Of a stretch of DNA of 32,000 nt, positions 1 through 32,000 are shown one piece after another (position 1 is the stretch's first letter; every line of letters starts with the position of its first letter). Source of the DNA: Candidatus Thorarchaeota archaeon. Its GTDB lineage: Archaea; Asgardarchaeota; Thorarchaeia; Thorarchaeales; Thorarchaeaceae. Below the pieces are notes generated by a model. It was not told where the DNA came from. It did no database searches and saw only the letters and a program-made list of their open reading frames with translations. The stretch covers positions 384,704 to 416,703 of the forward strand of contig SHMX01000004.1 in NCBI GenBank assembly GCA_008080745.1. The letters are read 5' to 3'. The position numbers were made by a program, and so were the translations under genes.

Positions 1-2
1 TA

Positions 3-1073
3 GCGGTACTGGAGGTAAGTGATGCTGACCTAAGAATCGAAGGTATTCCATGTTGGATGAGTCGCTCTACACCTCCTGATGGTCTGGTTGCTGACTGTGT
101 GTATGTTGGGGGATTTCAGAACATAACTAACCTTGATTCTGATAACATTCAGGGAAACATCGTAGCGGTCATAATGGCACAACAATATCATCCAGACGTA
201 ATTGAAGCTTGGAAGAAACTATTTGCCATGAATCCTGCGGGTGTAATATTCTTAGATCGAGAACGAGATAATGCACCTCGAACCTACATGTACGAACCAT
301 TGAATGATATTTTCTCTAGTATTCCTTGTATGGTGATTCTTGCAAAAGAAGTTCATCACCATGAATCTATTTTTGGAAAAGAAGTTAGAATGTTTATCGA
401 GGGGAATCCAACTGAAGGAAAAATGCACATCGTTACTGCTGAGAAATCTGGCAAAGTATCTGAGACCATAGTTATCTGTGCCCACCACGACTCTCTCTAC
501 TTGACCGAAGGAGCTACCGACAATGCGGCTGGAGTTGCAATCATGCTGGAGGTTGCCAGATTCATCTCAAAGATGGATACTCACTATACATATAGGTTCA
601 TCTCATTTGGAGCAGAGGAGATGGAGATGAAGGGGTCTCGTTGGTATGTTGAAAGAGAAGATATATCCGATGTCGTCCTATGCATGAATTTCGATAGCAT
701 AGGTGCTCTACCTGGAATTGCTTTTCTAATTACAGGAGCAGACGAGTCATTCATTGGTTCCGTTTCTAAGATTACAGAACAGCATTACTATCCCTCTGAA
801 TGTAGAACTGCAGCAACTTCTGGTGGAGATAATATTGTCTTTGCTGCTCAAGGGATTCCCACTATCCATTTTGCATTCTTTGGATCCACAAGCAACAAAG
901 TAAGCCATAGTTATGCTGACAAACTTAGTCTTCTTAACGGGAAAGAATTGGTCATCATGTCTGATTTAGCTTGTAGATTAATAGAGGATATTGAGAATAG
1001 TCAGGAGTTAACAGAGGTAACAATACCTGATGATATGATTGAGTCAGCGAAGAATCGAATTGGAATTGATTAG
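3..1073 (+). CDS. M28-family zinc aminopeptidase with PA-like insert, 5'-partial
   Basis: Frame is open from base 3 (AVLEVSDADLRIEGIPCW precedes the ATG at 57), so the start lies outside the window. M28 metal-ligand motifs present: CAHHDS, GATDNAAG, FGAEE, NFDSIG and a C-terminal His (SHSYAD). Confidence 0.9.
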   Translation, partial: AVLEVSDADLRIEGIPCWMSRSTPPDGLVADCVYVGGFQNITNLDSDNIQGNIVAVIMAQQYHPDVIEAWKKLFAMNPAGVIFLDRERDNAPRTYMYEPLNDIFSSIPCMVILAKEVHHHESIFGKEVRMFIEGNPTEGKMHIVTAEKSGKVSETIVICAHHDSLYLTEGATDNAAGVAIMLEVARFISKMDTHYTYRFISFGAEEMEMKGSRWYVEREDISDVVLCMNFDSIGALPGIAFLITGADESFIGSVSKITEQHYYPSECRTAATSGGDNIVFAAQGIPTIHFAFFGSTSNKVSHSYADKLSLLNGKELVIMSDLACRLIEDIENSQELTEVTIPDDMIESAKNRIGID

Positions 1074-1083
1074 GAGATTGGAT

Positions 1084-1722
1084 TCATTTATACAAGTGAG
1101 TTGCAGTATAGGAATTCATTACTATGCTTTTAGAATCATGGTAGAAAATCAGTCTGGATATTTGAGCAGTGTATTCAAGCAAATTCGTTATGTTGCGTGA
1201 TTCAATGTTGTGAACCTTTTCAGGATGCCAGATTGATATCGGAGCCCAAGAATCGCTCTTCAGCATTTTCTCCAAGTTCTTCACGATTTCACTGGATAGA
1301 TTAAGTGAATCGAATATATCCATTTTCAACTTCTTCTTTACTACTCCATAAAGAATCAACGGAAGTGTCTTTTTTGTTCCTGTAGCATCAAGGATAACTG
1401 GTTCAACTGCAAGAATGTTGCCACTAAATGATTTTATTCCCTGAGCAGTTTCAACGCCTGCTTTGTGGATTTTTCCCTCAATCCGTTCCCCAAGTATTTT
1501 CTCTGGCCAATCCTGTTTCTTCCAGTGCTTGAACTCTTTTTTGGATATCCAAGTATTGTGCCAGTCATCAATCAGTTTCAGATCCATTGGAATAAGACTG
1601 TCCAGCTTGACCTCTCGACGGGCTTTCCCTTTCAACTCAATCATCATTCTGGTCTTCAATGTGACTACTCCTAACACTCTGCCCTGTTGTTTGTGGTGAA
1701 ACCAGATAAGGATTTTTTCCAC
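1084..1722 (-). CDS. Hypothetical soluble protein, 212 aa
   Basis: Long ORF with protein-like, Lys-rich composition, GTG start, ends convergent with the peptidase. No motif recognised. Confidence 0.7.
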   Translation of the reverse strand: MEKILIWFHHKQQGRVLGVVTLKTRMMIELKGKARREVKLDSLIPMDLKLIDDWHNTWISKKEFKHWKKQDWPEKILGERIEGKIHKAGVETAQGIKSFSGNILAVEPVILDATGTKKTLPLILYGVVKKKLKMDIFDSLNLSSEIVKNLEKMLKSDSWAPISIWHPEKVHNIESRNITNLLEYTAQISRLIFYHDSKSIVMNSYTATHLYK

Positions 1723-1790
1723 TCAGAATTCTCTTGGCTTTACATCTAATGAATTCGCTAGTGTTTCTAAACTTCTAATCCCAATCATGG

Positions 1791-2333
1791 TCAACTATCA
1801 GGTTCTGATTTGCTACTTTCTTGTTCATCTATGTGTGAATCGTCCTCTAACCATATGTTTTCTTCATATTCAGTCTTTTCTCTCAACAAGTATAATCCAA
1901 GCAATGCAGGAAACGGGGTGGGAATTGTGAGCATAACAGTCTCTAGGAATAGTCCACTGATCAACGGTAGGAGTATACGCATGAGAAATGTTAGTAATGG
2001 AATTGAAAGACTGAAGTATCCTACTTTCCGGAGTGTGTTTCGTGAGATTATGTTATCGTTTGCTCTGTATACTAGATAGAGGAACACAAAGATAATTTGC
2101 AATCCACCGTACCACATTGGTGGATATGGTTGAACGGCTCTCCAAGGGTACGGTGCATCTATTACAACCTCGTTTATTTTTATCTCGATCTCATAGAATA
2201 CCGAGGCTATACTCCAAGTGAAACGGCGATAGGTTATCTCTATTGGGGGAACCAAGAAAAGGAAAAGAAAAACAAGAGTCAGCAGACAAATTTCAGCCCA
2301 TTTGGAATAACTGCTTCCCTCGTTATTTGTCAT
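1791..2333 (-). CDS. Hypothetical membrane protein with about 4 TM segments and acidic C-tail
   Basis: Hydrophobic stretches ICLLTLVFLFLFLVPP, WYGGLQIIFVFLYLVY, YFSLSIPLLTFLMRILLPLISGLFL, LTIPTPFPALLGLYLL; acidic end (EEDDSHIDEQE-like). Confidence 0.75.
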   Translation of the reverse strand: MTNNEGSSYSKWAEICLLTLVFLFLFLVPPIEITYRRFTWSIASVFYEIEIKINEVVIDAPYPWRAVQPYPPMWYGGLQIIFVFLYLVYRANDNIISRNTLRKVGYFSLSIPLLTFLMRILLPLISGLFLETVMLTIPTPFPALLGLYLLREKTEYEENIWLEDDSHIDEQESSKSEPDS

Positions 2334-2675
2334 TTAACCACCACAATCTCAACCCAATTTGAGCTTTCTAATATATATCTTTATCCTTTTCAAAATTTCA
2401 ATCTCATATACTTTCAACCAAAATCCCTTTTAGAAAACATATTTAGATTTGAATAACCAATCAAAGATTAAAATCAAATAATATATTAACTTTTTAGAAC
2501 GTAAATTTAATAAAGGGTTACCAATCTTGGCCTTTAGAATTGGCTACATCACTCAGTTCAGGGATAGTAACCTATCCTGCTGGTAGATATTGTTGTTCAC
2601 TATTTGTAATCGTCAACTGCATGTGACGTAGATCAATTCCAAATGTATACTTACATGTAGAAGGAGATTAGATTA

Positions 2676-3047
2676 TTGTCCTACTTAGCAGACTTGATAA
2701 GACGTTTTAGTGATTCCAAAAGAACCGAGTTGGAATATCGGACATTGCTTGTTCTAGATATGATCGAATACAGTACAATGTATCCACCTGTGAATGCCAT
2801 AAAGGAGTCCGAACTAAATCTGGTGCAGAAGTGTATCGATGAGGTGGTCGATGATATTGAGGCCTCCAATGACCATATTCTCGCATGTAGGATTTACAAG
2901 ACTTGGAAAAAGCGTGAGCATATACTACAGCTTGCAGAACATGCGAATAGACTTACAGCTGATTTCATGGACCACATTATGTATCATCAAGAAATCCGAT
3001 GGATAAAAGAAACCAAGTCGGATATCTTAGAACTTTCATCAAGATGA
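2676..3047 (+). CDS. Hypothetical alpha-helical protein, 123 aa
   Basis: TTG start preceded by AGGAGA (about 2662-2667); amphipathic-helix pattern; no motif recognised. Confidence 0.65.
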   Translation: MSYLADLIRRFSDSKRTELEYRTLLVLDMIEYSTMYPPVNAIKESELNLVQKCIDEVVDDIEASNDHILACRIYKTWKKREHILQLAEHANRLTADFMDHIMYHQEIRWIKETKSDILELSSR

Positions 3048-3071
3048 AATTAAACGAAGGTGTTGGTGATA

Positions 3072-3668
3072 TCATTCAACAAATGTCGGATTAATCATGA
3101 GAAAGAAATTTTTCTCCCTACTAAATGGTTTCGAGTCAAGATATCTCTTTCTTAATCTCTCAATTTCATCATCAGGTGGGTCCCGGTAATCCCCGAGACC
3201 TCGATTTGTTGGTCTGTCACAGGCCCAATTTGGATTTCCCTGTGCAACCAATTTTCTGGTTTTTGCTTCGAAGATCTTGTATCCTTTGGTCAGAATTCCA
3301 ATCAGCTCTTGGAATCTTTTATCACCTGCACAATCGGTTCCACAGGTCCCTCCGAAGGTTTCAAGAGGATAAAGCACACACCCCTCGGGTCTATAGGGAT
3401 AGATGCTGCACCCTCTGTGCTTTACAAAAAACGGACACGGGCTCTCTCTTCGGGCCTTTTTTGAGAGGTACTTGTATTCCAACTGTTCAACGGATATGAA
3501 GAGATAGTCTGCAATCTCCTGTTTAGTACCTGCAAGTATGCTTGGCGGAAACTCAGTACAGCAATTCCCACATTGTTTACAGACATAGGGGATCCGTAAA
3601 GTAAACCTCTCTCCATTGTCTGCTATCAAAATGAATTCCTTGTACAGGAGCACATCAAAGAAATCCAT
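3072..3668 (-). CDS. YkgJ/UPF0153-type cysteine-cluster (Zn or Fe-S binding) protein
   Basis: CKQCGNCC, PCPFF, GCSIYPYRPEGCVLYP and CGTDC: the CxxCxxCC...C..F...CxIYxxRPxxCxxYP family pattern. Confidence 0.85.
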   Translation of the reverse strand: MDFFDVLLYKEFILIADNGERFTLRIPYVCKQCGNCCTEFPPSILAGTKQEIADYLFISVEQLEYKYLSKKARRESPCPFFVKHRGCSIYPYRPEGCVLYPLETFGGTCGTDCAGDKRFQELIGILTKGYKIFEAKTRKLVAQGNPNWACDRPTNRGLGDYRDPPDDEIERLRKRYLDSKPFSREKNFFLMINPTFVE

Positions 3669-3730
3669 CTTTAACCACTTAGAAGTGTAATTCTTCTCTT
3701 ATGGGTTCTTTGATTTGCCAAAATATTCTG

Positions 3731-4978
3731 TCATCTGGTATGTTTTAGAACAGCCAGATGCTCGGTCTTCATTCTCTCATCTTTCAATCCTGAAGCAGGA
3801 TTTACTTTGGATTTGAACATGACTCTGGATACGATCGTATCGACATAGGTCATTTCATGCTTCCACCCCTCCTGAGTCAAATGTTCAATCAGTATCTCAT
3901 CGATTGGAATCTCTGTTGTGCGAATCTTCGCAGGACCGACAAAAATACACATTCGGTTTCTGACCTTTTTGCCAACCCTGGAAAATGTGCCTATCATTGC
4001 ATGGAAGTATCGATCATATAGTAATCTCAGATGGTCTTCTTTGATTTGTTCTCGATATTTGTAATAGGTCTCGGAGTTGATTTCAACTTCCTTCACTTCA
4101 TTGTATGGAATCTCTTTTCTCCCAAGTGCTCTGATGTCCTTGTCAGTGTGACCTAACCAATAGAGTTCGAGTTTTGTAGAACGAATGTATTCCTGTGCCT
4201 GCAGGTACGGTGGAGATGTGATTAGTATATCCACCTCTTCATCCAGATCAGTGTTCAGGGTATCTATCCCACACTTTATGCGATACGAAACATCTTGTGG
4301 GTTTAGCGTAGAATACTCCTTAATGCCATCCATCAATTTCCTAACTTCATCTTCCAACTTCTTGTAGAACAGAGACTTCCAATCCTTTTTTCTTAGCTCT
4401 TTGATCTTTCTCTTTGCGAATTTTGATTTGTAGAGCTTGTGGGTCTTCTCATCGCTCCAGGAAAAAAAGCGAGTTGTTTTCACCAGTGGTATCTTTAGAA
4501 GCAGGGATTCGTTGTATTCAAGTGAGTGGACATAACCCCATGCTCTTGATATCATGGGAACGAACTCTTCTGGAAACCAGTACTCCATGCGCGACCATTT
4601 GGGGATGAATTCAAGTTTTGATGTTTTCAACTCTTGAATCAGACTATCGATACCTATCTTTGATTGTTCCATAATTGCAGTATCATGGATTAATTTCATC
4701 AAGGGGTTAAGATCCCACAGGACATAATCATACCCATAGACTTTGGAAACGAGACCTGTTGTACCATAACCACCGAAAGGATCAAAGATAACATCATTTT
4801 TCTCTGCGAATTTCTTTATGGGATATGCTACAATTTGAGGGATGAATTTTGCTGGATATCCATAGATTCCAAAAGTCCCGTATGTTGTTCGTGGGATTTC
4901 AGGAATAAGGTCTCGGAACCTAACTTCAATTCGTTCAGAGTCTTTACTTTGATCTAATTCCTGAGTCCCCTCTTTCAT
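3731..4978 (-). CDS. Orphan amino-type DNA methyltransferase, probably N4-cytosine, alpha-class motif order
   Basis: Motif X-like GIYGYPAKFIPQ, motif I DPFGGYGTT, then catalytic motif IV ITSPPY. SPPY is typical of m4C enzymes. No endonuclease gene adjacent. Confidence 0.85.
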   Translation of the reverse strand: MKEGTQELDQSKDSERIEVRFRDLIPEIPRTTYGTFGIYGYPAKFIPQIVAYPIKKFAEKNDVIFDPFGGYGTTGLVSKVYGYDYVLWDLNPLMKLIHDTAIMEQSKIGIDSLIQELKTSKLEFIPKWSRMEYWFPEEFVPMISRAWGYVHSLEYNESLLLKIPLVKTTRFFSWSDEKTHKLYKSKFAKRKIKELRKKDWKSLFYKKLEDEVRKLMDGIKEYSTLNPQDVSYRIKCGIDTLNTDLDEEVDILITSPPYLQAQEYIRSTKLELYWLGHTDKDIRALGRKEIPYNEVKEVEINSETYYKYREQIKEDHLRLLYDRYFHAMIGTFSRVGKKVRNRMCIFVGPAKIRTTEIPIDEILIEHLTQEGWKHEMTYVDTIVSRVMFKSKVNPASGLKDERMKTEHLAVLKHTR

Positions 4979-5156
4979 ACTATCATCTTCAACTAATTCA
5001 GAGCATGTCCTATTTTAATATCATTCATTATATTGAATCGGATGTGATACTGGATATTTGCATTGACTGATGATCCAATTTTCAAGAATGCATAGTAACA
5101 CAAATTTAAAAAAGGTGTTACCCTGTCTACACCCATCACTCTGAGAGGAACCTACC

Positions 5157-6386
5157 TTGTTTCTGACTGATTATAGCAAAAAGATGATGACGAAGACCTT
5201 TCGCAAGACTATCTACCAATTTACAGAAACTCCCTCCCCTGTCTTTAGCGATAGATTTGGGGTCTATCTTCATGTCCCATTCTGTCACACAAAGTGTACT
5301 TTCTGTCCCTTCTACAAAGAACTCTATGATGCTGAATTGAAAGATAGGTATGTTGAAGCTATGGTCAAAGAGATTAGTAATACCGATATACAAGGAGAAT
5401 CAGAGTGGATTTACTTTGGTGGCGGTACACCAAATACCCTGAGCATTGAAGAATTACAAACTATCTTAGAAGCCTTGCAAGGAAAAATGACACTCTCCAA
5501 CATTGGAATAGAGCTTCTTCCATCTCTCGTCACCATGGAATATCTTGATGGTCTCAGAGAGATTGGATTTTCAAAAATCAGCATAGGTATTGAGACATTT
5601 CAGGAAGAGAGCATTAAGAAGACTGGAAGAAAAGGAAGTTCCTTCCAACATATTTCTGATATCATTCAATATGCTCAGTCTATAGGTCTCCACGTTGCAG
5701 TAGACCTCATGATTGGACTACCAGGTCAGACCTCTGAGACCTTTGATGATGACATTGAAAAAATCATTCGGATTGGTCCCGACCAAATAACTATCTATCC
5801 CTATATGGTGATAAGAAATGTTTCTGCGGTTCCAAGCTGTTCTACTGCTGAGCAATTTGTACACATAGAACGCGCTGCTGCAAATCTCGAGAAGTCGGGA
5901 TATGAGAGAAAATCCGTGTGGATCTTTGTTCTACCAAATACTGATGACAGAGATGTCTATGACTCATCAAAGGACGAACTCATCAGTGATTATTGTGGCT
6001 TTGGCCCTGCGTCATTTTCTACCTACGGTGGTTTCAAAGTCGTCAAGCCAGAGTTAGATGTGTGGTTAGAAGGAATTGCATCAGGCAATCTTCAATCCTT
6101 TGTAGCTCCCAAGACCAAGAGCACAGATGATTGGAGACGGTTTGCAAATCGAATATATGATTTGAAATTGGAAACCTCTTACAAGTTTCCATTGTATATT
6201 CGATTCTTTGACTTTATTTTGAGGATGTCTGGATACCACAAAGATGGATACCTCACTGACAAGGGTCGGTATTTCTCACACGAGATAACTAAAGCTGTTG
6301 TGGAATCTCTGCCGTTTCCCCTGCAAGATCCGTCCTGTGTAGAAAACTTTCATGAGTATCTGGAATTGAAAAAGGAGATTAATTAA
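5157..6386 (+). CDS. HemN-like (coproporphyrinogen III oxidase family) radical SAM protein
   Basis: GVYLHVPFCHTKCTFCPFY (CxxxCxxC), IYFGGGTP, DLMIGLPGQT. TTG start with GAGG about 9 nt upstream; ATG at 5184 is an alternative. Confidence 0.88.
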   Translation: MFLTDYSKKMMTKTFRKTIYQFTETPSPVFSDRFGVYLHVPFCHTKCTFCPFYKELYDAELKDRYVEAMVKEISNTDIQGESEWIYFGGGTPNTLSIEELQTILEALQGKMTLSNIGIELLPSLVTMEYLDGLREIGFSKISIGIETFQEESIKKTGRKGSSFQHISDIIQYAQSIGLHVAVDLMIGLPGQTSETFDDDIEKIIRIGPDQITIYPYMVIRNVSAVPSCSTAEQFVHIERAAANLEKSGYERKSVWIFVLPNTDDRDVYDSSKDELISDYCGFGPASFSTYGGFKVVKPELDVWLEGIASGNLQSFVAPKTKSTDDWRRFANRIYDLKLETSYKFPLYIRFFDFILRMSGYHKDGYLTDKGRYFSHEITKAVVESLPFPLQDPSCVENFHEYLELKKEIN

Positions 6387-6741
6387 TTCGATACAGTCTC
6401 AATATTCTCACCAAATTTTTAGCATAAGCATCTAGTGTAGACATCTTGTTACCATTTTTCATAATGTCGCTTCAGCCTTAATTTCTACTCAATCTGCTCA
6501 TCACAAAAAATTCTCGTTCGATAGAAAATCCCAATCTTATTTTCGAAGGTACGACATTTTGGACACTATACACAGTGCTATAAGGGATTGAATCACATCT
6601 GAGGACACAGGAAAAACAATCAAGCGCGCTTTCGCCTTAAGAGTTCGTGGTTAGAAGATCACAATTGTTCTCCCCAGATGATTCCGCTATTTTTTGAAAG
6701 ACCTGAGATCAATTATGCTTTGGCATAAGTGAGTGATACAT

Positions 6742-7251
6742 ATGAGTTACGATAGAGAACCTGTAGAGGTTAAAGTGGCTGAACTGAAGCCACAAATGAA
6801 GAACCTGACTATTACATTCAAACTTGTTGAGTTAGGTGAAGAACGTGAAGTTTCATCCCGCCGTGATGGTGAAACCCACCGTGTGTTAGACGCAATTGTT
6901 GGTGATTCGACGGGTACTGTAGCTGTTCCCCTATGGGATGATAGTATTGATAGTGTTGAAATTGGGGAAACATACCTCCTCAAAAATGGATACACTGGTC
7001 TGTTCAAAGGAAATTTGAGATTGAACATTGGAAAATATGGAGAACTTAGTCCATCGAATGATGCTATTGAAGAAGTCGATACTGAGAACGATATGTCCCA
7101 AGAAGAGCACGAAGATACTCGCAGGCGCTATGGCGGTGGAGATCGACGTGGGGGCGGTGGAGATCGACGTGGAGGCGGTGGAGGACATCGTGGAGGCAGA
7201 GGTGGCAGCTACGGTGGAAGAGACCGTCGTAGTGGTGGACGTAGCTACTAA
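6742..7251 (+). CDS. ssb: Single OB-fold single-stranded DNA-binding protein (crenarchaeal SSB/hSSB1 type) with RGG-rich C-tail
   Basis: KVAELKP...VGDSTGTVAVPLWD...YLLKNGYTGLFKGNLRLNIGKYG OB-fold pattern. Start placed at ATG 6742 behind GTGAGTGA; the ORF track starts at 6733. Confidence 0.9.
   Translation: MSYDREPVEVKVAELKPQMKNLTITFKLVELGEEREVSSRRDGETHRVLDAIVGDSTGTVAVPLWDDSIDSVEIGETYLLKNGYTGLFKGNLRLNIGKYGELSPSNDAIEEVDTENDMSQEEHEDTRRRYGGGDRRGGGGDRRGGGGGHRGGRGGSYGGRDRRSGGRSY
7132..7194 (+). repeat. Three 21-nt in-frame tandem repeats encoding GGGDRRG/GGGDRRG/GGGGHRG
   Basis: Units ggcggtggagatcgacgtggg, ggcggtggagatcgacgtgga and ggcggtggaggacatcgtgga read directly from the sequence. Confidence 0.9.
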
Positions 7252-7280
7252 TTCACAAATTCTCACAAAGATTAGATTTG

Positions 7281-7317
7281 GGTGAGTTGGAAAAACTCGC
7301 CTATCTTACTATTTTTT
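7281..7317 (+). terminator. Hairpin plus T-tract after ssb
   Basis: GGTGAGTT (7281-7288) pairs with AACTCGCC (7294-7301) with one G-U pair, followed by TATTTTTT. Confidence 0.55.
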
Positions 7318-7576
7318 GATGTTATCTTCTTATTTTCTACTTTGCTTCATGAAGATTATTTTCTAGTCATTACTGCACTGATAAAAATATCACATATGTA
7401 TGAAATTATTACTCGCATAAATGGTTCAATTAGGAAAGAATCAATCAAGGAAGCTTATCAATAAAACACCATAATCCTAATATAATATCATATCATTAAA
7501 TATCGTCAAGCTTCTCTATTTTTCGCAAATGTTTATATTCCTTCAAAAATGGCAGGAAGTTGGTGGAGATATAGGA

Positions 7577-10500
7577 ATGTATAGCCGACGCCAGCTACAA
7601 TTCATAGCTGTATTTGTAGTTGCATTAATGATTATCCCTCCGGTAGCTGCGATTCCTACGGTTTATTTTTCAGCAGGCCCAATTGCTGTCGTAGAATCAT
7701 CTGAACCAAACACAGACATTCGTATTGGTGGTGGTTATCAAGAGGATATTGCCTTTGAAGATATCAGAGAGCAGTATGAATACCTGCTTAATACTGATCA
7801 CAATCTACTTGTGGTCTATGATGATGCAGATGATACAACAACAAAAGCAGCCGAGATGTTCAAGTTATTCTTAGATGTCGAAACAAATGCATTACTTGTT
7901 CCTGTTTCCAATATCTATGAGTTAGAAGCAGCCCTCACGTGTGTTAGAGATGACCAAGTGATTATTGAAGTAATACACGGTGTGACCGAATCTTTCTTCA
8001 TGAGTGGAGAATATTATGATTGGTCAATACTTGACAATACAATTCGTCAGTCCAAATCCAAGCGACATGTTCTAGCTTCATGTTTTTCATCAGTATTGGA
8101 TGTGGATACACCAGAACTAAGAGTAAAGGGTCTCGAAACTCTGTTGGACTATCAGGTTGCCGTACCAATATTGACCCTGTATGCATTGGAATTTCTATAT
8201 GATTTAGATTCAATTGACCGTACTACAACTGGTTTAATGATTCAGAAACATATTGATGAAAATCAAGTGCGAATAACAGATAAGATTCTGAATCCAACTG
8301 ATATTCTTGGTACCAAGAAGACACTCTATCAACGATCAGAGTATCTTGAAAAGCTCAAGGATTTGGTCGATGTTTTACTATTATTCATCAAGAATGAAAT
8401 AAAGGGTCTGGCAAAGAAGGTAATAGGTGCCATTCTCGGACTTATTCCCGAGACCTTATTCAATTCACAAAGCTTACTGGATTCCGGTCTCGATATGATT
8501 GATAACGTCAATCTCTCAATCATTGATGATCTTCCAAGTACCCTTGAGAACAAACTCGATGGTTGGGGAAAGGAGAAGAAGTTTAGAGTTCCTGGAGGAA
8601 ATCTTGGACACATCGTATTCTTCTTCAAGTTCCACATTGATAAGAATCTCGATTCCACAACTGATTATCACATTAAATCAACCTACTTACAAATAGGATT
8701 GAAATGGAACCTTTCAACATGTTACAATTTCTCAATCGGAGTAGTCCCGCTAAAACTTAACGTGAGCTTCAAAATATTTCATATGAATGATTTATTGCTA
8801 GAGTATATGGGCCACGATCCTAATTGGGTGAGCACAGCAGAGCAACCAATCAATCCTGATATGTATATTGTTCCTGATGGTATGGACCCCAATGACCCAA
8901 CGAATGCAACCTCCTTCTTGGCTTATGCAAATATTGATGGCCCCTATGGAGATGTTCCAGTTGAAGCATGGTGGGGATGCCCGCTAGCAGGAGTAGATTT
9001 ACCATTTCGTTCATACGGTGGTTTTGAGATTAAGCTAACTGTAACATTGAATATGGACCAACGATACATCATGGAGAAGCTTGGTCACACCCCTGATGTT
9101 ATCGGAAAAGCAATGAAGAAGATTGCAGATTTCTTTGAAGAAGCATGTACATTTGGACAGACCGCCATTAATGGATATTTCACACTTACTGGAGCTGGAA
9201 TCAAGATTTCTATTCTTGGGTCACTCTGGGTAGGGATTGATATTGAGCTTGAACACCAATTTGGTAAATATCTCGAATTTGCATTGAATGGATTTATCCG
9301 CATAGAGAATTTACTCATGGGCGAAATCGATTGGACTCAAGAGGGGCTCTGGCTATCACAAGCTAAGGTCTTCTATCCAAGATTGGATTTCAATCTGATT
9401 ATTAGTTTAGAGGTCACCCTTGGATTTGATTGGCTTACCAAGACGTTTGAATTCAATCTTTGTGATTTGCTTGGATTGAGTACTTTCTACTTCCCAACTG
9501 GTGCGAAAACAGATGATTCAGAAAGCTTTGGTAATATTTTATGGAAAGGAAAATGGAATGTTGATAACAGCCCTATCTCCTTCAATGTACCAGTAAATCA
9601 GTTCTTTATGGACATGATTACGTTACTTACCAGTCGATTGCCTGGTGATGATATCATGAATGCACTAGCTGGAACGATATCAGTAATCGACGGAACACCA
9701 GTGGATACAGACCCCCCAGAATTATTCTTTGTGACCCCTGCTTATGAGGGAGACCCAATAGCAGAATGGCCTGATATCACTCAAGATGTAGATTATGTTG
9801 ACCTTGTGTGCAATGCATTAGATATTGACCTAGAAGATGCTGAATCTGAAGATTTGAGCCGTGAAACTATCGATCCAACCAATACTTCCCTTGAGGAGGA
9901 TAATCTACCTGCTGGTGCAGCTTCAATGGAGGTACATCGTTCAGAGATTATTCCACTTTGGGGTGATAACGCATCAATTCGACTCTATGTATTTGACAAG
10001 CACACTGCTGACAATACAGACTCCTACGTAACAAAAGTCACAGTTACAGCGGAATTTGAATTAGTTGAGACCCCAATTAACTATGGTCTTGGAGAATACC
10101 TCTATTCTCTCTATGACGAGTATACCTTTGAACCAACCAATCAGGAAACTGAGATGCGTCTATTCTATTCACTTGAGATTTACGAGCGAATTGTTTTCTT
10201 CTATGATGATGATGGAATGCTTTTCCACTGGACATCAACTGCATTCTATGATGGCGTACCGGAATATGATAGTGGGTTCACACCTTGGGTAAATTCAACA
10301 TATATTCGAGTTGTAATCCATCCACTCACCCATGCGGGAGATGATAACATCAATGTTGATAATCCTGACAATCCCGACTCGGACTTGTTCCCCTATTCTC
10401 GATTGTTCATTATGGGTGGAGAGGTCAAATTCATCAATGAATGGGATTCGAATATTACACAACACGCGGACACCTACACAATTTTCGACAATGGTGGAGT

Positions 10501-13075
10501 CTTCTTAGATGAGGATTCAGTAAGGACCAGTGGATTTGGTGATGGGCCTATGAATACCACTTGTGGTTACAGTGCCTATTACGATTTGAAACTCCCCCTT
10601 CACAAGTTCTATCGTGATGGATTAATCAAGTCTGGCTGGGTAACCTTCACCGCAACTGCATATGATACAGCAGATTTGAGGGTGTCAAAGAGCTATACTT
10701 ACTGGGTAGATATTCCAGAAGACACCCTCAATCCAACTGTTACAAGGGCTTCAGCAAATACTCGTGATATCGAGGAATATCCTGAACCAAGTCCGACAAT
10801 TGCAGCATCTGGTATTCAACACTATGATTTTGATATTGTTGATCCACAGCAGTTCATAAGTTATACATTCGACTTTGGAGCTGGCTCTTCGACGAGAGGA
10901 TACCATACTGGGATACCTCATCAATTTCCCGACCAAGTAGCACTATATCGTCCAAATCCAAGAGCTATTGTTACTCAGGGTGATGGATTACTTAATGCAT
11001 ATCAATTTGAAATTGACCGTTCAGTATCTAATACGGATGAGACCATTATCTCTGCAGATGTATTACTAAGTGGAGATTTCTCCATTCATGTCTATGTCAC
11101 TACTAATACCGCAATTAACGAGATAATCTATCAGACATCCTTCAATAATCATGTTGATGGATCTGAAATCTACATCAATGTGGCACACATGAATTTGAAT
11201 AGTGGAGAATGGAATATCTTTCTAGCAGATCTCCAAAAGGATATTCAGCGATTCTTTGACAATGGAATTGTTAATACTGTTGTTGCATTTGAGATTCGCG
11301 GTAATGCCATGATTGATAATATCCAGTTAGACTTTGAGATGCTCATGGATGCAGATGTTGACTGGGATTCTGGATGGGTAATTAGTGACAATGCTCCAGC
11401 TGGAGCACGGATTTTAGTGGAACTCACAGACCGTCCTGAACTGGTAGATGCTGACTTCCAAGTTACTGCAATATCCGGTAATACGGTAATTGATACAGAA
11501 ATGGTCAGGATATCACAGAGATTCAGAGCAACTCTCGATACTCGTACCATCCCGGATGGATATTATATTCTTCAGTTCACTGGTTATGATTTTGCAGATC
11601 ATTGTGATACAGAGGCTGTTTGGATAATTATTGATAACCATTCACCCACTGCACCCCAAAATGTACAATTCACCCCGGATCCAAATACCAATCCAAAATA
11701 CGGATTTGATTATGACGTGACTTGGGATCCTGCTGATGACGGAATGGGCGTTAGGTGTTACATGATAAAGCACGATGGTGTACTTAGAGCTACAGTATCT
11801 GATACCCGATGGGACGGGAGAATGCTTGATGAGAGCTATCTTTTGGGCACATGGGAGATTATTGCTGAGGATTGGGCAGGTCGTACAACCGCTGCTACTC
11901 TAATTTTCAATACGGTTCCAGACTATGACGAGGACGGTATTGATGACATCTCTGAGTGGGAAACATATGGTACTGACCCATTGGACCAAGATTCTGACTC
12001 AGATGGAATGACGGATGGTTGGGAGGTTGACTATGGACTTAATCCCCTATCTAATGATGCATCCGGGGACAAAGATGAAGACGGTCTATCGAATTACAAT
12101 GAATATGCTTTAGGTGCCGATCCCACATGCATTGATTCCGACTATGATGCTATGACTGATGGATGGGAGTACGATTATGGATTAAATCCTGTTTCATCAG
12201 CCGATGCTGGACAGGATGCAGATGATGATGGTCGAATGAATTTCCAAGAGTTCTATGATGGAACTAATCCATTAGACCCTGATTCTGATAATGATCAGCT
12301 CTCTGATGGACTTGAAGCATCAATTGGTTCTGATCCATTATGCACCGATTCAGATGGAGATGGACTTAGTGATACTCTCGAGTACTATACATATGGTACG
12401 AATCCAACATCTACAGATTCGGACTCTGATAATATGCCAGATAAGTGGGAGGTCAATAATAACTTCGACCCTCTGTTTGATGATGCTCTCTATGATGCAG
12501 ATAATGACGGGCTTACTAATCTGAAGGAATATCAAAAGGGAACTCTTCCAAGAGACTCAGATACAGATAATGATGGTCTTAAGGATGGAGCTGAAGTCAA
12601 CACTCATGGTACTGATCCTAAGGATGCTGATCCAGATAATGACGGTCTGAATGACTATCAGGAGGTCGTTACTTATGGTACGAATCCTAATGATGGAGAC
12701 TCGGATGATGACACTCTTAGTGACTACACTGAGATTCACAGTACCAATACTGATCCTTTGGATAGCGACTCGGACAATGATAATATCAACGATGGTACAG
12801 AAGTGATGCTAGGAACAGATCCTAATGATAGAGATTCGGATAATGATGGTCTGACTGACTATATGGAGGTTTACAAACTTAGCACGAACCCTCTGGATAG
12901 TGATTCTGATAACGATGGCTATTCGGATTATGAAGAGTTCCTTGCTGGTACTGATCCTAATAATCGCTACTCGTATCCTGGTTCTGATCCACCAGTTGGT
13001 CCCATCATACCGAAGGAGCCTATCAGAACTTCGTCCCCCTTACCACCAAGTGATGGACCTCTACCTATCGCCTGA
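7577..13075 (+). CDS. Giant secreted multidomain protein (about 1832 aa): signal peptide, putative clan-CD protease-fold domain, beta-rich core, jelly-roll and FN3-like domains, 15 thrombospondin-type-3-like Ca-binding repeats, Pro-rich tail
   Basis: Start moved to ATG 7577 (MYSRRQLQFIAVFVVALMIIPPVAA is a signal peptide, with GGAGATATAGGA upstream). FN3-like PTAPQNVQF...VTWDPA...YMIKHDG. DxDxDGxxDxxE repeats from 11921. Confidence 0.9.
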   Translation: MYSRRQLQFIAVFVVALMIIPPVAAIPTVYFSAGPIAVVESSEPNTDIRIGGGYQEDIAFEDIREQYEYLLNTDHNLLVVYDDADDTTTKAAEMFKLFLDVETNALLVPVSNIYELEAALTCVRDDQVIIEVIHGVTESFFMSGEYYDWSILDNTIRQSKSKRHVLASCFSSVLDVDTPELRVKGLETLLDYQVAVPILTLYALEFLYDLDSIDRTTTGLMIQKHIDENQVRITDKILNPTDILGTKKTLYQRSEYLEKLKDLVDVLLLFIKNEIKGLAKKVIGAILGLIPETLFNSQSLLDSGLDMIDNVNLSIIDDLPSTLENKLDGWGKEKKFRVPGGNLGHIVFFFKFHIDKNLDSTTDYHIKSTYLQIGLKWNLSTCYNFSIGVVPLKLNVSFKIFHMNDLLLEYMGHDPNWVSTAEQPINPDMYIVPDGMDPNDPTNATSFLAYANIDGPYGDVPVEAWWGCPLAGVDLPFRSYGGFEIKLTVTLNMDQRYIMEKLGHTPDVIGKAMKKIADFFEEACTFGQTAINGYFTLTGAGIKISILGSLWVGIDIELEHQFGKYLEFALNGFIRIENLLMGEIDWTQEGLWLSQAKVFYPRLDFNLIISLEVTLGFDWLTKTFEFNLCDLLGLSTFYFPTGAKTDDSESFGNILWKGKWNVDNSPISFNVPVNQFFMDMITLLTSRLPGDDIMNALAGTISVIDGTPVDTDPPELFFVTPAYEGDPIAEWPDITQDVDYVDLVCNALDIDLEDAESEDLSRETIDPTNTSLEEDNLPAGAASMEVHRSEIIPLWGDNASIRLYVFDKHTADNTDSYVTKVTVTAEFELVETPINYGLGEYLYSLYDEYTFEPTNQETEMRLFYSLEIYERIVFFYDDDGMLFHWTSTAFYDGVPEYDSGFTPWVNSTYIRVVIHPLTHAGDDNINVDNPDNPDSDLFPYSRLFIMGGEVKFINEWDSNITQHADTYTIFDNGGVFLDEDSVRTSGFGDGPMNTTCGYSAYYDLKLPLHKFYRDGLIKSGWVTFTATAYDTADLRVSKSYTYWVDIPEDTLNPTVTRASANTRDIEEYPEPSPTIAASGIQHYDFDIVDPQQFISYTFDFGAGSSTRGYHTGIPHQFPDQVALYRPNPRAIVTQGDGLLNAYQFEIDRSVSNTDETIISADVLLSGDFSIHVYVTTNTAINEIIYQTSFNNHVDGSEIYINVAHMNLNSGEWNIFLADLQKDIQRFFDNGIVNTVVAFEIRGNAMIDNIQLDFEMLMDADVDWDSGWVISDNAPAGARILVELTDRPELVDADFQVTAISGNTVIDTEMVRISQRFRATLDTRTIPDGYYILQFTGYDFADHCDTEAVWIIIDNHSPTAPQNVQFTPDPNTNPKYGFDYDVTWDPADDGMGVRCYMIKHDGVLRATVSDTRWDGRMLDESYLLGTWEIIAEDWAGRTTAATLIFNTVPDYDEDGIDDISEWETYGTDPLDQDSDSDGMTDGWEVDYGLNPLSNDASGDKDEDGLSNYNEYALGADPTCIDSDYDAMTDGWEYDYGLNPVSSADAGQDADDDGRMNFQEFYDGTNPLDPDSDNDQLSDGLEASIGSDPLCTDSDGDGLSDTLEYYTYGTNPTSTDSDSDNMPDKWEVNNNFDPLFDDALYDADNDGLTNLKEYQKGTLPRDSDTDNDGLKDGAEVNTHGTDPKDADPDNDGLNDYQEVVTYGTNPNDGDSDDDTLSDYTEIHSTNTDPLDSDSDNDNINDGTEVMLGTDPNDRDSDNDGLTDYMEVYKLSTNPLDSDSDNDGYSDYEEFLAGTDPNNRYSYPGSDPPVGPIIPKEPIRTSSPLPPSDGPLPIA
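11921..12975 (+). repeat. Protein-level repeat array of 15 DxDxDG(L)xDxxE...GTDP units (bacterial TSP3-like calcium-binding repeats)
   Basis: Counted units: DYDEDG, DSDSDG, DKDEDG, DSDYDA, DADDDG, DSDNDQ, DSDGDG, DSDSDN, DADNDG, DTDNDG, DPDNDG, DSDDDT, DSDNDN, DSDNDG, DSDNDG. Confidence 0.9.
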
Positions 13076-13091
13076 TTTTCTTAGTTTATAG

Positions 13092-13128
13092 AACCCCCTT
13101 TGAAGGGGGTTTCTCTCTTTCTTTCTTA
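13092..13128 (+). terminator. GC-rich hairpin followed by a pyrimidine/T tract
   Basis: AACCCCCTT-TG-AAGGGGGTT inverted repeat (13092-13111) followed by TCTCTCTTTCTTTCTT, 17 nt after the stop codon. Confidence 0.75.
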
Positions 13129-13200
13129 TTCAAAATACGAGAATCGAGTTCTCAAATGCTTGTTTTGCCTGAATAGGTTTTTACTTGTTTATTTTCCAAC

Positions 13201-13836
13201 CTAGTAATTTTCCAGAATTAGATCAAATCTAGCACATTCATGAAATCGGGAAAATTGTTTCAGAAATTCTGTATCCTTCCCAAGATAATGAGCAAAAATT
13301 TTGTAGGGTTTTAGCTTCTCAATACTACATTGAATGCCAGCTCCCTTCATATCTGATGGTTCTAGATACACATGATAATATGATTGTATCAAATCGAACC
13401 CTTGTGATGTATACCATTTTCTAGTGTTGATATCATCTCGGGTCCAAGCCTCAAATCGTTCGACAGCCATTTCTCTTGCTCTTCTTATTGCTTCATATAG
13501 GAGAGCTTTAGCAATACCTATTCTTCTATAATCGGGGTGAACTGCCAAGTGCCAAATCATCCCAGCTAAGTGTTCGTCCAGTTCGTCCGTAGGTGAACAT
13601 ATTGACCCAGATTTCTTCTCGCATTCAATATCTATCAATCCTACAATAACACCATCACTCTCAGCCACAAGCTCTATTGCTGGTGAGTCATACCTCTCCT
13701 TTTTGGGGTACACATCATCATAGTATGAGGTATCTAAGAAAGCGAGAACTCTGCAGCGAAGCCAACCATTTTCATCTTCTGGTCTATATTCTCTGATATG
13801 ATATGAAGAATCAACTTTCAATGAGGATGACCTCAT
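13201..13836 (-). CDS. GNAT-family N-acetyltransferase
   Basis: ELVAESDGVIVGLIDIE, and GMIWHLAVHPDYRRIGIAKALL (acetyl-CoA binding motif A), WYTSQGF. Confidence 0.92.
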   Translation of the reverse strand: MRSSSLKVDSSYHIREYRPEDENGWLRCRVLAFLDTSYYDDVYPKKERYDSPAIELVAESDGVIVGLIDIECEKKSGSICSPTDELDEHLAGMIWHLAVHPDYRRIGIAKALLYEAIRRAREMAVERFEAWTRDDINTRKWYTSQGFDLIQSYYHVYLEPSDMKGAGIQCSIEKLKPYKIFAHYLGKDTEFLKQFSRFHECARFDLILENY

Positions 13837-13930
13837 AATCGGATATTCTAGTAGTTTTGTAAGTGTGTTGACTTATGCACTATTTGTCAGGTTCGATTGT
13901 AACACTGCTATTTGTACCACTAATGACATC

Positions 13931-14539
13931 CTATTTTTCCATTTCGTCCAATCTTTTCTCAAGTCTCTTGAGCTGTTCCTGCATCTTGGTTATCTGTGTC
14001 TTGAGAAGGTCAATATCATCACTTATTGGTGGACGATCCTGTGCATACATTCCTGATCCAGCCCATCTCTTCATCCCCAATCCACGACCGCCTCCACGTC
14101 TACCACCACCGCCACGACCTCTTCCCATACCAGCACCCATGCCAGCCCCTCTTCCTCCGCCCATTCCCATACCAGCACCATATGTCTGTCCAGAACTATC
14201 ACCAGTAGGACTTGAGGAATTTAATTCTCCAGCTTTGAATTTTTCAACTGCTTCTCGTACTATTCCTGATACTCCTAAGACGGTCTCCAGACCCAATTCA
14301 GCCAAGGCTTCAGTGGCATTTGGACCAAGATTCCCTGTCAATACTGTCTTTGCACCAGCCTGTGCTACCATCTGTGCGGCATGGATGCCTGCACCCCCAG
14401 AAGCCATAGCTGCTGTGTTTTCAATCAATTCTGTTGCCATGGTATCCGTGTCTACTAAAACAAAATATTGACATCTTCCAAAACGTGGGACAACATCTGA
14501 ATCTAAGTTCGGACCTGTTGATGAAACTGCTATTCTCAA
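13931..14539 (-). CDS. NifB/NifX-family (FeMo-cofactor-binding fold) protein with Gly/Arg/Met-rich linker and C-terminal coiled coil (DUF5320-like)
   Basis: MRIAVSS...RFGRCQYFVLVD...GGAGIHAAQMVA...VLTGNLGPNA is the family pattern. TTG start with GAGG upstream. Tail GAGMGMGGGRGAGMG...; coiled coil DIDLLKTQITKMQEQLKRLEKRLDEME. Confidence 0.88.
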   Translation of the reverse strand: MRIAVSSTGPNLDSDVVPRFGRCQYFVLVDTDTMATELIENTAAMASGGAGIHAAQMVAQAGAKTVLTGNLGPNATEALAELGLETVLGVSGIVREAVEKFKAGELNSSSPTGDSSGQTYGAGMGMGGGRGAGMGAGMGRGRGGGGRRGGGRGLGMKRWAGSGMYAQDRPPISDDIDLLKTQITKMQEQLKRLEKRLDEMEK

Positions 14540-14727
14540 ATTAATAATCCTCTACAGCGTACTCTTCATAGTCCGCTAATTATAGAACTATGCACAAAAT
14601 AAGATAAGAGTTGTGATAGCAGGAAATTTTCTGATTATAAATATCCTAGGGGTTGTTAACAGTTATTGAAAACCAAAAACAACAATTTAAATGTAAGAAT
14701 TTCCAGAAAGCAGGAGAGGAAGAGGAA

Positions 14728-15417
14728 ATGAAAGACCGATTATTTGTCATAGGATCTTTTCTTGTCATCATAGCAGCAGTGATTTCAACAGTTGTCGGGT
14801 TCTCTGGAATGGCTGACGACTTTGAAATGGTTTTTGGGATTGCAGGTGTTGTGCTTCTTGTTTTGGGCGTTATATTTCTGATAACTGGTTTTACTAATCC
14901 ACTAGTAGCACAAAGCAAAACTGGTACAATTATATCATATATTCTGATTATCGGATCCTTGACGGTCATTGCAGGACTGCTTGTGACTTTAGCAGTAAAT
15001 ACCATAGGTGGACCAGTTGGTTTATCGGCATTTATTCCTCTTGGGGGAGCGATTTTGATTCTACTCTGTTTCTTCATGTGGCCTTGTTTATGTTGCAAGG
15101 ATAAGGATGCAGGAAGTCGGAAGGTATTTGGAATTGCTGCTTCTCATGGAAAGATTTCAATCTCTGATTTAGCAAAATACAGCGGATATTCAGAAGATAC
15201 CGTTCGTGACATAATCTATGATGGAATTGGCTCAGGCAAGGTTGCTGGAAAAATGGAAGGTGATATGTACATTCATGCTTACAAGACGACTACTGTTACA
15301 ACATCCAGTCCAACTCGCGAGCGAGAGATTGTAAAAGTGCTTGTTGTCTGTCCTTACTGTGGAGCCAAGAATGAGCAGGGAACTCCGAAGTGCCACCAAT
15401 GTCAGGCACCCCTCTAA
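14728..15417 (+). CDS. Membrane protein with about 4 TM segments, PCI-like winged-helix domain and C-terminal double zinc ribbon
   Basis: Start moved to ATG 14728 behind GGAGAGGAAGAGG. Four hydrophobic segments; ISISDLAKYSGYSEDTVRDIIYDGIGSGKVAGKM resembles the PCI winged helix; CPYCGAKNEQGTPKCHQC zinc ribbon. Confidence 0.8.
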   Translation: MKDRLFVIGSFLVIIAAVISTVVGFSGMADDFEMVFGIAGVVLLVLGVIFLITGFTNPLVAQSKTGTIISYILIIGSLTVIAGLLVTLAVNTIGGPVGLSAFIPLGGAILILLCFFMWPCLCCKDKDAGSRKVFGIAASHGKISISDLAKYSGYSEDTVRDIIYDGIGSGKVAGKMEGDMYIHAYKTTTVTTSSPTREREIVKVLVVCPYCGAKNEQGTPKCHQCQAPL

Positions 15418-15478
15418 GTCTATCATGAATAGAGAGGTATGAGTGATTTACCGAGTGTAGATGAAAACATCAAATGGT

Positions 15479-17293
15479 CTACGGTAGGATATCTGATACT
15501 TTTCCAGCCATTCGAAGTTCTGTCATTGCTGATTCGTAAGCTCTCAGGACATCAGTCTTGGTCAGGAATCCAATCATGATACTCTCATCGTCCGGGTCAA
15601 CTACAACTGCATGTCCTTCATCGCGTTCCATCATATAGCGAAGTACTTTATCAATCGGGGTTTGAGGGTAAACGATTAGAAAATCTGGATTCATGAGCTC
15701 CCATACCATGAGGGTTTCTTCCTTATCATGCCAACATTTCTCCAGAGTTTCTGCGATGACAGTTCCCAGTATCTTTTCATCTAACACAACTGGGAATTTA
15801 GTATGCCGGGTTTCATAGATCATATCAAGAGCATCTGAGGCAAGCATATCCGGTCTTAGCGTTACTGGGTTCTTAGTCATAACCTGCTGAACTGAAACAA
15901 TACGTAATGCATCAAGATAAAGTCCCTGCTTAAGGTTAACACCTTTTCTGCGAAGTTTTTCAGTATAGATACTATCTGGATTTATTGCGGAACTTATAAT
16001 ATACGAACTTGATACAGCGATCATCAGAGGAAGAATCATTCCATAGTCACCAGTCATTTCCATTGTCATGACAATACAAGTGACAGGAACATGTGCAGTT
16101 CCAGAGAACATAGCTGCCATTCCTACTAGTGCGAAAGCCATTGGGAATGGTACGATTTCTGGAAATAGATATTCGAAACAATATCCAAAAGCACCTCCTA
16201 TTCCAGCACCGATGAAGAGAGTAGGTGCGAAGACACCTCCTCCTCCACCTGACCCAACAGTAAGCGAGGTGGTGAGCATTTTAATTAAGCCGAATGTTAT
16301 CATAGCAGCTATGGAAACTGTACCTAATAGAGTAGCGTTTATGAAACCGTAACCACTTCCCATTATAGCTGGGACATATGGATTGACGCTAGTGAATGCA
16401 CCTTGATATCCAAAGATTCCCTCCAATATAATCACCATCGCTGCAATTATTCCTGTAAGTAATCCTCCAAGAGCTGGTTTGCTGTACTCTGAAATTCGTA
16501 GTTTTTCAAACGCTTCTGAAAACCAATAGAATATTTTTACCCAATATTTACTCAAGAAACCAAAGACCAGACCCATCGCAAAAAACAGAACCAATTCGGT
16601 ATAATTTGTAAGGATGAACTCTGGTGCTATAAAGGAAGCAGTTTCTGTTCCAAATACACCAACTGCAATAGCCACACCAATAACAGAAGCCAGGATAACT
16701 GGTACAATGGAGACCGCTGTCAACTCACCTACAAGAATCTCGATTCCAAAGAGACCTCCACCAAGAGGCGCACCAAATGTAGCAGCTACTCCGGAACTCA
16801 ATCCGCATACTAGAAGTGTCCTTGTTGCTTTCCTGTCAAGCTTTAATCTCTGTGCCAAGGCGGAACCAGCTCCAGCCCCAAGCTGAGCAATAGGTCCTTC
16901 TCGTCCACAAGATCCACCGGAGCCTATGCTGACTGCAGAGGTAAGAGATGTGACTATAGTGTCCCTTGTGGATATCTTTCCGCTCTTTATTGAATATGAC
17001 TCCATGACCTCAGGGATGGCTTTAGTTTCGGTTGGAAATCGGACATAAAGGAATCCACTGATTATACCACCAATTGCAGGGATAATAACCCAACCAAGGA
17101 TTCCAATGGTGTTGGGAAGTAGTGAAAATATCTGCGTGATACCAAATATGGTATATCTGAATACAACTGCAATGCACCCAGCAATTGCACCTGTGAGAGC
17201 CCCTAGAACATACAGTCTTGCTTGTTGTTGTTTGAGGAAATAGCGTATTCCGTTACCTCGATTTGACTGTTTTATTAGGCGGCTCAAAAGCAA
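15479..17293 (-). CDS. eriC: CLC-family anion channel/transporter with two C-terminal CBS domains
   Basis: GSGGSCGREGP, GGGVFAP, central Tyr in DSIYTEKL; CBS pair VQQVMTKNPVTL...FPVV and LMNPDFLIVYP...GFLTKTDVL. Start is TTG at 17293 or 17287 (the latter is better spaced from GGTGA). Confidence 0.93.
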   Translation of the reverse strand: MLLSRLIKQSNRGNGIRYFLKQQQARLYVLGALTGAIAGCIAVVFRYTIFGITQIFSLLPNTIGILGWVIIPAIGGIISGFLYVRFPTETKAIPEVMESYSIKSGKISTRDTIVTSLTSAVSIGSGGSCGREGPIAQLGAGAGSALAQRLKLDRKATRTLLVCGLSSGVAATFGAPLGGGLFGIEILVGELTAVSIVPVILASVIGVAIAVGVFGTETASFIAPEFILTNYTELVLFFAMGLVFGFLSKYWVKIFYWFSEAFEKLRISEYSKPALGGLLTGIIAAMVIILEGIFGYQGAFTSVNPYVPAIMGSGYGFINATLLGTVSIAAMITFGLIKMLTTSLTVGSGGGGGVFAPTLFIGAGIGGAFGYCFEYLFPEIVPFPMAFALVGMAAMFSGTAHVPVTCIVMTMEMTGDYGMILPLMIAVSSSYIISSAINPDSIYTEKLRRKGVNLKQGLYLDALRIVSVQQVMTKNPVTLRPDMLASDALDMIYETRHTKFPVVLDEKILGTVIAETLEKCWHDKEETLMVWELMNPDFLIVYPQTPIDKVLRYMMERDEGHAVVVDPDDESIMIGFLTKTDVLRAYESAMTELRMAGKVSDILP

Positions 17294-17391
17294 TTCACCA
17301 AAGTTTCGACAAATCGAGTATCTCTTAAAGTTATTGAATATCTTTGAAGTAAAATCCTCTGATAGGCAACATTTTTTGCTTCTGTATTAAA

Positions 17392-17760
17392 TCACGTAAT
17401 CAGTAATTGGTTTCCAATAACTAATCCCAAAGAGAGCACTATGAATCCGAATAATAGCGAGTAACTTGCATATTCGACACTTTTCATTTTGTCGACATTC
17501 CAGAGGTTATTGATCTCCATTACAAAAGAGGAAAACGTTGTAAAGGATGAGAGAAAGCCTATTACAATGAACCAGTATTGCAGGTCTGAGATAGTAATTA
17601 CTGGTATAAGTATTCCAAGACAAAAAGATCCTAGAATATTGACAGCGATGGTTGCGACTGGTAGTTCTCTAACGACTACATCTTCTGATAGCTTAGAGAC
17701 AAAGACTCTGCTGATTGCTCCAAAAAATGCCCCAACTGCGATGAGGATTGATTCCAGCAT
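17392..17760 (-). CDS. crcB: Fluc/CrcB fluoride channel subunit 2
   Basis: VGAFFGAISR, LPVATIAVNILGSF, GFLSSFTTFSSF; 4 TM; starts 6 nt after the stop of subunit 1. Confidence 0.95.
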   Translation of the reverse strand: MLESILIAVGAFFGAISRVFVSKLSEDVVVRELPVATIAVNILGSFCLGILIPVITISDLQYWFIVIGFLSSFTTFSSFVMEINNLWNVDKMKSVEYASYSLLFGFIVLSLGLVIGNQLLIT

Positions 17761-17766
17761 CTTACT

Positions 17767-18207
17767 TCACTTCGGTATTCTTGAGGATATAGTTGGTTCT
17801 GTCGGTGATTCTGTTTGAAATTTCCTTTTCTTGACGGTTCTTAAGCCTAGTTGAAATCCTATCAATCCAAGAAGTACATGCCCCATAATTAATGTCCCAG
17901 GAATGAACGGATGCGAAACCAGAAGCAGAAGATAGGAATCTGCAATGAATGTTGAAAAGGTAGTGAATGAACCGATGAAGCCAGCTGAGATATCCTTCAT
18001 GTGGACTCGAAGAGTCTCGTTGGTTGGAACCATTTGCAAAACAAGTCCGAGTACAAAGCAACCTAAAACATTGACAATAATCGTATCCACAAAAATCGGA
18101 AGAGCAAGGATATACTCTGTAAGGAATGAAATGCACCATCTTGAGAGTGCACCCATCACTCCCGCTAGTCCAATAACTATCCACATCTTTTGAATTTGTA
18201 ATGACAT
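17767..18207 (-). CDS. crcB: Fluc/CrcB fluoride channel subunit 1
   Basis: GVMGALSR, IIVNVLGCF, GFIGSFTTFSTF; GGTGAG SD at 18221-18216. Confidence 0.95.
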   Translation of the reverse strand: MSLQIQKMWIVIGLAGVMGALSRWCISFLTEYILALPIFVDTIIVNVLGCFVLGLVLQMVPTNETLRVHMKDISAGFIGSFTTFSTFIADSYLLLLVSHPFIPGTLIMGHVLLGLIGFQLGLRTVKKRKFQTESPTEPTISSRIPK

Positions 18208-18250
18208 TTTTTTTGCTCACCGTCATCTGACTATCATTTGTGTCCAAGAA

Positions 18251-18296
18251 GTAGGAATCATCAGCCCGGTGGGCGGTTATGGTGGATCCCATCACC
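18251..18296 (-). ncRNA. Fluoride riboswitch (crcB RNA motif) aptamer
   Basis: Minus strand reads GGUGAUGGGAUCCACCAUAACCGCCCACCGGGCUGAUGAUUCCUAC. It matches the crcB consensus GGxGAUGG..U(C)xCC..AACCGC...GCUGAUGAxxCCUAC. P1 GGUG/CACC, pseudoknot GGGAUC/GAUUCC and P2 GCCC/GGGC all pair. It lies 44 nt upstream of crcB. Confidence 0.93.
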
Positions 18297-18320
18297 AAGC
18301 TGGTTCAATCCATAAGCGAA

Positions 18321-18335
18321 TAAATAAATTGTTGT
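18321..18335 (-). promoter_or_regulatory. BRE/TATA promoter of the riboswitch-crcB transcript
   Basis: ACAACAATTTATTTA on the minus strand; the end of the TATA element is 25 nt from the first G of the aptamer, the expected archaeal spacing. Confidence 0.65.
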
Positions 18336-18412
18336 ACGTCAAATTTGTAATAGCATAATGAAATTTACTATACTTCTAACAGCTTTCTTTTTTCATAATA
18401 CAATCAACATAC

Positions 18413-18832
18413 CTAGGATGCCATTATTTCTTTTGCCAGTGTTACTAATTCACATGTTGGTACGTTAATAATTTCGGAAACATATTCTTCAATACTCTCA
18501 AATTCTTCCAGTGACCTTTTTGATTTAAGTTGGATGAAAAATTCCTTACCTTTTTCTGTTAGTTCATAGTCGTATCGATCAATACTATCGGACAGTTGTG
18601 TTCGTGATTCTTCAATAAGGCCGAATGACACAAGAAATCCGATATATTCAGATAACTCATGAGAATATGGACCATAATAATATGGTGTAAATTCAAAATT
18701 AAAATGGATTTTTTTTTCCTTCTTCAGTAAGAAAATAAGCTTCTGAAATCTTGTCCTTCCCTCAATTCTATCATGATTTCCTATTAGATATATGATTCTT
18801 GCAGCATCGCCAATATCCACCACTATCACCAT
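18413..18832 (-). CDS. YwgA-like / Panacea (SocA, DUF4065)-related winged-helix protein
   Basis: IEGRTRFQKLIFL, FTPYYYGPYSHEL and YELTEKG motifs. Its ATG overlaps the HD gene stop (ATGGTGA, 18832-18826). Confidence 0.75.
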   Translation of the reverse strand: MVIVVDIGDAARIIYLIGNHDRIEGRTRFQKLIFLLKKEKKIHFNFEFTPYYYGPYSHELSEYIGFLVSFGLIEESRTQLSDSIDRYDYELTEKGKEFFIQLKSKRSLEEFESIEEYVSEIINVPTCELVTLAKEIMAS

Positions 18833-20130
18833 TCTCTTATTATTTCTGAAACCTGTTTATCTATATTTTCTTTCTTAAAAATCGATTCGTCTGCTAGTTT
18901 AGGTTTGATATAAACATATATTTTCATTTCTTGCTTAGACATTGCTTTTACAATGGGCGAAACTTGAGTTAATTCTATTGGTTCACCTTCTTCACCTATT
19001 TTATTGATTCTAATAGTCTTTGGAACTTTGTTCTTTATTATATCAAAAATTACTGAATAGCTGTCAAATTTTTCACTCATTTTTCTACTAATTTCGTCTG
19101 ATACAGAGTCTGAATTATCCTTTACTGCATCGAAAAATGGTAAATTAGATTTCTCAAATTCTTCTCCAAATTTTTTCTCGTAGACTGGTATGTAAAGGTT
19201 TTCAGATAGAATCAAATCCACTAATTCCTTAGATTCTTCTCCTGTTGAAAGTAAATCATTAAGTAGACTTGTTTCTCCTAATTTGAGAAATTCATCCACA
19301 TTTGTAAATTTCTTCATAAATTCGCTATCTTCTTCAATCGCTACAATTACAGCTTTCTCAAGCATCTTTTCAGCAATCCGAGTAGGTTGGTAATAATAAA
19401 CTAAAGAATACATACTTCTCCAAATTAGTAGAAAATTCTCAGCAACTACAATGGAATTAGGTGAATCTTTTAATCCAATCTGATATTTCTCCAAATTTTC
19501 TCCATTTCCTAGAATGTCAATATGATCCATAAGATATTCTAAATCAAATCCATATTTCAAACCAGTATGATAACTATCTCTAAGTAAATAGTCCATTTTG
19601 TCTACATCTAATGGGCCATCAATAATTTCACTAATATATTGATATGGTTTGTTTTCACTAGATTTTCTTGAAAATATACCAGTTAGCATATCAAATGGAA
19701 TCATCGCATTTTCAATTTCACGTTCGTATTTTTCTAATATTTCTACTGCTAAATGCTCATGTTTCTTTCCCATCATCTTATCCGTGACAAAATCTAAGAC
19801 ATGTGAGAAAGGACCATGTCCGACATCATGAAAAAAACCAGCAGCCATCAAAACATTGTCTACTCGATTCAAATTTTCTCGTAGCTCTGGTCGCGGATGT
19901 GTGTCCTCTTTACTTTTCAGTTTATCAACTAGGATTTTTGCTAGATGCATTGTACCTATACAATGAATATATCGTGTGTGCATCGCCCCCGGAAATCCGG
20001 TGTATGCTTTGAGACCTAACTGTCTAATATCATACATTCTTCTAATCTCTGGATTTCTAACCAGCTTCTTCACCCATTTTGGGATTTGTATTCGCCCATG
20101 AACTGGGTCTACCACGAAATTATAGCCCAT
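18826..20130 (-). CDS. SAMHD1-like HD-domain dNTP triphosphohydrolase (YwfO/COG1078 type)
   Basis: VVDPVHG, IRQLG..Y..FPGAMHTRYIH, FFHDVGHGPFSH, LDVDKMDYLLRDSYHTG: complete H...HD...D set. Start moved from 20235 to ATG 20130, where family homology begins and a TATA element lies 25 nt upstream. Confidence 0.9.
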   Translation of the reverse strand: MGYNFVVDPVHGRIQIPKWVKKLVRNPEIRRMYDIRQLGLKAYTGFPGAMHTRYIHCIGTMHLAKILVDKLKSKEDTHPRPELRENLNRVDNVLMAAGFFHDVGHGPFSHVLDFVTDKMMGKKHEHLAVEILEKYEREIENAMIPFDMLTGIFSRKSSENKPYQYISEIIDGPLDVDKMDYLLRDSYHTGLKYGFDLEYLMDHIDILGNGENLEKYQIGLKDSPNSIVVAENFLLIWRSMYSLVYYYQPTRIAEKMLEKAVIVAIEEDSEFMKKFTNVDEFLKLGETSLLNDLLSTGEESKELVDLILSENLYIPVYEKKFGEEFEKSNLPFFDAVKDNSDSVSDEISRKMSEKFDSYSVIFDIIKNKVPKTIRINKIGEEGEPIELTQVSPIVKAMSKQEMKIYVYIKPKLADESIFKKENIDKQVSEIIREW

Positions 20131-20155
20131 AATCAATCCAAATAGAATTCCTACG

Positions 20156-20170
20156 TAAATAAATTGTGGT
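20156..20170 (-). promoter_or_regulatory. BRE/TATA promoter for a near-leaderless HD-gene transcript
   Basis: ACCACAATTTATTTA, 14/15 identical to the riboswitch promoter, ending 25 nt before ATG 20130. Confidence 0.55.
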
Positions 20171-20336
20171 GGTAAACCTAAAATTCTGCTATCGATTGCA
20201 CTACCTTTCGATATGTTACTTGTTTCATTTTGCAATCTCGGTTTTTAATTTTTTGATAATCGATCAATATCTCACGGTACTCGTACGGAATCCAGAATCT
20301 AAACGATGATACATTTCGGTGCAAAAGGATTGCCTC

Positions 20337-20758
20337 TCAATTATGTTCAGTGTATTCCACGATGAATCTGGTGAATTCTTCGATATCCCTTAGATTGGTT
20401 TGAAGAATCTTGTACAAAATCGCATCATCAAAACATTGGTATAAGTGAACTACTCTATTCCTAAATCTTGCCATTTCGATTAGATGCTCTGCTAGTTCTT
20501 CTGATATGACATCATTTTCACTCAGAATTAAAAAGACCATTGAATATCTTCTTGGTTTATCCCATCAGTTAATAGAAATGATATGCGAACTAATACCAAC
20601 ACAGATTTGTATTGATTCTATCAGGAAGTATTTTGCTGATGCTACTTCTTTTAAATCTTCCAAGAACTCCTCTTGAGTAAGATTACTCTGATTACCAAAT
20701 ATTCTCAGGTTCTTAGTGAGTCTTGGAGTCGAGAATTGATTGTTGAGTTATCCTTCAT
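20337..20758 (-). pseudogene. hepT: HepT/DUF86 HEPN RNase toxin pseudogene
   Basis: ATG 20758 overlaps the MNT stop (ATGA). MKDNSTINSRLQ, then a frameshift near 20721 into TKNLRIFGNQSNLTQEEFLEDLKEVASAKYFLIESIQICVGISSHIISIN, TGA at 20567-20565, then WDKPRRYSMVFLILSENDVI...RFRNRVVHLY (RX4H motif). Confidence 0.85.
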
Positions 20759-21117
20759 TGTTGACCAGTCTCTTTGATGCGTTTGCGCATGTAATAGTAG
20801 TAAGTGTCTAATACTGGCTTGAAATCAAAATTTTCAAAGAATATTCTTTTCTCAAATTGAACTCTCTTATTTTCGTCGGTTGAGAGTAGGAGTTTCCCAT
20901 CGGTTATCACTTGGAATAAGAATTCCAAATCGCCTCTATTCAGTATTCTTACATCTGCTTCTATTGTTTCTAATATGGTTGATATCTCATGCATCAGGGA
21001 TAGAATCAGAGATCCTATGTCATTAAATGGTTCTCTCAGATATATTCCATTAGAGAGAAAATCCAAGACAATGATATCGACTCTGTTACAAAGGTTCCAC
21101 AGATGATTCAGGACCAT
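20755..21117 (-). pseudogene. mntA: Degenerate MntA-type minimal nucleotidyltransferase antitoxin
   Basis: C-terminal half is typical (EADVRILN...FQVITDGKLLLSTDENKRVQFE...FDFKPVL). The GS..DxD catalytic motif reads GIYLREPFNDIG, and the N-terminus upstream of about 21045 does not look homologous. Confidence 0.65.
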
Positions 21118-21514
21118 TTTTCCGAATATCCAATGGACGAAGTCAAGGGTCTAGGTCTCTATCTTGCAGGTTACGACACACACGATTCGATAATCAATCC
21201 CCAAGGAAGTCTGATGCTATGGGATGGCAAGGAGGCAAAATCTGATTTGAGATTCAATGAAATGATGAAGAGTGGTTCCCATTAACTCAATATTCCTCTC
21301 TATAGAATCAAGATCCAAGTTGAATTTTTCAAGATTCCATACTGGTTTACTCATTCTTTCTAGAAATAAATAATTTCCAGAAGATTCTATCTCTTCTTGA
21401 GGTGTCCACCTAAATTCCATTTTTACTCGTTCAGTAGTAATGAACCGTCAATATTAGCTGGGAGTGAATAAAGAACTGTTGGTAATCTTTATCCTAATAT
21501 ATTATGATGCGGTT

Positions 21515-22840
21515 TCATATCCAATTCACCATGATATTGATGCGATGGAACTGGTTTTGTAGTATTTTCAACTCTTCTTTGTTAACTTTAACTCCATATT
21601 CAAGTGCGCACAGCAATTTCTCAACAGTATAGCAGCTAACAATATCAGATAGGTCATATGTATCGTAACGCGGTTTCGGAACAAATTCCATAACACGCTT
21701 ATTTTCCAACTCTCTTAGTTCCAGTATTCGTGGGACGAGACGCGAAGCTTCAGTCGTACTAAATGAATCAATTTCTAAAAACACAGTACTGCAGCCACGA
21801 TTAAGATAGTCTTCCATTAGATCCCTATGAAAGTTGCAAAAGTCAGCATCATATTGGTCCGATAAATATTGTCGCAGTCTGTACCGTATCATAGTATCTC
21901 CTTCAATTGGAGCACCTACCTGATAGATACCCCGAGCAGCATCCCCCAAGTCAAGCTCTGGATGGGTGAGGAGGTCTTCTGCGTTGGTCATTATCAAGTC
22001 AGAAAATTTCCAAACAGCTTTTTGTAATCCGTCTGATGCAGTATACCAGAATGGTGATAAATACACGAGTGTTAAAGGGTTACCATCTAGTTCTAACGAT
22101 ACTAACTTCTTACAAGGATTCAATGGAGAGAGGTCTAGCTTTATGATATCATTACAACATAGATCTAACCAACGTAACTTTGTACAGGACCCAAGGGGCG
22201 AGAGGTCCAACTCAGTGAGAGAGGTGGAAACAAGATATAACCCTTCCAGATGCGACCAAGAGCCCAGGGGAGAGAGGTCCAGTTGCCCGAATGGGTTTTC
22301 GGAGATGTCTAGAGTCTTAATCTGCATGTAATTACTCAGGAGTGAGAAGTCAAATTTGGTAAGATTAGTGGCATTCAAGCTTAAATCATGTAGTTGGGGG
22401 CAGGAGTTCAGTAGCGAGATGTCTAGTTCAGTGAACGGGTTATAACCCAGATTCAGTTTTTCTAATTTGCGAAATATACTCAGGAGTGGGAGGTCCAGTT
22501 GAGTGAGCTTGTTTCTGGACAGTTTTATTTCCTGCAGCTGTGTACAATTACTCAGAGGTGAGAGGTCCAGTTGAGTCAACAAGTTATCGGAGAGGTCTAA
22601 AACTTTCAGTTGTGTACAATTACTCAGAGGTGAGAGATCAAAATGACGGAGATAACTATCTCTGATATTAACTATAGTCACTCTGGAGAGGCAATCATGA
22701 TCTATCCTTTCTAACTGTGTTTTGGATGAAATTTCAATTGTATCCTTGATCATGTCTTCGAACCTCAAATGCATCACTAATGTATTCATAATCAATTCAT
22801 TATTAGTATGTTTCGAAAGAATCATACCCAGTTTATACAC
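21515..22840 (-). CDS. Cytosolic leucine-rich-repeat protein, about 8-9 repeats of 24 aa, plus unknown C-terminal domain
   Basis: DLSPLSNCTQLKVLDLSDNLLTQL-type 24-residue units. Near-identical DNA segments 72 nt apart (tgtgtacaattactcagaggtgagag at 22539 and 22611). No signal peptide. True start may be ATG 22789. Confidence 0.9.
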   Translation of the reverse strand: MYKLGMILSKHTNNELIMNTLVMHLRFEDMIKDTIEISSKTQLERIDHDCLSRVTIVNIRDSYLRHFDLSPLSNCTQLKVLDLSDNLLTQLDLSPLSNCTQLQEIKLSRNKLTQLDLPLLSIFRKLEKLNLGYNPFTELDISLLNSCPQLHDLSLNATNLTKFDFSLLSNYMQIKTLDISENPFGQLDLSPLGSWSHLEGLYLVSTSLTELDLSPLGSCTKLRWLDLCCNDIIKLDLSPLNPCKKLVSLELDGNPLTLVYLSPFWYTASDGLQKAVWKFSDLIMTNAEDLLTHPELDLGDAARGIYQVGAPIEGDTMIRYRLRQYLSDQYDADFCNFHRDLMEDYLNRGCSTVFLEIDSFSTTEASRLVPRILELRELENKRVMEFVPKPRYDTYDLSDIVSCYTVEKLLCALEYGVKVNKEELKILQNQFHRINIMVNWI

Positions 22841-23047
22841 TCTGAACTGTGAGATAGTTCGATAGGAATGACTTTTTTTCCTGTAATAGAACTAGCCAAG
22901 AAAAATGGAATACACTCACGACTCGATTGTGAGTCAAATGCTGTATCATAGCTACTCAGTATTTGCCAAATAAATATCCACACTACAGATTACGAAAAAA
23001 TAGGTGACTGGAGCTTGCGATCACACCAGTCACTGAATGAGCTTAAC

Positions 23048-24334
23048 TTATGATACTGGAAAACCATATCGTTCTGGAGACCCCGACCTACATGCCCATG
23101 GTACATCAGCCATACCTGTTGAATCGGTTTGAATTGCGTACGTGAAACCTGCAAAGTCGCAAATGAACAATACACCGTCTGAGTTGATAATGGGTGAGGG
23201 CCATGTAACATCTCGTTCTAATTCGATCTCTCTGACCAATTCACCATCAACCATCTGAATCACGAACAGTTTCGAGTCTTCAGAGGCAATGTAGAGATTT
23301 CCATCATCCGCGAGAGCTGGTGAGCAGTAGAGGTCTCGAAATGACTCGGTGCACTGCCATTTGATGGTACCATCAGGATTGATGGCATAGAGTTTGGAAT
23401 TATCATTATCTTTGGTGCCAACATAGATGACTCCATCATTGTCAATGGCTGCATTTGCACGGATTCCTCCTGAACCCAGGTCGCATCTCCAGTTCACATT
23501 TCCATCAGTGTCAAGAGAGACAACTGTGTGGTTCTCAGCTCCAAGTATGATATCTCCATCACCATTGATCGAAGGTTTGTATTTTCGAATATCATCGCTC
23601 TCTCCATAGGTCCATTCAACCAGTCCTGTATTTTTATTCAGAGCGTAGAAAGTCTTTCCGCCAAAGAGAGCTAGGTCTCCACTGACTGTTACACTGTTAC
23701 AGACCGGACCACTCTCATAGGTCCATCTTACTGTCCCATTATCGCCATAGAAAGACCAGAATTTCTCGCCAGCAACATAAACGTTGTTATCTGCATCAAT
23801 AGCAGGTTCAAGGAGCGCAAGAGCCCATTTATCCTGTTGTTCATATGGTGGAGCGCTAGGTCTCGAAGGGTCTTTGTAGATCTCAGTGGTGATGACATGA
23901 GACCAAGCCTCAGTTCCATTATTTCGGTATAGGGCAACGAGTTCGTCTGTGGTTCTGAAACCTTCTGAATCATGAGCCTCCGCTACCACATATAGCATAT
24001 CATTGAGACCCAGCACTGGACCTCCGCGAATCTCTTTCGGGCCAGCATCGTATTTCCATACCTCTTCACCAGTTTCTTGGGAGAGACAATAGACATAGTA
24101 GTGATCTGCTAAGGATTCCCCGTTTGCTTCGTGATACCATTTATGAGAGGTGCCCATGTAGAGGTTTCCCTCATTATCGAGTGCTGGTGAACTGTAATCG
24201 TAAAAGGCAGTCTCATCTCTGTGAGTCCAGAGATAATTGTTCTCTGGAGCTGGTTGGTAAACGATGAATATTCCTATAGTCACAACTACAATAATCAATA
24301 TTGCAACAACTGCTAGTTTTGGACCTCGACTCAT
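23048..24334 (-). CDS. Membrane-anchored PQQ-like (BamB-type) beta-propeller protein
   Basis: N-terminal hydrophobic anchor LAVVAILIIVVVTIGIFIVY; repeated blade motifs SSPALDNEGNLYMG, GEEVWKY, GTVRWTY, GLVEWTY, GNVNW, GTIKW, SPALADDGNLYIAS. Confidence 0.88.
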   Translation of the reverse strand: MSRGPKLAVVAILIIVVVTIGIFIVYQPAPENNYLWTHRDETAFYDYSSPALDNEGNLYMGTSHKWYHEANGESLADHYYVYCLSQETGEEVWKYDAGPKEIRGGPVLGLNDMLYVVAEAHDSEGFRTTDELVALYRNNGTEAWSHVITTEIYKDPSRPSAPPYEQQDKWALALLEPAIDADNNVYVAGEKFWSFYGDNGTVRWTYESGPVCNSVTVSGDLALFGGKTFYALNKNTGLVEWTYGESDDIRKYKPSINGDGDIILGAENHTVVSLDTDGNVNWRCDLGSGGIRANAAIDNDGVIYVGTKDNDNSKLYAINPDGTIKWQCTESFRDLYCSPALADDGNLYIASEDSKLFVIQMVDGELVREIELERDVTWPSPIINSDGVLFICDFAGFTYAIQTDSTGMADVPWACRSGSPERYGFPVS

Positions 24335-24566
24335 GATAACATATCAAAGAATTGCTATTAAAATCTCTTTCGAGAATTACTACCTCTCTAACCTCCTCCT
24401 ATTTTGTACCTAGCTCTGCTATTCTAACTTCGATTACGACTTCATTTTCAATTTGTAATTATTACTAAGTAATACTATGTTTTATGATAACTTTTTACGA
24501 TATTATTTTCTAAAAGTAAAATATTAAGTAGCAAAATATTGCTAATTTTACAAAATAAAACCCTAT

Positions 24567-24600
24567 AAAGCTCGTTTTAGCCAATAAGAGCTTTTATATG
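24567..24600 (+). promoter_or_regulatory. Inverted repeat overlapping the probable TATA box of the 2438-aa surface protein gene
   Basis: AAAGCTC (24567-24573) and GAGCTTT (24588-24594) with a 14-nt spacer; TTTTATAT at about 24592-24599; GGAGGAG SD near 24630. Confidence 0.4.
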
Positions 24601-24641
24601 CCTTTTACGAAACTACTTATTGAATCCTTGGAGGAGCTCGC

Positions 24642-27600
24642 ATGAACAGTAGTACGCCTTATTTCAAGATTGGAATCACATTATGCTTTGCCTTAGTTTT
24701 AGTTCTGAGTAGCTCTACGGTTACAGTAGATCAACCAACTAACACTCTGAACGAAATTGATGGGGTTGTAGATAGTGCAGTCATCAGTTCAACATCCGGC
24801 GATATTTATTCTGGATCCGGTGACTGGGTTATTGATCAGTATACGGAATATATTAGCGAGAATGTTGCAGTCGATGGTGATATACTCATCAAAGATAACG
24901 GAACGTTAGTTTTACAAGATACTACAATATCACTCACGGTTAGTGGGTCACTTGTGAATGTAAGTGATGGTGGCTATCTTGAATCATCAATCGATAGTTC
25001 TCTTTCTGCTGATGTTGCTGGATACTTCAACTTCAGCATCTACGGAAATGTGTCAATGACTGACACCAACATCAAGGGTTTTGATGAAATTACAATGAAA
25101 AACAATACCCTTAATGCGACGTTCACAAATTGTGAGTTTCAAAATGCTACGGGAAATATCAAGGTTAGTAGTGTTCATTCAGCCCATTTTGATACCTGTT
25201 ATTTCCATCATATTAACTGCTCAGGCTATTTCATAGACGGATTTAATTTTATTATAGAGAATTGTAAATTTGGATCCTTTGAAGGTCCAGGAACTGTTCC
25301 ATCACCACATGCGCAAAAAGGACTCATACATTCCGATGTTTCATTCGGCTACGTTAAAGTACTCTCAAATGATTTCTATGCAGTAGATACCTATGGTACA
25401 TCTAAGGGAGATGTAATAGATATTGGTACGATAATTGGTAATGTTACAATATCGGATAATCGTTTTGTCAGGTGTGGTGATTTTCTATCCACAATAATCA
25501 AAGTGCAAGACGTGGAAGCAGTAATCTCACGAAATCGTATAATTAGCTCAACTGCCACCCGTGCTATTTACCTTATAGCTGCAAACAACACTATTGCGGA
25601 AAGGAATCTAATTTGGAATCATACAGGTTCAGCTATCTCGCTATGGCTCGGAAATAGCACCGTACGATGGAATAACATACTTGATAACTCTGGTAATGGA
25701 ATAGACTTAGATGATGCTGACGGTGCACTTGTTCATGGAAACGCTATATTTTCAAACAACATTGGTCTAAAGGTCAGTGCTGAAACAGCTGCTCCCACTA
25801 TCTATCTCAATGGCTTTCTTGATAACGCGCAACATGCTGTTGATTATAATAATGATGACGCCATAACTTGGGATAATGGAACAATTGGCAATCTCTGGGA
25901 CAATTTCACTGGCACAGCTGAAACAGGAAACATCTGGATTGGAGATTCTTCCTTTAGCCCCCATGAAAATATTACTGATTCCTATCCTAGTTTGATGATA
26001 GGTGAACTTCCACCATCTTCTGGTACATGGGATACTGATATTCCCAACATGTTTATGGGAAACGACTTGACAATAGATGGTAATGTGGATGTCACCGGAC
26101 CAGGTGGAGCTATCTTACTCTTCTCAAATTCATTATCCTGTGGTGCTTCGAACACCTTCACCTTTGGTGAGAATTCGATCTTCTGGATTCAAGAGTCTGA
26201 GGTCACAACCGCAAATCCAACAGACGAGATGGGAGATTTTCATTTCAATGATATCTTTTACTTTGGAGCGGTTCAGTCTTCGATAAGCAATATCGGTCAT
26301 GATTTCAATCAAGATGACTTTACAATTTCAGCTAGGTTTGTTGATATAGAATATTCTACATTTTCCGACATTCCTGGTATAACCATCTCTGCACACTCCG
26401 ATTATGAATGGAGAGATCACTGGACACCTATTGATCTTTGTAGTGTTCAGAATAACATATTTGAGGACATCAAAGCTGACAGTTCAAATACCAATGTCTT
26501 CACGCTTGAATGGCCAAGTATTGATTTCATCAACAATACCGTTGAAGCTAGAGATCCAGACAGGACTGTTACAATCGAACCGTATATTCCACTTGACAAC
26601 AGCTATAATCAATCCATCACGATAGATAGCTGCAATATCTCTAATGCTATTCTAAATGTGACAGTGGTCAGTTCTGAATATACAATGGTAGATATCACAA
26701 ACTGTGAATTCGGTCAAGGTGGTCTCTTTAGAGCTATGGAAACATTTGGCGAACAGACTCCTCAAGTGTACAGTGTCAATAATTCCGTATTATCGGGCGA
26801 TTTCGATATTAGAGGTCTCAATTATCTGGGAACTCAGTACTATTTAGATGTAGTATTTGATAATAATATCTTTAGTGGAGATTGCCTGATGTTCTATATC
26901 GATAGTTGTAGTGGAGATAATAACACATTCAATAATCAGTTATGGATTGACGATACCCTGAATTGCGTCATATCCGGTAGTGAAGCAAATGGTAACGTCT
27001 ATCTGAGAGGGCCTTCATATCACGTCACTTTCCAAGATACTTTCTTTGAATCTGCAACGATTTATGTTGGAAGTGGTGGTGTAAATTACACAACCTTCGA
27101 TAATTGTTCTTTTGACAGCATCTCATGGAACTTCTACAGCGGAACTTACTACTTTGAAATAACCGATAGCACATTTTACAGTGGTTTCGTTGCAGATACT
27201 GGTTTTCCTGATGGGGTTCACAATGTAACAATTGAAAACAGCGAGTTTTACATGAGTGGGGATGAAGCCATCTTCATCGATGATGGTGATAATGCAACAA
27301 TCATAGGTAACACAATTATCAATGCAAGTAACGGTATCCGAATTCGATATGGTAAGAATCCAATCGTTGCTGGGAATAATATTGCTAATATTTCTGGTAC
27401 TGCAATAAACGTAGACTCATCCGCAAGCACAGCTTGGATAGCAAATAATCAGATATTCAATGCTACTTCAAATGGCATCAGTACTGGTGGTTTGGATAAT
27501 GGTTCTCTAATAGCTGACAACAGTATTGAACTAGTTGGAGGTTATGGTATTCGTGTACAAGGCTATGATGTTGCTGGTCATAGCTATTTCATTACCGTCC

Positions 27601-30600
27601 AGAACAACATTATTACGAATTGCTCAGGTGATGGTATGTATCTGGTTGATTTGCATAACGCATCAATCTACAATAACAGAATTACTGACAGTGGAGATTA
27701 TGGTTTTAAGAGTGACTTGAGTTACAGTTCCATATTCTGGATGAATGTACTCTACGATAATCAGGATGGTAACTTCTTCGGCACTGGAAGCTTTGTCTTT
27801 GACAATGGAACTCACGGGAATTTCTGGGGCCCTTCAGGACCTGGGGGATCAGAATACTGCGACAGCTATAGTACTGGAGGCAATCCATGGATTGCAGATG
27901 TACCATACGAAGTGACATCTGGCTACTACGACAATAATGCGTTACTTCTAAGCATGCCACAATTCCTCTCATATTCAAATGAAATTGAAGATATTTGGGG
28001 AGTGAATTTCCATCTTATTGCATTGAACTGCTCAGCTTTTCCACAACAAGAAATGTACATTTTTGACGGTGGAAATATGACACTGATTGGAACATATGTT
28101 GAGTTTCAATCTGATGCAGCAACTATTCAACCAATTATTGTCGAAGATGGTTGTTCTTTGACTCTTATGAACGGTGCAATATTCACTGCTAACAACACTG
28201 ATACCACCTATGGATTCTACCTAGAGATAGGCTCGTGGTTGGAAATCGATAATGCATCAATATACCGCTGCGGTTATGGAGATGGAAATGCTGGTCTCTT
28301 TGTGAATTCGACTGGGGTCTCATTTAATGAGGTAAGTATCCATGATTCACCTATTGGAATGGAACTATATCAAGTCAGTTTTGAATTGAGTACTATCTCG
28401 TTCTATGACTGTGAGACTGCACTTCTGATAAACGACTGTACTCTCTGCAATGTCACTGACATATACAACGAGAATGTTGACCTTGGTGTCAATATCACAT
28501 CTTCATCAGAATGTACGATTCAATTGGTAGACTTCACAATGTGCACCAACTATGGTGTTTGGATCAGCTCTGGTTCACCCGATAACAACATTATCGATAA
28601 CAAGTTCGTTGCCATCTCTGGCACAGGACTCTACATCGCATCCAGCGGTACAGATGTCTATCTTAATGCTTTTATTGAAAACGGATGGCATATCGATGAG
28701 TCGGGATCGGTAACCAATACATACACCAACGGTACTTTTGGCAATTTCTACTATGATTATGATGGGGTAGATGACGATGGAGATCTCATTGGTGATACAC
28801 CTTACAGTTCAGCAATATCTGATATCGTAGACAATCAACCTCTCATGGTATTTGGTGCTCTACCTACTTCGACGGGATGGACTGTTGATAGATTTACCAT
28901 CGCTTTGAATACCAACTTCACTATGAATGGACACGTGGATGTCTATGAAGAACTCTATCTAGAAGGCACTCGACTATGGATGAACTCTTCTGAGACTGCA
29001 ACCTATAGGACGATTACAGTCTGTGATGGTGGCAAAATCCACATCACGAATGCAACTCTCAGAGCTATCAATTCTAGCTATCGCTACAAGATTACTGCGA
29101 ATATCGGTTCTGAAGTCTATGTTGTTGATACCTACCTGATTAATCAGCATTGGTTGTTGAGTCGGACACTCGATTTGACATTGACTAATGTAACATGGAT
29201 CGATGTCTATGATGGTGTCGCATTATTAGGTGGAGGAACTGGTGATTACGTGTTTGAAAACTGCACAGTTAATGGTGCTGAACACCACGGAATTTTCATA
29301 GATGCCTTTAGCAACATCACAATTCGGGATTGGTTCTTCTATTCAGTTGATGATATGGCTATTCGCACCGAAGGAACCGATGTAACCATAGAAGACATCT
29401 TTGTCTATTCCTGTGAGACCGGAGTATACTACGACCATACTGGTGGTATCTTGACAGTAAGAAATTCCGTATTTAATGATACAAACTACTGTCTCACTGG
29501 AAATACCGCTGTCACCATTCTCGTGGATAATGTAAACGGGTACTTCATTGGTACATCTGGTATCAGAACCTATTACGTAGATAATGCTACAATCATAAAC
29601 ACCCACATTGAGATGACTGGTAGTGGTACGTCCTTTGAATTGGACAGCTATACGACTCACTTTGAATTGTATAATCTGTACGGATTCAATGGTTCTAATG
29701 GAGTACTCATTGATGACTACTCTTACGGAACAATAGATCTGTGTGAGTTCTACAACTTCTCAATGGGAATCAGACTTTATGGACCAGTAGAAGTCAATAT
29801 CACTAACTCTTTGCTCTATGGATGTGGAACTGGCTTCGAGGGTTACTTTGATTGTTCAGCGTATGTGATTGGAAACACATTCCAATACTGCGATGATGCA
29901 GTCGATGTGCACACTCTGACTGATTCGTACTTTATGGATTTGATTATTGAGAACTGTGAATATGGTATTACCACAAGCAACACATTCAATGATGTTGTTA
30001 TTGCTGGAAATACATACCTGGATACAACCTATCCTATTCACATCAGTCATAGTCACAATTTCATCATCGAGAACGAGATCATTGCGTCTTGCAGTTATGC
30101 TATCAGTCTTGATGACACCCACAATGTGACTATCCGTAATGTGGATGTTACTACAGCATCTGCTACGGGTCTGCATCTGAAGAATTACAACAATCTTACA
30201 GTGATTGATGTGACTCTTGACGGATGTGATCAAGGTTTCTATATCGGTTCGATTGACACCTCTGGAACTGGCGGCGGATTGTATCTGAACGAAACCGTCT
30301 TGACCAATTGCGATGTTGGTCTGTATCTAGTTGAACCTTATCTGACCATGAGAGACTGTACTATGTCTAGCATTGGAACTACAGGAATCGAGTACTACGA
30401 TGTCTATGGCACAGATATCCATATTGACATTGATACTAGTAACACGCTTGAAGGATTACCAATCTACTCGTTCTATAACGTGTCAGATATAACAACTTCA
30501 GGTTTCGAAACCTACTCCTTTGCAGTTATCGAGTCCAGTAATGTAACGATTGTGTCTGCAGAATTCCATAACTTTGATAATATGTTCATCCGGTATTCTG

Positions 30601-31958
30601 ACAATGTCACACTTGCAAACTCGACGGTGAACACTGATTTGGATCTGTCTGGTGATGACTACTATTTCATCGGCAACACCTTTGATGATACAATCATCAA
30701 CTTCATTTCCAACTCTCAGAACTTTACCTTCACTCTCAATGCCTTCAAGACATCTTACTACTTTGATGATTCATTCAGAGTGACTGATCTGCACTTCAAC
30801 GCATCAGAATATGGCAACTACTGGTACAATCATGATGGCACAGATTCTGACCATGATGGAATTGGAGATGACCCGTTCAGGCTTCCAGGCCATGTTTCTA
30901 ATCTGTACGATTACCTGCCTCTTATGGCTAACCCAGTCTCATACACTGCATACTTGACCCTTCATGCTCCAAGCGATACTGCATTGCTCTCTGGTCTTGC
31001 AAATGTATCAGTCACTGTTGATGTGGTGGTTGGATTCTATTATGAGGGTTCAGTGTCGATTGTGACCAGTATAACTCTGAACGGAACTGAGGTTCATAGT
31101 GCTGCTGATGGGAGTATCGAGTTTGACCTTGATACAAGTGTCTATGGTGACGGCTTGTACATCTTAAAGGTGACTACAACTGTTAATTCGATTGACGAGT
31201 TTACTGATGAGATTCAAGTCACTCTCGATAATACTGGTCCAAATCTCGTGGTATCTATCGAGGATGAGACCGTCACCACAGATGACAATCCCTATTGGAC
31301 AGTAGATGTAGAGGATGACATTTCAGATCTCCTCTGGATTGCAGCTTATCTTGATGGTGTATTGTTTGACAACGATACTGAATGGGGTCAGACAGGTACT
31401 CTCTCTTTCAGTCCTGAATTCACATCTGAGAAGAGCTATGAACTCTGTCTACGTTCAATGGACGAACTTGGCAACATTGGTGAGGTCAACCTGACAGTCT
31501 ACTATGACACCTCAGCGCCTCAACTTTCCTCTCCTGCTGATATCAGCTATGAGGTTGGAACCAGTGGTCAAACAATAACTTGGGAGGTAAGTGACCTAAC
31601 CCCTCAGAACTACAGTATCACACTAGATGGTAGTCTCTGGCAGGACGGGGATTGGGAAGGAGATGATATCATCACAAACGTCAGTGGACTACTGGTTGGA
31701 GACCACACTCTTGTCATTACAGTCTATGATCGCGCTGGTTATTCAAGCACGGATACAGTTGAAGTTGAAGTGACTGATGCAAGTACAACTACTACAACTG
31801 GTACGACTGACACTACAACAACAACTACAGATGGTACGACTCCACCTCCTGATGGTGAGATTTCACCGATGATGATTGCATTGGTTTTCGGTGGACTCGG
31901 TGCAGGTATTGTCATTGTTATCATCGTACTCAAAATGAAAAAGAGTGACAGTGCATAA
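24642..31958 (+). CDS. Giant cell-surface glycoprotein/adhesin: signal peptide, four right-handed parallel beta-helix (NosD/PbH1-like) modules, Ig-like domains, Thr-rich linker, C-terminal TM anchor
   Basis: Signal peptide FKIGITLCFALVLVLSSS; repeated 'N.I.NN.I.N...GI.L' coils; GNxW/Y...DGIGDxPY cap motifs four times; many N-x-S/T sequons; TTTTTGTTDTTTTTTDGTTPPP linker; TM MMIALVFGGLGAGIVIVIIVL followed by KMKK. Confidence 0.92.
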   Translation: MNSSTPYFKIGITLCFALVLVLSSSTVTVDQPTNTLNEIDGVVDSAVISSTSGDIYSGSGDWVIDQYTEYISENVAVDGDILIKDNGTLVLQDTTISLTVSGSLVNVSDGGYLESSIDSSLSADVAGYFNFSIYGNVSMTDTNIKGFDEITMKNNTLNATFTNCEFQNATGNIKVSSVHSAHFDTCYFHHINCSGYFIDGFNFIIENCKFGSFEGPGTVPSPHAQKGLIHSDVSFGYVKVLSNDFYAVDTYGTSKGDVIDIGTIIGNVTISDNRFVRCGDFLSTIIKVQDVEAVISRNRIISSTATRAIYLIAANNTIAERNLIWNHTGSAISLWLGNSTVRWNNILDNSGNGIDLDDADGALVHGNAIFSNNIGLKVSAETAAPTIYLNGFLDNAQHAVDYNNDDAITWDNGTIGNLWDNFTGTAETGNIWIGDSSFSPHENITDSYPSLMIGELPPSSGTWDTDIPNMFMGNDLTIDGNVDVTGPGGAILLFSNSLSCGASNTFTFGENSIFWIQESEVTTANPTDEMGDFHFNDIFYFGAVQSSISNIGHDFNQDDFTISARFVDIEYSTFSDIPGITISAHSDYEWRDHWTPIDLCSVQNNIFEDIKADSSNTNVFTLEWPSIDFINNTVEARDPDRTVTIEPYIPLDNSYNQSITIDSCNISNAILNVTVVSSEYTMVDITNCEFGQGGLFRAMETFGEQTPQVYSVNNSVLSGDFDIRGLNYLGTQYYLDVVFDNNIFSGDCLMFYIDSCSGDNNTFNNQLWIDDTLNCVISGSEANGNVYLRGPSYHVTFQDTFFESATIYVGSGGVNYTTFDNCSFDSISWNFYSGTYYFEITDSTFYSGFVADTGFPDGVHNVTIENSEFYMSGDEAIFIDDGDNATIIGNTIINASNGIRIRYGKNPIVAGNNIANISGTAINVDSSASTAWIANNQIFNATSNGISTGGLDNGSLIADNSIELVGGYGIRVQGYDVAGHSYFITVQNNIITNCSGDGMYLVDLHNASIYNNRITDSGDYGFKSDLSYSSIFWMNVLYDNQDGNFFGTGSFVFDNGTHGNFWGPSGPGGSEYCDSYSTGGNPWIADVPYEVTSGYYDNNALLLSMPQFLSYSNEIEDIWGVNFHLIALNCSAFPQQEMYIFDGGNMTLIGTYVEFQSDAATIQPIIVEDGCSLTLMNGAIFTANNTDTTYGFYLEIGSWLEIDNASIYRCGYGDGNAGLFVNSTGVSFNEVSIHDSPIGMELYQVSFELSTISFYDCETALLINDCTLCNVTDIYNENVDLGVNITSSSECTIQLVDFTMCTNYGVWISSGSPDNNIIDNKFVAISGTGLYIASSGTDVYLNAFIENGWHIDESGSVTNTYTNGTFGNFYYDYDGVDDDGDLIGDTPYSSAISDIVDNQPLMVFGALPTSTGWTVDRFTIALNTNFTMNGHVDVYEELYLEGTRLWMNSSETATYRTITVCDGGKIHITNATLRAINSSYRYKITANIGSEVYVVDTYLINQHWLLSRTLDLTLTNVTWIDVYDGVALLGGGTGDYVFENCTVNGAEHHGIFIDAFSNITIRDWFFYSVDDMAIRTEGTDVTIEDIFVYSCETGVYYDHTGGILTVRNSVFNDTNYCLTGNTAVTILVDNVNGYFIGTSGIRTYYVDNATIINTHIEMTGSGTSFELDSYTTHFELYNLYGFNGSNGVLIDDYSYGTIDLCEFYNFSMGIRLYGPVEVNITNSLLYGCGTGFEGYFDCSAYVIGNTFQYCDDAVDVHTLTDSYFMDLIIENCEYGITTSNTFNDVVIAGNTYLDTTYPIHISHSHNFIIENEIIASCSYAISLDDTHNVTIRNVDVTTASATGLHLKNYNNLTVIDVTLDGCDQGFYIGSIDTSGTGGGLYLNETVLTNCDVGLYLVEPYLTMRDCTMSSIGTTGIEYYDVYGTDIHIDIDTSNTLEGLPIYSFYNVSDITTSGFETYSFAVIESSNVTIVSAEFHNFDNMFIRYSDNVTLANSTVNTDLDLSGDDYYFIGNTFDDTIINFISNSQNFTFTLNAFKTSYYFDDSFRVTDLHFNASEYGNYWYNHDGTDSDHDGIGDDPFRLPGHVSNLYDYLPLMANPVSYTAYLTLHAPSDTALLSGLANVSVTVDVVVGFYYEGSVSIVTSITLNGTEVHSAADGSIEFDLDTSVYGDGLYILKVTTTVNSIDEFTDEIQVTLDNTGPNLVVSIEDETVTTDDNPYWTVDVEDDISDLLWIAAYLDGVLFDNDTEWGQTGTLSFSPEFTSEKSYELCLRSMDELGNIGEVNLTVYYDTSAPQLSSPADISYEVGTSGQTITWEVSDLTPQNYSITLDGSLWQDGDWEGDDIITNVSGLLVGDHTLVITVYDRAGYSSTDTVEVEVTDASTTTTTGTTDTTTTTTDGTTPPPDGEISPMMIALVFGGLGAGIVIVIIVLKMKKSDSA

Positions 31959-31962
31959 ACTG

Positions 31963-32000
31963 AAAGTGAGCTTTCAAAGCTCACTTTTTCTTTTCTTTTT
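31963..32000 (+). terminator. Perfect hairpin plus long T-tract
   Basis: AAAGTGAGCTTT-C-AAAGCTCACTTT (31963-31987) followed by TTCTTTTCTTTTT, 4 nt after the stop codon. Confidence 0.85.

Follow-up and report, generated by a model that had tools for sequence, protein, structure and literature searches.

A fluoride riboswitch with a probable translational switch in front of a crcB gene pair in a Thorarchaeota (Asgard) genome

The crcB RNA motif, also called the fluoride riboswitch, is reportedly the subject of work by Weinberg and co-workers in 2010 and by Baker and co-workers in 2012. Several traits of the class (RF01734) are shared by the element described here, namely a P1 hairpin with a GAUGG loop, a P2 hairpin, the core GGCUGAUGA and a pseudoknot in which the P1 loop pairs with the 3' tail. 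Class and element also share the position in front of crcB, and an ON switch is to be expected. Among archaea, the switch of Thermococcus kodakarensis is fluoride-responsive, was validated in vivo and "presumably" regulates translation (Speed et al., 2018, AEM, via PMC8241225). According to PMC8241225 this fluoride switch is the only tested case among archaeal riboswitches, and its mode is presumed. A preliminary description of our locus had cited translational control in Thermococcus as reported. This can be kept as a presumption but not as more, since the wording in PMC8241225 is "presumably". The Thermococcus switch and our element are both archaeal fluoride riboswitches which are located before fluoride-export genes and for which a translational mode is presumed. 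T. kodakarensis is a euryarchaeal hyperthermophile with a switch validated in vivo, whereas the present element is a predicted switch from a marine-sediment Asgard MAG.

The locus lies in a stretch of 32,000 nucleotides of Thorarchaeota DNA (the window), to which all coordinates refer unless a genome is named. The window was scanned against all 4227 Rfam families and the whole 3.16-Mb assembly was also scanned. RF01734 (Fluoride) is the sole Rfam match above gathering score in the window. It covers 18305-18245 on the minus strand (53.4 bits, gathering score 34, E-value 2.7e-12, model positions 1-64), and in the whole-genome scan this site, with unchanged score, is the only fluoride riboswitch copy of the assembly. 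The preliminary description had named an Infernal scan with the Rfam model as a check, and the score is above and not below the threshold. The riboswitch is located between a TATA-like box and the crcB-crcB gene pair, in an intergenic region on the minus strand which is bounded by a 139-aa ORF (ending at 18413) and the ATG of crcB1 (18207-18205). The following features were assigned:

18321-18335, minus strand: putative archaeal promoter, an A-rich BRE-like stretch and the TATA-like box TTTATTTA at 18328-18321 (direct reading)
18245-18305, minus strand: fluoride riboswitch aptamer (crcB motif), the RF01734 match (Rfam covariance model)
18281-18296, minus strand: P1 hairpin, GGUG 18296-18293 with CACC 18284-18281 (model alignment and alignment of 15 Asgard copies)
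18286-18290, minus strand: 5' pseudoknot strand GGGAU, held in the P1 loop AUGGGAUC
18264-18274, minus strand: P2 hairpin, GCC 18274-18272 with GGC 18266-18264, loop CACCG 18271-18267 (model alignment)
18251-18264, minus strand: conserved aptamer core CUGAUGAU at 18264-18257, overlapping the 3' pseudoknot strand AUUCC (18258-18254), then UAC
18227-18234, minus strand: anti-core linker segment AUAGUCAG, partner of the core CUGAUGAU (RNAfold; complementarity kept in relatives)
18215-18222, minus strand: Shine-Dalgarno (SD) region CGGUGAGC with the SD GGUGAG at 18221-18216 (RNAfold, RNAalifold, 16S 3' end)
17767-18207, minus strand: crcB1, 146 aa, first gene under the switch, ATG at 18207-18205 (Pfam CRCB, PF02537, 5.5e-19)
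17392-17760, minus strand: crcB2, 122 aa, starting 6 nt past the end of crcB1 (Pfam CRCB, 5.2e-21)

The junction AACCGCC, the core and the segment CCUAC are all present and aligned to the conserved positions of the model, and the last base of the aptamer is C18251. The A/T-rich box, P1 from 18296, the aptamer end, the SD and the ATG sit on the minus strand where the preliminary description had placed them. The pseudoknot is formed by GGGAU of the P1 loop (18290-18286) and AUUCC of the 3' tail (18258-18254), in contrast to the GGAGU/ACUCC consensus of the class. This amounts to one change on both sides and a G-U pair, which keep the pairing and are expected of a working aptamer. For the structure alignment we used 14 Asgard copies above the cut-off and one further copy in genome G079 (L092, 28.7 bits, 25 nt upstream of crcB); the Rfam matches of 22-29 bits L008, L091, L093, L094, L099, L101 and L102 were left out. 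P1 is paired to 100% across these 15 copies, with compensatory changes in 2 of 4 pairs, and the pseudoknot to 98.7%, with compensatory changes in 3 of 5 pairs. Taken together, 99.3% of the cells are paired and 5/9 pairs are changed on both sides; none of 500 shuffles reached these values, and slid controls pair in 39-65% of the cells. The score of 53.4 bits against a cut-off of 34 and the covariation of P1 and pseudoknot bear out the earlier claim of a fluoride riboswitch. The element is almost certainly a genuine member of this class, and binding of fluoride and Mg2+ is predicted for it.

Upstream of the aptamer, an A/T-rich box AATTTATTTA is located at 18330-18321 on the minus strand, and all four related loci have an A/T-rich 8-mer which precedes the first P1 base by 22-25 nt. 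When the usual archaeal spacing between TATA box and start is applied, transcription is predicted to begin at about 18298-18296, at or within 1-3 nt of P1, which agrees with the preliminary description. The linker between aptamer and crcB1 had been described as 44 nt long and free of a U-tract terminator; the second part holds, but the length is 43 nt (18250-18208). No terminator-like site or hairpin was found in this linker, and its T runs never exceed two.

The SD GGUGAG starts 14 nt before the ATG, with 8 nt between SD and AUG. The genome's own 16S rRNA ends with ...GGAUCACCUCCU at its 3' end, and GGUGA of the leader matches this anti-SD. GGTG is enriched genome-wide 9-13 nt upstream of ATG codons (peak at -9 to -13), and before the first ATG of long ORFs both GGTG and GGAG show a strong enrichment at a distance of 9-15 nt. 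The 16S 3' end and the positional enrichment of GGTG indicate that SD-led initiation is used by the organism. With its position at -14 the leader SD is found at the outer edge of the GGTG distribution of the genome, a spacing (-13 or -14) which is kept in the relatives. The 16S rRNA match itself (L133, G000:C2:589938-592348) is 2411 nt long compared with 1478 model positions. About 930 nt are inserted, which could represent an intron or expansion segments.

The N-terminus of crcB1 is in register with its counterparts in a genus-mate (G001) and in genome G009, and the crcB1-crcB2 gene pair recurs in G009. Paired crcB genes presumably encode a heterodimeric Fluc channel, and on this basis crcB1 and crcB2 are probably its two halves. 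A 178-aa ORF (17762-18298), which covers the riboswitch in the ORF track, had been called spurious. We come to the same result, since this ORF has no Pfam match and overlaps the CrcB-scoring 146-aa ORF (5.5e-19) in another frame. Located 98 nt downstream of crcB2 is a gene for a ClC channel with two CBS domains (15479-17293, minus strand), in which GREGP and GVFAP are kept. We considered it as part of the regulated unit and rejected this because of the 98-nt gap and because the gene is not found beside the cassette in G009, so that a link to fluoride is without support from synteny.

The Asgard affiliation of the host, as assumed in the preliminary description, is supported by CrcB1, for which a single close relative (82% identity) was found, in the same-genus Promethearchaeota MAG RBin_111. 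Promethearchaeota are part of the kingdom Promethearchaeati, i.e., the Asgard archaea. Two metagenome runs of one marine-sediment study, which may be where the assembly came from, contain DNA of the window. A survey of Asgard genomes had also been suggested. It revealed riboswitch matches above the cut-off in 7 of 86 genomes of the same family and in 8 of 151 genomes sampled evenly over the phylum, that is in about 5-8% of the Asgard genomes searched. A crcB gene (PF02537) was detected in 6 of the 86 same-family genomes, and in each of them a crcB match begins 25-66 nt downstream of a riboswitch match. RNA and gene therefore seem to travel together as a rare accessory unit. A search of the accessible literature found no paper discussing riboswitches in Asgard archaea.

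The window element belongs to a subtype which is characterized by P1 GGUGAUGG(G/A)AUCCACC, the core GGCUGAUGAUUCCUAC, a long linker and the SD context GGUGAGCA. This subtype occurs in 4 of 400 Asgard genomes searched, namely the window genome, its genus-mate G001, G009 and G078, which represent three genera. A strict pattern for the subtype gave no match in a metagenome scan. With a relaxed pattern 26 contigs were found, almost all of them bacterial-looking (GC 0.53-0.59); one contig with a GC of 0.69 was rejected as a chance match. A low-GC contig (L129) carries a homologous cassette with its OFF-state pairing in a different register, and was for this reason left out of the covariation count given below.

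Some of the surveyed loci deviate from the arrangement of riboswitch and crcB. In G080 (L090) the frame behind the riboswitch is stopped after about 35 codons. The G078 locus (L089:167-1565, minus strand) has the same riboswitch subtype, the SD GGUGAGCA and a TTG start. Behind its riboswitch only a crcB-like remnant of 37 codons was found, overlapping the start of a gene for a 405-aa Na+/H+ exchanger (PF00999, 3.4e-39), and the G078 genome has no crcB match. Possibly this cassette has been rewired, with coupled translation. In another Asgard family (f19), genome G163 has two riboswitch matches on one contig, separated by about 1.5 kb (L095 and L100; G163:C122:1454-1514 and 2963-3039). G143 and G128 likewise have two matches, the second of which is below the cut-off. 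The genes behind the paired riboswitches of f19 are not crcB-like in appearance, and one of them is likely to encode a membrane protein.

As to the mode of control, it had been proposed that CGGUG in the linker, overlapping the SD, pairs with CACCG of the P2 region and sequesters the SD in the absence of fluoride. The complementarity of CGGUG (18222-18218) and the P2-loop CACCG (18271-18267) is exact, and both are located where they had been described. The unconstrained minimum free energy (MFE) fold of the leader (RNAfold, -25.9 kcal/mol) holds two helices which are both incompatible with the ligand-bound aptamer. The P2:SD helix is formed by GC.CACCG, the P2 5' strand and loop, with CGGUG.GC and covers the SD; the SD region pairs in this ligand-free fold with G18274, C18273 and C18271-G18267. 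The core:anti-core helix is an addition to the earlier proposal. It joins CUGAU of the invariant core with GUCAG of the linker by 5 contiguous pairs, including one U-G pair, and continues after a G/A mismatch with 2 further Watson-Crick pairs. RNAfold gives the same two-helix fold for G009 and G078. The z-score of the whole-leader fold is unremarkable (-1.17), so that the fold of a single sequence proves nothing by itself. The mean unpaired probability of the SD in the window RNA rises from 0.23 in the free fold to 0.73 when the aptamer is enforced. In G001, G009 and G078 the modelled SD accessibility shows no rise with the aptamer enforced because local hairpins take over, which is a real weakness of the model.

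With the aptamer enforced, a hairpin is seen in the window RNA, where GAUGACG (18227-18221) pairs with UGUCAUU (18206-18200) on the minus strand. The SD positions 18220-18216 then lie in a 14-nt loop (18220-18207), and G18221 as well as U and G of the AUG are part of the stem. This hairpin can also form in the genus-mate G001.

The four leaders of the subtype, which cover three genera, were also compared with each other. The RNAalifold consensus consists of P1 and exactly the P2:SD helix. In this helix 94% of the cells pair, whereas a shift of the partner by 1-3 columns lowers this to 14-44%, and 2 of 9 pairs show compensatory changes. Alignment pair 34-79 (G18267:C18222) is changed from G-C to A-U in G009, one pair is changed from C-G to U-G, and the three relatives have U-A, C-G or A-U at the outer pair 25-88. 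The window sequence itself has C/A mismatches at both outer covarying pairs. Column shuffles matched the observed P2:SD covariation in 24 of 500 cases, a statistic which is weak since it is based on four sequences, two of them congeneric. The linker segments which face the invariant core (AUAGUCAG, UAGUCAG, AUCAUCAG and AAUCAUUAG across the four genomes) have diverged and yet are complementary to it. Compared with shuffles, the anti-core duplex is not better than chance in the window (P 0.11) and reaches P < 0.003 in G009 and G078. The whole OFF-state duplex has -17.3 to -23.1 kcal/mol versus -9 to -11 kcal/mol for shuffled 3' halves, with P values of 0.018 and 0.0175 in the window's genus and 0.001 and 0.0005 in G009 and G078. 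The covariation of CACCG and CGGUG in the four leaders is suggestive but not proof. The earlier proposal of an anti-SD switch formed by these two segments is supported computationally by the MFE fold, the RNAalifold consensus, the kept pairing and the comparison of the duplex with shuffles.

These values also bear on the possibility that the aptamer binds fluoride and the long-range complementarity is a coincidence, in which case the crcB pair would be constitutive or only weakly regulated. The window alone would fit such an explanation, since its values are modest (z -1.17, anti-core P 0.11, whole duplex P 0.018) and G-rich SD motifs easily meet C-rich partners in a GC-rich aptamer. However, the two-helix architecture is present in three genera despite the drift of the linker and is accompanied by compensatory changes. 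In addition, every crcB found in the family has a riboswitch match at most 66 nt upstream of it, an argument for joint selection of RNA and gene. We regard a coincidence as very improbable.

The anti-SD could also be another part of the aptamer. The preliminary description had mentioned that the P1 3' strand CCACC could pair with the SD; this is possible, but the pairing comprises only 4 bp (CACC/GGUG) in the window and is weaker than CACCG/CGGUG. In a translational riboswitch of this type the SD, as a copy of the P1 5' strand GGUGA, would displace this strand when the ligand is absent. The P1 5' strand and the SD indeed have GGUGA in common. In G009 the likeness of the SD region (AAUGGUGA) to this strand extends to 8 identical nt, and an alternative helix of 6 bp would result. 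Nevertheless, only 4 bp can be formed in three of the four sequences, the pairing was chosen by neither RNAfold nor RNAalifold, and the covarying pairs 25-88 and 26-87 as well as the conserved C after the SD would have no explanation. It seems unlikely that P1 takes the part which we assign to the P2 loop.

A slightly better chance, though still a small one, is given to control at the RNA level, which the linker complementarity would then serve. This could be a factor-dependent or pause-linked premature termination, or a ligand-dependent RNase cleavage or change of mRNA stability. In favour of it, the only tested archaeal case is called "presumably" translational in PMC8241225, a run of four U directly follows the aptamer in G009 and G078, and the modelled SD accessibility is flat on aptamer folding in three relatives. 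The window linker, in contrast, lacks terminator-like hairpins and has T runs of two at most, and it is precisely the SD which the conserved alternative helix covers.

Our favoured reading is a complete and apparently functional riboswitch at the 5' end of the crcB1-crcB2 (Fluc) mRNA which likely acts as a translational ON switch. That it is an ON switch for the Fluc channel pair is very probable. The more specific mechanism, in which the SD is occluded through the P2 loop with the help of the core:anti-core helix, appears fairly likely. In the absence of fluoride, the 3' half of the aptamer would unfold and pair long-range with the linker. The core CUGAUGAU would pair with the anti-core AUAGUCAG and thereby nucleate the OFF-state helix. 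As a result, GC.CACCG of the P2 5' strand and loop would come to lie on CGGUG.GC and bury the SD GGUGAG. When fluoride and Mg are bound, P2, core and pseudoknot would be locked in the aptamer and the long-range helix could not form. The 30S subunit would then have access to the SD, which lies 8 nt before the AUG.

More tentatively, with chances which we see as a little short of even, a small Asgard clade (three genera in the family searched) may have a lineage-specific platform of this kind, in which pairing of the core with the anti-core is followed by an invasion of P2 by the SD. The riboswitch and crcB would form a rare cassette which is gained or lost as a whole. If true, this would be the first archaeal riboswitch mechanism with support from covariation, and a bacterial-style control by SD occlusion would operate in the prokaryotic lineage closest to eukaryotes. 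In the short and fully readable leader of the locus, a TATA-like box is followed by an aptamer, which begins where the transcript is predicted to start, and by the anti-core, the SD and the AUG. Because the two structures are mutually exclusive and natural compensatory changes exist, the mechanism is directly testable. The locus also documents the fluoride riboswitch class in Asgard archaea, which are under-documented hosts. General knowledge of fluoride riboswitches is unchanged by it, and it adds a clear though rather ordinary example to a known class.

Bacillus-type switches (L012, L019, L028) resemble the window locus in that the same kind of gene pair is present and the aptamer is located upstream of the gene. 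Outside the Asgard archaea, CrcB1 has its closest relatives in the CrcB proteins of these loci (30-39% identity). In these switches the 3' strand of the pseudoknot forms a terminator hairpin followed by 7-11 T, whereas the window linker has no terminator and the SD is the part which would be occluded. The aptamer sequences differ as well (GGCGAUGGAGUUCGCC against GGUGAUGGGAUCCACC) and give no pointer to a recent transfer from a Bacillus-type source. Such a transfer from Bacillales was considered since the next-best CrcB matches are Bacillus-like. It is not supported in view of the low CrcB identity of only 30-39%, the different aptamers and the terminators carried by the Bacillales copies.

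Bacterial metagenome copies with the core GGCUGAUGAUUCCUAC (L107-L132, GC 0.53-0.59) seem to use an analogous translational platform in which P2 is invaded. Their P2 segment CUUCACGGC is exactly complementary to GCCGUGAAG, which is located at a GUG start codon in most of these contigs. The invasion of P2 by the translation-initiation region is thus not unique to Asgard archaea. Short-linker copies from the same phylum as the window (G038 and G049 of family f3; G023, G035 and G079 of family f1) share with it the riboswitch class, the crcB target and the logic of SD sequestration. They differ in that the SD follows the aptamer after only 4-15 nt and a single crcB of another subfamily is located downstream. 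The MFE fold of the two f3 copies pairs the SD with the 3' strand of the pseudoknot, e.g., ACUCC with GGAG. In G163 a core:anti-core pairing is found beside the start codon. Compared with the crcB motif class, the window element is distinguished by its Asgard host and by a putative anti-SD which lies in P2 and not in the 3' strand of the pseudoknot.

Follow-up and report, generated by a model that had tools for sequence, protein, structure and literature searches.

A window of 32,000 nucleotides from a Candidatus Thorarchaeota genome contains, on its minus strand, a gene for a SAMHD1-like HD phosphohydrolase that runs into a gene for a small protein, which raises the question of what such a pair does for its host. 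Nucleotide depletion is used against viruses in humans, through SAMHD1, as well as in bacteria, through dGTPase, dCTP deaminase and Clover, and the safe-keeping of these toxic enzymes has been worked out in a few systems only. The original prediction, made from the sequence, took the pair for a defence or toxin-antitoxin (TA) system in which the small protein holds a dNTPase in check. The observations behind it have been confirmed by the analysis described here, and its interpretation is partly supported.

Gene organisation and the HD enzyme

Both minus-strand open reading frames of the predicted two-gene unit exist, and they overlap by 7 nt at a stop/start junction, ATGGTGA (18826..18832, minus strand), where the stop of the HD frame and the start of the partner can be read in the sequence. 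The overlap supports translational coupling of the partner gene to the HD gene; homologous pairs have overlaps of 1–11 nt or a gap of 8 nt. The HD gene (18826..20130, minus strand) codes for 434 aa from its likely start, ATG 20130, the point from which alignments to PDB entries and homologues run. The longest open frame reaches TTG 20235 (469 aa), and position 20170, originally given as the bound of the unit, turned out not to be a start codon.

The description of the enzyme as SAMHD1-like holds. Its product passes the Pfam cut-offs for both HD (39.9 bits, cut-off 22) and HD_assoc_2 (50 bits, cut-off 23.1), and it matches PDB entries 2q14 (9e-29), EF1143 (2o6i; 1.4e-26) and SAMHD1 chains (~1e-20). 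The full HD catalytic set reported at the outset is complete, with R53, H56, H101-D102, H105, H110, D113, H124, D177, K178, Y181 and D185 invariant in 60 homologues and H56, H101, D102 and D177 making up the metal-binding H...HD...D quartet; we take these residues to correspond to the catalytic residues in SAMHD1 numbering. Homologues are labelled 'HD superfamily phosphohydrolase' by JGI. Judged by its residues, the enzyme looks like a catalytically intact member of the SAMHD1/EF1143 family (COG1078, HD + HD_assoc_2) and is a predicted nucleotide triphosphohydrolase, most likely a dNTPase.

The partner protein and its predicted complex with the enzyme

The partner gene (18413..18832, minus strand) encodes 139 aa, or 136 aa from an alternative GTG start (GVG-type) 9 nt downstream. 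Its AF2 model (pLDDT 93.7) superposes over ~130 residues at TM 0.77–0.80 on Atlas clusters in which 100% of the members are PF13274, and at TM 0.77 on the DarG cluster. The best PDB fold match is DarTG 7yk3 (Foldseek E 1.6e-3, TM 0.62), and PADLOC reports PDC-M19A (3.4e-10) and DarG (4.7e-7), with DarG matched at positions 181–282 of 329 by PADLOC and 188–281 of 338 by NCBIfam. A Pfam search found no PF13274 (SocA_Panacea, DUF4065) match for the partner, even at E up to 1, and weak matches in 6 of 36 homologues (best E 0.062); a homologue on a Haloarcula plasmid carries the DUF4065 annotation. By its modelled structure, the partner is a stand-alone protein of the Panacea or DarG C-terminal fold, a compact core of helices plus a beta-hairpin, and lies under the Pfam SocA_Panacea threshold, which is new here. 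The expectation of a Panacea/YwgA-like protein was thus correct as to fold and name and does not extend to a Pfam match: eight of the 36 homologues listed bear the JGI name 'uncharacterized protein YwgA', and homology to YwgA rests on that name. The family is large, with over 5000 clusters at 50% identity. No HD-YwgA fusion was found among the longer proteins listed. A UDG-YwgA fusion and forms of ~320–340 aa exist among the longer partner-related proteins.

Multimer modelling, which had been proposed as a check of the pair, gave a predicted complex with an ipSAE of 0.80 compared to 0.07 for the best control. The 0.80 mark was reached by 58/80 solved complexes and 2/110 mismatched pairs, a calibration that is only rough here because the pair was modelled with our own alignments. 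At least 95% of the contacts agree between runs, and the partner has a pLDDT of at least 85. In the model, the partner docks on the C-terminal HD_assoc_2 lobe of the enzyme, away from the active site, through its invariant GRTR and PYYYGPY motifs, helix 58–72 and wing 80–87, and so uses the winged-helix face that would otherwise read DNA. These predictions, with their good controls, support direct binding of the partner to the HD enzyme and name contact residues for mutagenesis. On the HD side, conservation of the interface positions is no higher than in the rest of the domain, with an inter-clade alignment that is unreliable. The HD loop 325–330 occurs in the two partnered clades, and the partner-less clade has a gap there, a hint at most. 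We know of no solved HD-Panacea complex. Because the modelled contact involves the C-terminal lobe and does not cover the active site, inhibition is not evident; activation, scaffolding or targeting of the enzyme by its partner is just as possible.

An inserted, foreign-looking cassette

The GC counts of the original prediction proved exact (30.0, 28.3 and 25.0% in three 60-nt lines of the unit vs 45.0% in a line of another gene). The whole HD ORF has a GC content of 32.5% compared to 41.5 ± 2.6% for 1304 long ORFs of the genome, only 0.23% of which are equally low, and its GC3 is 24.1% vs 34.4%; the pair likewise stands at 32.5% vs 41.5% for the genome's ORFs. Alignment and blastn of a contig (C105) from the same-genus genome G001 against the window leave the stretch 18336..20421 without a counterpart, and the collinear locus, from which the cassette is absent in the congener, measures 178 bp there and 2087 bp in the window. 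Within the unmatched stretch, the cassette spans ~1.84–1.92 kb, its edges being uncertain by ~80 bp.

The cassette is bracketed by two copies of a 15-nt imperfect direct repeat (family D16). The upstream copy (20156..20170, minus strand) is a promoter-like BRE/TATA element (…TTTATTTA) located 26 nt upstream of the HD ATG, and it aligns with the crcB-riboswitch promoter of genomes G000 and G001. The downstream copy (18321..18335, minus strand) is the promoter of a fluoride riboswitch-crcB unit, and congener homology resumes here. The two copies are 14/15 identical, and repeats this small are at chance level in this AT-rich stretch. The window contains no tRNA genes, and neither att sites nor terminal inverted repeats were clearly recognisable around the cassette, the promoter-like element being the sole bracketing repeat. 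No RNA runs were listed for the stretch, and among DNA runs only two contain it; both come from a single study of marine sediment and are probably its source.

Within the genome, four HD paralogues are found, and only the cassette copy has a partner. An HD match occurs in 36/36 genomes of the window's own family, and the partnered type is rare, the partner being present in ~4/37 genomes of this family, 3/51 Nitrosopumilaceae and 3/61 Bathyarchaeia. The cassette HD clade nests among sequences of Bathyarchaeia and Nitrososphaerota, and the pair is not syntenic across genomes. The original prediction had named a core, syntenic pair of normal GC as the finding that would speak against it; the pair found here is instead an accessory one, of low GC, without synteny and missing at the congener's locus. 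As far as sequence comparison goes, the two genes appear to be a foreign cassette, accessory, inserted and self-contained, that was probably acquired horizontally. The locus offers a clean presence/absence comparison between congeners, and a genome with both partnered and partner-less paralogues is useful for comparison in its own right. The suggested relevance to SAMHD1 origins is not supported: the copy falls in a patchy clade of partnered enzymes that groups with sequences of Bathyarchaeia and Nitrososphaerota, and the link is weak because another HD paralogue of this genome, core and partner-less, resembles human SAMHD1 more closely (E 2e-34 vs ~1e-20 for the cassette copy).

Distribution and neighbourhoods of the pair

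When the partner was searched against genome contigs (tblastn, E 1e-6 or better), an adjacent HD gene on the same strand was found at 23/26 loci, and all four HD homologues chosen blind to the partner have one. The pairing thus appears near-obligate, though the pair itself is rare. It is found in many archaeal and bacterial phyla and is equally common in bacteria. Among mobile elements, tblastn of the partner gave no match in the phage collection, two weak haloarchaeal matches and nothing more in plasmids, and three weak loci in IMG/VR, one of which carries an adjacent HD gene.

Next to the cassette, the MNT-HEPN pair is decayed, as had been noted. The HepT (HEPN RNase toxin) pseudogene (20337..20720, minus strand) has an in-frame TGA at 20565–20567, with a C-terminal 67-aa ORF that matches HepT positions 62–118 of 120 and an N-terminal half that precedes this stop without a change of frame. 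The degenerate MntA-type nucleotidyltransferase gene (20755..21117, minus strand) stays under the family cut-offs (MntA 38.4 bits, cut-off 60; Polbeta 23.4, cut-off 26.9), aligns with each profile over its C-terminal half only and reads DIG in place of the DxD motif of the family. The idea that this gene regulates the HD enzyme in the manner of CloB was rejected, since it is of MntA type and has a broken HepT of its own.

Among the homologous pairs, one lies near an Eco57I-type restriction-modification (RM) system, ParB_N and nSTAND, another near RM, Mrr, AAA_15/21 and PIN, and further ones near RM types I, III and IIG, AbiE, Cmr6 and PD-Lambda-5. One genome (G020) has its pair near RAMP genes, another (G040) has two pairs inside an OLD/AAA/Mrr/PIN island, and type III CRISPR is among the neighbours of some pairs. 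Several pairs lie amid housekeeping genes, in ribosomal, SRP and exosome operons. Strong PADLOC matches (type II RM, HEC-01, AriA/AbiLi) were also obtained at 20 random control loci. Defence enrichment is about two-fold at most, with roughly 8–9/25 pair loci vs 3–4/20 random loci, as a rough reading of family lists for distinct systems rather than per-locus counts or statistics. Defence neighbours, whose enrichment had been proposed as a check, are frequent yet not clearly above background.

Possible functions of the cassette

Our preferred reading, to which we assign a probability of about 45%, is that the cassette is a horizontally acquired dNTPase with a Panacea-fold partner that works as a TA-like abortive-infection conflict module. 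The enzyme and partner would associate stoichiometrically, and the bound partner would restrain or gate the dNTPase, as Panacea/DarG antitoxins do their toxins. If the partner were lost or triggered, for example by virus infection, dNTP hydrolysis would be freed and could starve DNA replication. A virus-defence or TA role of the pair is plausible, and in proposing it we infer the dNTP substrate, the direction of regulation and the antiviral role. A more specific proposal, that of an antiviral module of archaea and bacteria in which a Panacea-fold subunit sits as sensor and clamp on the regulatory lobe of a SAMHD1-type enzyme and lets the enzyme go on infection, is rather doubtful. Several points count against a TA reading. 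With 434 aa, the enzyme would be a large type II toxin, and the SAMHD1 family already has allosteric self-regulation. Moreover, YwfO-type enzymes are seen as persistent housekeeping genes in Firmicutes, and the position of the contact away from the active site, the ordinary conservation of the HD-side interface, the housekeeping neighbourhoods, the strong PADLOC matches at random loci and the small number of viral copies point the same way.

The cassette could instead encode a nucleotide-pool enzyme of two subunits with no immune role, acquired as an extra copy. It would hydrolyse dNTPs or aberrant nucleotides to balance or sanitise the pool, the role assumed for Bacillus YwfO, and the YwgA-like protein would serve as its subunit for regulation, oligomerisation or targeting. 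Such a role would suit an ancient pair spread over many archaeal and bacterial phyla, with some copies amid ribosomal, SRP or exosome genes, and a contact predicted on the regulatory C-terminal lobe instead of the active site; HD_assoc_2 enzymes are present in 9/14 model genomes, B. subtilis included, and YwfO is discussed in the literature as a housekeeping sanitising enzyme. However, in the three sampled lineages partnered copies are rare and scattered, the pair is not syntenic, and at this locus it is an indel between congeners with a foreign composition, in a genome that already has partner-less paralogues and a family in which every genome has an HD match. The partner's fold is, moreover, otherwise known from antitoxins and defence proteins. 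We regard a pool enzyme as unlikely, though a serious contender. Were it correct, the pair would still define a new subunit of a conserved nucleotide-pool enzyme, Bacillus YwfO-YwgA included.

Whatever its role, the enzyme could act on a substrate other than dNTPs, such as NTPs, RNA 5'-triphosphate ends or signalling nucleotides, which would make for different chemistry. Its best PDB matches, 2q14 and 2hek, have no assigned activity, and YwfO has been proposed in the literature as an RNA 5'-triphosphate or modified-nucleotide hydrolase. Similarly, curated dGTPase models score the HD protein at 18–22 bits, far under cut-offs of 152–494; the anti-phage dGTPase cut-offs (NCBIfam NF041026 / NF003701) are missed with 18.2 and 19.1 bits vs 400 and 383, and the PADLOC dGTPase match (E 7e-5) covers only ~70 residues around the HD motif. 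Against this, the characterised HD + HD_assoc_2 members, EF1143 and SAMHD1, are dNTP triphosphohydrolases, and the residues lining their active site, on what we take to be the mapping to SAMHD1, are invariant here; we regard a different substrate as improbable.

That the small protein is an ordinary PadR/MarR-like winged-helix autoregulator making no stable enzyme complex is very improbable: it has weak sequence or fold matches to MarR, PadR, Sso10a and HTH_45, but it is acidic (pI 5.0), its invariant residues, 'recognition' helix and wing sit in the high-scoring predicted protein interface, its full-length fold is that of Panacea/DarG whereas shorter wHTH regulators reach TM ~0.4, and Kurata and colleagues argue against Panacea as the part with which PanA antitoxins bind DNA.

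If the cassette is indeed a dNTPase held by its Panacea-fold partner until infection, control of a SAMHD1-type enzyme by a bound protein instead of by nucleotides would have its first example, and immunity through nucleotide depletion would be shown for the first time in Asgard or TACK archaea. The pair would then suggest another solution to the safe-keeping problem, namely a dedicated antitoxin-fold protein on the enzyme's regulatory lobe.

Comparison with known systems

Human SAMHD1 and EF1143 of Enterococcus faecalis share with the window's enzyme the HD + HD_assoc_2 domains, the catalytic residues and significant similarity, although the window's enzyme, unlike SAMHD1, has no SAM domain. 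Both are controlled by allosteric nucleotides and tetramerisation, and to our knowledge neither has a protein partner of the Panacea kind. Single-gene anti-phage dGTPases were reportedly described by Tal and colleagues in 2022, and a 2026 survey of dGTPases makes no mention of Panacea or of an operon partner.

Clover is a validated defence system in which a dGTPase, CloA, needs a restraining partner, the nucleotidyltransferase CloB, which acts via the small-molecule signal p3diT (Yamaguchi et al., 2025, PMC12265719). It shares the logic proposed for the window pair, a nucleotide-depleting HD effector whose toxicity is checked by a co-encoded partner, but its control runs through p3diT whereas direct protein binding is predicted here. 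The window pair is not a Clover system, as its coupled partner is not a nucleotidyltransferase and the nearby MNT gene is sub-cut-off, degenerate and accompanied by a broken HepT. In DarTG, a TA and anti-phage system, the toxin-binding C-terminal domain of DarG (PDB 7YK3) is the partner's best solved-structure match. However, DarTG has a macrodomain glycohydrolase fused to that domain and DarT as toxin, while the window pair has neither a Macro match nor DarT and the partner's neighbour is an HD hydrolase, not an ADP-ribosyltransferase.

In B. subtilis, ywfO-ywgA likewise combines a COG1078 HD phosphohydrolase with YwgA, a likeness that rests on JGI annotation names; the literature search found no functional study of YwgA or YwfO. 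The original prediction had spoken of an uncharacterised archaeal module, which needs revision: the pair is no less a bacterial one, and HD(YdhJ)-PanA is listed as a predicted PanAT family, pT33/T34, marked 'notest' (Kurata et al., 2022, PNAS, PMC8832971, Dataset S1). The T34 family was predicted from gene neighbourhood, with Ammonifex, Desulfofundulus and Caldicellulosiruptor as hosts (PMC8832971). As in the window, its HD enzyme is classed as YdhJ (COG1078), the enzyme comes first and the small partner second, the two are spaced by -17 to +23 nt, and the partner is stand-alone, lacking an extra N-terminal domain. T34 partners pass the DUF4065 Pfam model, whereas the window's partner is alike in fold only, the comparison being one of descriptions and not of sequences; T34 hosts are thermophilic Firmicutes, whereas the window comes from an Asgard archaeon and carries a clade of Bathyarchaeia/Nitrososphaerota type. 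The widespread pair was therefore already tabled in 2022, and what is new here is the partner's fold, the predicted complex, the absence from the congener, the contrast with the partner-less paralogues, the clade, and the near-obligate pairing of two genes that are rare together.

Gene models, composition and enzyme family

Every gene between 15.5 and 24.3 kb of the window lies on the minus strand, among them the gene for a small YwgA-like partner protein (18413-18832, a 139 aa ORF) and that for an HD phosphohydrolase (18826-20130), whose ORF ends at 18826 and thus shares 7 nt (ATGGTGA) with the partner gene. In the database gene call the partner starts 9 nt further in, at a GTG, giving 136 aa. 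The HD frame stays open to a TTG at 20235 (469 aa); the most likely start is the ATG at 20130 (434 aa), because solved structures and over 6000 homologues align only from residue 40 of the longer frame onwards and a promoter-like TTTATTTA box stands 26 nt 5' of this ATG. Position 20170, where the original prediction placed the end of the unit, holds no start codon and is the edge of this promoter-like element. The GC content of the HD ORF is 32.5% compared to 41.5 +/- 2.6% for the 1304 genome ORFs of at least 300 aa (0.23% of them equally low), its GC3 is 24.1% compared to 34.4 +/- 4.1%, and the pair falls within the lowest 0.1% of the genome's 1.7-kb windows by GC. The four line counts of GC made earlier proved exact on recount, and the observation of an overlapping, AT-rich unit of HD gene and small partner is confirmed as a whole.

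The enzyme matches the Pfam families HD (39.9 bits) and HD_assoc_2 (50 bits), each above its cut-off, and its nearest solved proteins are 2q14 (9e-29), EF1143 (2o6i, 1.4e-26), 9mr6 and 2hek, followed by SAMHD1 chains (~1e-20). The full HD catalytic set recognised earlier is invariant (R53, H56, H101, D102, H105, H110, D113, H124, D177, K178, Y181, D185) in an alignment of 60 HD homologues with 38-57% identity. Membership of the curated dGTPase and anti-phage dGTPase families was rejected, at 18-22 bits against cut-offs of 152-494. Human SAMHD1 matches a partner-less paralogue on contig C2 of the same genome at 2e-34 (122 bits) and the window's copy at ~1e-20 (~76 bits). Since the window's copy is a member of a partnered clade with patchy distribution, it is a poor witness for SAMHD1 ancestry, and the proposed relevance to SAMHD1 origins is not supported.

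The partner and its predicted complex with the enzyme

No Pfam family is reached by the partner at cut-off, with weak wHTH matches only, and SocA_Panacea is seen in 6 of 36 partner homologues at E 0.06 or worse. Among PADLOC models it matches PDC-M19A (3.4e-10; the first 100 of 294 model positions are covered), the C-terminal, toxin-binding part of DarG (4.7e-7) and LmuC (3e-5). A confident AlphaFold2 model (pLDDT 93.7, pTM 0.88) has as its best solved match the DarG chain of the DarTG complex 7yk3 (E 1.6e-3, TM 0.62), and in the ESM Atlas it aligns with TM 0.77-0.80 over ~130 residues to clusters composed entirely of PF13274 members, and with TM 0.77 to the DarG cluster. JGI names the homologues 'uncharacterized protein YwgA', and one homologue on a Haloarcula plasmid is annotated DUF4065. 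Of the description of the partner as Panacea/YwgA-like, the Panacea part is thus borne out by the modelled fold, but not by Pfam SocA_Panacea (PF13274), whose cut-off is missed, and the YwgA part follows the annotation name.

Across the 36 homologues GRTR..QK and F..YYYGP are invariant and LTEKG nearly so. A profile search returned 5296 clusters at E <=1e-3 (1293 at <=1e-10); among the best 150, stand-alone proteins of ~105-185 aa make up 148, and the other two have ~230 aa. Elsewhere the YwgA-like domain is fused to a uracil-DNA glycosylase domain (PF03167) or forms the N-terminus of ~300-340 aa proteins without further Pfam match. Longer YwgA-like proteins include P0304 (369 aa), P0305-P0308 (319-340 aa) and ~300-aa ORFs in genomes G003, G024, G026 and G034 (loci L004-L007).

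Modelling of the complex, which the original prediction had put forward as a check, supports binding. With alignments supplied for both chains, the pair scored 0.80 (median of three runs) compared to 0.07 for the best of three controls; such a mark was attained in 58 of 80 cases with solved complexes and in 2 of 110 with mismatched pairs, counts that are only approximate here because our own alignments were used. The runs share at least 95% of contacts, with partner pLDDT of at least 85. The predicted contacts on the partner fall on its invariant residues, at 26-28 (GRTR), 49-56 (the Tyr-rich motif), helix 58-72 and the wing at 80-87. Those on the enzyme (164, 207-217, 321-337, 369-402) lie in the C-terminal HD_assoc_2 lobe, conserved GEPIEL..S strand included and away from the HD active site, at positions whose conservation does not exceed that of the remaining domain. 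No solved complex of HD and Panacea proteins is known to us, which makes it unlikely that the prediction reproduces a structure already seen by the model. Moreover, the partner is acidic (pI 5.0) and its 'DNA-reading' face would be spent on the protein contact, which argues against a plain transcription factor.

Pairing across lineages

A same-strand SAMHD1-like HD gene lies directly beside the partner gene in 23 of 26 loci, these being tblastn matches to the partner in genome contigs at E <=1e-6. As this set was chosen via the partner, four HD homologues on long contigs were also picked regardless of partner, and all four had a 138-151-aa YwgA-like gene 3' of HD (E 1e-29 to 1e-52). The paired loci come from archaea (Bathyarchaeia, Nitrososphaerota, Culexarchaeota, Thermoplasmata, Methanothrix, ANME-2c) and bacteria (Acidobacteriota, Fischerbacteria, WOR-3, Ignavibacteria), with gene order reversed in one clade. 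The pairing is conserved and ancient. In a maximum-likelihood tree the enzymes with a partner fall into separate clades, distinct from the partner-less core Asgard paralogues, and the partnered label needs only 2 changes; part of this clustering stems from the choice of sequences, as most partnered rows had entered by way of the partner. The window's enzyme (source genome G000) nests as ((G000,(L040,G020)),G007), with locus L040 and family genomes G020 and G007, inside a clade of Bathyarchaeia and Nitrososphaerota in this unrooted tree. A search at E <=1e-20 recovered the partner from 3 of 51 genomes of Nitrosopumilaceae and from 3 of 61 of Bathyarchaeia. On a Nitrosotalea contig (L049) the HD gene is split into ORFs 3616-4566 and 5447-5935, ~880 bp apart, beside an intact partner; the gene may hold an insertion or be broken.

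An accessory, inserted cassette

The source genome (3.16 Mb, 98% complete) carries four HD + HD_assoc_2 genes and a single gene for the partner. Five contigs of this metagenome-assembled genome (C14, C15, C17, C18 and C19; 2.4-14.6 kb) have a GC of 62-65% compared to 39-43% elsewhere and are probably contaminants. An HD match is present in all 36 family genomes searched; close orthologues of the window's enzyme are found only in G020 (52%) and G007 (42%), each with partner, and G011 holds a more distant partnered form. In G020 the pair and the ClC orthologue are on separate contigs.

A 4.4 kb contig (C105) of the congener G001 is collinear with the window over the PQQ-protein region (window 25945-22998), the MNT/HepT region (20998-20422) and the riboswitch promoter with crcB (18335-17905). 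From HepT to the crcB promoter there are 178 bp in G001 and 2087 bp in the window, the HD-YwgA cassette being the difference. Insertion in G000 is more parsimonious than deletion in G001, since the cassette has a deviating composition and the family seldom carries the pair. The pair is patchy, absent from the collinear locus and low in GC, the opposite of the core, syntenic pair with normal GC that would have spoken against the original prediction. Also in this stretch is a gene for a 441-aa leucine-rich-repeat protein (21515-22840, minus strand) with internal 72-nt repeats; it too is absent from the G001 locus (2000 bp in the window, ~300 bp there), which therefore implies at least two separate gene insertions beside the toxin-antitoxin remnant.

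That remnant, earlier described as a decayed MNT-HEPN neighbour, is indeed an MntA-HepT type VII pair (20337-21117, minus strand), with an in-frame TGA in HepT at 20565-20567. Its MntA is degenerate, falling below family cut-offs and reading DIG where the family motif is DxD; a related pair is kept at the same place in G001. Directly 3' of the cassette is a complete fluoride riboswitch (RF01734; 18245-18305, minus strand; 53.4 bits, gathering score 34). It drives a tandem of crcB genes (17767-18207 and 17392-17760), behind which comes a ClC/CBS channel gene (15479-17293), all on the minus strand. An imperfect 15-nt direct repeat (18321-18335 and 20156-20170, 14/15 identical) flanks the cassette; it is the BRE/TATA-like promoter of the riboswitch unit, with a second copy before the HD gene, and may be a duplicated target or merely two similar promoters, repeats of this length being at chance level in the stretch.

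Defence or housekeeping

Several pairs have conflict-type neighbours. In the window these are the HepT with its in-frame TGA and the degenerate MntA; the contig of the closest homologue has an Eco57I-type RM system, ParB_N and an nSTAND NTPase near the pair; another pair neighbours EcoO109I RM, Mrr, AAA_15/21 and PIN genes, a further one a D12 methylase, AAA_14 and an M78 peptidase, and that of G020 is near RAMP proteins of a type III CRISPR locus. In a genome of another Asgard family (L116, G040:C12:130000-149999), two HD-YwgA pairs within 8 kb are set among Mrr, PIN, two AAA_15/21 ATPases, an OLD-TOPRIM protein and a 313-aa Panacea-domain protein, an arrangement that resembles a defence island holding duplicate copies of the pair. 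Three genes either side of 25 pairs gave strong PADLOC matches to RM types I, III and IIG, AbiEi/Eii, Cmr6, HerA, PD-Lambda-5 and several methylases. However, 20 control loci chosen arbitrarily from seven of the pair-bearing genomes also gave strong matches (type II RM, HEC-01, AriA/AbiLi). The expected enrichment near defence genes, ~two-fold by a rough count of distinct systems read from family lists, is unproven.

Ribosomal, SRP54 or exosome operons adjoin other pairs, and the main rival reading, a doubtful one, is that the partner serves as a non-immune regulatory subunit of the HD enzyme. The stronger argument for a role in conflict comes from four features taken together: the pair is patchily distributed, mobile and foreign in composition, and its antitoxin-fold partner is predicted to sit on a potentially toxic enzyme. 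Together, the data support a partner-bound (by prediction), accessory, inserted SAMHD1-family enzyme, and to this extent the earlier interpretation stands, its evolutionary claim for SAMHD1 apart. A partner that would restrain the enzyme as an antitoxin within an antiviral mechanism is the best single reading, at a probability of roughly 0.45.

Comparison with known systems

No functional study of YwfO-YwgA was found in the literature, and a 2026 dGTPase survey mentions neither Panacea nor an operon partner. The combination itself has been catalogued: Dataset S1 of Kurata et al. 2022 (PMC8832971), who screened the genes around DUF4065, lists as pT33/T34 an 'HD domain-containing protein' (CDD YdhJ = COG1078) followed by stand-alone PanA. 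The spacing is -17 to +23 nt, the hosts are five Firmicutes, all thermophilic, and the entry is marked 'notest' and absent from the main text. With pairs also in bacteria, the proposed reading as an uncharacterised archaeal module is not supported; the unit is a divergent archaeal variant of this combination. In the NetFlax follow-up, stand-alone Panacea is shown to be able to neutralise a toxin directly via residues beside its second strand, and a sensor role is proposed for the domain. Furthermore, experiments on Clover (CloA dGTPase with CloB nucleotidyltransferase; PMC12265719) demonstrate that a defence dNTPase depends on a restraint encoded with it, although in Clover that restraint is a nucleotide signal.
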